A DNA stretch of 64,000 nt from a virus. The DNA is taken from the IMG/VR virus record IMGVR_UViG_3300031576_000007, positions 1 to 64,000 of that record; one strand, 5' to 3'. Of the stretch, positions 1 to 64,000 are shown piece after piece. Within the stretch, counting starts at the first letter, position 1. Each line of letters begins with the position of its first letter. The notes under the pieces are model-generated. The model was not told where the DNA came from and did not search any database. It saw only the letters and a list, made by a program, of their open reading frames with translations. The translations under genes were made by a program, and so were the position numbers.

Positions 1-498
1 AATAAGCGGGGGATTGTGGGGGTAATAAGTAGTGTATTACTAAAGGTGCTATTGATTATGAATGGGTATTTAGGTGTATCTAAGTATGGATTCTTATTAG
101 ATTATAAGAAGAGGAGTGTGTGAGTGGGAACTGGTTACTACCACCTAACTCAGAGTTATACTGCCATATAAATATTATATACTACTTGGAATTCTTAGCT
201 TCTATGTACTTAATCTCTGTTATTTTAGACTTTACTTGTACGAAGGGCACTTTACTTCTGGTCCCCCAGATTTTAATTATCTTTGTTATAACCAAGTTAT
301 TTTGGGGTAAGGCACTTCATGAGAAATAAGTTAATGGTATCCACGTTTTATGCGATATTTCATCTTTTGGCATTCAAGCTCAATACTGTTTCTTGGAAAC
401 CAACACTTTTTATTTTCTACATGTTTTTTTTTATTCAGGTTATTGATATTGTTGTGGCTTATTTTTTGGTATCCTGTAATATCAGTCACTTAGGTAAT

Positions 499-527
499 TT
501 GCAATGCTCCCGAAATGGTGTTATCTT
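499..527 (+). promoter_or_regulatory. sigma70-like promoter, probably leaderless for the ATG at 534
   Basis: TTGCAA-17 bp-TATCTT with TG extension; ATG lies 6 nt after the -10 box. Confidence 0.55.
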
Positions 528-533
528 TTAATC

Positions 534-722
534 ATGACAAACGACAATATCAAGGCAATCAGAAAGATAGATAGAATCAATGGTAAGAAGTACGTACCAG
601 CTTCGGGGGTTAAGAGGGTTTCAGCCGGCACTATTACAGTCGAAATGCTGAGAAAGAAGCAAGCTCTTTTGGTAGCAATCAGAAATGGTGATACTTCAGA
701 AATCTTGAAACTAACCAGCTAA
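534..722 (+). CDS. small early hypothetical protein (start moved from 504 to 534)
   Basis: ORF track; promoter geometry; next gene has an AAGGAG RBS. Confidence 0.55.
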   Translation: MTNDNIKAIRKIDRINGKKYVPASGVKRVSAGTITVEMLRKKQALLVAIRNGDTSEILKLTS

Positions 723-740
723 GAACAAGGAGTATCAACA

Positions 741-1025
741 ATGACAACACAAACAAAACATATTCAAGATTGTAAAAGAGTTTTTAAGAACTATGATCTA
801 AACTGTTCCAGACGCAAAGAGTTAGCTAGTAGGGCAGAAGCGAGGAGAGGTTGGAATGATGTGACGTTGAATGTCAAGAAAACCTCACACTGTAGGGGCA
901 ATATGACAAGGCAAGGTAAAGAGTATATAGCGGCAATAGTTCTAGCTGTAATCGCTTCTATGGCCATTATATACGTTGATTTTGGCGCGTTATTCATTGG
1001 GTTAATTAATTGGATAGACAAGTAA
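741..1025 (+). CDS. hypothetical protein with C-terminal TM segment
   Basis: RBS AAGGAG; hydrophobic C-terminus. Confidence 0.6.
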   Translation: MTTQTKHIQDCKRVFKNYDLNCSRRKELASRAEARRGWNDVTLNVKKTSHCRGNMTRQGKEYIAAIVLAVIASMAIIYVDFGALFIGLINWIDK

Positions 1026-1272
1026 AGGGGGCATATATGGTGCAATGGATTAAATCAGGTATAGACTACTTCGATAATGGCAAGGCAAAAAAGCTCAATG
1101 CTGAAAAGTATAACGCTAACCTTGACTATTTAATAGATCAAATTAACAAACATCAAATAGTGTCAATCAATGGCATTCCTGGTCATGTAGTTCAGAATAG
1201 ATTGAAAAGATTAAAGCTTGACATTGAATAGCTGAATTGATAGTATAAGGAATAAGACAACATAAACAATAA

Positions 1273-1530
1273 ATGAAAGGACAAAGTACAATGTTAAAAG
1301 TAAGACCATACGCAAGCAACATGACAATATTAGAAACAAGTGATAACTCTATTTTGTTTAGTTATCAAACACCAGTAGCTGCTTTTATTAGTGGTTTGGG
1401 TTTGGTTAAGACTTCCAAGAAATGGAGCGTAACCACGTCAAAGCATATCAATAAATGGGTTAACGCTGAATTTTCAGGCATGGAAGTCAAAGAAGTTGAA
1501 CAAAGCATTTTAGACAATTTGACAAAATAA
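1273..1530 (+). CDS. conserved phage early hypothetical protein
   Basis: motif LFSYQTPVAA...KKWSVTTSKHINKW is typical of a widespread small phage family. Confidence 0.7.
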   Translation: MKGQSTMLKVRPYASNMTILETSDNSILFSYQTPVAAFISGLGLVKTSKKWSVTTSKHINKWVNAEFSGMEVKEVEQSILDNLTK

Positions 1531-1887
1531 AGGGATAACATGGAAAAGACAATTCTAGTTAATGTTAAAAATGTATATGGTCAAGAAAGGGTTTACCCTG
1601 TAACCTTTCAAAAGGAATTAGAGGTATTGACAAGCACTAAAACCCTATTGACTAAGCATATTGAAGCTTTAAAGGGTTTAGGGTTTACGTTTCAAATTGA
1701 AATAGTTAAATTTCTTTAAATAGGGGGTTTAAATGTACGCTTTAATATGGCATAGTAAATATGGAAAAGAAGAAATAGACGAAACGGAAGACTTGAAAAA
1801 CGCTGAATATCTAAAAAATGAATATACCCTTGCATATGGTCAAGGTTATATAGAGATTAAAAAGATTAATAGAAAGGAATAACCACA

Positions 1888-2088
1888 ATGAAAGAAGTTT
1901 TAAAAGTTTATAAGTATGCATATTTGAGAACCCCTTTATATAAATGAGTACGTGAAAACGACAAAGGGGGCAGTTTCTCAAATAGTGGCCAGTTTAGAAC
2001 TAAAAAGGTATGTTTAAACCATGCAAGGGCAATGAATGCAAACACGTTTGACACTTTGCCTATTGAATTTATTGACGTGCTAGAATAG
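1888..2088 (+). pseudogene. 66-codon hypothetical gene with internal TGA at 1945-1947
   Basis: AAGGA RBS then ATG; ...PLYK*VREND... stays open to TAG just before the next gene's RBS. Confidence 0.55.
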
Positions 2089-2097
2089 GGGCAATAA

Positions 2098-2286
2098 ATG
2101 ACTACTCTTGAGGTACTTTGTGGAGCTTTTGGCTGGTAAGGCGGAACCATTCATCAAGCGGAAGAATATTATGATTCCCTCTCTCCAATCAAAAAGGATA
2201 TTATATGCAATAAATTACTGCAAAATCTAAGAAAAATATCTGACCCAGAAAAGACTAGATATTTCACTAGAAATAAGCTAAAGTAG
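2098..2286 (+). pseudogene. phage GWQGGTIHQ-motif protein with internal TAA at 2137-2139
   Basis: translates MTTLEVLCGAFGW*GGTIHQAEEYY...; the stop replaces the Gln of the recurring phage motif GWQGGTIHQ. Confidence 0.7.
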
Positions 2287-2625
2287 TAATAAAATGAAAA
2301 ACATATATAAAAATAGCAGAATTAAAGAGTATATTAGAAAACTGTTTTTAAACAGAGTATATGAAGACATGCAAAAAAGACGAAGTAAAGGCACTTATCG
2401 TATATTTTCTCTTCCTTCTGATGCTGTTGAAATGGAAAAAGAAATTATTGAGAAATTAAGAAAGAAAAATAATGAATTATACTCACAAATATTTTGACAA
2501 TATTGAAAAAAAGATGGATACTATACTAGAAGAACTTTGGTATCTGATTGCAAAAATGAGTGTAAAGATAAAAAAATATGAAGAAAGAGCTTCTAAATGC
2601 AAAAAATGTAGTAAGGAGGAAATAC

Positions 2626-2868
2626 ATGTGTAAATATCATAACAACAATTCATATAATGGTTTCGCGAATAGAGAGACATGGAATGTTGCTTTATGGATT
2701 AATAATGATGAAGGATTATACCACATGTCTAAGGAGTATGATAACTACTCTCAGCTAGTCGAATTTCTTAAGGAATTGGGGATACTTGAAGCCCCTGATG
2801 GAGTAAAGTATAATGATCTTAGATTGAATATCAGAGAACTTAACGAAGTAATAAAGGGCAATAAGTAA
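2626..2868 (+). CDS. conserved phage hypothetical protein
   Basis: AAGGAGG RBS; YNGFANRETWNVALWINNDEGLY motif. Confidence 0.7.
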   Translation: MCKYHNNNSYNGFANRETWNVALWINNDEGLYHMSKEYDNYSQLVEFLKELGILEAPDGVKYNDLRLNIRELNEVIKGNK

Positions 2869-2872
2869 GCAT

Positions 2873-4573
2873 ATGGCAACCTGTTATTCATGTGATAGAT
2901 CTTTAAATAAAATAGAATATAAACTTGACGGGGAATCTGTATGTAAGCGCTGTTATTTCCAAAATACAACTGAATGCTTCGAGTGCGGTAATGTGGTAAA
3001 TAATAATAATAATATTACGATGTTAGGTAATAAAAATACACCATATTGTGCTACATGTGCCGAGGATTATTTTGCGTGCGTAAAATGTGAATCGGTAAAA
3101 AACAAAGAGGAATCAATCAATGTAAATGATGATTTTCTCTGTCAAGAATGTTTTGATGAATATTATATAAACTGTGTCAGTTGTAACTTAATTTATTCAA
3201 AAAATAATTCTATTCATGTGGACACTGGAAATGTAACTGAAGGAGACTATTGTCAGGGGTGCTACTCAAGGAACCTATTCCAGTGTTTTAATTGTCAGGG
3301 TCATTTTAATCTTAATGAGAGTTATACTGACCCTGACAATAACCATAGGTGTAATAACTGTTTCAGTGATTATGTATCTATTTGTGTAAATTGTAATGGT
3401 GTATATTGGGCTGATGATAATGAAATTATGTATACCGAAAACGGTACTTTTTGCGTGGATTGCGGGGCTCCTTTCAAGTTTGAAGAGTCTTCATCATTTC
3501 AAATAAATAATTCTAAAAGATTTGTGGGCTTCGAGTTAGAGTATTTGATACCAACACAAAGAGATCCAAGCCGAATAAAAATACTCAGTAAATATGGGAA
3601 AGTACAAGACGATGGTAGTATAAGTCCAACAGGAAAGATAGGTGGATACGGTGAGGAATTCGCAAGCAATGTTTTTAGCGGTGATTTATTGCTAGAAACT
3701 ATAGATAAAGTGTGTGAAAGTCTAAGCAATAGCGGAGCAAAAATTAACAAAACTTGCGGGCTCCATGTACATTTAGATATGAGGAGAGAGACAGAAATCG
3801 CGCAAGAGAACATATTCTATGCTTGGCAAGCTTTCGAAAAGATATTTTTTGCCGTTACTTCTATTTCGAGGAGGGGTAATCATTTTTGTAGATCGATAGA
3901 TAATTCTAGAACTTACGAAATCGCCAAGGGTATGGGTAGATATAATACTCTTAATGTCACCGCCTATGACAAGCATCAAACATTTGAAATAAGACTACAC
4001 CAATCTACATTAGAACCAACAAATATAAAGAATTGGGTAATGTTTCTAATAAGATTTTTTGATACATATTCAAAAATAAAAATGACAAGAGAGCGAATAA
4101 TAGAACTTACAAAAATGTCTGACAGGGAATTATTGCTAATGTTATTTTCACAAATTAAAATGCCTTTCGGTCTCAAAAAATATATAATGAAGAGAATTGA
4201 ACGTTTTAATAAGGATTCTAAAAATCAATTACTTCCCAGGTCTTATTTTGTGATAGATGAAGAAAAAGAGGACGAAAAAATACGGCAGATAATTTTAGAA
4301 AACAAAGTAACATATACTAATTTAAATGAAAAAAACTATAATGCTCTTTCTGAATATTATTTAGAAAAGTATAACGTAAGTGCTTTACAGGAAGTTCTCA
4401 GAAATTGCCAATGTGCTAACTGTGATAAAATTATAAGTGAAGGAGCTCGTTTCCTTAGCGCAGAAAAGGGGGTATTCTTGTATGATGGTAAACTTCAAGA
4501 ATTAATATCACACACAGTTTCAGAAGCTAAATTAAAAATGTATGAATCAAAGACAGAAAACAAAGGGAGCTAA
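2873..4573 (+). CDS. putative amidoligase (COOH-NH2 ligase type 2) with N-terminal tandem CxxC Zn-finger repeats
   Basis: GFELEY, DDGSI, EFAS, TCGLHVH, RYNTLN and TFEIRLHQST motifs; about 200 aa of CxxC repeats. Confidence 0.8.
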   Translation: MATCYSCDRSLNKIEYKLDGESVCKRCYFQNTTECFECGNVVNNNNNITMLGNKNTPYCATCAEDYFACVKCESVKNKEESINVNDDFLCQECFDEYYINCVSCNLIYSKNNSIHVDTGNVTEGDYCQGCYSRNLFQCFNCQGHFNLNESYTDPDNNHRCNNCFSDYVSICVNCNGVYWADDNEIMYTENGTFCVDCGAPFKFEESSSFQINNSKRFVGFELEYLIPTQRDPSRIKILSKYGKVQDDGSISPTGKIGGYGEEFASNVFSGDLLLETIDKVCESLSNSGAKINKTCGLHVHLDMRRETEIAQENIFYAWQAFEKIFFAVTSISRRGNHFCRSIDNSRTYEIAKGMGRYNTLNVTAYDKHQTFEIRLHQSTLEPTNIKNWVMFLIRFFDTYSKIKMTRERIIELTKMSDRELLLMLFSQIKMPFGLKKYIMKRIERFNKDSKNQLLPRSYFVIDEEKEDEKIRQIILENKVTYTNLNEKNYNALSEYYLEKYNVSALQEVLRNCQCANCDKIISEGARFLSAEKGVFLYDGKLQELISHTVSEAKLKMYESKTENKGS

Positions 4574-4578
4574 AAAAC

Positions 4579-5670
4579 ATGTGTAGCATTTCAGGCTTTA
4601 TAAGTAATAGTCCAATTGATAAAAATCTAGCCAAAAGGCTTTCAAAAGCTCTTTTGTTTTATGGTAGGGAAAGAGGAGAACAGAGCGCGGGCATATATGT
4701 AAATGGTGTTGTAACAAAACAAGCTGTTGATCCAGCCGTATTTGTAGAAACTGATAGTTTTTCTAAAGCCTTTGAAGGTAATGATCCAATAATGGTTTTG
4801 TGTCATACCCGTCAACCTACTTGCGGCGATAGAACAGATAAACAAGCTCAACCATTCAGACAAGGGGAAGTAACAACAATTCACAATGGTTGCTTTTTCA
4901 ATATAAAAGGGTTAAAGAATGAATGGAATTTAAAAAAGACTAGCGGGGTAGATTCTGAGTTAGTAACCTCATTCATTAATCAATATGGGGTACAAAAACT
5001 TCCAGAATTCATCAAATCTACTGACGGGCCTAGCGCAATAGCGGCGATTGTAAATGGGGAATTGTTTATAGCTAAAGCTGGTAATCCTTTGGTGTGCACT
5101 TCTTTAGTGTTTAAGGGGGGTCAAAGATTATTAGTTTTTGCATCAACTAAAACCATCTTAGAAAATGCACTTAAATACTGTCTACTTGTCGGTAGGATCA
5201 AAATAAAAGAGCCTGAAGATGGTGGGTTATTTAGAGTAACCCCTAAGAGATTAAAAAAGATATGTGGTGGTATGCGGCCAAATTATGGTTATGGTGATTT
5301 TGAATTTGAAGGTATTTGGAGGAAAGAATATTCAAGTCACCATAAAGGGTATTTCGATGATAATGATATATATAGAGGCAGTGAAGAAGAAGATGAAAAG
5401 GATAACGAAATGTATGATACTTATGATATGGTCACAAGATCATGGACGGACAAAAAACATAAAAGGATTCATGAAATGACTGATTTAGAGCTGGAAAAAG
5501 AAGTTACCACTATAAATTACCCTATGGTGATAAAAAAATATGAATTGAAGAAACTAGAGAATAAAATGGTGACATGCTCTGGTCCTGACGAAGAATTACA
5601 AAATATTTGGGAAGAGTACGAAAAGTTGGACAAAGAAATAAAAGAAATGGGCGGATATGATAAGAAATAA
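4579..5670 (+). CDS. class II (Ntn) glutamine amidotransferase
   Basis: N-terminal MCSISG (Cys2 nucleophile), RG, HTR, HNG, VDSE. Confidence 0.85.
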   Translation: MCSISGFISNSPIDKNLAKRLSKALLFYGRERGEQSAGIYVNGVVTKQAVDPAVFVETDSFSKAFEGNDPIMVLCHTRQPTCGDRTDKQAQPFRQGEVTTIHNGCFFNIKGLKNEWNLKKTSGVDSELVTSFINQYGVQKLPEFIKSTDGPSAIAAIVNGELFIAKAGNPLVCTSLVFKGGQRLLVFASTKTILENALKYCLLVGRIKIKEPEDGGLFRVTPKRLKKICGGMRPNYGYGDFEFEGIWRKEYSSHHKGYFDDNDIYRGSEEEDEKDNEMYDTYDMVTRSWTDKKHKRIHEMTDLELEKEVTTINYPMVIKKYELKKLENKMVTCSGPDEELQNIWEEYEKLDKEIKEMGGYDKK

Positions 5671-6430
5671 AGAAAGAAAAAGTGGAGAGGCAAAGAAGAC
5701 TCTAAAAGAGATTAGAAAACTAGATAAAGAAATAATAGCGGAAAGGTTATTAAAAAAAGTAGCGACTCTCTTAAATATTAAATTTGAACTTTTGGTAAAG
5801 TATATTCATGATCTGAGAGGGGATATGATAAACTAGATGATTACTAAAGAAACAACATTCAAGATAAAAAATATTCATCAGACTTTATTGTTTAAAGTAA
5901 ATGAATATTCTGAGGTTACTATGTATAAAGTTACCAATGGTTATGAAAATTTTATCTTGGCCACAAATATAAAAACATTAGAAGAAATATTAGATAAATT
6001 GAAGGGGGCTATACAATGAGAGGTATCGTAGTATCAAAAGAAGAGATACAAAGAGTTTTATATGGTAAAGCTGCTGTTCACGAGATTAAAAGAGTAAGAT
6101 TGTTTGTTGTCAGGAATTTGTACACAAGACCAGGAGATGATATACTAATAAGAATTAAGCAAGCTATGATTGACGCTGGGATGTGGCACTCAATTAAACG
6201 AGGACGGAAAGAAACTGTAACTAAAACACTGGAAGAAGTGAGAAAAATACTTCCATGAAAGGAGATAAAAAATGATTTTATGTTTTGGGTTATGTCCATT
6301 TGAATGGGTTCTCATAGGGCTATCAGCATTAGGATTGTGGAATCTTAAAAAGTAATGAATAATTTTCTGTCAGTTCTGTATGATTTATTGATTGACGGTT
6401 GGTATACGTTTATTTTATAGATAAACAAGA

Positions 6431-7027
6431 ATGATGATAAATAAATTAGATTTATTTTCCAAATACATAGATAGTGATAAATGTAGTGAATTATTAAACA
6501 AAAAAACCCCTAAAAATGGTGGTTTTTATGGTGAATATTATGAAATTGGGAATGGGGCAGGAATAAAAGTAATTAGAGAAGCTTTTATAGATATTTCAAA
6601 GCTGCATAAATCTATAAATTGGGAGGAAGCTAGAAGAGAATTGGAATTATTAGAAATTGCTAAGTGTTCAAAACTAACCCCTAAACCTCTTAAGATTTTG
6701 GAGGTAAATATATGTAACTACACTTGGCATTCCGCCATACTAATGGAGCATGTAAAAGGGATAAAATTACGTGATTATACTAAAATAGATGATACTAAAA
6801 AGAGGATAATTTGTGATTCTCTACAATTAGTGTTACTTGAGCGTACCAATCTTTGGCATAGAGATTTATCAGATAATAATGTAATTGTTACAAGAGATTT
6901 CTTTAGAAGAAAAATGTCATTTAAAATAATAGATTTTACACCTAAATATATTGATATGATATACAACAAAAAAGATAAAGAGCAGATAATAAATCACTTA
7001 TCAAAACAAATAAGAGAAGGGTACTAA
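6431..7027 (+). CDS. protein kinase-like protein
   Basis: Gly loop GGFYGEY, IK lysine, HRDLSDNNV catalytic loop, IIDF. Confidence 0.75.
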   Translation: MMINKLDLFSKYIDSDKCSELLNKKTPKNGGFYGEYYEIGNGAGIKVIREAFIDISKLHKSINWEEARRELELLEIAKCSKLTPKPLKILEVNICNYTWHSAILMEHVKGIKLRDYTKIDDTKKRIICDSLQLVLLERTNLWHRDLSDNNVIVTRDFFRRKMSFKIIDFTPKYIDMIYNKKDKEQIINHLSKQIREGY

Positions 7028-7444
7028 TGAAATCGTCGTTTATTTATTGTGATAAAGAGTCAGGAATTGATTTTACAGTGGATATTGATTACACAGAAAT
7101 TAAGAATTTATTGTATGGGGATGATGTAGATGGTAATAGAGGTATAAGAGTATCTTATGCCGAAGATGTAGAAGTAGAAAGAATTCATTTACCAGAAAAT
7201 GAAGCTCTTTCATGGATCAATAAAGTGTCTGATAGATTATTTAATAGAATACATAAAGCTGCTATTGAGCATGCAAATAATGAGGTTAACTCATGATAGA
7301 GTTTATTATATGTTTTTTTACAACAATAATACAAATATTGGTTTCTATAATCTATTTGACTATATATTTAGGTGTATTTCTATGTGTATTATTTTTAATC
7401 GCGGCTATTTCTGTTGGTATAAAACCTAAAAAGAGATAAATATA

Positions 7445-7650
7445 AGTTGACTTTAACTTCAATATATATTAATATATATACTTATATTAACTGATATTCT
7501 ATATTAACATATACTCTACATTAACTAATATTAAATTAACTACTAAATTAAAATATGTTGAACTATATAAGGCTCATTATTATCAGTTAACTACCGCCTA
7601 TATTAATATATATAGCGAAATATTCGGGAGTATTTCCCAAAATGGGAACT
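7445..7650. repeat. AT-rich, G-poor non-coding segment with periodic TTAAC and a 16-bp direct repeat (candidate origin)
   Basis: TTAAC at 7453, 7487, 7504, 7521, 7536, 7587; TATATTAATATATATA at 7465 and 7599; TTCCCA-AAA-TGGGAA hairpin near 7634-7648. Confidence 0.5.
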
Positions 7651-8014
7651 TAGATTCTCAAAATAATCAAAGAAATATTATTAGGTATAATAATTATTGT
7701 CGTAAATTATAAGAAGATATTAAATGATAGCTAAGAAAGACTTAATAGATTTATGTTATTATGTAGGACATTGTAGAAATTCAAGAGTAGTTATGTGGGT
7801 TGAGGATAGACAAGTATTTATGTACATTAGAAGCAAGTTTGGGGTATATTTTCCTGAAACTATTAAACATCCTGATGATGAAAAAGTCTATGATGTATTC
7901 AGGCCATTTCATCGTATCGGTTTTGAGGATCTCTATGAAAAATTTAGGGAGATAACCACAATGGAAAAATATAAAGTTATTGACAGTGACTTCTAATTGT
8001 GAGATAAAAGAGAT

Positions 8015-8554
8015 ATGACATACGCAGAACCTTCAGAAAGATGCAAAAGTTGTGGGTCACGTAAGTTTTGTATGAGAACAAATGGTTTATCATGCAGAGT
8101 ATGTGGGCAAATTATAAAGACGAAACCAGTTGAAAAGATTGAAGAATTTAACAATTTATTTGTTGTAAAAGGACCTAAGACTATATATTCACAGCATAAA
8201 GCATATGGTTTTTTTGTTCCAGAAGGAAAGTTTGCTATAGCCGCAGTTGAAATAGATAAGAAAGGGGCTCAAATAGAGGTATCAAGACTACCAATGGTTC
8301 TGGATAATGAATCATCAGCTAATAGTTTTGTTAAGTCTCTTAAGTTTGCTAACTTAGAAAAGCCCAAATTCTCACCAGAAGTTGAATTTGAAAAAGAAGG
8401 TACACAAGAAAAACAAGATAGAGTTTTTGAAGAGGGTCACGTAATATTTACATGTGATGAATGTTTGGGCATCTTCTCGGTTAACCCTGGTAAAATTGGA
8501 TGTTCTAGTAATTTATTAGGGTGCCCCCGCTGTGGAAATGTGATTACAAGATGA
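8015..8554 (+). CDS. protein with N- and C-terminal Zn ribbons
   Basis: four CxxC motifs, two at each end. Confidence 0.6.
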   Translation: MTYAEPSERCKSCGSRKFCMRTNGLSCRVCGQIIKTKPVEKIEEFNNLFVVKGPKTIYSQHKAYGFFVPEGKFAIAAVEIDKKGAQIEVSRLPMVLDNESSANSFVKSLKFANLEKPKFSPEVEFEKEGTQEKQDRVFEEGHVIFTCDECLGIFSVNPGKIGCSSNLLGCPRCGNVITR

Positions 8555-9330
8555 ATGAAATTTTACAATTTATAGAGTATATTGGTTGCTTGGTTTGTGG
8601 TCAACATTGTATAAAGGATCGAATAGTTAAAGGCAACTTTTGTTCCACTGAATGTTTAAATGAATATAATCATATAGTGAGTGTTGATGAGCTAGAAAAA
8701 TCAGAGAAGTTGTAATGTTAAAAAGGGAGTGCCAAAATGATATTAATCGCAATGTTTATCATTGGTTTTGTTATAGGTAGGGTTATTCGTTGAGTTATAA
8801 AAAATGTGAAATAAGCATTTGTAGTAAACGTGCAGAAGACTTCACTATGCTAGTTGAAGATAATATAATATATCTGTGTAATTTACATTACAACGAATTA
8901 ATGAAGGAAATTGATCTGGTAAAAGATAAAGTAAGTAATATGAATGTTGATGAAATGATTGAAAGACCTAAAGAGTTAGAGGGTGGAAAAATTGTCCACT
9001 GAAAGGAATAAATGAAGTCTAAAAAACCAGAAGTCATAGGAAGCAAATTTAATATGGGTAAACTTTCTATTGATAACTATACATTATTTGAGATGGGTTT
9101 AGTTAATATGGTTAGGATCGATGTTCTACAGCAAATAATACTTGAAGCACAACTTACTTCTGAAAAAGAATTAGCGGAAAAATTGGAATTCGGAGTTAAG
9201 CAATTAATGGAAAAAATTAAGGATGAAAAAATAAAGTTTGACGAAGAAATGAAAAAGATGATAATCAGAGTAAGAGAAGACAAGTTGAGTGAACTTCTAG
9301 AAAATGTAAAACCACAAGGGAGTTGTTAAT

Positions 9331-9831
9331 ATGAGGATAACCATCCAAAATAGGTGGGGTTTAATATTTTTGATTGTAGGAAACATTATTTTTGGGCTCC
9401 ATTATCGTGGTATAATCAAAAGGATTAGTAGTCTTGAGGATTCTATTCTATTACTTAAAAACCAAAACGTTTGTCCAGCCCCGTCAAAAGAGAATTTGAG
9501 ATCAGAAGATAATTCTTTTATTGACTTGGAACTTCTAAATGCTGTAATAATTGTAGAGAGTGGACATAACCCTAAAGCTTATAACGAGATAACGGGGGCT
9601 GTAGGATTACTACAATTAAGACCTATTGTGTATAAAACAATATGCGGCTTAACTAAAGAACAGGCTTTTGACCCCAAAATAAACATTGCTTGTGGTTCTC
9701 TTTACCTAAAACACTTACTGATTAGGTTTAAAGGTAATTTAGAAAAAGCTTTGTTATTTTATAACAACGGTGAAGTCACAATAAATGAAGATTATGCAAA
9801 AAACGTGATGGCAGTAGCAAAGAGTGATTGA
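9331..9831 (+). CDS. membrane-anchored SLT-family lytic transglycosylase
   Basis: N-terminal TM; VES catalytic Glu, GAVGLLQL, NIACGSLYL, ALLFYNNG. Confidence 0.85.
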   Translation: MRITIQNRWGLIFLIVGNIIFGLHYRGIIKRISSLEDSILLLKNQNVCPAPSKENLRSEDNSFIDLELLNAVIIVESGHNPKAYNEITGAVGLLQLRPIVYKTICGLTKEQAFDPKINIACGSLYLKHLLIRFKGNLEKALLFYNNGEVTINEDYAKNVMAVAKSD

Positions 9832-9856
9832 CATTTTATTAGCAAAATGATACAAT
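9828..9856 (+). promoter_or_regulatory. sigma70 promoter
   Basis: TTGACA-17 bp-TACAAT with TGn extension, upstream of the AAA ATPase. Confidence 0.75.
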
Positions 9857-9880
9857 AAGAAACTATAAGAAAGGTATATA

Positions 9881-10999
9881 ATGGCTAGTATTTCCACTGT
9901 TATGAAAATTCTTGAAGCAAGCAGACTTTCTGGTGTGGCTATATGGGTTTGGGGGGCTCATGGTTGTGGGAAGAGTGAAACTGTTATGGGTGCAAGCGAT
10001 AAACTGCATATAAATACAATTGACATTAGATCTGCATTAACAGAAGCGGGGGATTGGCTGGGTTTACCAGCTACTTCTAGAGACTCACAAGGTAAAGCGA
10101 TTGCTGAGTATTACATGTCTTCCTTTCTCCCCCAAGATCCTAACTGGAAGGGGTTTATCTTCCTTGATGAGCTTAATAGAGCGAGACCAGATGTGTTAAA
10201 TTGTGTGTTCCAATTAGTTTTAAACCGTAGAATCATGAATCATTATATGTTACCAGCTGGTGCTACTATTGTAGCTGCTGGTAACCCCTCTGATGATGAT
10301 TATCAAGTAACTGATGTTGACCCAGCCCTTCTTAGTAGATTTTGCCATATCTCCTTAACTTCTCCCCGTGAAGAATGGCTTAGTTACGCAAAAACAAATG
10401 TCAGGGACGATATACGTTCTTTTATTTCTTCGTCTGACGCAAAGACATTAGACCACAAAGTAAAAGAGTTTGATATCAGTTTGATTACCCCAAATAGAAG
10501 AGGTTGGACTATGCTCTCAAAAATGGTTGATGCTCTTGAAAAACTAGGGTACTTAGATGAATGTTTAATTGATGTTGCTTCTGGTTTAATAGGTTCTAAC
10601 TTTGCGGTTCAGTTTGAACAATTCAGAAATTCAAGTTATGCTAGAATCGATGTTGACAAGATACTTCCTGCATACGAATCTATAAGAGATCAAGTAAAAA
10701 AGTTTGTTGAAGATGGTAGATTGCCGGAACAAGCAGAAGCAATAGAAATACTTTTTGAAAAGATCAAATTGAATGATGAAAAAGTTGTGGAGGATAACAA
10801 ACAGTTTAAAAACTTGATGATGTTTGTGACAGATATTGCTCAAGACGTAGCTTATCATGCCGCGCAAAAGATTACTGAAAGATGTCCTCATATCATGACC
10901 AAAATACTCGATGGAGTACAAAAAAAAGAAGAATACTCACTAAAGTTTTTTAATGTAATACAAGATCTACATAATATTGGAAGGGGTAAACAAAAATGA
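9881..10999 (+). CDS. MoxR-like AAA+ ATPase
   Basis: Walker A GAHGCGKS, Walker B IFLDELNRA, AAGN, DPALLSRF. Confidence 0.85.
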   Translation: MASISTVMKILEASRLSGVAIWVWGAHGCGKSETVMGASDKLHINTIDIRSALTEAGDWLGLPATSRDSQGKAIAEYYMSSFLPQDPNWKGFIFLDELNRARPDVLNCVFQLVLNRRIMNHYMLPAGATIVAAGNPSDDDYQVTDVDPALLSRFCHISLTSPREEWLSYAKTNVRDDIRSFISSSDAKTLDHKVKEFDISLITPNRRGWTMLSKMVDALEKLGYLDECLIDVASGLIGSNFAVQFEQFRNSSYARIDVDKILPAYESIRDQVKKFVEDGRLPEQAEAIEILFEKIKLNDEKVVEDNKQFKNLMMFVTDIAQDVAYHAAQKITERCPHIMTKILDGVQKKEEYSLKFFNVIQDLHNIGRGKQK

Positions 11000-11475
11000 A
11001 AAAGACAGAGTTAGAGAATATAACTAAAGAAACTTTCAAAGGACTACTTTCAATTCTTAAATCATCAAAAAACTTTATAGTAGGGGAAGCTCCTTTAGTT
11101 GCAAAAGAAATTGTATTAGCGGAAAGGGTGAGTAGTATATTTTGGGTTACTGGTTCTTTCTTGCTTATTTCATGTGGTTATTTGATATTATATTTCACTT
11201 TTACAAGTGAGGCAAAAGAAATGGGTTTAGTAGTAGGTATAGCGATTGGTATCATAGGACCAGCTACTTTAATTCACAATTTGTATAATCTTGTACTAAC
11301 TTTCGTAGCACCGCGAATTGTAATGAATAAACATGGTGATGGATTATGACTCTAGAAGACTTTGAAAAAGAGTTCAGAAATATTCTTAACGAAACCCATA
11401 ACTACGATGCTCTTAGAGATGAGATGGACGTGGAATATGCTGTAACAACTGCGTGGTTAGCATTTGGAAGGCTTA

Positions 11476-14046
11476 ATGTCAAAAGAATTGCAAAAGAAGA
11501 ATCAGACAAAAACAGAAATTGAAGTTCTCTTAACTGAATTTGAAAAAAAATATGAGGAAGCAAGAGAAAAGGCTAATAAATATTTAACTGCTGCTGTGTA
11601 TTCCTTACTTCAAAGTCATGCATTTATTGGTCACATACTTCAAATGCTAAACAGAAAAATAGATATGTCTGTTCCTACTGCCGCAGTAGGGGTTATAAAT
11701 AATAAATACACCCTATTCATCAATCCATTTTTTTATTCTTCATTAACTATTGAAGAAGCCATAGCAATATTGCGTCATGAATGCTATCACCTTATTTGCG
11801 ATCATTTAAAACGAATAAAAGAATGTGACCCTAATATTTGGAGTATTGCATGTTTACCCGCTGGAGAACTAATTACTGGTGTTAATAAATGTATAGAACT
11901 AGTTTCTAATAATGAGATGGTACTATCTTCAAGCGGGTATACTAGAGTTTCTAATACTATGAATAGAAACTATTCAGGAAACTTATTTACAATTAAAGCA
12001 AGTGGTTGTTTACCAATAAGAGTAACAGATGAACATCCGATAAAAGTCAAAGAGAGGAAACAAATAAAAAAATACCCTATTATATTTTCTAAAGGAGAAG
12101 TTTGGAAAGAGGCGAATAAACTAAGAGAAAAAGTTGACTACGTATTAATTCCAAAACTTAAAGGCAATACAAATATAGATAAAATTAATTTAGATGAGTT
12201 TATTATGCACTCTTCAATTAACAGAACAGAAATATCTAATAGATGTATGATTAGAGAGCTTAAGGTTGATAATGATTTAGCTTGGATATTAGGTTTATAC
12301 ACCGCTGAAGGAAGTAGAGCAACAAAAAATAACAATAGCTTAGATTTTTCTTTATCTTCTAAAGAAACAAATCTTCACGATAATATAAAAACTTATTTTT
12401 CAAATTTAGGATACAGCGTTAGATGTTATATTAGAAATAATAGTGCTAAAGTTACCGCTCAGTCTACAATACTCTCAAGAGCATTTGAAAAATGGTGTGG
12501 TAAAGGCGCTCACAATAAAAAAATTCCAGATTTCATTTTGAACCATAATGATCTTTCACTAGTTAAGTCTTTTATTGATGGGTATATAGAAGGTGATGGG
12601 TGTTATAAGAAACGAGATAGTTTTTTAAGTGGAACAGTAAGTAAAACGCTGGCTTTACAATTACAGCTATCATATGCTAGAATGGGGAAATTTGCTTCTG
12701 TTAGACAATCAAACAGAGGCGAACGATTATTAAGAGGCAAAATTCTTAAACCATACACTATTTTTGAGATAGAATATATACCTATTCATTCAAGCAAAAG
12801 ATTATTTAAAAATTATACTATAAAAAGTACAAACCATAGATGGAAAGATTTTGGTAATTATTTAGGTGTACCAATTACTTCTATTACTAGCACCCCTTTT
12901 AATGGTAGAGTTTATAATTTAGAAACAGAATCACACGAGTTTGCAGTTAGTAATTTAATCACTCACAACTGTGATATGGCAATAAATATTTTTATCCCCA
13001 ATCTGCCAAAATTTGATCACAAAACGGCGGTAGAAGATGGAATGAAGAGACACGGACTATTAGAAGAAGATATGAAGAAACATTTACCAAAACCGGATAT
13101 GGACGGTAAATGTACCTCTGCTCTTTTACCTAGACATTTTAATATGCCAGATGGTAGAACTGCTGAATGGTATTATAAAACTATAATGAATGACCCAAAA
13201 TTAAGAGATAAATTTAAATCTAAGAAGATATTAATAAAAGTATACGAACCTAATGAAGAAAATAATAGTGGGAGTAAAGAAAACCCACAAAGCCTGAAAG
13301 ATCAATTAGATAGTGGAAGAGCTATTTTGGATGTACAAAGTGATGGTGACCACAATAAATGGCAACAATGCCAGGCGCACTCTCAGCAATTGATAGATGA
13401 AGAGTTAAAAAGGATTATAAGAGAGGCAAAAGACTTAGCTCCAAAAAGCTTTTCTACTCTTCCAGGGGATATGGTAAGCACAATACAAAACTTTCTAAAA
13501 AGTAAAAATAATTGGAAAGGAGTATTAAGATCTTGGATTCAACGCGCTACTGAAGTTCTAAGAGTTAATACAAGAAAAAGACCTTCTAGGAGATATGGGA
13601 TTATTTACCCAGGTCAACGTTCAGATTTTAGGTTAAATTTATCTGTGGTTGCTGACTCTAGTGGTTCTATCTCAGATAAAGATCTAGCTCTTATGGGGGG
13701 TGAAATAAATAGATTATTCGAAACAAAGATGGCTAACATAACTGTAATCGTAGGTGATTATGTTGTACAAAAAGTAACCAAAATGACCAAACTACTTACT
13801 CCAAAAGATTTTAAGTTCCCAGGAAGGGGAGGGACAAATGCTCAACCATGGTTAGAGGAAGCTGACAAACAAAACGCTGACGCTGTTATAATATTAACTG
13901 ACGGTGAATTTGATTATAAGCTAAAACGACCAAAATGCTTGGTGTTGTGGGCTCTAACGACTCGGGGAATTGAAGAGGAGAATTTTAAATCAAGAGTCCC
14001 ATTCGGGAAAGTTATAAAACTTTCACAAGAGGAAAAAAATGGCTAA
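11476..14046 (+). CDS. HEXXH metallopeptidase-like plus VWA domain protein (MoxR partner), intein-containing
   Basis: HECYH; WSIA|intein|CDMAIN; MIDAS DSSGS, GGT, LTDG. Confidence 0.85.
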   Translation: MSKELQKKNQTKTEIEVLLTEFEKKYEEAREKANKYLTAAVYSLLQSHAFIGHILQMLNRKIDMSVPTAAVGVINNKYTLFINPFFYSSLTIEEAIAILRHECYHLICDHLKRIKECDPNIWSIACLPAGELITGVNKCIELVSNNEMVLSSSGYTRVSNTMNRNYSGNLFTIKASGCLPIRVTDEHPIKVKERKQIKKYPIIFSKGEVWKEANKLREKVDYVLIPKLKGNTNIDKINLDEFIMHSSINRTEISNRCMIRELKVDNDLAWILGLYTAEGSRATKNNNSLDFSLSSKETNLHDNIKTYFSNLGYSVRCYIRNNSAKVTAQSTILSRAFEKWCGKGAHNKKIPDFILNHNDLSLVKSFIDGYIEGDGCYKKRDSFLSGTVSKTLALQLQLSYARMGKFASVRQSNRGERLLRGKILKPYTIFEIEYIPIHSSKRLFKNYTIKSTNHRWKDFGNYLGVPITSITSTPFNGRVYNLETESHEFAVSNLITHNCDMAINIFIPNLPKFDHKTAVEDGMKRHGLLEEDMKKHLPKPDMDGKCTSALLPRHFNMPDGRTAEWYYKTIMNDPKLRDKFKSKKILIKVYEPNEENNSGSKENPQSLKDQLDSGRAILDVQSDGDHNKWQQCQAHSQQLIDEELKRIIREAKDLAPKSFSTLPGDMVSTIQNFLKSKNNWKGVLRSWIQRATEVLRVNTRKRPSRRYGIIYPGQRSDFRLNLSVVADSSGSISDKDLALMGGEINRLFETKMANITVIVGDYVVQKVTKMTKLLTPKDFKFPGRGGTNAQPWLEEADKQNADAVIILTDGEFDYKLKRPKCLVLWALTTRGIEEENFKSRVPFGKVIKLSQEEKNG
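11851..12969 (+). mobile_element. intein (373 aa) with LAGLIDADG endonuclease
   Basis: C1 (CLPAGE), TDEHP block B, LGLYTAEGS and FIDGYIEGDG, THN|C. Confidence 0.9.
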
Positions 14047-14869
14047 TTTTGGACCACCTAAATTTAAAAAAGAAGGAACAGAAACAGATAGATTTAGCGG
14101 AGGTGAAAAATACAACTATCCTAAACAAAGAGATCCTAGAACAGAAGCTATAGGAGTATTCAAATCTTTTGTTGTGCAAATGACACAAAAGAAAAAAAAT
14201 CCTGATGAAATTGTGGTATTCGTAAAAAATCCAACTCCCCTTAACTACGGGTTTAAAGATACAAATGAAGTAAGAGATGTAATATTCGTTCAGATATTAA
14301 AATTTACTAGCTTGGAGGAAAGATTAAAAATATTAGAAGAGCTATACGATTCTGGTAATTTAGGTTTTTAACTGTTACAATTAGAAGGGGCTGCGATGAT
14401 ATTTAGGATTATAGACCTTCGAAAAAAAACAATGTCACAAGCTCGTAAAATAATGAAAAGACTTAGACAGTTTCGTGAAGATAAACATATTACTAAACCA
14501 ATTAATTTTTTGTTACCTTCAAAACACGAGAGAAGCAGAAGAAATAAAGTATTCCAAATTGAGAAGATATACCAACGTTGCCCTTATTGTAGTAGTCCAC
14601 TTCAACAAACGGAGAGCGGGATAAAGTGCACCCAATCTAATATAAGAAAAGTTATAAGGGATATTGAAGACACAAAAAGAAGGTGGGGTAAGAATGCTGA
14701 ATTGTTCCTATCTAAAAGAGCAAATAGATTTTACGATGAATATACTTATGCTGGCAGAGATATGTCATGTGAATATGTGTTTGGTAATGAAGAGCATAGA
14801 TTTATGGTGCGACCAAGGATATTAATGAAGGGTGTGGATAGAAAAAAGATATTCGGTGGGAGTACTTAA

Positions 14870-15349
14870 TTGAAAGGGTATACTAAATTTAAAGTTGGGG
14901 ATATAGTAAGTGGAATTTACTTAGTAACTCCTGGTGCATTAGAGATCAATAAGATAGATTTAGTCAAACATGAAAAAATCTCTATTACACAGAAAGAAGC
15001 GGGGGCTAAGCTTAGAGATTTTCTAGGAGCACTGACAAAGCCTCACGGTAAGCTTATTCCAGTAGGACACAATGTTTCATTTGATATAGATCAAATTACA
15101 GGACCTAACGGTATTATTACTAAAAAAGATTGGGAACTTTATACTAGCTACCGAACTTTAGATATTGCTGTTGTAGGTAGGTTTTTAGTTATATCAGGTC
15201 TCCTTCCAGAAGCTAGTAACCTTGAATCTTATGCAAAACTTTTTAAGTTAGACACAACTAACTTGCATACAACTAAACAAGACACTCTTTTAACTATAAA
15301 TATTCTAAAAGAGATGTTTAAAAGGGTAGTATTAAAAAATGAAAAGTAG
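14870..15349 (+). pseudogene. N-terminally truncated or chimeric DEDDh 3'-5' exonuclease
   Basis: has ExoII (GHNVSFD) and ExoIII (H...D) but no ExoI DxE; starts with an unrelated KFKVGDIV segment. Confidence 0.55.
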
Positions 15350-16744
15350 CATAAACGACACAGAGGAGAATGAAGTAACAGTAAAGAGACTATTGTATTC
15401 AGCATTTGATGCCGAATGCGGCTGTTGTTGTTATGTATCTAAAGTCGTTCCGGTAATAAATTTTATAGACACTTCCAAGAGTATATCTACAATAGAGTTG
15501 ACAATTGGTGATTGGTGTGGTAAACAACACATACCAGGCTTAATGAGTGAAAAATTTTATCTAAGTGCCTATGAATTTATGGAAAATATTCATAACCAAT
15601 GGGGCACAACAAAATTAATATACAATACTGCCAGAACTTTGCAATTAAAAGTCTCAATGAGAGATAAAGATGAAATTAACTTGGTTTGATTTACATAAAA
15701 AGTATTCTATAAGTGATGAAAGATACCCTCTGTCTAAAAGGGACATATCATTAGGTAGAATAAAAGAATTAATAAATAAAGATGAAGATTATTTTCTATG
15801 CCTTAGAAATAGAAAGAGGGGTGAGATATACAGGCACAAAGGTGATGGATCTTTGTGGGCTGTATATATAAGACCTTCTAAAACTTGGAAAAAACAAAAA
15901 ACTATATGGGGTCAGATTGATAAGATGGGGTTAGAACTAAAACAAGAGAATGACGTAGAAGCGGTATGGGTATTCTCTTCCAATGTTTTTGATCAAGTGG
16001 CTTCAATATTAAAAATAAGGAAAAAGAAAGTAAAATGAATAAAATTAAATGTAGTATAAATGGTTGTCGAAACGTAATGGATGTAAAATCAGGGGAAGTC
16101 AGGGGGGTTAAGTTCTACAAGAAACTTAGAGATAAAGACAATAATGTCTTTTATGAAAAAGAAGGTCATAGATTTGTTTGTATTTACCATGACTATTTAT
16201 TAAGGAAAAAGAAGATCAGACCGACATTAGATTGGGTTTATGGCAGAAAACAGACTCAACAGGATAATCAATGATATATTTCTTTGTTACCAAAGATGGG
16301 AAAGTTTGTAGACATAGAGCGAGATATGAGGAAGTAGTTGGGGGCGGTATCCTACGACAGGAACAATTAGTTAGGATTATTATCAAAACTAGTGGGGTTG
16401 ACAGTAGAATAGACTATAGTTATGATGAGCTTAATGTACGTAGGAATGAAGGTAAACAAATGATCCCTGTAGGTAACGGTGAAATAGTGAGAGTAGATAT
16501 ATTTAACCCGAAGGAGTCTTATGAAAAATTTTAAGGTGGGGGATATTGTGGCTCCTAGAATAAAGACAGGAAAGATCATTAGTGTTACTAGTGACTCTAT
16601 TATCGTTGAAGTACAAGATCCTTCTTCTATCTCTGGATTGCGCCATATCTCTATGACAGCAGAACAAGCGAGGCTCAGGGGTTTGACTTTAGAAAAATTG
16701 GCCGAAGAGTATTTAGTTAAAGTTATTATAGAGGGTAATAATTA

Positions 16745-17203
16745 ATGCAAATCAAGAAGCCTAATTATTATAATTTTAACCATGAGGGCGTAAGTAAGAA
16801 GTTTGAAGGGGGGCTTACTTTTGTAAATGAGTTTTGTGTGAAGGGGGAGTATGTCCCCGTAGCTGTTTATAGAGCAGAAAAGCCAAATAAGAAAAAAGGA
16901 CATAAAAAATATATGCTTCTTCAAATGGAATCAAAAGGTGGGTTAGTTAGGGGGATGACTGAAGAAGAGATAGGACCATTTAGGCACCAAACAGCAATTC
17001 ATTGTTTAGATTGTGATACAGTTATTTACAGCGTGCATCGTCATACAATGGAGCCTTGCGTATGTGGTAAGGTTTATATTGATGGTGGGAGAGATTATAC
17101 AAAAGTAAATTACTCTGAGGAAGCCAATTTTAAGATGGTTACTTTAGATTTATTAACTGATACAATATTTGAGATCATACCCACAGAAGGAGAAGATAAA
17201 TGA
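16745..17203 (+). CDS. conserved phage protein with Zn-ribbon C-terminus
   Basis: CLDC...HRH...CVCG...IDGGRDY motif. Confidence 0.6.
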   Translation: MQIKKPNYYNFNHEGVSKKFEGGLTFVNEFCVKGEYVPVAVYRAEKPNKKKGHKKYMLLQMESKGGLVRGMTEEEIGPFRHQTAIHCLDCDTVIYSVHRHTMEPCVCGKVYIDGGRDYTKVNYSEEANFKMVTLDLLTDTIFEIIPTEGEDK

Positions 17204-19398
17204 CTGAAGAACATGCTAATTTATTAATTACAATTCTTCAACAGATTAATGATAATACCAAAGAAATTAGGGACGGGTTAAGAGTGCTTATTAATGGTGG
17301 CACAGCATTCCCATGTTCTTGCCCTTCTAATCCTGTTAGCATACCCCAGCAGTTAGAAAACATTTATAGCACTTTATATAACTTACGGACGAGCTTGATA
17401 CCCCCTGTAGTGGAAGGTTTTAAACAGGCATTAAAATCTGCTATAATCATACCGTCTGAAAACTCGGACGAATAACGTGATTAACGAAGTTCAAAAAGAG
17501 GGGCTTTACATACTCGCTCTCAAAGAAAGATATTGGTTTTTTATTTCAGGGACATTTGTAGGCCAAGCTATTTTTGTACTGATAACTCATATACTTATTG
17601 GTCAGTTGACCCCTTTCATCTTATATGGTGTATTCATGTTAATGGGCGCTCTTGGGTCTTATCAATATAGTAATTATTTGAAAGACAAAATAAAAAATTA
17701 TCTTGAAGGACACCGAAAATGAAACTTCATTTATATAAACTAGATAGAAAAAAAGACATAAACGGGAATAGTGGAATTGGAGAAGTCGCTTATGCTATTG
17801 GTATCCCTTCAGGAAAAGTTATTTTGTGGTGGACAACAGAAATTTCTTCAGTCACACTCTATGATAGTATTACAAATGCAGAAGATTTACATTCTCATAA
17901 AGGAGCAACATTAATAAAATCAATAGAAAATCCGAAGGAACTTTTAGAGTTATTCGGGTTTGATCCAGAAGCATTGTTAAGAAAACGAAAGAGAAAAACG
18001 ATATGAAGAAGAGTGATTGGATTCCCCCCGATAGTGTGGCACTAATATTTAGAATAAAAAAAGAAATTATGGACAATACTAGTGCTAAATACTTCCAATT
18101 ACGTTTATTCCGAGCATACAAGTCTGATTTGATGGTTAAATTCACAGATAACCCAGCGCTAAATACTTCGTTTCCTATTGAGGAAAAAAGAAAAGATAAT
18201 TGGGCCATAGTTAAAGCTTACTTTCCTTTAACCTCAAATATTCAGAATTTTAAAGGAGCCATGAAAAAAGATGATGGGTCCATTTATGATAGAATTGGTA
18301 TAGAAGTGCCTGATAAATTTCCTGTTGAAATTGATCTTCCTGGTATATGGTTTAAGGATCTTTGCTCTTTTTTTAGAAATCATATATTAGATAATTTAAA
18401 ATTTATGATGAGAACATTCAAGCCAAATGATGATAATAAAAGTAAACAATCCTTGGTTCTTCTAACAGATTCTAACTGGTCTGTAGCAGATAAGGAGCCT
18501 GCTCCAAACAAAACAGTAATGTACAATTTCAAAGAAGGCAAGCCAGAATCGATGTTTGCAAAAAAAACACAAGAAGACCAACAATTCAAGTCTTTGGGAA
18601 CTTTTTTAGAAAGAAAAAAATAATGATATTGCGGAAAAATACGCATTGTGCGCTGTGCGGGGGCACTGAGATTAAAAGAGGACACTACACACCAGTTAAC
18701 TCTTCTGAGACATTGTTAGCTGTTTATGTTTGTGATAATTATAAATGTAACAGAGCTGAAGGAATTATATTAAAATTTGAGGGCTCACTTACTAGATTTA
18801 TAAATAGACCAGGTGATTTAGTTGGTGCTATAATTAATATTGGTAAAGATGAATTAGCAGAAAAATACAATAAAATAGAGGTAAAATGAAAAAAGTATAT
18901 AGTTTTGTAGTTAATTCAACCCCTTCAACATGTATGTATACAACACGGGTTAAGGCGGTTAAGGCAGCTAAAAGAGTATTTGAAAGAGACTTTATTTCTA
19001 AAGATCTTTCTAAGATTAGAGGTACTGATTTTTATAAGGAACTATCTTTAGGTGACAACGGAGCTATTGACGCTCTGGTATATGTCGATGCGTTTGTTGT
19101 AAGATAATGAAGTGGGATACCAAGATAAAGCGTGTATCTAATGGGTATCTGTTAGAAATACCAAACGAGCGTGGTAAGCTAGAGCAGGTTATATTTGAAG
19201 ATGGTGAAAGAGACATTGATGATTTTAGGCCAGGCGGGGAACAGATAGATTCTTTTGCAGGACTACTATGGTTTATACAAGAACAAATAGGACCGTGTAG
19301 TGGTAGATATGATAAGAGGCGTCTGTACATAGTAATTAAACCTGGTGATAAGCACGAAGATTTTACCGAAGAACACTCAAAAGAGATATGGGGGGGCG

Positions 19399-19872
19399 AT
19401 GTTACGAAGCGTGGTAAAACATAATCCTAAGAAACCACACAAAAGTCCTCTTAAAATTAATAAGTGTAGCCCGATAACTGATTTCTCTTATGAAGGAAAA
19501 ATATGGATAAAAAAATTGATATCCGATATGAAAGACACCTGTACATCTATGAAAGGGGTAGGTTTAGCCGCGAATCAGATAGGTGTTTACAGACAATTGA
19601 TTTTGATAGCTGAACCTAAGAAACCTCATATTATAATGATTAACCCTAGAGTTATAGATAGTTATGGTGATATCATAGAGGAAAAAGAAGGATGTTTATC
19701 AGTTCCTGGGGTGTACGGAATAGTTAAACGACACCAATATGTAGTTGTTGAATTTAAAGATATAAATGGGGATGATAAAACATCTATATGTTGTGGCTAT
19801 GAAGCTCGTATAGTTTCCCATGAAATAGGACATTTAAATAATGAACTTTGCATAGAAAGATTTGAGAAATGA
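19399..19872 (+). CDS. def: peptide deformylase
   Basis: GVGLAANQ, EGCLS, HEIGH. Confidence 0.9.
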   Translation: MLRSVVKHNPKKPHKSPLKINKCSPITDFSYEGKIWIKKLISDMKDTCTSMKGVGLAANQIGVYRQLILIAEPKKPHIIMINPRVIDSYGDIIEEKEGCLSVPGVYGIVKRHQYVVVEFKDINGDDKTSICCGYEARIVSHEIGHLNNELCIERFEK

Positions 19873-20726
19873 CAAAAAAAGAAAAAGAATATGTAGCTGA
19901 TGTTGTACAGGGTGATGGTTTCGATTATGCTTTCAGAGGTTATACTGATTCCAAAGATAAAGTAAAAGATACTAAATTCCATAAATTGCGTAAAGCTTAT
20001 ATAAAAGCAATCAAAGAATTAGAAGATTACACAGAATGTAATAAGGAAGAATATTAAAAGAGGGGAAATGCCAGGGTTAAATATTAAGGGAATTAGAGAT
20101 GAGTATTTCCAGGAAGATAGAACTTGGTTACGAATATTACTTGATAAAGTAGAGGAGTTTTTTTGGCCTGTAATTTATAAATTTATACAAATTAAACGAT
20201 CATTTGAATATGCTAAAGTTGGGTGGGATACCGCAGATTTTGATTCTGCCTATGCTTTGGAAGAATTCACCAATAAACTAGAGAAACTAGCTAATACAAT
20301 AGAGAAAAATAAAATACATTGTAATTATGAAGAAGATGTAAAAAATATAAAGGAAACAGTAAGACTTTTCAGGAGAGTAATGGATGATAATTACTTTTCT
20401 GAATGTGAAGAGCCTATTGATAAGAAGTATGGAGAAATGATAAGGTCATGGGAGCGGGAATACTCAAGCGGTAATAGTCGATTGAATTTCAGGAGACCTG
20501 GTGAGACTGACGAGAATAGAGAAGAGATTAGAGAGCTAGAATTAGAGGCAGTATTTAAGTCCGAGGAAATGCTTAAAGAAGACTGGAAAAAAGCTCTAAA
20601 AATAATGGAAGAACATTTTTTTGGTTGGCGGGATTGAGTGTGCTACAATGCCATTTATTAACGTTTTAGGTGAATTATGCCGCCTATGAAACATTAGAAG
20701 TGAAACATTAACATAAAGGTAAAATA

Positions 20727-20925
20727 ATGAAGTTTATAAAGTTAACAAAGCTAGGGGGAGGGGGTTATTATTATTAATGTGGATAAAATCCAAACAATAA
20801 TGCGTTGGGGGTCAGATAGCACAGATATTCATCTAACTGGAGGAGATTGTTGGACTGTTCATGAATCGCCCGAAGAGATCTATGAGCTTTGTGGGGGTGT
20901 TTTGAGCCCTAGCAAAGGTAATTAA
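20727..20925 (+). pseudogene. FlbD-like small protein frameshifted in a G5-A-G5 tract (20754-20764)
   Basis: MKFIKLTKLGG continues in the +1 frame as VIIINVDKIQTI...TDIHLTGG...VHESPEEI, which resembles the FlbD family pattern. Confidence 0.6.
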
Positions 20926-21585
20926 AATGAAAGAAGAACCTATGTTAGTTATACCTACAAGAATATGCTTATACAACGCTTGTAGTGATCGTTGTGATAT
21001 GATAAATTTCCTCTGTGCCTGCGGTTCCGTTCACGATATTCAAGAAATAAAAGACAAAATGAAAAAACACTCATTTCCTACAGAAGCATTTGAATTATTG
21101 GAAAAAGAAACCAAAAATGCAACATAAAAAAGATTGGGGTCCTGGCTATAGGTTTTTTAAATGTGAAAATTGTAACGTAGAGTTTAAAGAGAAAAGTAGG
21201 CATTGTCAGTCACCTAGCTTGTCTATATGTGAAACCTGTCATGATGAAGTATCTCCTATAGCTCATGAAGAGCATTATGAGTGGGGGACTGATAAATCAC
21301 AAAACTTGAAGGAGTGAGATAGTGGAAGGTAAGGTATTAGAATTCCCCATAGATGAAGTTATAAAGAAAAAAAACTTCGATACCCAAGATGAAGCTATTG
21401 CTTTTGGACAGTCATTACATAGACCTTTCGTTTGGGGGCAGGACAAGGATACCAAAAAATGGAAGGTTTTTCCTTTCCCCGCTGGTACTCAGATAACTCT
21501 TACACCTATAGAAAAAAAAGAAGCTGAAGTTATACAGTTACACAAGCCTAAGAACCCTTCAGGAAATACTGAGGATGCCATCTAA

Positions 21586-22131
21586 ATGCAGTACACGGAA
21601 CTTTCTAGCTCAATAAAAGCATGTACCAGGTGCCCACTACACCTAAGCCGAATTCAGGCTGTTTTAGGGGCTGGAAACATACATTCTGGTTTGGTGTTAA
21701 TAGGAGAGGCGCCAGGGGAAGATGAAGACAATCTAGGAACTCCATTTGTAGGTAAGTGCGGGAGATTATTGGATGATATATTAAGGTCCGTTGGTATTAG
21801 AAGAGAAGAGATATATATTTCCAATGTGGTCAAATGCCGACCACCAAATAATAGACCCCCCGCTCCAGAAGAGGCTTTCATGTGTTCGGGGCATCTGGCT
21901 AGAGAAATTAGGCTTATAAATCCACTAGTTATAGTTACATTAGGAGCGACATCAACAAAAACTATATTAGGGACAGAAGAACAAATAACTAAACTAAGAG
22001 GAAAAGTATTTGACATAGGGGGCATTAAAGTTATACCTTCTTTTCATCCCTCTTATATCTTGAGGCAAGGAAATAAAAGAAAGGACCTAGAATCAGATTT
22101 GTTATTAGCGAAGGGGATAGCTTATGTTTGA
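21586..22131 (+). CDS. family 4 uracil-DNA glycosylase (Fe-S)
   Basis: CTRCPL, GEAPG, PFVG, NVVKCRPP, HPS. Confidence 0.9.
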   Translation: MQYTELSSSIKACTRCPLHLSRIQAVLGAGNIHSGLVLIGEAPGEDEDNLGTPFVGKCGRLLDDILRSVGIRREEIYISNVVKCRPPNNRPPAPEEAFMCSGHLAREIRLINPLVIVTLGATSTKTILGTEEQITKLRGKVFDIGGIKVIPSFHPSYILRQGNKRKDLESDLLLAKGIAYV

Positions 22132-22311
22132 TCAATACATTTCAGAATGGAGAATAGTGTTTGGAGATAATGTTTGTGATGCGTTAGAAACACTATATCG
22201 TAATGCAGCTCCTGGTTGGGAACCTACAGTAATAATCAAAGAAAGGTTAAAAAGGAAGATTGGATTCTATGGTGAGTTTTCTTACCGCGTAAGATGGAGA
22301 AAATTTCCATA

Positions 22312-22340
22312 TTGATTTGTAACAATAAAAATGGTTTAAT
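22312..22340 (+). promoter_or_regulatory. sigma70-like promoter
   Basis: TTGATT-17 bp-TTTAAT with TGn extension. Confidence 0.5.
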
Positions 22341-22348
22341 AAAATAAA

Positions 22349-22648
22349 ATGTCATTTTATAAACCAGATATAAGAAAAGCTACAAAAATTGCTTTTGACA
22401 CAGATTTAACCTTAATTGACCACCAAGATCGCCCATTATATAATAATATTAATTTGTTGAATTGGTTTATAGAAAAAGGTTATGATTGTATAATGTGGAG
22501 TGGAGGAGGAATTGATTATTGTGAAATGTGGTCTAGAAAATTAGGATTTGAAGGAAAAGTAAGGGTAATTGCTAAAGGCTCAGAGGAAGTAGATTTAGCA
22601 TTTGACGATGAATGTGTCAATTTAGGTAAAACTAATATAATTGTTTAA
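22349..22648 (+). CDS. minimal HAD-superfamily protein
   Basis: FDTDLTL, WSGGG, K, FDD. Confidence 0.7.
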   Translation: MSFYKPDIRKATKIAFDTDLTLIDHQDRPLYNNINLLNWFIEKGYDCIMWSGGGIDYCEMWSRKLGFEGKVRVIAKGSEEVDLAFDDECVNLGKTNIIV

Positions 22649-22667
22649 CAACAAAAGGGGAGAGAAG

Positions 22668-23339
22668 ATGTTAAAAAAGGTAACAGCAATTCTTGGGCTT
22701 GTTATTGCAAGTTCTATTGCTACAAATAGTAAAGCAGGAGAAGTAGCGGACAAGCTATCTGTGTATTTTGATACAGATAAAGCTTCCATTAAATCAGGAG
22801 ATGCACTAAAATTAGATGTTTTGATATTAAAAATTTTAAAGAACAAACTTGAGGTTATTGTAACAGGCCACGCGGATATGCGTGGAGCTAGGACCTACAA
22901 TCTTGATCTTGGCAAACGTAGAGCCCAAGCTGTTGTTGATTACTTAACAAGCAATGGGGTAAAAAAGGATATTTTATCAGTAAGTTACGGAGAGGAAGAT
23001 TCTGCTGCTCCTAATGATCTTAATAAATCTCATTTAGCTTTGAATCGAAGAGCAGTTATTGTGACTATTCAGTCAAATGAAAGAGTTCAAACACGAACTG
23101 AGCATATTTTTGTACCCGTTAAAATTGAGCCAAAAAAGAATAGGCTTACAATTCTTGGCGGAGCTGGGCCAACAGGATTAGTTAAGACACAACTCAGTCC
23201 TAATCAATGGAAAGTTGACCATAGCTTTTCACCAGTTGCTGGTGTTGAGTATTCTAGGCTATTTACTGAACGATGGAGTTTTAGTCTTGCAGCTTTTTCA
23301 AATGTTTCAGCTTTTGCTGGAATTGGATATAGTTTTTAA
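22668..23339 (+). CDS. OmpA-family peptidoglycan-binding protein with signal peptide and C-terminal beta-strand region
   Basis: signal peptide; VYFDTDK, GHADMRG..YNLDLGKRRA, SYGEE, NRR; ends GIGYSF. Confidence 0.85.
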   Translation: MLKKVTAILGLVIASSIATNSKAGEVADKLSVYFDTDKASIKSGDALKLDVLILKILKNKLEVIVTGHADMRGARTYNLDLGKRRAQAVVDYLTSNGVKKDILSVSYGEEDSAAPNDLNKSHLALNRRAVIVTIQSNERVQTRTEHIFVPVKIEPKKNRLTILGGAGPTGLVKTQLSPNQWKVDHSFSPVAGVEYSRLFTERWSFSLAAFSNVSAFAGIGYSF

Positions 23340-23358
23340 TTCAAAGGAGAATATTAAT

Positions 23359-24156
23359 ATGAAGAATTTGATTACTATCTGTCTACTTTCATTGTCTTTA
23401 ATTGCCTGTAGTACAGAACAAGTTGATTTTACTCAACAAGGAACAAGTGGTAAAGACGGGGTAAATGGGACCAATGGTGCTAACGGTGTCGATGGGCAAG
23501 ACGGAGTTGATGGGGTTAATGGAAAAGATGGCCTAAACAGTATTTTTTCAATTTCTAATTTGGAGTCAGAGCAGGAAATCTGTTATTCTGGATCAGGGAT
23601 TATGATTTCGTCAGGTCTAGATGCTGATAAGGACAATGTTCTTGACCCAGAGGAAATTAATCCTGTGTCCGTTGCTTTTCTTTGTAACGGAGCTCCTGGA
23701 CCACAAGGTCCTCAAGGAGTAGCAGGACCAGCCGGAGCGGACGGAGAAGATGGAGCTAATGGCACCAATGGAACAAATGGGAGTAATGGTTCAGACGGGC
23801 AATCCTGTACTCTCCAAGATACAGAAGAAGGAGCACTTGTTACTTGTGGGGGAACACAGACTACAATCTATGATGGTCAGAACGGACAGGATGGGCAAGA
23901 CGGAGAAGATGGTACTGATGCTAATGCTGTGTTGACTTCTTATACTCTTACTAATAGTTGCCAGAATGTAGGAAATGGTTTCTATGCTAAGAAGTTTGGG
24001 TCAAATGCCAAGATTTATGACGATAATGATTGTGGTAATGATGACCTAGTTGCATCATTGGTTGAGAATTCAGATGAAGTGTTTATGACAAGTAATATTA
24101 TGTTTGTTGTGGAGGAAGGCCCATCTAGTGTAAAGTTGTATAAAGTAGTGTTCTAA
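23359..24156 (+). CDS. collagen-like (Gly-X-Y) lipoprotein
   Basis: AAGGAG RBS; lipobox LIAC; three G-X-Y tracts; DADKDNVLDPEE motif. Confidence 0.8.
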   Translation: MKNLITICLLSLSLIACSTEQVDFTQQGTSGKDGVNGTNGANGVDGQDGVDGVNGKDGLNSIFSISNLESEQEICYSGSGIMISSGLDADKDNVLDPEEINPVSVAFLCNGAPGPQGPQGVAGPAGADGEDGANGTNGTNGSNGSDGQSCTLQDTEEGALVTCGGTQTTIYDGQNGQDGQDGEDGTDANAVLTSYTLTNSCQNVGNGFYAKKFGSNAKIYDDNDCGNDDLVASLVENSDEVFMTSNIMFVVEEGPSSVKLYKVVF

Positions 24157-24388
24157 CAGAAAGCATCTTCCTTTATTGAGATAGATGCGTTTGCCGAGAG
24201 AGGCTGTGTTAATGGGGTCATAGCTCCTCTATAATAATTAAAGGACAAAATGACAAAAGAAAAGTATACATTCGTTGTGGAATCTGATAACTTTGAGCTA
24301 TTGAAAGAATTATTAAAGAGATTAGAAGCTGAAAATATAGGGAAACTAACTTATCTAGCTGTTGGGGATAAGGCAAAAAGGGGATAAT

Positions 24389-24994
24389 ATGAGGCTGGGC
24401 TACGACCTTGTAATTCTTGATTTAGAATTAAATAATCCTAACACGGGGCACGAATCCATAATAGAAATTGGAGCAGTAAAGCTACTAAGAGATGGTGGTA
24501 TTCATCCTTCTATGTTTCAGAGACTTATAAAAGTTCCAGAACCTATTAATCCTGAGATTGTTACTCTTTGCGGAATAACTGATGAAATGATAGCTGAGGA
24601 GGGCGTTCCCTTTCGACAAGCTATGGAAGAATTTAAAACGTGGGCTACTTCTGAGTCTAAGAACATTTTACTAGCCGCTTGGGGGAACGATGTTCCTTAT
24701 CTTATTCAATATTGCAAAGATAATTCTATTGATTTCCCTTTTCGAAGAAAAAGTATTGAATGTAAATCTATAGTCATTTGGCTTAATGCTATGTTTGACA
24801 GAAAATATAAGAGTGATGGTCTTGGGTCAAATCTTGATCAATGGCGAGTAGGTATGGATGAAACATATGGTAAGAAGCACAGAGCCCTCCCCGATTCCTG
24901 GAACACCGCGAGGCTACTTCAAGGGATATGGAACCATTTTAAAGAATATAGCGAAAATACAAAGAAGTCTTTAGCTCAATTGGGCATTAAGTGA
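24389..24994 (+). CDS. DEDDh 3'-5' exonuclease
   Basis: LDLE, IIEIGAV, WGND, HRALPD. Confidence 0.85.
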   Translation: MRLGYDLVILDLELNNPNTGHESIIEIGAVKLLRDGGIHPSMFQRLIKVPEPINPEIVTLCGITDEMIAEEGVPFRQAMEEFKTWATSESKNILLAAWGNDVPYLIQYCKDNSIDFPFRRKSIECKSIVIWLNAMFDRKYKSDGLGSNLDQWRVGMDETYGKKHRALPDSWNTARLLQGIWNHFKEYSENTKKSLAQLGIK

Positions 24995-25243
24995 ATGAAT
25001 AAGTTTATTCTGGGATTTATTTCAGGAATTATTTTGTTTTATACTATTTTTAATGTAGTATTAATTATAGATACATCGAACGAATACAACACTTGTATGT
25101 ATAAGAAAAAACAAAATTAAGATAATTCAGAGCGTATTCATACACTATGTTCTAATGAAGCTGAATATACTAAAAATAGTTATGTGTACTTTATAGCGTT
25201 CCCTGCTATTTTTGTAAGAAAGGATACTTACAAATGGTTTTAA
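24995..25243 (+). pseudogene. small membrane protein gene with internal TAA at 25118-25120
   Basis: N-terminal TM; frame stays open 40 codons past the stop and ends overlapping the next small ORF. Confidence 0.5.
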
Positions 25244-26393
25244 TCAAGAGATTAACCACAATTATAGTATGGATTCCCACGGTTATAGCTTGGACTATCT
25301 TTGTTTTAGGCTTTAAACTATTAGGGCGGATCGACGGAATAGGTAGGTCATGGAGCTTTCTAGGTGTATATTCTGATGATACATATTTAGGTAAATTATG
25401 AAAACTACAAAGAAAATAGAAATAGAAGTCATTGATACTATTATTTGTAATAAATGTGGAGTAGGCACATCTAGAGAAGATTTTACAGGATTAGAAGAGG
25501 TAAAAATTAAGGGGCATTTAAGCTCCAATGTTCTAACAGATGGAGTGGTATATACATTTAGTATTTGTGAGTATTGCATTAGCGGAATATTTGCCTTTTT
25601 TCTGTATTCTGCTGAGGAAGAAGAATATAACGATTTCATTACCCACCCTTGATATGAAATGCCCGAAAAAATATGGTTGTTATGATATTAGGATAGATGA
25701 TTGTCGTTATTGTAATGAAGGTTTACTCTATCAAACTTGCTCATGTTGTAAAAATACCCCAGCTTGTGCTGGGTGGAATGATTAAACAGGCCCAAAATGC
25801 TGTGGGTGCTACGAGTTAATACATGATCATAATTCTAAAAGTTGATATAATGCTGCCCGACCCTGGGAAACTTAAACCTTCCAGCGCAACTATACTTATT
25901 CCGTCAGGCACAAAAGTGTCAACTATAAATCCAAATTATGTGCCACAAGATACAAAAGTGTACCCTTTTAATTCTCAACTTTACGGAATAACGAAGCTTG
26001 ACAAAGAGTACTTTATATTTTATTATAGAGGGATGTTTGTAGCAGTAAGAAAAGAAGATTGTGAAATACCAAAATCTATAGATTGGGCGTATAACCTTTA
26101 AAGGAGTAGTTGTATTAATATGTATTTTGAATCCCACATAACTTGTGAAATCTCTTCATTAGAAGAACGTAAGGTGTTAGAAGCATTCGGGTTATTAACA
26201 CACTGGAAAACTAGTTGTATTGATAGAGACCCCATACTTGGGGATAGAGTGTTCTTTTATTTTACAAAACATAGTAAGAGTGGGGATGAGCTTATAGCGG
26301 AAACACAGGAATTTGCTAAAACAATACCAGGAAGAGTAATCAGGGAAAAGGTAGAACAAATTATTTATGATACAAAAGTAAAGAAGAGTTAAT

Positions 26394-26882
26394 ATGCAAG
26401 AAATAGAAGGGGATTTGTTTGAACAAAAATGGGCTAGCGCTATATGTATCACTACCAATGGATTTATAAAAAAAAATGGTTGTGCTGTTATGGGCAGAGG
26501 ATGTGCTAAAGAAGCTAGGGAGAGATTCCCAGGTATAGATTTAAAATTAGGTACAACTATTAGTATTAAAGGAAATCACGTTAATCATTTACTTACTATT
26601 ACTACACACTTAATTGATGAATCATCAGGATGGGGCGCACAAGATATTTATTCATTTCCTGTAAAAAAATATTGGTGGGATCAGGCAGACCTAACACTTA
26701 TCGAACAAAGTGCAAAAGAACTTGTTGATATAACAAATAAAAAAGGATATACTTCAGTAGTAATCCCAAGACCTGGATGTAATAATGGTAAAAGAGATTG
26801 GGAAACAGAAGTTAAACCTATACTAAACAGATTATTAGATGATAGATTTTACATCGTGAATTATGCCAAAGAAAATAAATGA
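26394..26882 (+). CDS. macrodomain (ADP-ribose binding/hydrolase) protein
   Basis: EGDLF, ITTNG, VMGRGCA, FPVK, PRPGCNNG. Confidence 0.8.
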   Translation: MQEIEGDLFEQKWASAICITTNGFIKKNGCAVMGRGCAKEARERFPGIDLKLGTTISIKGNHVNHLLTITTHLIDESSGWGAQDIYSFPVKKYWWDQADLTLIEQSAKELVDITNKKGYTSVVIPRPGCNNGKRDWETEVKPILNRLLDDRFYIVNYAKENK

Positions 26883-27089
26883 CTGGAATGAGGTGTGTAG
26901 AAAGTGTAATCAAAATACAGTACCTTTAATCGGGGTGTTAAGATACTGCCCTGTGTGTGAAGGTGACGAACAGTTTAACTCTAATGATCCTTACGGATTC
27001 AAGATCATAGATCTTCCAGAAATTGGAAGCCCTTTTGATAGGGATGAAGTTACTGTACCAATAACAGGGCCATTACATGGATATAAAAA

Positions 27090-27410
27090 ATGAATATTAA
27101 TGAAATAGCGGAAGAAGTTTACGAAGGAATGAAAAATAATGGTTTCTATCTTGGTGATAGAAGACCTTTAGAAGAATATGCACTATTCACTACTGAGATC
27201 GCCGAGGCAACCGAGGCTTGGAGAGGCGGTTTAGAGCCAGTGACAATTATTGATGGTAAACCAGAAGGTGAAGCTATTGAATTAACTGACTGTATAATGA
27301 GAATAATGGCTTATTTTGTAGTTAATAATTGGGATTTGGAAAAGATTCTTATAAAGAAACACGAATATAACAAAACAAGATCTAAGAATCACGGAGGTAA
27401 AAGAATATGA
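27090..27410 (+). CDS. MazG-like NTP pyrophosphohydrolase
   Basis: TEIAEATEAWR...ELTDCIMR...KHEYNKTR...HGGK. Confidence 0.75.
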   Translation: MNINEIAEEVYEGMKNNGFYLGDRRPLEEYALFTTEIAEATEAWRGGLEPVTIIDGKPEGEAIELTDCIMRIMAYFVVNNWDLEKILIKKHEYNKTRSKNHGGKRI

Positions 27411-27636
27411 AAAGCATTAAAGAGCGTGAAGCAAAAGGAACCGAAGGGTTTCTTATGAACGAAGTTGGGGATAAACCATATTTTAGAGTGTATAAAAGTA
27501 ACGGCGAATTTGTAGATTATGATATTTTTCATAGTGACCTTCAAATAACCGTTACTGATGATGATGCCTTTTTTAAAGGAGAAGATATAGCTGAACCTTA
27601 CTTAGATTACTCCAATAAAACGTTGGGGGAAGATTA

Positions 27637-27831
27637 ATTAAAAATATACATAATGTAGATACTCTTCCGAATGAGTGCCAAAATGATCCTAATCATGAAT
27701 ATTTCTTCAATGATGGAGATAATTATGATATTATAGAGAAGATAAATTACATGAATAATCTAGAAGGTATATTAGGTGTTGCTGGGTGTTACAATTGCGG
27801 GCATACTTGGTATATTCCTTATAAGGACTAA
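27637..27831 (+). pseudogene. 64-codon ORF lacking a canonical start (ATT where a TAATG overlap is expected)
   Basis: TAATT at the upstream stop; open frame with CYNCGH; absent from the ORF track. Confidence 0.4.
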
Positions 27832-27864
27832 AAACAATGGTTTCTATTTTTTGGAGGAGGATTT

Positions 27865-29904
27865 ATGGATATAGAATGGAAGAGATACCCGCATATCGAA
27901 CGACTTGATAGTCAAGAAGTAGAAGGTTTATTATTACTTCCAGAAATTTGGGTAGAGCCTAAAATCGACGGTTGTTTTGAATATGACACAAAAATTCTTC
28001 TTTCAGATGGTTCTTATAAAAACATAGGAACTATAGTAAATAAAAACTTAAATGTAGATGTTTTAAGTTATGATATAACTAAAAAAGAGCTTGTCCCACA
28101 AAAAATTATTGGTAAATTTAAATATAAGGCTGAACCATACGATTGGATGACCATAAAAGTTAAAGGAATTGTTGGTGATTTACAAAGTGGTGGCGGTAGG
28201 GATAAACACTTACGATGTACAAAAAATCATAAATTCATAACAAGTTTGACCCCCTTCCAAGAAACTATGGCTAAAGATTTAAAAAATAATGACGAAGTTT
28301 TTATTCCCCAAAAGTTCCCTTCTATGGTTCAATCTCAAGTAATACTGGGAACTTTATTGGGAGATGGCTTTGCTTATCCTAATAATAAAAACATTTATTG
28401 TAATGGAATTTGTTTTAGCCACAGCATAAAACAATTAGAATATTTAAAATTTAAAAAAACACTCCTTGGCGGGCTCTGGAAAACAGGAAAAGGGTATATA
28501 AGCAGGTATGGGTCAATCGTTATTAGATCTACTACAAAATGTAATAAAATTACTCAATTTCTCTATGAAAAGGTATACTTAAATAATAAAAAAAATATAA
28601 CTAAAAAATTATTATTAAACTTAAATTCTCTTGGATTGGCTATTTGGTACATGGATGACGGTTCGTTAGCCCATAGTCCTGCTCAACAGGACAGAGCGAT
28701 ATTCCATACCTCTGGTTTTCTTGATGATGAACAAAATATCATATGCCAATATTTTAATGATCATGGGTATAGGTCTAGTATACAAAATGCAGATGGGTAT
28801 AAAATTATTGTGCTAGACTCTATTGGAACTCAAAATTTATTTTCCGATATTGGACAATATATTATTCCAAGTATGCAATATAAATTATCTAAAAACTTTA
28901 GAGATCGATTTACCCCTATTAAAGATACTGAAAAAATTAATCCAAGCGGGTTAATAAAAAGAAAAATTATTGAAATAAAACCATATATTCTACCAGGGTA
29001 TAAACCAAAATCTAAATATAAATATGATTTAGAAATTGAAAATACACATCTTTATTTTGCTAACAATGTTTTGGTACACAATTCTAACGCGTCAGTATTA
29101 AGAAAGAACGGTTCTTTAAATGTTGCAAAAAGAAGCCAAATAATTGGAGAAGGTGATGATTTTAGAGGTCTCAAAACTCATATACAAACTAATGCCAACA
29201 ATTTCAATAAGTTTTTTGATAAACATCCTAATACTATAGTATACGGCGAATTTTTAATAAAACATACAATTGGCTTCTATCGTCCCCAGGCCTTTAACAA
29301 ATTTTATGCTTTTGATATTTTAGATTTAGAAACTAATAGATTTCTGAGGCCCGATACTAGAGTAGAGTTCCTTAAAGAATTTGATATAAATCTAGTCCCA
29401 CCCCTTGCAAAAATTAAAGGCCCTATTTCTGGCGATGATCACATAGAACGATTACAACAAATGGCTAATTCGAATAAATATCTTATTGATGAAACTGATA
29501 AAGTTGGAGAAGGTATCGTAATAAAGAGCTTCAATAATGATATTCCTTATACTAATAAGTATGGTAGAACTACTTGGGGTAAAATTGTTAGGCAGGAATT
29601 TAAAGAGGCCCACTCAGTTGAAATGGGTGTAGCAGATTTATCTTTTAAAGAACAGAAGGAACAAATTTTTTCTGAGATATTTGTAACTGAGGGTAGAATA
29701 GAAAAGATAAAGCAAAAAATAATGTTTGAGAAAGGTACTAGATGGGATTCTAAATATATTGGAGAATTATTGGGCAGAGTTTATAATGATGTGTTTACTG
29801 AAGAGCTTTGGGGATTCGTAAAAAAGGAAAAAATTGTAAATATAAATTTTAAGACCCTTAATCAAATGGTTATAATAAGAACTAAACAGATTTTAGGCTT
29901 ATAG
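27865..29904 (+). CDS. RNA ligase (Rnl2-like nucleotidyltransferase), intein-containing
   Basis: motif I EPKIDG|intein|SNAS, YGEF, FYAFDI, EGIVIK, GK. Confidence 0.85.
   Translation: MDIEWKRYPHIERLDSQEVEGLLLLPEIWVEPKIDGCFEYDTKILLSDGSYKNIGTIVNKNLNVDVLSYDITKKELVPQKIIGKFKYKAEPYDWMTIKVKGIVGDLQSGGGRDKHLRCTKNHKFITSLTPFQETMAKDLKNNDEVFIPQKFPSMVQSQVILGTLLGDGFAYPNNKNIYCNGICFSHSIKQLEYLKFKKTLLGGLWKTGKGYISRYGSIVIRSTTKCNKITQFLYEKVYLNNKKNITKKLLLNLNSLGLAIWYMDDGSLAHSPAQQDRAIFHTSGFLDDEQNIICQYFNDHGYRSSIQNADGYKIIVLDSIGTQNLFSDIGQYIIPSMQYKLSKNFRDRFTPIKDTEKINPSGLIKRKIIEIKPYILPGYKPKSKYKYDLEIENTHLYFANNVLVHNSNASVLRKNGSLNVAKRSQIIGEGDDFRGLKTHIQTNANNFNKFFDKHPNTIVYGEFLIKHTIGFYRPQAFNKFYAFDILDLETNRFLRPDTRVEFLKEFDINLVPPLAKIKGPISGDDHIERLQQMANSNKYLIDETDKVGEGIVIKSFNNDIPYTNKYGRTTWGKIVRQEFKEAHSVEMGVADLSFKEQKEQIFSEIFVTEGRIEKIKQKIMFEKGTRWDSKYIGELLGRVYNDVFTEELWGFVKKEKIVNINFKTLNQMVIIRTKQILGL
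27973..29082 (+). mobile_element. intein (370 aa) with LAGLIDADG endonuclease
   Basis: CFEYDT, CTKNHKF, GTLLGDG, WYMDDG, VLVHN|S. Confidence 0.9.
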
Positions 29905-30044
29905 AGGAAAGAATGACTAAACTAGAATTGTTGGATTTACGGATTAATGGTATGATAGAGGCTGCTAGATTTTTAGGTCAATGTGGTAAATTGACTGAAA
30001 TGAGAGGCTTTAATTATATTAGAGCTTTGGAAGATGTAAAGAAC

Positions 30045-30073
30045 TTGCTCTATTCCCCCGAATTTGGTATAAT
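30045..30073 (+). promoter_or_regulatory. sigma70-like promoter
   Basis: TTGCTC-17 bp-TATAAT with TGn extension, upstream of the free-standing LAGLIDADG gene. Confidence 0.5.
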
Positions 30074-30143
30074 GGATGACAGATGGTAAGTATTTCCTCA
30101 TTACAAATATAAAAGATACGGAAAATAGGAGTAAGAAAAAATA

Positions 30144-30623
30144 ATGGCACATATCCTGAATGAATATTTAGCTGGGGTTGCTGATTCAGATGGATCATTT
30201 ACATTTCCGAAACATAAGCGAAGTAATAATCCAAATGGATACACATTTAGACCTGCCTTCCAGCTTACATGGAAGTATAGTGACCATTCCTTAAGTGTGT
30301 TTAAGGATTTGAAAAAAAAATATAAAGGAAGTTTTTATATTGGGAGAAGTCATTCAGGATATAATAAAACTAAATCAAAAATAATTAAATACTACGTCCA
30401 AGGACAATCTTTGATTGATTTATGCAAAGATATTGTTCCTTTTTTACGACTAAAAAAGAAACAGGCTAAATTAATTTTGGAACACTGGAAATCAGTTAAA
30501 CCGAGAGGAACGTGGAACCAGTGGCACAAAAAGCCAAAATTAATTTATAATAAAGAAAATGATTTATACAAAAAATTTTATAAATTAAATACTAAAAATA
30601 AAAGGAAAAGATATGCACACTAA
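30144..30623 (+). CDS. free-standing single-motif LAGLIDADG homing endonuclease
   Basis: YLAGVADSDGSF; PFLRLKKKQA. Confidence 0.85.
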   Translation: MAHILNEYLAGVADSDGSFTFPKHKRSNNPNGYTFRPAFQLTWKYSDHSLSVFKDLKKKYKGSFYIGRSHSGYNKTKSKIIKYYVQGQSLIDLCKDIVPFLRLKKKQAKLILEHWKSVKPRGTWNQWHKKPKLIYNKENDLYKKFYKLNTKNKRKRYAH

Positions 30624-31006
30624 ATCCCCAAGCGGAGAAGAGTGGTTTTTTTTTTGATGTAGATGACACATTGGTAATGTGGCCAAAAAGAAAAGACACA
30701 AACTTTAAACCTGATGTTACGATTAGGAATCCTTATTACACTGGTGACCCCTACACGCTAGATAAACCAGAGTTTGCCCTAAAAAGACACAAAAAACACA
30801 TTGAAGAGTTAAAATCTTTTAAGCTACAAGGTAATACTGTGGTAGTATGGTCAAAGGGAGGACGCCCTTGGGCACTAGAAGTCATAAAAGCACTTGAACT
30901 AGAGGCATTTGTGGATCATGTTCTCCAGAAACCAGATATTCTTTATGATGATGAACACCATAAATACTGGTTTCCAATGCTTCCTAGATGGCGTAAGGAT
31001 GAGTAA
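30613..31006 (+). pseudogene. minimal HAD protein, apparently frameshifted at a T10 tract (30646-30655)
   Basis: motif I FDVDDTL lies upstream of the ORF-track start (30671) and is out of frame with the RBS-preceded ATG at 30613; WSKGG, KP, YDD follow. Confidence 0.55.
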
Positions 31007-31319
31007 ATTTAAAGAAGAGGATACTAAATGAAGATTAAAGAATTTCTTAAAAATATTGAAGGTATAAATCCTGAAACGGAACTTTCTTTTTTACAAGATG
31101 ATGGTTGTTGCGGGGATATCTTTGAGTTAGGAGACCTGTATGAAATTGATCATTTGGATCTCCATAAAAATCCTGAAAAAAATAATGTTTCTGTAAGGTT
31201 TTACCCGTATGATTTTACAGCTTCTTGTATAGGTTCTAGCGCGGCAAAACAAGCAGGCAATTCCCGCCCTTTAAAATATGAAGTAGAAAAATTAAACAAA
31301 ATTGAAAAGATATGTAAAA

Positions 31320-31985
31320 ATGAGTAATGTAAGACTAATTTCGATAACAAAACCAGAAATAACTCTTAATGATAAACATCTTACACCAGAAGACTTAATA
31401 GTGTATTGTGCTAGAGTATCTAGCCCCAAAAATCAAGAGAATACAGGAACGGGGCAGAAGTTATTAGAGTATTGTATATCCAACAAGCATTGGTCTATAT
31501 TTGAGATGGTTAATATGTGTGTAGAAATTATAACTAGCAGGGCTATATCTGCACAGATATTGAGGCATAAATCTTTCTCCTTCCAAGAGGCTAGCCAAAG
31601 GTATTCAGAAGTTCAAAATTTTGAAATTTATGAAGCCAGACGACAGGACCTAAAAAATAGACAAAATAGTGTGGATAATCTATCTGTAGAAACAAAAGAG
31701 TGGTTTGATAAAGCTCAAAATGATATAATAATTAAGTCTAATGAGTTATATTCAGAAGCTTTAAATAAAGGCATAGCTAAAGAGTGTGCAAGATTTCTTC
31801 TTCCTCTAAATACTAAAACAAAACTCTACATGAATGGTAGTATAAGGAGCTGGATTCATTACTTAGATCTAAGAACAAGTAATGGGACGCAGCTTGAACA
31901 TAAAGACATTGCTGAAGAGATAAAAGAGATATTTATTATTAATTTCCCACTTATTTCGAAAGGGTTAAAATGGGAGACACGGTAG
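31320..31985 (+). CDS. thyX: flavin-dependent thymidylate synthase
   Basis: [34 protein letters not shown]. Confidence 0.92.
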
Positions 31986-32143
31986 AAAAAATTCAATTAG
32001 AAAAACTAATAATTTTTCTGGTGTCAAAAGGAATAGTATCTCAAGGGAAATTATCTAGTATTGTGGGAATTTCACGTTCTGAATTCATATAAAAATATTC
32101 TAATTGTATTGCTCTTGTAGAGGAACAATTAAGTAGTGAATGA
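31970..32143 (+). pseudogene. small HTH-like gene with internal TAA at 32090-32092
   Basis: SQGKLSSIVGISRSEFI*KY...; read-through ends in a TGA overlapping the next gene's start. Confidence 0.5.
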
Positions 32144-32819
32144 ATATAAATTTAAAAGTAAATACAAAAAAAATGTGTGTTTGGATTGCCCTAAGAGAAT
32201 CCCCTGTGCCTCGGCGGATTCTATATGCGATCTGATTTCTCCATGTCAAGTGTGTGAAATAAAAGATATATGCACCTCTTTATGTGATCAAATGGGGGGA
32301 TATCTTAATAGAGGAAAAACAAAAACAGTAAAAACTGTTTCTATAGAGAATGAAAGATTAGAGAGTCTTTATTCTTTTAAAGTTGCGCAGAGGAAACAAG
32401 AGAAAACTATAGTAAGAGAAAAGTTTTCATTTATAGACATCCCTTGGGATGTTATTTCAAAAAGAGATAAAGAAATAGTCCAAAAACATTTCATAGAAGA
32501 TAAGAGCTACGAAGATATAGCCAAAGAATTTAATCTTGGGTCTCAAGCTACTGTTTATGAGATAATTCATGGGACGGGGGATAAACACTCAAGAGGAGCT
32601 TTAAGAAAGTTACAAGAATTTGCCGAGTATAGAAGATTATTAAGAAAATATGGAAGATTTCTATCTACCTCCGTGTATAATACTCTGACAAGTTATTATA
32701 CTAATTGTTTCTCTATAGAAGAAACAAGAATAGCTGATGAAAGCTATAAACAGGCGTATAATAGATTTTTGAAGGCTAAAAAATTAATAGACAAGTTTAA
32801 AGGAGTTGAACGTGACTAA
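32136..32819 (+). CDS. Cys-rich protein with sigma70 region-4-like HTH
   Basis: two CxxCx5C units; ISKRDKEIVQKHFIEDKSYEDIAKEFNLGSQATVYE. Confidence 0.6.
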   Translation: MNEYKFKSKYKKNVCLDCPKRIPCASADSICDLISPCQVCEIKDICTSLCDQMGGYLNRGKTKTVKTVSIENERLESLYSFKVAQRKQEKTIVREKFSFIDIPWDVISKRDKEIVQKHFIEDKSYEDIAKEFNLGSQATVYEIIHGTGDKHSRGALRKLQEFAEYRRLLRKYGRFLSTSVYNTLTSYYTNCFSIEETRIADESYKQAYNRFLKAKKLIDKFKGVERD

Positions 32820-33063
32820 AGTGGAGTTTACTGAATTTCTTGCTGAGCTAATTACAGAAGTTAAGGAATTAGATACAGTTGATGAAGTGATTGATCTTTT
32901 GAATGAGAGATTAGATGCAGATATAGAAGATATAGGTATACAAAAGGAACTTAAATTCAGAGAGTCATTATCTAGAGAAAATGAAGATCCAGACTATGAA
33001 TCAGAACTTGAATCAATAGAAAAAGATTTTGAGAATGATTTTTAATAATATTCGGGGGATTTA

Positions 33064-35895
33064 ATGTCTTATCCTTTTAGAAATGAACTATCAGAATTCG
33101 TGTTCTATCGGACCTATGCGAGGTGGTTAGATAGAGAAAAACGAAGAGAAACTTGGGATGAAGTTACAGAAAGATATTTTAACAATGTAATAAATAAGCA
33201 TAAGGACACAGTTCCTAGAAAGATACAGGCAGAAATAAAAGATAATATTTTTAAAATGGCTTCCATGCCCTCTATGAGAGGGTTGTGGTGTGCTGGTCCA
33301 GCTCTAGATATATCGAATGTGTGCTTGTTTAATTGCTCATATTTGCCTATAAAAGATTTATTTTCATTTGCTGAAATGTTGTATATACTATGCTGCGGGA
33401 CAGGTGTAGGTTTTAGTGTGGAAGAAGAAAACATAACCCAACTTCCTGAAATACAGAGACAAACTAGTGCAGGTGCAGGAATACACGAGGTTGAAGATTC
33501 TAAAGAAGGATGGGCGGATTCTTTAATGGCTGGTCTAGAAACGTGGTTTTCAGGTAAAGATATAGAATTTAATTATGATAAAATAAGACCTAGAGGGGCT
33601 AGACTGATAACATTCGGGGGCAGAGCTTCAGGCCCAGAACCTTTAAAGAGACTTCATGAATTTTCAAAAAAGATTATACTAGAAGCCCAAGGTAGAAAAC
33701 TAACCAGTCTTGAATGTCATGATATATGTTGTAAAATTGCCGAAATCGTTGTAGTTGGTGGGGTGAGACGTTCAAGCCTAGCAAGTTTTAGCGATTTAAA
33801 TGACGAGTTACTAATGAAAGCTAAAAATCCTCCTTTTCCTTCTCATAGGTATATGAGTAATAATTCTGCTGTCTACACTAAAAAACCAGATAGTGTTACT
33901 TTCATGAGAGAGTGGTATAATTTGGCGGCATCTGGGACAGGGGAACGGGGTATATATAATATACCTAATTTAAGTAATTATGCACCTAGAAGAATTTTTA
34001 CAGGTAAGGAGAGAAGCAATCCTTGTTTCGAAATTATATTGAAGCCATTCGAATTTTGTGTAGCCGGGGATACTCCTTTGATTCACAAAACAGGTATTTT
34101 AAATATTAAGAATGCTGTAAACAAGCCCATAGAAATATGGAATGGAGAAAAATGGAGCTTAGTAACTGTACGTAGAACCAGAAGGGACCAAAAACTAGTA
34201 CGAGTAACCTTAACTGATGGTTCTTACTTAGACTGCACTCCAGATCATAGGTTTTCAGTTAAAACAAGATTTATGAAATATTTTAAAGAAGTTCCTGCAA
34301 GTAGACTATTAAATAGCGATTATTCTTTACAATGTGAAAATTTTTCAATAGATAATATAGGAGGAATTAGAGCAGAAGACGCATATGATATTGGATTCTC
34401 CGTTGGGGACGGTTTTATACAAAAAAATATGGTGTATGCTAACTTATATGGAGAAAAAGATAAAAAATGCCCAATTAAGGGGATTCGTTATAAAGAATAT
34501 CTTCCTAAAGGATATAGTGTGTCTAAAATAAGAATTAAAACAGGTTTAGACGCTACACTCATTTCTTCGCTTAAAACAGATTCTAATGCTAGTGATATTT
34601 TATTTACATGGGATAGGCCCTCTGTTTTGAAATTTATAGCTGGTTTAGCTGACGCTGATGGATCAGAAACAAAAACAGGTGGCATACGCATTTATATAAG
34701 TGACGAAAAAAGAGTACGAAAGTTTCAACTTCTATTAACTAAAAATGGTATTAGATCTTCTGTTAATCTTTTACAGAAAAAAGGAACCAGAACCAATTTA
34801 TCAGTCCGTAAAAAAGATTTATGGTACTTACAGATTACAGAGTGCAATGAAATTCCTTGTTTTAGATTAGATACTTCGGGGGGGCATAAAACTAAATATA
34901 AAGGAAAATACCAAAATATAAAATCAGTTGTTTTATTGAGGGGGTTACATGATACATATTGTTTTAATGAACCAGAAAAACACAAAGGAGTATTTTCAAA
35001 TGTGTTAACCTATCAATGTAATCTATCAGACGTTGTTGTAAGGGCATCAGATTCATTTGATGATTTGGTAGATAAGGTTAGAGCAGCTACTTGGATCTGC
35101 GCTATCCAATCAACTTTTACTAATTTTAAATATATACGATCAGAATGGAAAAGCAACTGTGACGAAGAAAGGCTACTTGGGGTTTCATTAACAGGCCAGT
35201 TAGATAATCCAAAACTACTTAGCGAGGAAAAATTACAGATATTGAAAGAATATTCTATAAAAACAGCTAAAAAAGCAGCGGAAGCACTAAAGATAAATTT
35301 ATCGGCAGCTATAACAACAACCAAACCAAGTGGCACTGTTTCTCAATTAGTTGATTCAGCATCAGGGTGTCATCCAAGATACTCTAAATTTTATACAAGA
35401 AGGGTACGAATTTCTGATACAGATCCTTTATTTAAAATGATGAGAGCGCAGGGGGTCAAATTTGAACCAGAAGTAGATCAGGACCCTAAAAATCCGGATA
35501 CCTGGGTAGTCTCTTTTCCTGTTAAATCACCTAAAAATTCTATAACTAGGGATGAGATGACGGCTATTGAACAACTTAACTGGTATAGGAAACTTCAAAA
35601 TAATTGGTCTGAGCATAATAATAGTGTTACAATTTATGTAAAAGAAAACGAATGGCCAGAAGTCGGATCATATGTTTATAAACATTTTGATGAAATAGTT
35701 GGGGTAAGTTTTTTACCTTATGATGGTGGTAAATATAAATTGGCTCCTTATGAAATGATAACTGAAGAGGAATATAACAAAAATAAGGAAAAATTCCCAA
35801 AAATAAATTATTCTGACCTTTATAAGTATGAGGAAGAAGATAATACTGAAGGAGCTAAATCATACGCTTGTATAGGAGATCGTTGCGAGATATGA
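33064..35895 (+). CDS. nrdJ: class II (AdoCbl) ribonucleotide reductase, intein-containing
   Basis: RTYAR, FNC, GRASGP, VGGVRRS, SNPCFE, CNL, KPSGTVS, C-terminal ACIGDRCEI. Confidence 0.9.
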   Translation: MSYPFRNELSEFVFYRTYARWLDREKRRETWDEVTERYFNNVINKHKDTVPRKIQAEIKDNIFKMASMPSMRGLWCAGPALDISNVCLFNCSYLPIKDLFSFAEMLYILCCGTGVGFSVEEENITQLPEIQRQTSAGAGIHEVEDSKEGWADSLMAGLETWFSGKDIEFNYDKIRPRGARLITFGGRASGPEPLKRLHEFSKKIILEAQGRKLTSLECHDICCKIAEIVVVGGVRRSSLASFSDLNDELLMKAKNPPFPSHRYMSNNSAVYTKKPDSVTFMREWYNLAASGTGERGIYNIPNLSNYAPRRIFTGKERSNPCFEIILKPFEFCVAGDTPLIHKTGILNIKNAVNKPIEIWNGEKWSLVTVRRTRRDQKLVRVTLTDGSYLDCTPDHRFSVKTRFMKYFKEVPASRLLNSDYSLQCENFSIDNIGGIRAEDAYDIGFSVGDGFIQKNMVYANLYGEKDKKCPIKGIRYKEYLPKGYSVSKIRIKTGLDATLISSLKTDSNASDILFTWDRPSVLKFIAGLADADGSETKTGGIRIYISDEKRVRKFQLLLTKNGIRSSVNLLQKKGTRTNLSVRKKDLWYLQITECNEIPCFRLDTSGGHKTKYKGKYQNIKSVVLLRGLHDTYCFNEPEKHKGVFSNVLTYQCNLSDVVVRASDSFDDLVDKVRAATWICAIQSTFTNFKYIRSEWKSNCDEERLLGVSLTGQLDNPKLLSEEKLQILKEYSIKTAKKAAEALKINLSAAITTTKPSGTVSQLVDSASGCHPRYSKFYTRRVRISDTDPLFKMMRAQGVKFEPEVDQDPKNPDTWVVSFPVKSPKNSITRDEMTAIEQLNWYRKLQNNWSEHNNSVTIYVKENEWPEVGSYVYKHFDEIVGVSFLPYDGGKYKLAPYEMITEEEYNKNKEKFPKINYSDLYKYEEEDNTEGAKSYACIGDRCEI
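34057..35016 (+). mobile_element. intein (320 aa) with LAGLIDADG endonuclease and C-terminal Gln
   Basis: CVAGDT, CTPDHRF, FIAGLADADGS, LTYQ|CNL. Confidence 0.9.
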
Positions 35896-36401
35896 TAGCT
35901 GATTTTATAAAAAACTGGTGTGAAAAGCACAGTAGAAAGTTTATTATCTACGACCGAGCGCAAGGAAGTAAACAAGTATATCTTATTAGATATGTTATCT
36001 TCAAATGTAAGTGGTTTGGTGTATATTTACACGAGTTTTTTAAGTCTGATGAAGAAGTACTTCATGATCACCCTTGGGATTTCGTTACTTTAATTCTAAA
36101 AGGCTCTTATAAAGAAGAAATTTTAAGTAAAGAAAAAAAACGTTGGACTTCTGTTTACGGATGGATAAAAAAATTTAGAACTGTAAAAAAGGGTCAATTT
36201 TTATTTAGGAAAGCTAAACATATACACAGAGTTATTTTAACTGATAATAACCCAATAACTTTAAGCGTACTATTTAGGAAAAAAAGAGAATGGGGGTTCT
36301 GGGAACCGATTCCAACAGCTGAATTCCACCTACAAAACTACAAATGGAAACATTGGCGTGATTTTTTAAATATTAAAACTGGTGAAAATAAAAAACAATG
36401 A
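35892..36401 (+). CDS. cupin-like phage protein
   Basis: YLHEF..SD...HDHPW...GSYKEE...HRV...WGF. Confidence 0.65.
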   Translation: MIADFIKNWCEKHSRKFIIYDRAQGSKQVYLIRYVIFKCKWFGVYLHEFFKSDEEVLHDHPWDFVTLILKGSYKEEILSKEKKRWTSVYGWIKKFRTVKKGQFLFRKAKHIHRVILTDNNPITLSVLFRKKREWGFWEPIPTAEFHLQNYKWKHWRDFLNIKTGENKKQ

Positions 36402-36847
36402 ACAGAAAACTAGATAGATTTTTGGTAAAGAGATTCCAGTCTATATTTGCCCAGAGATATCAAGATATGACTACCACTGCTATGTGCTGGGGCTTCATGT
36501 GTGGTGATGGTTGGGCAAGGCTCATATATGATCTTTGCTTAAAGATAGAACTTCTAGAAAAGACTTTCGGTATAGTAATTGAAGCTAGTCAGGTTAAGGA
36601 GAAGTATGGGCTATTGTGTTTTTATGTGTATTCGGATTATACTAAAGTTTCTAATGCGAAGCTTGGTAAAATGTTATGCAGTATGGTTAGTGATTTGATT
36701 TGTTCTGCGGAAGATAGAAGTGGTCAGTTGTGCGAAGTTTGCGGGGATTACGGGCAGGTTTACCCAGGTAGCTGGATTGTAACGAGGTGCGAGGATTGTG
36801 CTTTAGAAGAAGGTAGGGTTCTTGTGGATGAAAGCGAGCTACCATAA
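36398..36847 (+). CDS. conserved phage hypothetical protein
   Basis: CGDGW...QVKEKYG...CEVCG motif family. Confidence 0.7.
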   Translation: MNRKLDRFLVKRFQSIFAQRYQDMTTTAMCWGFMCGDGWARLIYDLCLKIELLEKTFGIVIEASQVKEKYGLLCFYVYSDYTKVSNAKLGKMLCSMVSDLICSAEDRSGQLCEVCGDYGQVYPGSWIVTRCEDCALEEGRVLVDESELP

Positions 36848-36850
36848 GAT

Positions 36851-37146
36851 CTTATTGGGCTGTGTACCCAATAAGTGTAGTTACTAGTTAACCTATGAAA
36901 CTAGACGTTTTAAGGAAACGTAAATTCCTGTCGGCATTGGTAGTTGGCCCAAAACTAATTACCACAGATTTAACTACTGCATCGTCAGCCTACGCGAGGA
37001 CTGTAACGGTGGCTATGCTGAAATAGCGATGTTTTACTCTTTTCCATAGTGCTATACCGAGAAAGAGACGCCAGGTACGATATGATCAAAAGAAACTAGA
37101 CAAAATTTGTATGTCTAGCACATCTAACCCCGGATGCAGTAATTAA
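36851..37146. ncRNA. putative structured non-coding RNA of unassigned family
   Basis: ORF-free, GC-enriched, at least 8 stems including a 14-bp long-range helix 36970-36983/37133-37146 with one mismatch. Confidence 0.55.
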
Positions 37147-37214
37147 TATTGAAATCAATAAGTTATAAAACCGTGCTTTACTATAAACTATAAACTATCA
37201 ACTAAAGAAATTAA

Positions 37215-37244
37215 ATGACTTTACCTAATAAAGTGTGGTATAAT
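37215..37244 (+). promoter_or_regulatory. sigma70 extended -10 promoter
   Basis: ATGACT-18 bp-TATAAT with TGn, followed by an AAGGA RBS. Confidence 0.6.
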
Positions 37245-37255
37245 AAGGAATATAA

Positions 37256-37546
37256 ATACCAAACATAAAACTAATAGAGGACAAACAATTTAAAATTTTA
37301 AGGATATTATGTAGTTGTCTAGCCCCAGAGCACACATATGACATAATAGTTGATAAAGAATTTGGTTTCACAGAGATCGCTCATAATTTAAATAAAGATC
37401 TAAATGAGCCATGTCTTAGTAGATTAAAAAATGCATTCAAGTATGTTTTAGGAAAATCATTATTGGTTTCAGGACTTGTCTTAGAAAAAGAAGATGTAGA
37501 GGAAATGATTAAGTTCTTACAAGAAAATGTAAAAGGTATGAAATGA
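37256..37546 (+). pseudogene. 96-aa phage protein with ATA in place of the start codon
   Basis: promoter, AAGGA RBS, then ATA; CSCLAPEH...RLKNAFKYVLG family-like motif; TGA overlaps the next ATG. Confidence 0.6.
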
Positions 37547-38150
37547 CTGAAGAGTTAAAAACTCCTGAAAAGGAAGAAGAAAAAGAAAAGCAGTGGACTT
37601 CTGCGGATTGGTTCTTAAACCCAGAAGTTCTTTATCTTAAGCCTGAAGAGTGTAGAGAAGTTACCCTAAACCCAGGGTATGAAGTAGAGTGGTTTAGAAA
37701 GACTTATTTAAACAAAGGGGAATTAGTTCTTACCAAGAAGGAGTATAGATCAGATCTTCCTAGAAATCTTAAAGGCAAGATCATAGCTGTCACAGCTGCT
37801 CCTATTATAAGGAAAGACGATTTTAACAGAATGGTTGAACGACAACCATATATAAGTTTACAAAAGTTTCTTAAACCTAAACCGCTTGGCAAGTATTATG
37901 AGCTGTTTAAAGCTGATACTAGTGAGTATCAAGAATGGGTTGGCCCGCATGAGTATATCGAAGATAGACGAAAAAATAAAAAAGTACATAGAACTTCTGA
38001 TGAAAACAAGAGTGGATCTAGAAAACCTCAAGAAAGAGCCTTCCTCGTTGTTAAGATTAAGTAAAGGAATGGCAACTCTCCCAGAATTAAAAGAAAGAGT
38101 AGTTAATTATAGAACTTTTTTAGCAGATCTTATAGAAATAAAGAAAAAAG

Positions 38151-39296
38151 ATGAGTGAAATAAAAAAATATACTATGTCCCACAGCCGAGCTTCCACTTG
38201 GCTTGAGTGCCCTGAAAAAGAGCATCTTAGATATGTTGAACACGTAGAACCTAAAGAATATGGGTCTAGCTTGGCTTTTGGTATAGCCATAGACATTGCT
38301 GTAAGTCATCTTCTTAAACTACACAAAGAAGGTAAAACACAGGAGGGTATTAACTCACTAAAAAGTATTTTTCTTGACGATAAAGAAAAAGGGTGGAAAT
38401 TATCTTTTTCGGCTCCTGGAATAAAATTTACAAAAACTGATTTAGATATGTCTGTGTTAGTATCTAAGGAAGATAAAGATTTAATTGAGTTTTGGGAAAC
38501 ATCTCTCAATACAAAGCTAGAAGATGCTGTAACTGCAAAAAGACAACAAGAATACAAAGAAATGACTGAAGAAGAGATTACTATTCTTCATCATGCAACT
38601 TGGTTGTCCTTGAGGAATAAAGGATATTTGATGCTAGATGCATTTGTTAGAGAGGTACTACCAAAAATAAAGAAAGTCATAGCAATTCAACATAAAATTG
38701 AGGGGACTATCGAGGGAGATAAGGATGCAAAGGGGTATATTGATTTTATTGTTGAGTTTGATGGTCATAGTACCCCAGTGGTTTTTGATCTCAAAACTTC
38801 TGCTTACTTTTATGATAGTAATGCAGTATTTCTTTCACCACAGCTCACACTTTATGCTAGTGCTGTAGGAAGTTCATTGGGCACAGAATTAGCTGGATTC
38901 ATAGTTTTATTGAAAAGTATGGGGGGCACGTCAGTATGTGAAAAATGTCTCTATAAAAAAGAAAAAGGAAGTAGATTTAAGTCATGTAATAGGATCATTC
39001 CTTTAGATGTAGATACTAATGTCGGGGAAAGATGTAATGGGGTTTGGATAGAAATACCTGAAGCAAATGTGCAGATTTTAGTAGATAAAGTTCCTGTTAA
39101 ACGCCAAGATCAGTATTTAAACAGCTTTGTTAATTTAACAACATTGGCTAGTCAGGGCCTCAGAATTCAAAATTGGAATTCATGTAAAGGAAAATTTGGA
39201 ATATGTGATTTCTACAGACTTTGTCATTTTTCCGATACTTCAGATTATAAATTTGCGGATAAGGAATCAGAAGAGCGGGTAAAACATAGAACATGA
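38151..39296 (+). CDS. PD-(D/E)XK (RecB/Cas4-like) nuclease
   Basis: SHSRAS..ECP, GYIDF, FDLKTS, QLTLY, C-terminal cysteines. Confidence 0.8.
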   Translation: MSEIKKYTMSHSRASTWLECPEKEHLRYVEHVEPKEYGSSLAFGIAIDIAVSHLLKLHKEGKTQEGINSLKSIFLDDKEKGWKLSFSAPGIKFTKTDLDMSVLVSKEDKDLIEFWETSLNTKLEDAVTAKRQQEYKEMTEEEITILHHATWLSLRNKGYLMLDAFVREVLPKIKKVIAIQHKIEGTIEGDKDAKGYIDFIVEFDGHSTPVVFDLKTSAYFYDSNAVFLSPQLTLYASAVGSSLGTELAGFIVLLKSMGGTSVCEKCLYKKEKGSRFKSCNRIIPLDVDTNVGERCNGVWIEIPEANVQILVDKVPVKRQDQYLNSFVNLTTLASQGLRIQNWNSCKGKFGICDFYRLCHFSDTSDYKFADKESEERVKHRT

Positions 39297-40089
39297 ATTT
39301 TAAAAAATGTAATAAATGCGAAAAAGTTAAAGAATATTCTTTTTTTTATAAGTCTAAAACACTTAAAGAGGGGGGGGGAGTTCTTGCAAAAAATGTCTTA
39401 AAATATATAGAAAACTTGGTTATTTTATAAATAGTGCGGGAAACCATATAATAAAACGCAGGAAAACTAAAAAATGTGGGATTTGTAAAAAACACCAAAA
39501 AATATATCAATTTTACATTAGAAATGTTAAATATAAATCTAAAAAAGATGGAAATATAAAGATTTACAAAGCTCGTGTTTCTTATTGTAATACATGCCAC
39601 AAGTTAGGAATTAAAAAACATCATTACAAAGTATGGAGAAAAGAGTACAAAAAAGCTATAACTGCTAAATGACCCATAGCTCGAAGAAACGCAAGAGTTA
39701 GTAATCATGGTTGGTATCTTTCAAAACAGCAATATTTCGAGCTTATGGCAAAAATGTGTTATTATTGCGAAGGTAAGTTGCCTGTTTATGGAACTGGCTT
39801 AGATAGACTAAACAGCTCAAAAGGATATGAAAATACAAATGTTGTACCTTGTTGCACAGCTTGTAATAGAGTAAGAGGGGCTGTCCTATCAGTAGATAAT
39901 ATGTTAGAAATTAAACAATTTCTAATAAGGTGGAGACTAGAGAGGGAAGAATTAATTGCTGAGCAGATAGTTAAAAAAACTGAAGTTGAGCATACAATAA
40001 CTCAAGAGATTCTACAACAGAAGAGCACAGAGAAATTGTATGATGAATCTTATACATATATGGGTAATTTAGGCTCTATCGTTTATTAA
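39293..40089 (+). pseudogene. Zn-finger HNH-type endonuclease broken by a G9 frameshift (39370-39378) and an in-frame TGA (39670-39672)
   Basis: KKCNKC...KEG then, in the -1 frame, SSCKKC...CGIC...CNTC...AK*PIARRNAR...CYYC...GLDRLNSSKGY..NVVPCC..CN. Confidence 0.7.
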
Positions 40090-40198
40090 TGTAGATAGTC
40101 TGAAAAGTAGTATTAGAACATCAAATAGCAGCTTTTTTTATATATATAGGAATCGCCGCTATTATTAGTGCTATATTTAATAAATATGGTTGTGACGA

Positions 40199-40227
40199 TT
40201 GACACAAACAATGAACACTGATATAAT
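40199..40227 (+). promoter_or_regulatory. perfect consensus sigma70 promoter
   Basis: TTGACA-17 bp-TATAAT with TGn. Confidence 0.85.
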
Positions 40228-40246
40228 GATTATTCAAGGAGAAAAA

Positions 40247-40918
40247 GTGGAAAATTCTAATTTATATAAGAAACTGTTAAATATTTCAAAGGAAATGGGC
40301 CGTCTTCCTAAGAATGGAAGAAATGATTTTCATAAATATGACTACGTTACCGAAGCTGATGCTCTAGATAAGTTTAGAGAACTTTGTGTAAAGGAAAATA
40401 TTTTTGTTGTACCAGATACTACTTCTATAAATAAAGAAGGTGATTTAACCACAGTAAACGTTAAATATACAGTTATTGATGTAGAAACAGGGGATTCTGT
40501 TGTTCTTAACGTGCCTGGGCAAGGTCAAGATAAGGGGGATAAGGGTGTTTATAAAGCTGCAACTGGATCTTATAAGTATTTTATTCTAAAGGGATTTATG
40601 GTCCCAACTGGGGATGACCCAGAAAGGGACAATAATAGTCATAGGAATGAAAAAGTTGAGAATGAAGCCCCAGCGATAGCTCCTAATACATATAATATGA
40701 GCAGTGCTAGATTTGCTCCATCATCAGGATTTAAACCGGCTGCTAAGACAGTTTCTAGTAGAGTAGAAGAAGCTGATAAAATAGATGAGAAAAAACCTGA
40801 AGAGGTAATTGAAACTTCTCCCATAGTTCCGCCTACACAGAAAACTAAACCGCGTGTTTCTTTTAAGGACAGCCCTTTTATGAAACAGTTTCAACAAGAT
40901 AAGGTTAATAATGGATGA
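40247..40918 (+). CDS. ERF-family ssDNA annealing protein (GTG start after AAGGAG)
   Basis: KNGRNDFHKYDY, GQDKGDKGVYKAATGSYKY, PTGDDPE. Confidence 0.85.
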   Translation: MENSNLYKKLLNISKEMGRLPKNGRNDFHKYDYVTEADALDKFRELCVKENIFVVPDTTSINKEGDLTTVNVKYTVIDVETGDSVVLNVPGQGQDKGDKGVYKAATGSYKYFILKGFMVPTGDDPERDNNSHRNEKVENEAPAIAPNTYNMSSARFAPSSGFKPAAKTVSSRVEEADKIDEKKPEEVIETSPIVPPTQKTKPRVSFKDSPFMKQFQQDKVNNG

Positions 40919-41355
40919 GACGCAAAAAACAATCTCCCAAGAACAAATTTGTGAAGAAGTAAAAAAACTAGAAGAAGAGGATAAAAAAGAAGCTGATACT
41001 TTTGTCACTAGTGAAGCTAAACTAAAGGAGCAAGGTGCAAAGATTCCTCAGTTGACACAAGAACAAAGAATTATGATTGCTGGCAGAAACCATATCGATG
41101 GTCTTAGGGTTTTACAAGAGAGCTGGAGTAAATTAAGTGTCAGAGGTTCAAGAAGAGTGATGGTTGCTTTGTTACAACTACCTGAAGAAGGCATGAAGTC
41201 AGCCCTTCAAGGAGATTTAGAAAGACAACTATTCCAAATAGGACAAATGGTGCTTAATTCAAGATCAATGCTTGTTAACCACGCAATAATACAAGAATAT
41301 TTAAGGCAACAAGCAGAGACTAAAGAAAAAAATAAAGAAAATAAGGAGGAAATTA

Positions 41356-41640
41356 ATGTCAACGAACAACCAAAACAATAATAATAAAAACAACAACTCA
41401 ATTCAATTAGGCGCTGGTTGGGAACGAGTTAATAAAAAAGGTAATGAGTACATTTCATTAAGATTCAATGGGAGTCGTGATAAAGACGAATATGAAGTTG
41501 TTGTACGTCAAAAGTCCACTGGTCAGGAACTTGCTCTGCATGAAACTGCCGTTATCCTACAAAGGAATGCAAAAAAGAAAAGTGAGGATAGCCCTGACTT
41601 TTATTTGACTACTTTTTATGGTGGAGATAATAATTCTTAA
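41356..41640 (+). CDS. DUF736-like (possible SSB-like) protein
   Basis: LGAGWE...GNEYISL...KKSEDSPDF. Confidence 0.55.
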   Translation: MSTNNQNNNNKNNNSIQLGAGWERVNKKGNEYISLRFNGSRDKDEYEVVVRQKSTGQELALHETAVILQRNAKKKSEDSPDFYLTTFYGGDNNS

Positions 41641-41687
41641 CTAAAACGCTTCTTTAATTAAAATTAATCAATAAAATTGAGGTTGAG

Positions 41688-43670
41688 TTGAAAAAGTATG
41701 TAGAACTTAGAGTAACTCTTTCTGGGTCTCTAAGAAATAATATAGTTCCATTAACGGATCTATCTAAACATGTAGATCCCTGGAAGGATTGTTATAGAAG
41801 TGTGTTCTACTTCGACGACAATATGCTAAAATATGTTGCTGAGAATGGGTCTGTTGGTAAGTATCCTGGTAAAGTTGGTGTTGACCGGATAGCTTGGGAT
41901 CTTGATAGTCATCCTCTTGAACAGGCCCAGAAGGATGCCATTAAGATAGTTGATAGACTAGTCACTAGTTATGGAGTTAAAGAAGAAGAAATATCAGTCG
42001 CTTTTAGTGGTAGAAAAGGATTTGGTATCGAAATAAAAGTAGAGGGCATACCTTATTTCGATAATTTGTTCACTGAAAATGTTCCACTATACATAGGCCA
42101 TTTTTGCAAAGAAGTAGCTAAAGATTTAACAATTGATACATCAATTTATAGCAAAGTATTTTTATACAGAATTATTGGGACCCTCCATGATAAAGAAAGT
42201 GAAGTAGGGGGAGGGAACTTTCAGTTATTTAAAACTAATATCTCAATTAAGATGCTTCGGGACTCAACAATTGAAGAGATTAAAAAATATTGTATTGAAT
42301 ACAGAATTCCAGAGGTTTTCCCAACTATTTCCAATAGCTCAAAAATAAGCAAATCATTAGACAATATTATCAATAATTTTGATAAGATTATTAGAGAATT
42401 GCCTATTTGTAATACACCAACAGGGGGGATGCTCCATGAGGATTTAGCTCCTAAAGGACAAAAAACCTGCATTGTGAGATTATGCCAAGGAACTTATACT
42501 GAGGGACGAGATAATGCCCTTCTTAGGATAGCAGATCATGAAAAGAAGATAGGGATGCCTCCTGAAGTAGTGAAAGCAAAACTGATAGGTGTTCTTGAGC
42601 TTATGAATAAGAATGACCCAAGAAAAGCAGCTATTGACCCTATTACAGACACTGATTTAAATAGGCTAATTAATCAAATATTTTCAGGAGATTACGATTA
42701 CGGATGTTATGACGCAGTGCTTCATTCTCAGTGCAGTAAGAAGTGTTATTTAGCTTCTAGGAAGTTTAAAGAATCAACTTTAGACACAGTTTCACTAGGA
42801 GAGGCTTACCAGAGATCAAAACCATTCTTCAATAAGTATTATGAAAATATTGCCTTAACAGGGATAAAAGGAATAGATGAAAGTATGCCTCTATTCTTTG
42901 GCACATTCAACTTAATTGTTGGCAAGGCCGGAACCGGAAAAACTAGTATCATGTTGAATATATTGAAGAATTCTATAAAACAAGATATCCCAACATTATT
43001 TTTTAGTCTAGATATGAGTGAAGAAATGTTAATTCAAAGATTCGCTCCAATTCTTCTAGCTCAAGAGAGTAAACGGTTAATAAGTGGCAAAGAGTTTATG
43101 CAAGCTCATGCTAGAGGATTTAAGGATATAATAAATCAAGCCGATGACGAATTTAGTAAAGCGTCAGAAACAGTTAAGATTTCATCTAAACGTGGTCTTA
43201 CGGTTAGTATGATAAGAGATGAGATAGAACGACAAGAAGCTCTCTGGGGCAAGAAAGTAAAATTAGCTATTATAGATTATGTTCAACTATTAACTTCTGA
43301 TAAAGAGGGATTCGCCAATCATACCTTTAATGCTGAGGGCATCACTGAGTTAGCCAAGGATAAAAAAATATGTATACTAGGTCTTTCACAAGCTACAGGG
43401 GGATATAACGATCCTAATATTCTGGCTAAAGGTTCAAGAGCCTGGGAAGAGCAGACATCAACACAAGTTAATTGTTACAGACCATTTAAGGATAAGTATC
43501 CAGAGTATGATTGGACTATAGTAATGGTTATGGCTAAAAATAGATTGGGTCCATCTGATAAAGTTGAGTTATTTTTCCACGGGCCTTCAGGCATAGTTAG
43601 AGATCTAACAGAGGAAGAAAAAGAAGTTCTTATAGGTTTAAAAGATCGTTTAGAGTATGAAAACGAGTAA
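41688..43670 (+). CDS. AEP primase fused to SF4 (DnaB-like) helicase
   Basis: WDLD, FSGRKGF, DTSIY, GRDN; Walker A GKAGTGKT, FSLDM, IIDYVQ, LSQ, KNR. Confidence 0.8.
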   Translation: MKKYVELRVTLSGSLRNNIVPLTDLSKHVDPWKDCYRSVFYFDDNMLKYVAENGSVGKYPGKVGVDRIAWDLDSHPLEQAQKDAIKIVDRLVTSYGVKEEEISVAFSGRKGFGIEIKVEGIPYFDNLFTENVPLYIGHFCKEVAKDLTIDTSIYSKVFLYRIIGTLHDKESEVGGGNFQLFKTNISIKMLRDSTIEEIKKYCIEYRIPEVFPTISNSSKISKSLDNIINNFDKIIRELPICNTPTGGMLHEDLAPKGQKTCIVRLCQGTYTEGRDNALLRIADHEKKIGMPPEVVKAKLIGVLELMNKNDPRKAAIDPITDTDLNRLINQIFSGDYDYGCYDAVLHSQCSKKCYLASRKFKESTLDTVSLGEAYQRSKPFFNKYYENIALTGIKGIDESMPLFFGTFNLIVGKAGTGKTSIMLNILKNSIKQDIPTLFFSLDMSEEMLIQRFAPILLAQESKRLISGKEFMQAHARGFKDIINQADDEFSKASETVKISSKRGLTVSMIRDEIERQEALWGKKVKLAIIDYVQLLTSDKEGFANHTFNAEGITELAKDKKICILGLSQATGGYNDPNILAKGSRAWEEQTSTQVNCYRPFKDKYPEYDWTIVMVMAKNRLGPSDKVELFFHGPSGIVRDLTEEEKEVLIGLKDRLEYENE

Positions 43671-46600
43671 AAATTACGTAATTGCTAAAAACGTAGAAGA
43701 ACATTTGAGTGTTCTAGACTATCTTCTAAGTAATCCTGGGGTAATGGCTGTTGATACTGAGACCACAGGTAGTAATCCTTTTACTTGCAAACTTATCGGG
43801 GTGTCCTTCTCTGTTGATGAAGGTGAGGCATTTTATCTAGCTTTACAAAAATATAATAAAGAATTAGACACCTTAGAATCTTTATTAACAGAAGATGAGT
43901 GGTTTAAAGTAAGGATAAAGTTAATAGAAGTAATAGAGCATAATGAGAATCAGCTGCTCATGCACAATAGTCCATTTGACGTTATAGTTATAGAACGAGA
44001 AGTAGGAGCTAATGCCTTATTAAGATTAAGAGCAGACACCCTACTATTAAAACACACTGTTGACGAAAGAAGACCACATGGGCTTAAGAAAGTGTCCGTA
44101 TCTATTTTAGGCCCCGAATGGGCTAACGAACAAGAAGATCTTAAGAAATCCGTAATAGAAAATGGAGGAAAATGGACTGAAGAATTAAAAGAAATGTACA
44201 AGGCTGATTTAGATATATTAGGCAAATATGCTAATGCTGATGCCGATATGACCAGGAGAATCTTTTTCTTTTTAGAGCATGATTTAGAAACACAAGGGCT
44301 TAGTCGATTTTTTTATGAAAAAGAAGTAATGCCCTTGAACGAAGTTACAATTAGTATGATTAAGACTGGCATAAGGTGTGATCTTGATTATTTCAATAAG
44401 CTTAAGAGTGATTTAGAAAAAGAAGCAGTTCAGTTAGAAGATGAGGCTCACAAAGAATTAAGTGCCAAATTTCAAAAACACTATGATCAATTTGAGAAAG
44501 AATTACTAGACTCTGAATTTCCATTAACCGAATCAGGTCTCATGTTTGCAAAACTTTATGAAGAACAAAATTTACCAATTATATTAAACCAGAAAACTGG
44601 TAAACCAACTTTTTCATCAAAGGTTTTAAGAGAAGTATTTGATCTTTATTTAGATAGCACTGTTCTACAATGGAAAATGGAGTTATTAACTAGAGAAGAA
44701 TTTGTAAAGAAAGAAAAAGACTTAATAACTAAATCACAAAGGGAATTATATTTAGATAAAGAAAAAACTAAACATGTTATAAACTTAAGTTCTAGTAAGC
44801 AGCTGTCTGCAATACTATTTGGTTTCCTTGGCGAAACCCCGATAAAAAAAACAGATACTGGAAAACCCCAAGTTGATGAAGAAGTACTGGAGCATTTTGC
44901 TCCGCAATATTCTTTTATTAACTCCTTATTAAAACTTAGAAAAGTTAATAAATTACTTTTTACTTATGTAGAAGGAATCTTGAGTCACAATATTGATGAT
45001 ATAGTTCGCCCTGGATGGCAGCAATATGGAACAGATTCGGGCAGGTATTCGTGTATATCAGAAGGTCAGATTATTACTATGCCGGGGGGGGATAAGCCTA
45101 TAGAACAAGTATCAATGGGCGATCTTGTATATTGTTTCTTGAAAGATGGAAAACCAACAGTTTCAAAAGTTACTAGGGTTTATAACAACGGGCTTAGAGA
45201 TTGTATAAAAATACAATGGAAGAGTAAAGGATCACACAGAATAGGGGAATTAATTTGTACCCCTGACCATCTGATAAAAACTAGAGAAGATAAATGGGTT
45301 AAAGCAGTAGATTTAGAGAAGGGTGCTAGAATTTATCATTTAAGAAGAGCAAAAAATCTATTAAATGGAAGAGTAAGAGTATATGGTCCTAAATATTTTT
45401 ATAAAACAGAAGAACAGCTTTTAAAAGAAGAGTATTACAAATTTCCTAAAAATTATCACGCTCACCACATTAATCATAATAAATCTGATAATAGAGTAGA
45501 GAATGTACAAATACTTAACCCTTTTGATCATTTAAGTTCTCATGGCAAAGAAAATGCGAGTCTAGGAAAAATAAAATGGAGGCACTTAACACTAAAAGAG
45601 AATAGGCCGTTAAGATTAAAAGGACCAAAAAATCCTAATTGGATCAGCATTACAAGATATCAACTTTTAAAAAATATAGCTAGAAATAAAGGCATTCTTA
45701 CGTCAATTAATATGGATTTTCAAACACTAAAGAATAAAATAAAATATTTAGGAATTGATGTAAATAGTATAAAGTTAAAATATAACTCCAGAGGTGATTA
45801 TCTCAGCAGAGGATTCATTAAAAATATATTAATTAAATCTAGACATAAAAAAGAAGCTATAAAATTAAGTGGAGTAAATTATTATAAATTTAATAAATTA
45901 TTAGACTTATATGGTCTAGAGGAGAACCATACTGTAATTTCTATAGCTTCCGTGGGTAAAAGGCAAGTTTATGATCTTGAGATAGAAAATCACCACAATT
46001 TCATAGCTAACGAAATCTGTGTACATAATTGTATAAATCCAAACCTCCAAAATTTACCAAGAGATGATACTAGAATAAAACATGGTATAATAGCAAGAGA
46101 TGGGTATAGTCTAGTAGGAGCGGATTATTCACAGTTGGAACCGCGCAGCTTCGCTCACTGTAGCGGAGAGCCGGCTTTAATACAACCTTATATTGATGAT
46201 AAATATACAGATCTTTATTCTGCGGCAGCTATAGATTGGTTTAATCTTGGCTGTTCATCTAAAGAAGTTAAAGCTAAACATCCTGATAAGAGAAACATAA
46301 TGAAGGCGTCTCTTTTAGCTATAACTTACGGGGCTAAAAAATGGAAATTAGCAAAAATAACTGGTAAAACGCTAGAAGAAGCTGACAAATTTATATCCGA
46401 TTATTTTAAAAAGTATTCAATATTAGATAGGTATATAGCAGGAAGACATGGATCAGCAATTAAACATGGGAAAGTACAAAGTGAGGCGGGGAGAATTAGG
46501 AGGTTCATTGATATTCGTAGACTTCAAAAATCAAGAAAAAGGGAAGAACAAGCTTTATTCAATAAGCTTCTTAATACTTCTGTTAATTTTAGTATTCAAT

Positions 46601-46839
46601 CTCTTGCCGCTAGTATTGTTAATCGTTCAATGATAGCTATAAAAAAAGCGTTTGAGGATGAAAAACTCGATGCAAGAATACTTTTACAAGTTCATGATGA
46701 AATAGTTTCAGAAGCAAGAAATGATCATGCTGAAAGAGCAAGACAGATAATGAAGGAAAAGATGGAAGGGACGTATAAACTTCGTGTACCCTTAGTTGCT
46801 GACCCTAAGATTGGATTTAGGTTAACTGAAATTAAATAA
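43657..46839 (+). CDS. polA: family A DNA polymerase, intein-containing
   Basis: DTETTG exonuclease, SGRYS|intein|CINPNLQN, DYSQLE, K...ITYG, QVHDE. Confidence 0.92.
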   Translation: MKTSKNYVIAKNVEEHLSVLDYLLSNPGVMAVDTETTGSNPFTCKLIGVSFSVDEGEAFYLALQKYNKELDTLESLLTEDEWFKVRIKLIEVIEHNENQLLMHNSPFDVIVIEREVGANALLRLRADTLLLKHTVDERRPHGLKKVSVSILGPEWANEQEDLKKSVIENGGKWTEELKEMYKADLDILGKYANADADMTRRIFFFLEHDLETQGLSRFFYEKEVMPLNEVTISMIKTGIRCDLDYFNKLKSDLEKEAVQLEDEAHKELSAKFQKHYDQFEKELLDSEFPLTESGLMFAKLYEEQNLPIILNQKTGKPTFSSKVLREVFDLYLDSTVLQWKMELLTREEFVKKEKDLITKSQRELYLDKEKTKHVINLSSSKQLSAILFGFLGETPIKKTDTGKPQVDEEVLEHFAPQYSFINSLLKLRKVNKLLFTYVEGILSHNIDDIVRPGWQQYGTDSGRYSCISEGQIITMPGGDKPIEQVSMGDLVYCFLKDGKPTVSKVTRVYNNGLRDCIKIQWKSKGSHRIGELICTPDHLIKTREDKWVKAVDLEKGARIYHLRRAKNLLNGRVRVYGPKYFYKTEEQLLKEEYYKFPKNYHAHHINHNKSDNRVENVQILNPFDHLSSHGKENASLGKIKWRHLTLKENRPLRLKGPKNPNWISITRYQLLKNIARNKGILTSINMDFQTLKNKIKYLGIDVNSIKLKYNSRGDYLSRGFIKNILIKSRHKKEAIKLSGVNYYKFNKLLDLYGLEENHTVISIASVGKRQVYDLEIENHHNFIANEICVHNCINPNLQNLPRDDTRIKHGIIARDGYSLVGADYSQLEPRSFAHCSGEPALIQPYIDDKYTDLYSAAAIDWFNLGCSSKEVKAKHPDKRNIMKASLLAITYGAKKWKLAKITGKTLEEADKFISDYFKKYSILDRYIAGRHGSAIKHGKVQSEAGRIRRFIDIRRLQKSRKREEQALFNKLLNTSVNFSIQSLAASIVNRSMIAIKKAFEDEKLDARILLQVHDEIVSEARNDHAERARQIMKEKMEGTYKLRVPLVADPKIGFRLTEIK
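45052..46029 (+). mobile_element. intein (326 aa) with HNH endonuclease
   Basis: CISEG, CTPDH, HHINHNKSDNRVEN, CVHN|C. Confidence 0.88.
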
Positions 46840-46847
46840 AGGATAAT

Positions 46848-47585
46848 ATGAAACGACCAAAAACTTTAATATTTGATGTTGAGACAGCCCCAGTTTTAGC
46901 TTGGATTTGGAGAACAGGCCACAAGATAAGTGTTTCTCATGACCAGATTAAAAAAGGGCAGCGATTTGATATAATTTGTGTGTGTTATAAGTGGGCTGAC
47001 GAATCTAAAATATATTCATTAGACTGGGGGATTAATAAACAAGACTCTACAAAAATGATTGAGGAATTTTCCAAAATAATCGAGAAAGCCGATACTATTA
47101 TAGGACATAATTGCGACAGATTCGATATAAAACAGGTTAATACTCAAAGATTATTAAAAGGTATGCCACCTATTAATTGGCCTACAAGTAATGATACTTT
47201 GAAACAATTTAGAAAGTATTTTGCTTTACCTTCTTATAAACTAGATTATATAGCGAATATATTACTTAGCACAGGAAAAGACAGGATGAATTTCCAGGAT
47301 TGGATTGATATAGTAGAAGATAAGAACCCGAAAGCATTACAGAAAATGATTTCATACTGCTCGAAAGATGTGAAGCTTTTGGATTCAGTGTTTAAGAAGG
47401 CATCTAAGTTTTTTAAACCAAAAGTTCATGTTGGAGTTATGAATAGTTTACAATCTAGACTTTCATGCCCTGACTGCGGTTCTACAGAATCTAGATCAAA
47501 AGGCAGACAATACACAGCTACAAGAGTCTATCAACAAAGAGTTTGTTTAGAGTGTGGTAGGCATTATCAGGGATTACGTTTATAG
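46848..47585 (+). CDS. RNase H-fold DEDD exonuclease with C-terminal Zn ribbon
   Basis: FDVET, GHNCDRFD, YCSKDV, CPDCG...CLECG. Confidence 0.8.
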   Translation: MKRPKTLIFDVETAPVLAWIWRTGHKISVSHDQIKKGQRFDIICVCYKWADESKIYSLDWGINKQDSTKMIEEFSKIIEKADTIIGHNCDRFDIKQVNTQRLLKGMPPINWPTSNDTLKQFRKYFALPSYKLDYIANILLSTGKDRMNFQDWIDIVEDKNPKALQKMISYCSKDVKLLDSVFKKASKFFKPKVHVGVMNSLQSRLSCPDCGSTESRSKGRQYTATRVYQQRVCLECGRHYQGLRL

Positions 47586-47845
47586 TTTTTTATAGAAAGG
47601 ATTAATATGGAGCAAACGTTACGCGGATTTTTAAATTCTAGGAGTGAGAAGGAGGAAAAATCCACTCCCGAAGTTAAGAAATTAACTCAATTTATAGATG
47701 ATTTAGTAGATTTAAAAGAGTATGTTAGGTTAATACAGAAGGAAAATGTTAATCTAAAAAGAAAAGTTAGAAAAGCTGTTAAAAACGAATTATCTGTATT
47801 TACTAAAGCGGCTAAAGAAAGAAGAGTCAGTACTAGGAGATAAGA

Positions 47846-48511
47846 ATGAACAAACTGATTGGTATAGCAGGCTCAGCCGGTTCTGGAAAAGACACTTTTG
47901 CAGCCCCATTAGTTAATCGAGGATTTATTAAAGCTGCATTTGCTGATAATTTAAAAGAAATGTGTAGAGTAATATTTGGTTTATCTAAATTTCATACAGA
48001 CACTCAAGAGGGTAAGCTAACCAAGTTATCCGTGCTAATTCCTTTTACAAAAATTCACTTTAATGAAATTGTACGATGGATTGATAGAACACACGATATA
48101 AGAGAATGCGCAGCGGCTCTTTCAGAGGTGGAAAAAAAATACATAACCAACCATATAAAAAAAGAAGGAAGACCTCTATACTTTTATACCCCAAGAGAAG
48201 TACTTCAGTTTGTAGGCACAGAAATCTGTAGATCTGTCCACATTAATTATCATGCAGAAGTGCTTTATGCTAGAATTATAAGCTCAAATTTGAGGTGGGT
48301 TATAACAGATGTTAGATTTGCAAATGAAAGAGAAATGATTAAGAAATTAGGTGGTATTTTAGTCAGGCTCAAAAGAGATGGTCATATTACCCAGGGTATT
48401 AATACAGGACATCCATCAGAGTCTTCGTGGGGTGAAGATAGTGAGTATGATGTAGTGATAAATAATAGCGGCACAATTGAAGATTTACAAAAATCTACAG
48501 ATCAATTCTAG
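47846..48511 (+). CDS. deoxynucleoside monophosphate kinase
   Basis: GSAGSGKDT, FADNLK, PREVLQFVGTE, DVRFANE, HPSE. Confidence 0.88.
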   Translation: MNKLIGIAGSAGSGKDTFAAPLVNRGFIKAAFADNLKEMCRVIFGLSKFHTDTQEGKLTKLSVLIPFTKIHFNEIVRWIDRTHDIRECAAALSEVEKKYITNHIKKEGRPLYFYTPREVLQFVGTEICRSVHINYHAEVLYARIISSNLRWVITDVRFANEREMIKKLGGILVRLKRDGHITQGINTGHPSESSWGEDSEYDVVINNSGTIEDLQKSTDQF

Positions 48512-48518
48512 GAGCATA

Positions 48519-49343
48519 ATGAGCCAGAATAAGAAGGAATTCCCAAAAGACGCTACAATTTTACAAACTACCATACAACAAGGTATTGATCTACAGCATA
48601 GGCGCATATATTTTGGGGATTTAGAATATGTAGAAGGTAGTGAAATAGAGTTTTGTTCTATTGAACTTACTCTACGGGCTATTGACAAAATGCTTGATAT
48701 TAACAATAAACCTATAGAAATATATATGAGTAGTTATGGTGGAGACCCCTATGCCATGCTAGCTCTTCATGATAAGATTCAAGAATCCCCTTGTAAATTC
48801 ATATTCTTTGGTAGAGGTATGATAATGTCCTCAGCTACTTGGGTAATGTGTTGTTGTGATGAAAGGTATCTAAGTACTAATACTACTGTTTTAGTGCATG
48901 ATGGATTCACTGATGTTGTCGATAGAAGCACTGATGCTAGAATTAATTCTGACGAAAATGAACGTCTACAACAAAGACTAGCTAAGATATATGAAGATAA
49001 CTCCTACTTAGATAGGAAATTTTGGTCTACTGTAGGAAGAAGAGATTTATATCTAACAGCCGAGGAAACTATAAAATTAGGCTTAGCTGATAAAATTACT
49101 CCATTTAGGAAAAGAGGTTTATTTAGAAAAGGCCCCAGAGAGCATACTTTTTTATCTAAACCTGACACAGAATCTATGAGAGGATTTATTTCAGAATTAT
49201 TCAAGAGAATAAAAGCTGAAGTACCACAGAATCTTCAGATAGTAGCAAATATTGACGAGTTTGAAGAAATAGATAATTATGATAATTCTGATAAAGAGCT
49301 GGAACATCTAGGTTTAAAGAAAATAGTGGCAACAAATGAATGA
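48519..49343 (+). CDS. ClpP-family protease
   Basis: SYGGD, MSSA (Ser), LVHD (His), DLYLTAEETIKLGLAD. Confidence 0.8.
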   Translation: MSQNKKEFPKDATILQTTIQQGIDLQHRRIYFGDLEYVEGSEIEFCSIELTLRAIDKMLDINNKPIEIYMSSYGGDPYAMLALHDKIQESPCKFIFFGRGMIMSSATWVMCCCDERYLSTNTTVLVHDGFTDVVDRSTDARINSDENERLQQRLAKIYEDNSYLDRKFWSTVGRRDLYLTAEETIKLGLADKITPFRKRGLFRKGPREHTFLSKPDTESMRGFISELFKRIKAEVPQNLQIVANIDEFEEIDNYDNSDKELEHLGLKKIVATNE

Positions 49344-49606
49344 TGATATAAAGCTAGGTTTGTTTGATTTCGCAAGTGAATTCTTCTTTAAAGATAATTT
49401 GAAAATCGCCTTACGCTCTAAAAAAACTGATAATTCTCCTTCTTATTGGGCTATAGTTTCAAGGGGAGGTTTAGTTTATAACAGAGATATGGAGCTTGAA
49501 TATGAGTCTTCGCCAAGTAATAGGGATGATGAATTTATAAAGAGAACTAGATTTACATTGGAGGAAGCAGTAGATTTAGTTGGAAAAATAGCTGGAGTGG
49601 TAGATT

Positions 49607-49981
49607 ATGAAACTAATAATCGCGGGAAGTAGGACATTTGATAAAATTGATAGCCTAACTATTGCAGGGTTATTAAGCCAGTTTATTCCTGATTGGCCGA
49701 ACATAATAAAAGAAAGAGTAGTTGGTGGGGCCAGAGGCATAGATAACGCTGGAGAGAATTTTGCAAGAAGTGTAGGTATTCCCTTTAAATTATTCCCAGC
49801 TCAATGGGGGGAATTTGGTAAAGCAGCGGGGCCTATTAGGAATGCAGCAATGGCTACTTACGCAGACGCACTTCTACTCATTCATGGTAATAGCTGTGGT
49901 AGTTTAAATATGCGAGAACAAATGAAAGAATTAAACAAGCCTATTTATGAGGTATTACTAAGTGCGAGTAGTGCATTGTAA
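49607..49981 (+). CDS. SLOG/YspA-like (DUF2493) protein
   Basis: IIAGSR, GGARGID, AAGPIRNAAM. Confidence 0.75.
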   Translation: MKLIIAGSRTFDKIDSLTIAGLLSQFIPDWPNIIKERVVGGARGIDNAGENFARSVGIPFKLFPAQWGEFGKAAGPIRNAAMATYADALLLIHGNSCGSLNMREQMKELNKPIYEVLLSASSAL

Positions 49982-50243
49982 AAAAGAAAAATTTGATCAC
50001 TATCTCGGGAGACCTTTTGTATTTGGTAATCCATTCAGCCATAAAGAGGGGGCTTTAGCTATATTTAAAGTAGATACAGTTGAAGAGGCAGTTGCTAAAT
50101 ATAGAGAATGGATTTTAAATCAACCAGAATTAATTATAAGAGTAAAAAGAGAACTTAAAAGGAAAGTAATCGGATGTTGGTGTAAAGTAAAAGGAAATGA
50201 ACCTTGTCATGGGGATGTACTTTTGGAGATAGCAAATGAATAA
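49962..50243 (+). CDS. DUF4326-like protein
   Basis: YLGRP..FGNPF, GCWC..PCHGDVL. Confidence 0.75.
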   Translation: MRVVHCKKEKFDHYLGRPFVFGNPFSHKEGALAIFKVDTVEEAVAKYREWILNQPELIIRVKRELKRKVIGCWCKVKGNEPCHGDVLLEIANE

Positions 50244-50853
50244 AATCGAATACCTAGGTGATTGTAAAAATCTATTTTTAGACATTTCATCAAGCTGTAC
50301 TGGGTGGGTTGTTGCTGGGATGGATTCCCGTACTAGGGAAATTACTATATATAAGGCGGGGGTAATGTGGTTTGGTGATGATACACCACATGGTAAAAAA
50401 TATAATATACTCTCTAATTTTGTTTTGGATACCGCGTATGTAGCATACCATATACAAAATGTAATAGCAGAAGGTTATATGGTCAATATGAACAGAGTAA
50501 TGGGTACTCTTGTTATCCCAGAAGCACAGGGGTCCATAAAGTCAGCTTGTTTCGAAACTGTCCCTCCTTTGGGATTCTATAATGTTTACCCCCAAACCTG
50601 GAGAGCTGCTTTAAGTATTAAAAAAGACACAAAGTTTACTTCGTCTAAAGCCTGGAAGGAACCCACTAAAAAAAGAGTAGAAGAGTTGCTGGGTCAAAAA
50701 TTACCTCCAAAAATTAGAAGTAATGTAACAGGAAAAGATAGACCTATTCCATATGACATTTTCGATGCTCTAGGGGTAGCTCTAGCCTGGTATATGAAGG
50801 AACCTAATAGTTGTGTAAAGATCAATGTAGATAAAAACTTCTTGATTAGCTAA
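50236..50853 (+). CDS. RuvC-like Holliday junction resolvase
   Basis: LDISSSCTGW, IAEG, PQTWR, DIFDALGVA. Confidence 0.75.
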   Translation: MNKIEYLGDCKNLFLDISSSCTGWVVAGMDSRTREITIYKAGVMWFGDDTPHGKKYNILSNFVLDTAYVAYHIQNVIAEGYMVNMNRVMGTLVIPEAQGSIKSACFETVPPLGFYNVYPQTWRAALSIKKDTKFTSSKAWKEPTKKRVEELLGQKLPPKIRSNVTGKDRPIPYDIFDALGVALAWYMKEPNSCVKINVDKNFLIS

Positions 50854-50870
50854 TTAAAAAATGGTATAAT
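50842..50870 (+). promoter_or_regulatory. sigma70 promoter, probably leaderless for the ATG at 50877
   Basis: TTGATT-17 bp-TATAAT with TGn; ATG 6 nt downstream. Confidence 0.65.
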
Positions 50871-51075
50871 CATGATATGATACCTCAGTTTAATCACACA
50901 GTAGATACGATCATAGTCAGCGTGGCGCTTATTGTCTCTGCTACTATATTAGGGCTTATTATAAGTAAACATCTAAAAGGTGTGGTATTTCAATTAGTTT
51001 ATATACAATATGCTCTGAATTACTTAAACGAATTCTTTTCAGAGGAAAGTACAATAAAAAAAGAGGAGAAAGAAG

Positions 51076-51351
51076 ATGGGGTTTTGGATCAATAATCCTA
51101 GCACCGGGCGTGATGACACCATGCTCACTTGTGCTGTAGCGGGGTTTATAATTAGCAGCATGATAGTTGTAGCCCAGTTTGTAGCCAGTCTTTATATTGA
51201 AAAGATTACTATGGGTGACATCTCATTAGTAATAGGTGCTATACTTACACCTACAGTAGCGGCATATACAGCTAGACGGTACACAGACTTAAAACATAGT
51301 AATAATGGGAATTGCCATTCAAAAGTGGATCAGCCTACAAATGGAGATTAA
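51076..51351 (+). CDS. small two-TM membrane protein (holin-like)
   Basis: two hydrophobic segments; charged C-terminus. Confidence 0.5.
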   Translation: MGFWINNPSTGRDDTMLTCAVAGFIISSMIVVAQFVASLYIEKITMGDISLVIGAILTPTVAAYTARRYTDLKHSNNGNCHSKVDQPTNGD

Positions 51352-51363
51352 AGAAAGGAAAAT

Positions 51364-52092
51364 ATGAAGTTTTTAACAAGTTTTTTTATTTTATGTTCGT
51401 TGATGTTTAAAGCTAATTTAAGAGCAGAAGTAATATTAGTAGCTACCAAGCCTATTGCTACTAATATTGTTGTAAAGATGGTAGACCAGATTAATATAGA
51501 TGAAAAAAGACTATTAGTTATACGAGATGATGTTAACGAAGGTGTCATAGATCCACTTATTATTAAGATGAATAAATTAGATAAAGAAAAAAAAGACCCA
51601 ATATATCTGATTATTAATACCAGGGGTGGACAGATTGATTCTGGTATGTCACTAGTTACAACTATTACTTCTATTAAAAGTCCAGTAATTTGTATTATAG
51701 ATAATAAAGCCTACTCAATGGGGGCTGTAATTGCAACTTATTGCCCAAAAACTTATATTCATAAATATGCGACAGTTATGTTCCATTATGCTGCTTATGG
51801 TGTTAGAGGACCTGAAAACATTGTTCCTTCAAGATTAGCTATTATCCAGAAAGAATTAAAGAAACTTCATCTAGAAGTAGCTTCAAACCTGGGGATTACT
51901 TATGATCAATATATAGAAAAAATTAGAAATGAATGGTGGATGACTGCTGAAGAGGCTGTTTCTAATAAGGTTGCAGACGTGTTGATTAATAAGCTTAGTT
52001 ACACATTTGAACAAAAAGTAGAAATAATGCCGTTTATATTTGGTTTGACTTACTACACAGACAAGTTTGTGTTTGATGTAAGGATGAAATAA
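51364..52092 (+). CDS. ClpP-family protease with N-terminal signal peptide or anchor
   Basis: MKFLTSFFILCSLMF...; INTRGG, AYSMGA (Ser), MFH (His), WMTAEEAV. Confidence 0.75.
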   Translation: MKFLTSFFILCSLMFKANLRAEVILVATKPIATNIVVKMVDQINIDEKRLLVIRDDVNEGVIDPLIIKMNKLDKEKKDPIYLIINTRGGQIDSGMSLVTTITSIKSPVICIIDNKAYSMGAVIATYCPKTYIHKYATVMFHYAAYGVRGPENIVPSRLAIIQKELKKLHLEVASNLGITYDQYIEKIRNEWWMTAEEAVSNKVADVLINKLSYTFEQKVEIMPFIFGLTYYTDKFVFDVRMK

Positions 52093-52094
52093 AA

Positions 52095-52397
52095 ATGTTA
52101 AAATGGTTGAAGGGTAACTTCTGGGCAGTAACCGGGGTAATTGTAGGTATTGTGCTGCTTATCTTCATCAAAGATATTGAGAGACTTAAGGAAATTGAAT
52201 CATTTTTTAGAAGGAAAAAAGTAGAAGACGAAGTTAATCAACTTAAGTCTACTTTAAGTTCTAGTAAGGTCCATATAGATTCGAATGATGAAAAGCTAGT
52301 TTTACTGGCCGAAGATCTAAAGAATAGAAAGATTAAAGTTTCTAATTTGTCTGAAGATGAAGTTAAGATTTTTTACGATGATTTTTTTAGTAGTTAA
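52095..52397 (+). CDS. N-terminal TM plus coiled-coil protein (spanin-like)
   Basis: FWAVTGVIVGIVLLIFI followed by a heptad-rich region. Confidence 0.45.
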   Translation: MLKWLKGNFWAVTGVIVGIVLLIFIKDIERLKEIESFFRRKKVEDEVNQLKSTLSSSKVHIDSNDEKLVLLAEDLKNRKIKVSNLSEDEVKIFYDDFFSS

Positions 52398-52886
52398 AGG
52401 ATTGAATCAAGTGAATTATAATTACGCCGCAAATATACAACCTTATACTACTCCCTCTGGGGGTACAAACTCACAAGAAAAAACTGGAGTTAAGCTATAT
52501 AGTGAAACATTTAATGGTCTTGAATTTGATAGTTTTCACATTGCTATGTTACAAGAGGAAGAAACAGACAAGAAGTTATTAGAGCTATCTAAAGAGTTTT
52601 CTCCTAGATCTACTTCTTTAAAAGAATTTGTAGATAAGATTTCTTTAGGAACTAATTTCAATAGTCTTGCTCTAGTTGATCTTAGTTCCAAGAAATTTAT
52701 ATGTTCTTTTAAAAAATGTACTGTAATTATATTTGATGTTAACTCTTCTTATGAGACTGCTTTCTCCTCTATAGAAAAAAGACACAACATAATAACTCTA
52801 AAATTAAGATTTTCGTTTAGTGAATTAAGCTGTGATGCTACTACCGAAGTTTACTATAATAACATGCTACAGATGAGTAAAAGCGA

Positions 52887-53324
52887 ATGAAAAAACTAAT
52901 ATCGCTATTGTTGTGCATAGTCTGTGTGTTACCATCAACAATATATGCTAAAGATGATCTAAAAATAGAAATCGTAGAAGTTGAAAGGTTTCCTTTTAGT
53001 TTTAAAACTGATATTACGTATAAGTTTAAATTAGACGGCTGGGCGTTTACTCTAGATCAAGAAAAGAAGCTAAGATTTAGACTACTTGATGCAGACTATC
53101 TTGAAAAAGAGAACAAGCTCCTTAAAGATAATATAGAACAATATAAGAAGATGCTAGAAATAGAGAAGGAGATATCTAATAAGTACAAGGAAACATGGCT
53201 CCAATCTGACGAGCAATTAACAAAGGTGCTGAAAAGAGAAAGTAGAGCAAAACTGTGGTATTTGATACTAGGCATAGGTTTGACAATTGGGGCTGGAGCA
53301 GCTATAAGTCATGTAGGGAGATAA
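52887..53324 (+). CDS. signal peptide, coiled coil and C-terminal TM protein
   Basis: MKKLISLLLCIVCVLPSTIYA; LWYLILGIGLTIGAGAAI. Confidence 0.5.
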   Translation: MKKLISLLLCIVCVLPSTIYAKDDLKIEIVEVERFPFSFKTDITYKFKLDGWAFTLDQEKKLRFRLLDADYLEKENKLLKDNIEQYKKMLEIEKEISNKYKETWLQSDEQLTKVLKRESRAKLWYLILGIGLTIGAGAAISHVGR

Positions 53325-53325
53325 A

Positions 53326-53877
53326 GTGATTTTGGAAGTATTATTTGGTACTGTTGCAATTATATTACTTTATATTTTATTATTAAAATATAGATTTAAT
53401 AATGAGAGAGACTTATATATTGACAATGAAATAGTAAGATTAAGGCAAGAAACCCAAGCCTTGACTAATAATATTGGTGGTTTAGAGATGTTATTAGGCA
53501 GCAAGGAGAAAGAGCTTTCTGAACTCGCTAGACAGAAACAAGAATATAAAGATTTATTAGATCAGGAACTACAAAAGAATAAGAGTATAATTAGTCAAAA
53601 AAAAAGCAGTGAGATAAGGACAGGATTCATAGCCGAACAATTAGCTCCTTATATGATGCCTAAATATGACCCTAAAAATATAAAGTTTATAGGAGCTCCA
53701 ATAGATATGATAATCTTTTGCCCCGATGAAATTGTCTTTTTAGAAGTAAAAACTGGTGGATCGCACCTATCTTTTAATCAGAAGAGGATAAGACAATTAG
53801 TTCAACAACGTAAAGTTCGTTGGGAAGAATTTAGATTACGGAATAGCAGGAGTAACAAGAATGATAAATCTAATTAA
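53326..53877 (+). CDS. TM-anchored endonuclease related to archaeal Holliday junction resolvase
   Basis: N-terminal TM, coiled coil, GFIAEQLAPY, FIGAPIDMI, FLEVKTG..LSFNQ. Confidence 0.75.
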   Translation: MILEVLFGTVAIILLYILLLKYRFNNERDLYIDNEIVRLRQETQALTNNIGGLEMLLGSKEKELSELARQKQEYKDLLDQELQKNKSIISQKKSSEIRTGFIAEQLAPYMMPKYDPKNIKFIGAPIDMIIFCPDEIVFLEVKTGGSHLSFNQKRIRQLVQQRKVRWEEFRLRNSRSNKNDKSN

Positions 53878-54208
53878 GAGTCTACCTAAAGGCCTGTTAA
53901 AATATGTTTTAGCATTTAACGGGTTCAATGTATTGGATGCTATTATGACACTATTTGTATTATCTCATGGAGGAAGAGAACTTAATCCTATAATGGTTTT
54001 TTTAATAAATTCTCATCCTATATTTTTTGTATTGACTAAGTTATCATTAGCTGGTATAATGACTGTTTATTGGATTAAAAAAGGGCACTGGAAAAGCATA
54101 AAGTTGTGCGCCTTAGCTTTTTATAGTGTATGTGTTTGGAATTCAGCTATGATTTTCTCAATTATAGAAAGAGCAGTACAAGTAGGGAGAGCAGCCAGTG
54201 GAAATTAA
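53861..54208 (+). CDS. DUF5658-like membrane protein
   Basis: NVLDAIMT...ELNPIM...K motif. Confidence 0.6.
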   Translation: MINLIKSLPKGLLKYVLAFNGFNVLDAIMTLFVLSHGGRELNPIMVFLINSHPIFFVLTKLSLAGIMTVYWIKKGHWKSIKLCALAFYSVCVWNSAMIFSIIERAVQVGRAASGN

Positions 54209-54568
54209 GTCAGTTTCAGATATGACTATCGAAGAATTAGCGGAACAAAAATTTGAGGCTGGTAAAACATGGGTGGACGCTTGTGCTATTCACCATCGTA
54301 TGAACATTGGGTATGACAGTGGGGAAAAGCTACGAAAAATTATGGCTAAAATAAGATCTTCTCAACAACCCCCAAATGGGAAAAAAACCTGGACTCATGA
54401 CGAATTGCGCGATGCAGCGTTGGCTACAGATGAATATACCACATTCCTTAATCAGCTTAATGAAGCATACCAAGCTATGTTGGATACAGTCAATGAAAGG
54501 GATAAATGGGAAAATTTATTCGAAGGCCGGAGATCTCAGATGTCGTATGAAAAGAGCATGCTAAAATC

Positions 54569-56575
54569 ATGAATAAGAAGTTAAAAGAGCTTAAAGAATC
54601 TGTGGATAAGCAATTTGGTAAAGGTTCTGTTATACTTTTTGGGGAGGATTCAGATCTTTTTAATATTAAAGTAATCCCCACAGGAATTTTTAGTTTGGAT
54701 AGATCTCTGGGAATAGGTGGGATACCTAGAGGAAGAATGATTGAAATATATGGCCCGAATAGTACTGGAAAAACTACACTAGCTTTATACGTTGCTGCAT
54801 CAGCACAGAAACAAGGAGAAATTGTAGCTTACTTAGATTTGGAAAATAGTTTAGATAGAAATTTAGCCAATGACTTAGGAGTAAATGTTGATTCATTATT
54901 ATTCTCTCAACCTGATTGCGCAGAGAATGCCTTAGAAATTTTAGAGTATCTTGTAAGAAGTGGTGAAGTTGGTTTAATTGTAGTAGATTCTGTAGCAGCT
55001 CTTGTGCCTAGGGCTGAGTTGAGCGGGGAAATGGGGGATAGCGTTTCTTCTGACACCCCTGTTTTTATTAGGCACAAAACTAAAAAATATACAGATATAG
55101 TACCTATAGAAGATTTATATGGCGGTGGGGATAATTTTCTAGGAAAACAAAGAATTTATAAAAAAACAAAAAATATAGAAATACTTACACATAATGGTTG
55201 GAAACCTCTTTTAGCTGTGATTAAGAAAAAAAATGACACTAAAAAGAATCTATCATTAATTAGAACAACAACAGGTTATATAAAAACTACTGAAGATCAC
55301 TCTTTATTTCAAGATGGAAAAGAAGTATCACCAAAAGAGTTAAATATTTTCGATAGAATAGACGTTCATAATACGAATGATTTTAATTTTAATTTGAGTG
55401 GGGTTAATAAAAATATTGCTTGGTTATTAGGATTCTGGTGTGCAGAAGGTTCAACGAATAACAATGATTGTAAAAAGAACAGATTTGAAGTTTGTAATAT
55501 AAATTTAAATTTGATAAATAAATGCAAAGAAATCATTGATTCTAATTTTCCAACCATTGGGAAAATTAGAAGACCAAAATCAAAAGATTCAAGAAATTTA
55601 TTATATATTTTGACTTGTAATGCTGATTCTGATCTAGGATTTTTAATAGAAGAATGCAGAACTAAAAAATCATCCTTAAAAAAGGTTCCTTCTTTAATAT
55701 TAAATGCGTCTTCTGAAATTAAAGAAAGTTTTCTTGATGGTTTTTTTCAAGGAGATGGTTCACATGGTAATAAACACGGGAAAATTTATTATTATAATAA
55801 CTCATTACCTATGATTGCTGGAATTCAATATCTTTTACATAGTTTAAACAGGAAAACTGCAATTAGATTAGATAGAAAAAGACCTGAACAACTTATTTTA
55901 GAACAAGTAGAAAGCTTATTCCATAGAGAAAATGAAATCCGAGATAAGATTACATTAGATCCTCCTAATTTTTTGTATGACGTTTCAACCGAGTCGGGAA
56001 CTTTTGTGGCAGCTATCGGGAATATAGTTTGTCATAATAGCCATATGGGTCTCCAAGCACGTCTAATGTCCCAAGCGATGAGGAAATTAGTAGGGGTAAC
56101 TAACAAAACTGGTACAACAGTAATATGGATTAACCAGACAAGACAAAATATAGGTCAATTTTATGGTCCTAATGAAGTTACTTCTGGGGGTAATGCTTTA
56201 AAGTTTTACTCTAGCATAAGATTAGAAGTCCGAAAAGGTGAAACTCTAAAAGAAAAAGATACTGTGATAGGGCACTCTCTCAAAATAAAAGTTGTAAAAA
56301 ATAAACTATCCTCCCCTTTTACTACGTCAGAATGCAGCTTGATTTATGGCAAAGGTATCGATATCGCAGGAGATTTGTTTGATACTGCAATAATATCAGA
56401 TATTATAAAAAAGAGTGGGAGTTGGTATAGTTATGATGACAAAAGATTAGGTCAAGGACGAGATCAATCTATTCAATTTTTAATAGAGCAAGGATTACTG
56501 GATGAGATTACTAAAAAATTACAGAAACAAGAACCACCAAGCGCTGTACCCGAAGAAGTGAAATCAACAAAATGA
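54569..56575 (+). CDS. recA: RecA recombinase, intein-containing
   Basis: GGIPRGR, GPNSTGKTT, VVDSVAALVP, GLQARLMSQAMRK, GGNALKFYSS. Confidence 0.95.
   Translation: MNKKLKELKESVDKQFGKGSVILFGEDSDLFNIKVIPTGIFSLDRSLGIGGIPRGRMIEIYGPNSTGKTTLALYVAASAQKQGEIVAYLDLENSLDRNLANDLGVNVDSLLFSQPDCAENALEILEYLVRSGEVGLIVVDSVAALVPRAELSGEMGDSVSSDTPVFIRHKTKKYTDIVPIEDLYGGGDNFLGKQRIYKKTKNIEILTHNGWKPLLAVIKKKNDTKKNLSLIRTTTGYIKTTEDHSLFQDGKEVSPKELNIFDRIDVHNTNDFNFNLSGVNKNIAWLLGFWCAEGSTNNNDCKKNRFEVCNINLNLINKCKEIIDSNFPTIGKIRRPKSKDSRNLLYILTCNADSDLGFLIEECRTKKSSLKKVPSLILNASSEIKESFLDGFFQGDGSHGNKHGKIYYYNNSLPMIAGIQYLLHSLNRKTAIRLDRKRPEQLILEQVESLFHRENEIRDKITLDPPNFLYDVSTESGTFVAAIGNIVCHNSHMGLQARLMSQAMRKLVGVTNKTGTTVIWINQTRQNIGQFYGPNEVTSGGNALKFYSSIRLEVRKGETLKEKDTVIGHSLKIKVVKNKLSSPFTTSECSLIYGKGIDIAGDLFDTAIISDIIKKSGSWYSYDDKRLGQGRDQSIQFLIEQGLLDEITKKLQKQEPPSAVPEEVKSTK
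55040..56038 (+). mobile_element. intein (333 aa) with N-terminal Ser and LAGLIDADG endonuclease
   Basis: GEMGD|SVSSDTP, TTEDHSL, LGFWCAEGS and FLDGFFQGDG, VCHN|S. Confidence 0.9.
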
Positions 56576-56607
56576 TAGTATTTTGGCCAAAATAACGGGG
56601 CGATTAG

Positions 56608-57225
56608 ATGAAACGACCTAAACCTAAGGTAGTGTGCAAACAATGCAAAAACCCTATAAAAAAGGGCCGAAAACACGCAACGTCAGGGGTTCCCGCTAAG
56701 GTTTGCTCTGTTAATTGCGCCTTTAAGTTAAAGTATAGCAAAACTGTAGCAAAATTGGAGAATAAACTCAATTTATGTAAAAATACAGAAACCAAATTAG
56801 TAAAATTATGTATTAATGCACAAAGAATTAATACCCCAGGAGGGCTTTCTAAGAGTCAAATCAAGAGGTTAACTACACAGACTGAAGATTTAATAAAGAA
56901 ACCCCTAAATAAAGAAGATTTCGATAGAGATGATAATTACCTGACTTTTGTAAGAACCCTCCCTTGCATTGTTGATAGTTGTACTGTTAAACCTATCCAT
57001 GCTCATCACGTTGAGAGAGGTGGTATGGGTATTAAAGGGTCAGACTACTCCGTTGTGGCTTTATGTCATGAACATCATACATCAGGGTCTGATGCTATAC
57101 ATAATTTAGGAGTATCTGAGTTTGAGAAGACCCATGCCATCGATTTGGTAGTTGAACAGTTATATACTATCAGGCAATATGTAAGGTTGTTAAAATATGC
57201 AAAAGTTTCCTTGTCAAGTATTTAG
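56608..57225 (+). CDS. DUF968-like HNH-fold protein
   Basis: YLTFVRTLPC..C, HAHH, GMGIKGSD, LCHEHH. Confidence 0.7.
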   Translation: MKRPKPKVVCKQCKNPIKKGRKHATSGVPAKVCSVNCAFKLKYSKTVAKLENKLNLCKNTETKLVKLCINAQRINTPGGLSKSQIKRLTTQTEDLIKKPLNKEDFDRDDNYLTFVRTLPCIVDSCTVKPIHAHHVERGGMGIKGSDYSVVALCHEHHTSGSDAIHNLGVSEFEKTHAIDLVVEQLYTIRQYVRLLKYAKVSLSSI

Positions 57226-57864
57226 TGATAATACCACCCCCAAATTTAAAAATGGATATGTAATATCTACTATAAAAGATCATTATTCTTGTATCTGTGA
57301 TTTTATAGCTAAATACGCAAACATAGTGGATAATATAATTAGAACTGGAGCCCACAAAGATGGCTTAAACATTAAATATAGGGTACATTATTTTGATGAG
57401 GCAAAAAGAGAATATCACTTAAATTTAGAGCTTATAGATAATACTTTAGGGTATCCGGGCGGGCCAAGAAGGGTATTAATAGCCCCTCAGAGTCAGATTG
57501 AATACCATTGTGAAATTCAAGTTGCAGAAACATTTATGGAGATGGCTAATGACAACAATTAGAAAAGGGCAAGTGTACAGACCTACTAATAATTTTGCAA
57601 TCGGGGACCCATCCACCCCAAGTAAAGGTTCAGTATATATAAAGTCTGCTATTCATTTTATTGAGGTAGTAGAAGTTGGGTACAAAGGTAAAGAAGATTC
57701 AATTAAAATTTATTTAGATCATATAGATTCCTTTTTTGGGGAAAGACCTAAATGCTCAGAGAAAGGTATGTACGTTATACCAACTAAAATGTTGGAAGAT
57801 GATTGTGTATTGGGCGTTGCCCTTACCTTGAAATTAGGTAAGTGGTATATGGAGCACGAAAAAA

Positions 57865-57894
57865 ATGAATTTTAAAACTATTCTATGATATAAT
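57865..57894 (+). promoter_or_regulatory. extended -10 promoter, probably leaderless for the GTG at 57901
   Basis: TGATATAAT; start codon 6 nt downstream; no RBS. Confidence 0.55.
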
Positions 57895-57900
57895 AATACA

Positions 57901-58485
57901 GTGGACAGAAAAAAGTGTATAAAATGTAATAATATTAAAGATATAATAAAGTTCTATTTACGTTCAGATACTAAAAAGTATCGTAAGGAATGCAAGATAT
58001 GCTCTAAAGAATTTCACAGCAGTATCTATATTAAAAATATCAATAAGTATAAAAAACACAATAAAAATTATTACATTTCTAATAAAGATAAAGTACTAAA
58101 GCAACAAAAAGAATGGTATAAAGAAAACAAGGAACTTATAGCACAAAGAAGATTAGAATATCAAAGAAACAATCCAGAAGGACACTGTAAGAGGAATAAA
58201 ATATATAGAGATAGATACCCTAAAAGAAGACTATATTTAACACGAAAAAGACAGCTAGAAAAGCTTCAAAGAACACCAGTGGGGGCAAACTTAGATATAA
58301 TAAAAATCTTTTATGAAAACTGTCAACAAGGATATGAAGTAGACCATATTATTCCTCTAAAAGGAAAAACTGTAAGTGGCCTTCATATAAGGAGTAATCT
58401 ACAATATTTATTGCCAGAGGATAATTTGAAAAAAAGAAACAAGTTTGATTTTACTTTAGAAAACATTGGATGGAAAAATGGGTGA
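57901..58485 (+). CDS. free-standing HNH endonuclease with N-terminal Zn finger
   Basis: CIKC...CKIC; VDHIIPLKG..VSGLH...NLQ...DNLKKRNK. Confidence 0.85.
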   Translation: MDRKKCIKCNNIKDIIKFYLRSDTKKYRKECKICSKEFHSSIYIKNINKYKKHNKNYYISNKDKVLKQQKEWYKENKELIAQRRLEYQRNNPEGHCKRNKIYRDRYPKRRLYLTRKRQLEKLQRTPVGANLDIIKIFYENCQQGYEVDHIIPLKGKTVSGLHIRSNLQYLLPEDNLKKRNKFDFTLENIGWKNG

Positions 58486-60700
58486 CAGAAGATTATACAC
58501 GTTTTCAGATGTTCTTATAGAACCTCGTTTTTCTACAATTAAAAGTAGAAGAGATGTTGATTTAACAACTACTTTAGGTGATATTAAACTACACTTACCC
58601 ATCATAAGTGCTAACATGTCAACCATTACTGGTGAGGAGATGGCTTTAGTTATGGCTAAAAATGGCGGTATGGGCATACTTCATCGTTTTATGTCTATAG
58701 AAGATAATGTTGAAATGTGGAATAAAGTGTTCATGTCATTAAAGAACAGAGAAGTTGATACTGGTGGAAATATAAATGTCGGGGTTTCAATAGGGATATC
58801 AGACGAGGAAAAAGATCGAGCAGTAGCCCTCTATGATGACGATGCCTTCATATTCTGTATCGATGTAGCTCATGGTGCTCAGATGTCAGTTGTTAAACAA
58901 GTAAAGTGGATGAGGGAGAAATTTAAAGATAATGTATTTATTATTGTGGGGAATTTTGCTACCAGTCAATCTATAAATGATTTTGTTAATCATGCAGGGG
59001 GCAGGAGTATGCCGGACGCATTTAAAATTGGGATCGGGCCAGGTTGTCTTGCAGCGGGCACAAGGATATTGATGGCAAATGGTACTTATAAGAACATCGA
59101 AGACATCAAGCTACACGATAGAGTAATAAATCAAAATGGGGATGCGGTATCTGTAATTGGAACTAAGTTCTCAGGATATAAGAAAGTAGTAAAATATAAA
59201 AGTAATTTATGGTATGATTATACATATGCAACTCCTGACCACAAACATTTTGTAGGTAATTACAGTGGTATAAAAGATATCAATCAGTGTGTACTTAGAG
59301 TAGTCTTAGACAAAAGAACAAGATCAGGTAAAAGTAAGTATAGTTGGGAAGAACTAGGCACACTAAAAAATCATACATTTTTAATGCCAAAAAATATTAA
59401 ATTTGAGTTATCAGACTCTTTCTCAATAAAATTGTCTGATTTTTTTACAGCTAGACGAAGTATGAGTGGTTTTAGAGAAGATACGAATTTAACAATAGAG
59501 CCCTCGTATGAGCTTGGATATGTATTTGGTACTTTTTTAGGAGACGGGCATAGCAGCATTTCAAAGTCTATTAGAAGTACTGGTCGCTTGAATACAAGTG
59601 CTTTAACCACTTGGTATTTTGGTTTGCAAGAACAGTATATTTCTGATAAATTGGTGAAATGTTTAAAGTCTACTCTAAAAGTAGAAGCTAGTACAAAAAA
59701 GAGTAAAAACATGACCATTGTAATTTTGCGTAATAATTTTATTAGTAGATTTTTCAAAAGCTTTGGTACTAGAACCAATAAACATTTACCGGAACAATAC
59801 TTGTGTAATAATAAAGACTACCTAAAAGGTATATTAGATGGATTAGTAGATAGTGATGGCTACTATAAAAACGATGGTAGAGTTTGTTTTAGTAATACTA
59901 GCCGCAAGTTGGTTGAACTGTTTAATTTTGTATTTTTCCAAATAAATAACTATTTCCCAAGTCAACAATATAAAACCCCCTCTGCCGGGGGGTTAAAAAA
60001 TTGTCTTACTGATAACTGCAATCCTTCTTATGTGTCAAGAGGGATAAAAAATCCTACTTTTAATATGACTAAAGATCATTATGTAAATAGAATAATAGAA
60101 ATTCAGGATGAATCCGAATTATTAGTGCCTACTTATGACCTACAAGTGGATTGTAACACACATAGTTTTATAGCCAATCACATGATTGTTCATAATTCAA
60201 CTTGTACCACTAGGGTAAAAACTGGCGTAGGAGTCTCTCAGCTCAGCGCTATTCTTGATTGTTCTCATAATACTTCTTTCCCTATTATAGCAGATGGTGG
60301 AATGAGAACACCAGGAGATATTTCAAAGGCTCTAGCAGCAGGAGCAAAAGCAGTTATGCTAGGTGGTATGCTAGCAGGTACGAATGAAACTCCAGGTAGT
60401 TTCTTAGAAAAGAACTCGTTTGAGAGTGCTGTACTTGGGGGTCCTTGGGATAAATTTAAAAAGTACAAAGGATCAGCTTCAGAAGGCTATGGTAATGGTT
60501 GGAAAACTTCAGAAGGAGTTGAATTCTTGGTTCCTTCTAAAGGCCCAGTTGAGGTAATCCTTAAAGATATTGAAGGAGGACTTAGGTCTGCTTTTACCTA
60601 CACAGGAAGTTCCAACATAACACAATTTAGAAATAATGCTAAGCTAATATTAGTATCACAATCTACTATAATTGAAAATGGCCCACACGGAGCAAAATGA
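58478..60700 (+). CDS. GMP reductase/IMPDH family (no CBS domains), intein-containing
   Basis: FSDVL, SANM, IDVAHG, GIGPG|intein|STCTTR, IADGG, VMLGGMLAG. Confidence 0.88.
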   Translation: MGDRRLYTFSDVLIEPRFSTIKSRRDVDLTTTLGDIKLHLPIISANMSTITGEEMALVMAKNGGMGILHRFMSIEDNVEMWNKVFMSLKNREVDTGGNINVGVSIGISDEEKDRAVALYDDDAFIFCIDVAHGAQMSVVKQVKWMREKFKDNVFIIVGNFATSQSINDFVNHAGGRSMPDAFKIGIGPGCLAAGTRILMANGTYKNIEDIKLHDRVINQNGDAVSVIGTKFSGYKKVVKYKSNLWYDYTYATPDHKHFVGNYSGIKDINQCVLRVVLDKRTRSGKSKYSWEELGTLKNHTFLMPKNIKFELSDSFSIKLSDFFTARRSMSGFREDTNLTIEPSYELGYVFGTFLGDGHSSISKSIRSTGRLNTSALTTWYFGLQEQYISDKLVKCLKSTLKVEASTKKSKNMTIVILRNNFISRFFKSFGTRTNKHLPEQYLCNNKDYLKGILDGLVDSDGYYKNDGRVCFSNTSRKLVELFNFVFFQINNYFPSQQYKTPSAGGLKNCLTDNCNPSYVSRGIKNPTFNMTKDHYVNRIIEIQDESELLVPTYDLQVDCNTHSFIANHMIVHNSTCTTRVKTGVGVSQLSAILDCSHNTSFPIIADGGMRTPGDISKALAAGAKAVMLGGMLAGTNETPGSFLEKNSFESAVLGGPWDKFKKYKGSASEGYGNGWKTSEGVEFLVPSKGPVEVILKDIEGGLRSAFTYTGSSNITQFRNNAKLILVSQSTIIENGPHGAK
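59045..60196 (+). mobile_element. intein (384 aa) with LAGLIDADG endonuclease
   Basis: CLAAGT, ATPDHKH, FGTFLGDG and LDGLVDSDG, IVHN|S. Confidence 0.9.
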
Positions 60701-61488
60701 GTAGAATATTAGATGCATTATTTATACTATTTAAAGGGAGAAAGGCACTAGTGGCAAAAGATAAAAATAAACTACCCACAACATTCGCTAAGGAAACTGA
60801 AAAATATTTTCATGAAGATATTGAAGGTGTAGCTAAAGAAGAACTTGATTTCGATACCTTCCAAACCGTTAGTCTGCCTAACAGCAATAAGCTTGTAACA
60901 GCTAGGAATAAGAAGACAAAAGAGATCCAAGGTGTTAGGATGTTGATTAAAAAAGAGGAAAAAAAGAAATGACTTTAAAAACTATTTCAGAAAAAATACA
61001 AAAATTATTCGGTAAGTTCCCATACTACCTTTGTTCAGGAACTGCTGGTAATGAGTACTTATTTTGTAGAGAATTAACTCATTTTATTGGTGGAGTTATT
61101 ATAGGACTGATTCCTGCTTTAACAAGTTCTGTACTTTTTAGTATTCTAGCTGGTTGGCTAATATTTATAATAATTGTATTAAAAGAAATATCAGAAGACA
61201 ACAAGAGTCAGTCTAGATTTAAAACAATAATTGATGTGCTATCCTGGACCATAGGGTTTCTTACCCCAACTCTTATAAAATTTGTTCTTTAGAAAGGTTT
61301 TATGATTAGATTTCAAAAATTAGGACTATTAGAAATATTTTTATCTGGGCTAATAATTGGGTTTATTCCAATAAATTTCTTAATCAATACTAAAGGCATG
61401 ATTTTAGTTGATTTAGCTGCGGCTTCAATTTGTTTGTGGTTTGGTTATAGAGATCTGAAAGATCCAGAGTAAACTGTAGGGGAGAAAA

Positions 61489-61845
61489 ATGAGCAATAAG
61501 AATTCATTTGATGCATATCAAGAAACGGCAGCAGAAACAGCGGTATTTCCTAGAAAGTCACAGTTAGAAACATTGATGTATTTGGGATTAGGACTTACGG
61601 GAGAATCTGGGGAATCAGCGGAAAAAATAAAGAAACTATACAGGGATTATAATGGAGTAATAACAGAAGAATTTCGAGACAACTTAATTAAGGAGCTAGG
61701 GGATATTATTTGGTATGCCTCCCAAATTGCCCTAGAACTTGGTGTTAATTTTAGCGAGGTAGCTGAGAGAAATATAGAAAAGTTGCAGAGTAGAATGAAA
61801 CAAAATAAAATTCAAGGTAGTGGGGATAACAGAGAGAATCAATAA
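61489..61845 (+). CDS. MazG-like nucleotide pyrophosphohydrolase
   Basis: GLTGESGE..EKIKK, KELGDIIWY, NIEKL..R...GSGDNR. Confidence 0.85.
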   Translation: MSNKNSFDAYQETAAETAVFPRKSQLETLMYLGLGLTGESGESAEKIKKLYRDYNGVITEEFRDNLIKELGDIIWYASQIALELGVNFSEVAERNIEKLQSRMKQNKIQGSGDNRENQ

Positions 61846-61846
61846 T

Positions 61847-62407
61847 ATGATAGAAAATAATAAAAAAACTACAGTAATTAATCTATTTGGAGGTCCTGGT
61901 GCTGGCAAATCTACACTTGCATGTGAATTATTCAGTTCTCTGAAACATAGAAAGGTTAACACGGAGTTGGTTAGAGAATATGTTAAAGATTGGGCTTGGG
62001 AGAGCCGTAAGATCAACCCAATCGACCAGCTTTACATTGCAGCTAAACAATTCAGAAGAGAACAGATTCTCTACGGTAAAGTAGATGTTATTATCACTGA
62101 TTCTCCTATTATTTTGAGTGCTGTTTATGAAGAAGTATATTCTAAAAACACTAGAGTTTGGGGGGTACTACCAACTTATCTTTCAGTAGATCCTAATGTT
62201 AAACACCTAAATTTCTTTATCAAAAGACATAAAGATTATGTGCAAGCTGGTAGATATGAGGATGAGTCACAAGCCAAAGAAATTGATAAAACCATAGAAT
62301 CATTCCTTATAAATAAGAACATCCCCTATACAACTATAGATTGCCTTGATAATATTAGGTCTTCTAAAATATTGGATTTTTTATTTAATGAGGGCTTTAA
62401 ACAATGA
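61847..62407 (+). CDS. NadR-like/AAA_28 P-loop kinase or ATPase
   Basis: GGPGAGKST, EYVK, ITDSP, GR. Confidence 0.75.
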   Translation: MIENNKKTTVINLFGGPGAGKSTLACELFSSLKHRKVNTELVREYVKDWAWESRKINPIDQLYIAAKQFRREQILYGKVDVIITDSPIILSAVYEEVYSKNTRVWGVLPTYLSVDPNVKHLNFFIKRHKDYVQAGRYEDESQAKEIDKTIESFLINKNIPYTTIDCLDNIRSSKILDFLFNEGFKQ

Positions 62408-62762
62408 TTAGAGGTCATGAATATTATTATGAAATGCATAATGAAATTAAAGAGCTTAAAGATTATATAAGAGAACTTACATTAACTAATGGTGTTTTGA
62501 CTAGAGATATAGAAAGACTTAATGAGCTTTTAGATAGTTGCAGAAAAATATCAGATATTAGATCAAAAGAACTAATAGAATTAAAGGAGAAATTGAATGG
62601 CTGAGCAAGTAATAAGTGTTTCACAAGCATCTAAATTGTCTAATGACAAGTTAGTTGGTAAGAAAAAGAAGAGTACTAAAGATAAATACCACACAAAAGC
62701 TCTTAAAGTAGTAAAGAAGGATAAAAGATTGAACAGCTTAAATAAACAGATAAAGAATAAAA

Positions 62763-63338
62763 ATGCTAATCGCTCTTGATATCGATGGGGTAATTTTAGA
62801 TTTCTTGGGCCATTTCCTGAAGATATACAACAACAGGAATGGTACGAGTCTTACTACAGATGATATAACTGACTTTTTGCCTTCTGGTAATCTAGATGAT
62901 TTAATAAAGAAAAAAGACTGGGATGAGAACTTCGATTTCTTTGTTGATAATGGGGGATTTTCTAGCCTACCAAGTTTTGAAGGTGCCAGGGTAGCTATAG
63001 AGAATATTATTAAAGCTGGTCATCACATAGTCTATATAACTGCTAGAGAACCAAAACTATCTGGACAGACTATTATATCATTTATATTAAATAATATCCC
63101 TCTTAAAAAGATATATTTCGCTCCTCATAGTAAAGAACAAGCACTAAAAGACCTTAATCCAGATATATTTGTTGATGATAGACTAAAACATTTAGAAGAG
63201 GCAGAAAGAGCTGGGGTTAGAAATATCTATGTTATGGATCAACCATATAATAAAAAACTGGAAGCTAAAAAATATACTCGTATCTATAATTTAATCCAAT
63301 TAGAAAGAGAAATTGCTCCAATTAAGGATGAAAAATGA
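62763..63338 (+). CDS. 5'(3')-deoxyribonucleotidase (HAD, NT5C-like)
   Basis: LDIDGV, ITAR, K, FVDD, PYN. Confidence 0.85.
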   Translation: MLIALDIDGVILDFLGHFLKIYNNRNGTSLTTDDITDFLPSGNLDDLIKKKDWDENFDFFVDNGGFSSLPSFEGARVAIENIIKAGHHIVYITAREPKLSGQTIISFILNNIPLKKIYFAPHSKEQALKDLNPDIFVDDRLKHLEEAERAGVRNIYVMDQPYNKKLEAKKYTRIYNLIQLEREIAPIKDEK

Positions 63339-64000
63339 AAAAGACGACATTAGGAAAAGCTCTAATAAAGGCAGCCAAAGAAACTATAAAGCCCTCAAAA
63401 GAAGAAGTTAGTATCAGATATTTAGTGGTTTATACACCTAATTTCTGTGTGACTCCATTTAAAGTAGTTTATGATAGTTCAAAAAAAAAGAACTTCGCAA
63501 TTAACTCTAAGATAGAACTTAATAGTAGTGAAGCTGCTTATAAGTATTATAGAGGCTTAAAAGACGAAGACAGTGAAATTCGTATATTTAGAGTCTTTAA
63601 CTTAACTGATGAAGAGGTATTGAAATTTATGAATTGTTCAGCAGAAATGGCCGTTCCCAACTCAATGTATTGGAGCCGAACTAAGGGGTTGCGCCCTAAG
63701 AACCCCGAAGAACAGTGAACTAAATTAAGAAGATAGTTGAAAACTTTGAGAAGAAAATACAAAGAGATAAAAATGACTGAAGATACTAAAAAGAAAGAAC
63801 CAAAGTTTAGACAGTACATGGTCTTAGAAGTTGTCCAGAGTTTTGATATAATATTTGCTAATGAGGACAAACGATTAAGAAAAGAACATTTATTTGAAGG
63901 GTCTCACTTACTTATAACCAGAGGTTTTAAAGGTAATAAAGCTTATAAAAACTTTTATAGATATAACTTCTGTGAACTTTCACTAGAACAGCTGGTACTC

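What the first reader, a model, noticed from the sequence alone, without database searches (positions are those of the whole stretch)
36851..37146. Unassigned ~300-nt densely structured non-coding element
Seen: a long ORF-free stretch, GC-richer than its flanks, tiled almost end to end with stems. These include CTTATTGGG/CCCAATAAG (36851-75), CTAGTT/AACTAG (36884-904), ACGTTTT/GAAACGT (36905-21) and TGGTAGTTGG/CTAATTACCA (36938-64, two G-U pairs). A 14-bp helix (36970-83/37133-46) closes a ~150-nt multibranch domain containing CAGCCT/AGG-A-CTG, GCTAT/ATAGC, GATGT/ACATC, CTCTTTT/GAAAGAG and CTAGACA/TGTCTAG. It sits between the end of the RNR gene run and a new sigma70 promoter. I could not match it to tRNA, tmRNA, RNase P, SRP, 6S, hammerhead or common riboswitch signatures. 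Inference: a new phage ncRNA (ribozyme, decoy or regulator) or a structured ssDNA element. The strand is ambiguous because wobble-compatible pairs occur on both.
Basis: partly seen in the sequence, partly recalled or inferred. Interest (0 to 1): 0.8.

Follow-up and report, generated by a model that had tools for sequence, protein, structure and literature searches.

The report
New structured RNA beside phage tRNAs
The 3' half of this gene-free stretch (36975-37141, + strand) encodes a folded RNA of a previously uncatalogued family that two related uncultured phages carry directly after a tRNA gene; its fold is well supported by compensatory mutations but its job is unknown, and the 5' half of the flagged stretch has no support beyond its own hairpins.

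Summary
Only the 3' domain (36975-37141, + strand) is a demonstrable element.

- **Homologs.** They lie at the syntenic place in two related uncultured phages: L009:11394-11567, 3 nt after tRNA-Ile, and L184:5792-5911, 7 nt after tRNA-Met.
- **Fold.** Across the three sequences, 29 base pairs in five helices are 96.6% paired (40-47% in slid controls), and 16 pairs change on both sides.
- **Independent test.** A model built from the window and L009 alone finds L184 at E 1e-13 with every pair intact.
- **Strand.** Ten G-U cells against one A-C cell point to the + strand.
- **Conserved unpaired bases.** CGU, the ACGCG loop, UAA, GUUU, UCC and ACG sit around a cloverleaf-like four-way junction.
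- **No known family.** Rfam gives no match, and neither do tRNA or tmRNA searches.
- **Folding energy.** It is uninformative: z is +0.05 to -1.5 on the supported + strand in all three.
- **5' part.** The hairpins at 36851-36969 are not conserved.

Best reading: a new small RNA linked to tRNA operons, like T4 rnaC/rnaD in position. Its function is inferred only. Earlier scan notes describe other unnamed RNAs in phage tRNA clusters on other DNA, but not this sequence.

The parts
36975..36982 (+). P1, 5' strand (TACTGCAT). It pairs with 37134-37141. In this phage only, the helix extends outward to 36970/37146 with one C-A mismatch.
   Evidence: 8 pairs, 100% paired in 3 sequences, 4 pairs changed on both sides in L184. 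The inverted repeat is listed.
36983..36985 (+). P1b, 5' strand (invariant CGT). It pairs with 37029-37031 (ATG here, GCG in both relatives) and stacks directly on P1.
   Evidence: 3 pairs, all 9 cells paired. The window's two changes (G-C to G-U, U-G to U-A) keep pairing. There is no change on both sides, so this is the weakest helix.
36986..37003 (+). P2 hairpin: 3 bp, a bulged A (37000), 3 bp, and the invariant loop ACGCG (36992-36996).
   Evidence: 4 of 6 pairs change on both sides. The loop is identical in all three sequences, and L184 has the same bulged A.
37004..37006 (+). Invariant unpaired TAA after P2.
   Evidence: Identical in the window, L009 and L184.
37007..37028 (+). Variable P3 region. 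The local hairpin is GCTAT (37012-16) / ATAGC (37023-27) here and TGCCG/CGGCG in L009; it is unclear in L184. It contains an invariant GG (37011-37012).
   Evidence: Read. The pairing is not resolved with three sequences.
37032..37036 (+). Junction TTTTA (GTTT is conserved when the preceding G is counted).
   Evidence: Conserved block.
37037..37067 (+). P4 hairpin: 7 bp (37037-43 with 37061-67), an invariant U-G closing pair, and a 17-18-nt loop that begins with invariant CC (37044-37045), which with the closing U reads UCC.
   Evidence: 100% paired, 5 of 7 pairs change on both sides, three different Watson-Crick pairs at two positions.
37068..37070 (+). Invariant unpaired ACG between P4 and P6.
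   Evidence: Identical in all three sequences.
37071..37133 (+). P6: 5 bp (37071-75 CCAGG with 37129-33 CCCGG, one A-C mismatch) that abuts the P1 3' strand with no spacer. It encloses a 53-nt insertion with hairpin P5 (37096-37102 / 37112-37118). L184 has only a 7-nt loop, UGAAAAU, here.
   Evidence: 3 of 5 pairs change on both sides (C-G, G-C and A-U at the outer pair), and two G-C pairs next to the loop are invariant. The first and fifth loop bases are U and A in all three.
37134..37141 (+). P1, 3' strand (ATGCAGTA).
36851..36969 (.). Four hairpins specific to this phage, between the stop codon of the 149-aa gene (36845-47) and the conserved RNA: 36851-75, 36884-904, 36905-21 and 36938-64. 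In the relatives this place is taken by tRNA genes and homing-endonuclease genes.
   Evidence: The hairpins are present. No homology to L009. No tRNA even at relaxed ARAGORN settings. It is not shown to belong to the conserved RNA.
37215..37244 (+). Promoter of the next transcription unit (ATGACT, 18 nt, TG-TATAAT). It marks the downstream limit of the unit that holds the RNA.
   Evidence: The homologous site in L009, 12056-12085, matches 12 of 12 with TG.

Best explanation
Window 36975-37141 (+ strand) is the gene of a small structured RNA of a family not in Rfam. It is 167 nt here, 174 nt in L009 and 120 nt in L184.

**Shown**
- The RNA folds into a four-way junction. P1 closes the molecule and stacks on P1b.
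- P1b holds a sub-domain made of the P2 hairpin (invariant ACGCG loop), UAA and a variable hairpin.
- P4 is a 7-bp hairpin with a large loop.
- P6 is a 5-bp helix that abuts the P1 3' strand. It carries either a 7-nt loop or a ~55-65-nt insertion.
- About 20 invariant unpaired bases cluster at the junction and loops.

**Inferred**
- The RNA belongs to the phage's tRNA transcription unit. In both relatives it starts 3-7 nt after the CCA of a tRNA gene on the same strand. In L184 the tRNA-Met and the RNA share one promoter.
- It is therefore probably made from the same precursor and freed by the host enzymes that trim tRNA ends.
- It then probably acts in trans through its conserved junction and loops, as a protein-binding RNA or a tRNA-like decoy. 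Phage T4's stable RNAs rnaC and rnaD sit at the 3' end of its tRNA cluster in the same way.
- In the window's phage the tRNA genes are absent but the RNA is kept, so its role does not depend on a neighbouring tRNA.

The confidence given is for the whole statement. That it is a real, conserved, + strand structured RNA of a new family I put at about 0.9. Co-transcription and processing with tRNAs I put at about 0.6. The trans-acting binder or decoy role I put at about 0.3.
For: **Homology at the syntenic place**
- The gene order (RNR, 177 aa, 149 aa, then 96 aa, 173 aa, nuclease) is shared with L009.
- nhmmer: window to L009 E 0.0065; L009 to the own genome E 5e-4, landing at 36974-37085.
- A two-sequence HMM hits L184 at E 8.6e-4, right after its tRNA-Met.

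**Structure**
- 29 pairs are 96.6% paired, against 40-47% when the partners are slid.
- 16 pairs change on both sides, and 0 of 500 shuffles reach the observed values on any of the five measures (for the 24-pair version).

**Leave-one-out test**
- Model R2, built from the window and L009 only, finds L184:5790-5913 at 65.4 bits (E 1.1e-13) with no non-standard pair. The next hit scores 11 bits.

**Strand**
- There are 10 G-U cells and 1 A-C cell on the + strand.
- Flanking genes and the abutting tRNAs are on the + strand, and GC skew is positive over the whole arm.

**Other points**
- Non-coding: no frame is open in all three, and the indels are not multiples of three.
- Not a known family: no Rfam match for the window, L009 or L184.
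- tRNA linkage: tRNA-Ile ends at L009:11390 and the RNA starts at 11394. tRNA-Met ends at L184:5784 and the RNA starts at 5792, with a TTGACA/TAGAAT promoter-like site read by eye just upstream of the tRNA at about 5677-5705.
- T4 layout: tRNA cluster with the homing endonuclease segB, then rnaD and rnaC.
- One copy per genome.
Against: - There are only three sequences, so covariation counts rest on few independent events and P1b, P3 and any tertiary contacts are unresolved.
- No expression data exist: no transcript, ends or processing sites are known.
- Folding energies on the + strand are ordinary (z -1.4, -1.5 and +0.05).
- The RNA has no encoded CCA, and the tRNA model does not match it, so 'tRNA-like' rests on topology alone.
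- The window's own phage has no tRNA next to it, so co-processing with a tRNA cannot be general.
- More distant relatives lack the RNA altogether: the whole records of L185 and L186. It is therefore dispensable.
- The trans-acting function is pure inference.
Confidence: 0.55

Rival explanations
1. It is a cis-acting self-cleaving ribozyme that cuts at or near its own 5' end and so trims the 3' trailer of the upstream tRNA, as proposed for the HDV-like theta ribozymes of gut phages.
For: - It starts 3-7 nt after the tRNA's CCA in two phages, one of them a tRNA-Met.
- Theta ribozymes lie within 5 nt of tRNAs, mostly tRNA-Met, suppressor tRNAs and tRNA-Leu (PMC10879173).
- Many invariant unpaired bases sit at a multi-helix junction, as is common in catalytic RNAs.
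Against: - The window's phage keeps the RNA without any tRNA.
- The helix order is not that of the HDV double pseudoknot: here the 5'-most strand pairs with the 3'-most strand. That comparison rests on my own knowledge of the HDV fold.
- No ribozyme family of Rfam matches even at E 10.
- At 120-175 nt it is far larger than my recollection of theta ribozymes (about 50-70 nt).
Confidence: 0.12
2. It is a cis-acting 3'-end module of the upstream early/nucleotide-metabolism operon: a compact fold that blocks 3' exonucleases or insulates that unit from the promoter at 37215-37244, with no trans function.
For: - It is the last feature before a conserved strong promoter once the mobile endonuclease genes of the relatives are set aside.
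- No promoter of its own was found in the window.
- U-rich runs follow P1 in L009 and L184.
Against: - No terminator-like site was found.
- A simple stabiliser would not need about 20 invariant unpaired bases and a conserved four-way junction.
- In L184 it lies in a short tRNA unit with its own promoter rather than at the end of a long operon.
Confidence: 0.15
3. It is a DNA-level element, such as a replication origin, a recombination or packaging site, or a homing-endonuclease target, whose hairpins form in single-stranded DNA.
For: - Homing-endonuclease genes sit next to it in both relatives.
- In the window the - strand folds better than shuffled sequence.
Against: - Ten G-U cells on the + strand would be A-C mismatches on the other strand.
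- The - strand z-score is not conserved: -0.31 in L009.
- GC skew shows no turn near 37 kb; the only switch is at 64 kb.
- The endonuclease genes belong to different families and are absent from the window.
Confidence: 0.04
4. For the 5' part only (36851-36969): the hairpins are incidental intergenic structure or the decayed remains of a tRNA cluster, not part of a functional RNA.
For: - There is no homolog in L009.
- In the relatives this place holds tRNA and endonuclease genes.
- The + strand z is only -2.19, and such inverted repeats are common in this AT-rich genome.
Against: - The hairpin at 36938-64 has 10 bp, and the - strand z is -4.17.
- No tRNA-like remnant could be shown.
Confidence: 0.6

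Closest known systems
Phage T4 small stable RNAs rnaC (species 1, 139 nt) and rnaD (species 2, 119 nt)
   Same: - Both are non-tRNA structured RNAs of 120-175 nt at the 3' end of a phage tRNA gene cluster, on the same strand and a few bases after the last tRNA.
- In both cases homing-endonuclease genes sit in the cluster.
- The function of both is unknown.
   Different: - There is no sequence or model match: R2 finds nothing in the T4 region.
- T4 rnaC ends in a canonical T arm, CCGGGTTCGAATCCCGG, which this RNA lacks.
- The window's phage has the RNA without any tRNA.
tRNA (Rfam RF00005): cloverleaf topology only
   Same: - It is a four-way junction whose closing helix (8 bp) is followed on the 3' side, with no spacer, by a 5-bp helix ending in two G-C pairs.
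- In L184 that helix carries a 7-nt loop. The first and fifth loop bases are U and A in all three, as in a T loop.
- It is encoded in tRNA gene clusters.
   Different: - The tRNA model and ARAGORN do not match it.
- It has no CCA and no 7-nt anticodon loop (the P4 loop is 17-18 nt).
- The 'D arm' is a whole sub-domain, and it is 120-175 nt long.
HDV-like theta ribozymes next to phage tRNAs (Kienbeck et al. 2024, PMC10879173)
   Same: It lies directly 3' of phage tRNA genes, including tRNA-Met.
   Different: - The fold and size differ, and no Rfam HDV-like family matches.
- It is present in the window without a tRNA.
- Self-cleavage has not been tested.
Bacterial Y RNAs (YrlA) with a tRNA-like module
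   Same: Both have a long helix formed by the 5' and 3' ends that closes a multi-helix, tRNA-like domain. That description of YrlA rests on my own knowledge.
   Different: - The genome encodes no Ro/TROVE protein and no RtcB.
- No Rfam match was found.

Membership tests
Any Rfam 15 family (4227 models, including tRNA, tmRNA, RNase P, 6S, group I/II introns, HEARO, GOLLD, ROOL and the self-cleaving ribozymes) | A covariance-model score at or near the family's gathering threshold. | tested here: not met
   - No match in the whole window at gathering scores.
- No match at E up to 10 in 36700-37400.
- Nothing on the homologous stretches of L009 and L184 except the neighbouring tRNAs and noise.
tRNA | A cloverleaf with a 7-bp acceptor stem, D arm, 7-nt anticodon loop and T arm with a TTCRANY loop, detected by ARAGORN or RF00005. 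| tested here: not met
   - ARAGORN finds none in the window or the whole genome.
- With relaxed settings it gives only spurious intron-containing calls on the other strand.
- RF00005 does not match.
- Only the four-way topology and a 5-bp helix abutting P1 resemble a tRNA.
HDV-like / theta ribozyme | A nested double pseudoknot in which the 5'-terminal strand (P1) pairs with an internal strand, with the cleavage site at the very 5' end. | tested here: not met
   - The covariation-supported P1 joins the 5' and 3' ends.
- An attempt by hand to map an HDV-like P1 onto the three sequences gave no conserved pairing.
- No Rfam HDV-like family matches.
HDV-like / theta ribozyme | Self-cleavage activity. 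| not testable with these tools
   This needs in vitro transcription and a cleavage assay.
T4-type stable RNAs of tRNA clusters (rnaC/rnaD) | Sequence or structure homology to T4 rnaC or rnaD. | tested here: not met
   R2 finds nothing at rnaC or rnaD; its only hit in the T4 locus is a 9-bit chance match at L183:803-819, outside them. The sequences differ on inspection.
T4-type stable RNAs of tRNA clusters (rnaC/rnaD) | Position at the 3' end of a phage tRNA cluster, on the same strand, abutting the last tRNA. | tested here: met
   Met in L009 (3-nt spacer after tRNA-Ile) and L184 (7 nt after tRNA-Met). Not met in the window itself, which has no tRNA.
T4-type stable RNAs of tRNA clusters (rnaC/rnaD) | A stable, processed RNA species in infected cells. 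| not testable with these tools
   No expression data exist for these uncultured phages.
Y RNA (YrlA) | A Ro/TROVE protein partner encoded nearby and a Ro-binding helix. | tested here: not met
   PF05731 (TROVE) and PF01139 (RtcB) are absent from the 112-kb genome.
Group I intron | Insertion in a gene with flanking exons, and a P3-P9 core. | tested here: not met
   - The upstream 149-aa protein is complete: its homologs end at the same place.
- The downstream 96-aa frame is a separate gene with its own promoter.
- RF00028 does not match.
- The L184 copy is only 120 nt.

The most novel reading that the evidence does not exclude
The RNA is a new class of tRNA-operon-borne functional RNA. One possibility is a new self-cleaving or otherwise catalytic fold that matures phage tRNA precursors. 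Another is a tRNA-shaped decoy that binds a host tRNA-targeting defence or tRNA-handling enzyme. The second would explain why a phage that has lost its tRNA genes still keeps the RNA.
Probability: 0.15. Interest if true: 0.8.

Novelty: new variant of a known kind. Interest (0 to 1): 0.5.

Why it matters
- Phage tRNA clusters have long been known to hold stable RNAs that are not tRNAs. T4 rnaC and rnaD have been known for decades, and I know of no assigned function for them.
- This is a further, unrelated family with an unusually clean fold: four helices proven by compensatory changes, and about 20 invariant unpaired bases at a four-way junction. That pattern is typical of RNAs that bind a specific partner or catalyse a reaction.
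- One member survives in a phage with no tRNA genes, so the RNA's role can be separated from that of the tRNAs.
- The family is small and of unknown function, so the immediate value is a defined, testable RNA gene and a covariance model for finding more members.

Tried and rejected
- **Intron with the flanking frames as exons.** I considered this because the downstream frame 37256-37545 has no ATG, GTG or TTG start. I rejected it because the 149-aa protein is full length in its homologs, and the downstream frame is a separate gene whose homolog in L009 starts with ATG just where the window has ATA.
- **Folding energy as evidence.** I rejected it: the - strand z-scores in the window are not reproduced in L009, and the + strand values are ordinary. 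The genome-wide scan is not an outlier either.
- **First MAFFT comparison with the L009 gap**. It aligned the wrong stretch; the true homolog lies 500 nt further on, after the tRNAs.
- **Exact-pattern scans.** ACTGCATCGTC...ACGCG gave 89 hits in viral contigs, all chance. The core pattern gave 0 viral and 5 genomic hits, all chance. The invariant-base pattern gave only L184 itself and one chance hit.
- **blastn against 50,697 phage records.** Only noise.
- **tblastn of the nuclease against those phage records.** Nothing.
- **Related loci via the nuclease alone.** None. With a 15-sequence alignment there were three viral records, and only L184 holds the RNA. None were found in genome contigs.
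- **Short direct and inverted repeats as iterons.** Nothing beyond chance.
- **Replication origin.** No skew turn near 37 kb.
- **Degenerate tRNA in 36876-36969.** Not demonstrable.
- **Tool limits.** The Logan, ENA and JGI contigs of further relatives (P0018-P0031) could therefore not be fetched.

Full report
**1. The observation**

- The stretch between the stop codon of a 149-aa gene (36845-47) and the next gene is non-coding. The longest ORF is 43 aa, and all six frames carry stops.
- It is richer in G+C (0.41-0.51) than the window as a whole (0.33).
- A promoter-like site with a TG-extended -10 lies at 37215-37244.
- Rfam gives nothing at gathering scores over the window, and nothing up to E 10 over 36700-37400. 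ARAGORN finds no tRNA or tmRNA.

**2. Is it more than chance?**

Folding energy cannot answer this.
- The whole 303 nt has z -2.07 on the + strand and -4.55 on the - strand.
- The 185-nt 3' domain has z -1.37 (+) and -4.08 (-).
- The 5' 125 nt has z -2.19 (+) and -4.17 (-).
- In a scan of the whole 112-kb genome with 200-nt windows, corrected for G+C, the region is unremarkable.
- The window holds 147 inverted repeats of 12 nt or more within 300 nt.

**3. Relatives**

- The window is the first 64 kb of a complete 112-kb phage record with terminal repeats. No cultured phage resembles it.
- The 149-aa protein has one closer relative (58% identity) on a metagenome contig, L009. L009 shares the gene order on both sides.
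- In L009 the corresponding gap holds an HNH endonuclease gene, tRNA-Met, an odd tRNA-Tyr-like gene, and tRNA-Asp, -Ala and -Ile.
- Three bases after tRNA-Ile comes a stretch that shares TACTGCATCGTC, a hairpin with the loop ACGCG, TAA, GTTTT, CTTTCC, ACG..AGGTA and the closing ATGCAGTA with window 36975-37141.
- nhmmer supports the homology in both directions: E 0.0065 and 5e-4.
- An alignment of the downstream nuclease with 14 database relatives retrieved three more phage records.
- In one of them, L184, a profile of the first two sequences hits at E 8.6e-4, directly after a tRNA-Met.
- The two more distant records lack it over their whole length. The window's genome has a single copy.

**4. 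The fold**

In the three-way alignment five helices are kept:

| Helix | Window coordinates | Support |
|---|---|---|
| P1, 8 bp | 36975-82 with 37134-41 | 4 pairs change on both sides |
| P1b, 3 bp | 36983-85 with 37029-31 | one-sided changes only, all consistent with pairing |
| P2, 3 bp + bulged A + 3 bp, loop ACGCG | 36986-37003 | 4 pairs change on both sides |
| P4, 7 bp | 37037-43 with 37061-67 | 5 pairs change on both sides; invariant U-G closing pair |
| P6, 5 bp | 37071-75 with 37129-33 | 3 pairs change on both sides |

- Overall, 96.6% of 87 cells pair, against 40-47% when the partners are slid by 1-3 columns.
- Sixteen of the 29 pairs change on both sides, and no shuffle in 500 reaches any of the observed values (for the 24-pair version).
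- Because the structure was read from these same sequences, I ran a leave-one-out test. A model built from the window and L009 alone finds L184:5790-5913 at 65.4 bits (E 1.1e-13) with no non-standard pair. The next hit scores 11 bits.
- P6 encloses 7 nt in L184, but 53-65 nt with an extra hairpin in the other two.
- The thermodynamic z-scores of the homologs are -1.47 (L009, +) and +0.05 (L184, +). This RNA would never be found by energy alone.

**5. Strand and coding**

- Ten cells are G-U on the + strand, which would be A-C on the other strand. Only one is A-C on the + strand.
- The abutting tRNAs and all neighbouring genes are on the + strand, and GC skew is positive up to 64 kb.
- No reading frame is open in all three copies.

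**6. What it is**

It is a small RNA gene of an uncatalogued family, tied to tRNA genes.
- In L184 a promoter-like site (TTGACA, 17 nt, TAGAAT), read by eye, is followed by tRNA-Met. The RNA comes 7 nt later, and an endonuclease VII-like ORF follows at once.
- In L009 the RNA closes a cluster of five tRNAs flanked by two HNH genes.
- This is the layout of T4's tRNA region: eight tRNAs, the homing endonuclease segB, then the stable RNAs rnaD and rnaC. Neither T4 RNA resembles this one.

The junction has the connectivity of a cloverleaf.
- P6 abuts P1 as a T arm abuts the acceptor stem.
- P6 has 5 bp, ends in two invariant G-C pairs, and carries a 7-nt loop in L184.
- No tRNA model matches, however, and there is no CCA. 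I therefore treat tRNA mimicry as a lead, not a finding.

**7. How it most likely works** (inferred)

- It is transcribed with the tRNAs. In the window it is transcribed by read-through from the RNR operon, because no promoter of its own was found.
- It is then cut free by the enzymes that trim tRNA precursors.
- It then acts in trans through its invariant junction and loops.
- The window's phage keeps it without tRNAs, which argues against a purely cis role in tRNA maturation.

Rivals:
- A self-cleaving ribozyme like the theta ribozymes that flank phage tRNAs (PMC10879173).
- A 3'-end stabiliser or insulator.
- A DNA-level site.
- For the 5' hairpins only: incidental structure or decayed tRNA genes.

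The genome encodes no Ro, RtcB or CCA-adding enzyme.

**8. Novelty**

- The sequence family is new to Rfam 15 and to the phage records searched.
- The kind of object, a stable structured RNA in a phage tRNA cluster, is known.
- Earlier notes of this scan describe other unnamed RNAs in phage tRNA clusters on other DNA. None shares this sequence.

**9. Limits**

- There are only three members.
- There are no expression data.
About a dozen further relatives seen at the protein level could therefore not be examined.

Noticed in passing
window 37256-37545 (+): A 96-codon frame is 41% identical to the L009 protein that starts with ATG at L009:12095, and it is related to L184:6575-6895. It has no ATG, GTG or TTG start: the codon aligned with the relative's ATG is ATA (37256), 6 nt after AAGGA and about 12 nt after the conserved TG-TATAAT. 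It is either a rare ATA start on a near-leaderless mRNA, a start-codon mutation, or a sequencing error.
   Followed up: partly
L009:11005-11091 (+): A class II tRNA-Tyr(GTA)-like gene that ARAGORN and Rfam miss. By eye it has a 6-bp acceptor stem, a D arm, the anticodon loop CTGTAAA, a long variable arm, a 5-bp T stem with an aberrant loop GGCAGTA, and an encoded ACCA end.
   Followed up: partly
L009:10882-11004 (+): A further ORF-free structured stretch between tRNA-Met and the tRNA-Tyr-like gene, closed by GCTTTAGG/CCTAAAGC. It has no tRNA or Rfam match and no counterpart in the window.
   Followed up: no
L009:10450-10836 and 11614-12069; L184:5918-6376 and 7547-8008: HNH and endonuclease VII-type genes, most likely free-standing homing endonucleases, flank the tRNA/RNA region in both relatives and are absent from the window. 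In L184 the P1 3' strand (AGGCAAGG) overlaps the likely ribosome-binding site of the endonuclease gene that starts 7 nt later.
   Followed up: partly
window 33064-35895 (+): The class II ribonucleotide reductase is 943 aa, with a LAGLIDADG-domain hit at residues 521-577. The relatives' RNRs have 550 and 623 aa, so this one carries an intein.
   Followed up: no
own genome 108601-108800, 84701-84900, 87001-87200 (outside the window): These are the strongest G+C-corrected folding-energy outliers of the genome (z -4.4, -3.5 and -3.3 on the + strand). ARAGORN finds no tRNA anywhere in the genome.
   Followed up: no
own genome, about 64 kb: GC skew flips from +0.2 to -0.15 at about 64 kb, so the genome has two convergent transcription arms.
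   Followed up: no
window 35868-36401 (+): The 177-aa protein upstream matches PHROG 4786, annotated as cysteine dioxygenase (E 4e-33). It has a homolog in L009 and perhaps one in L184.
   Followed up: no
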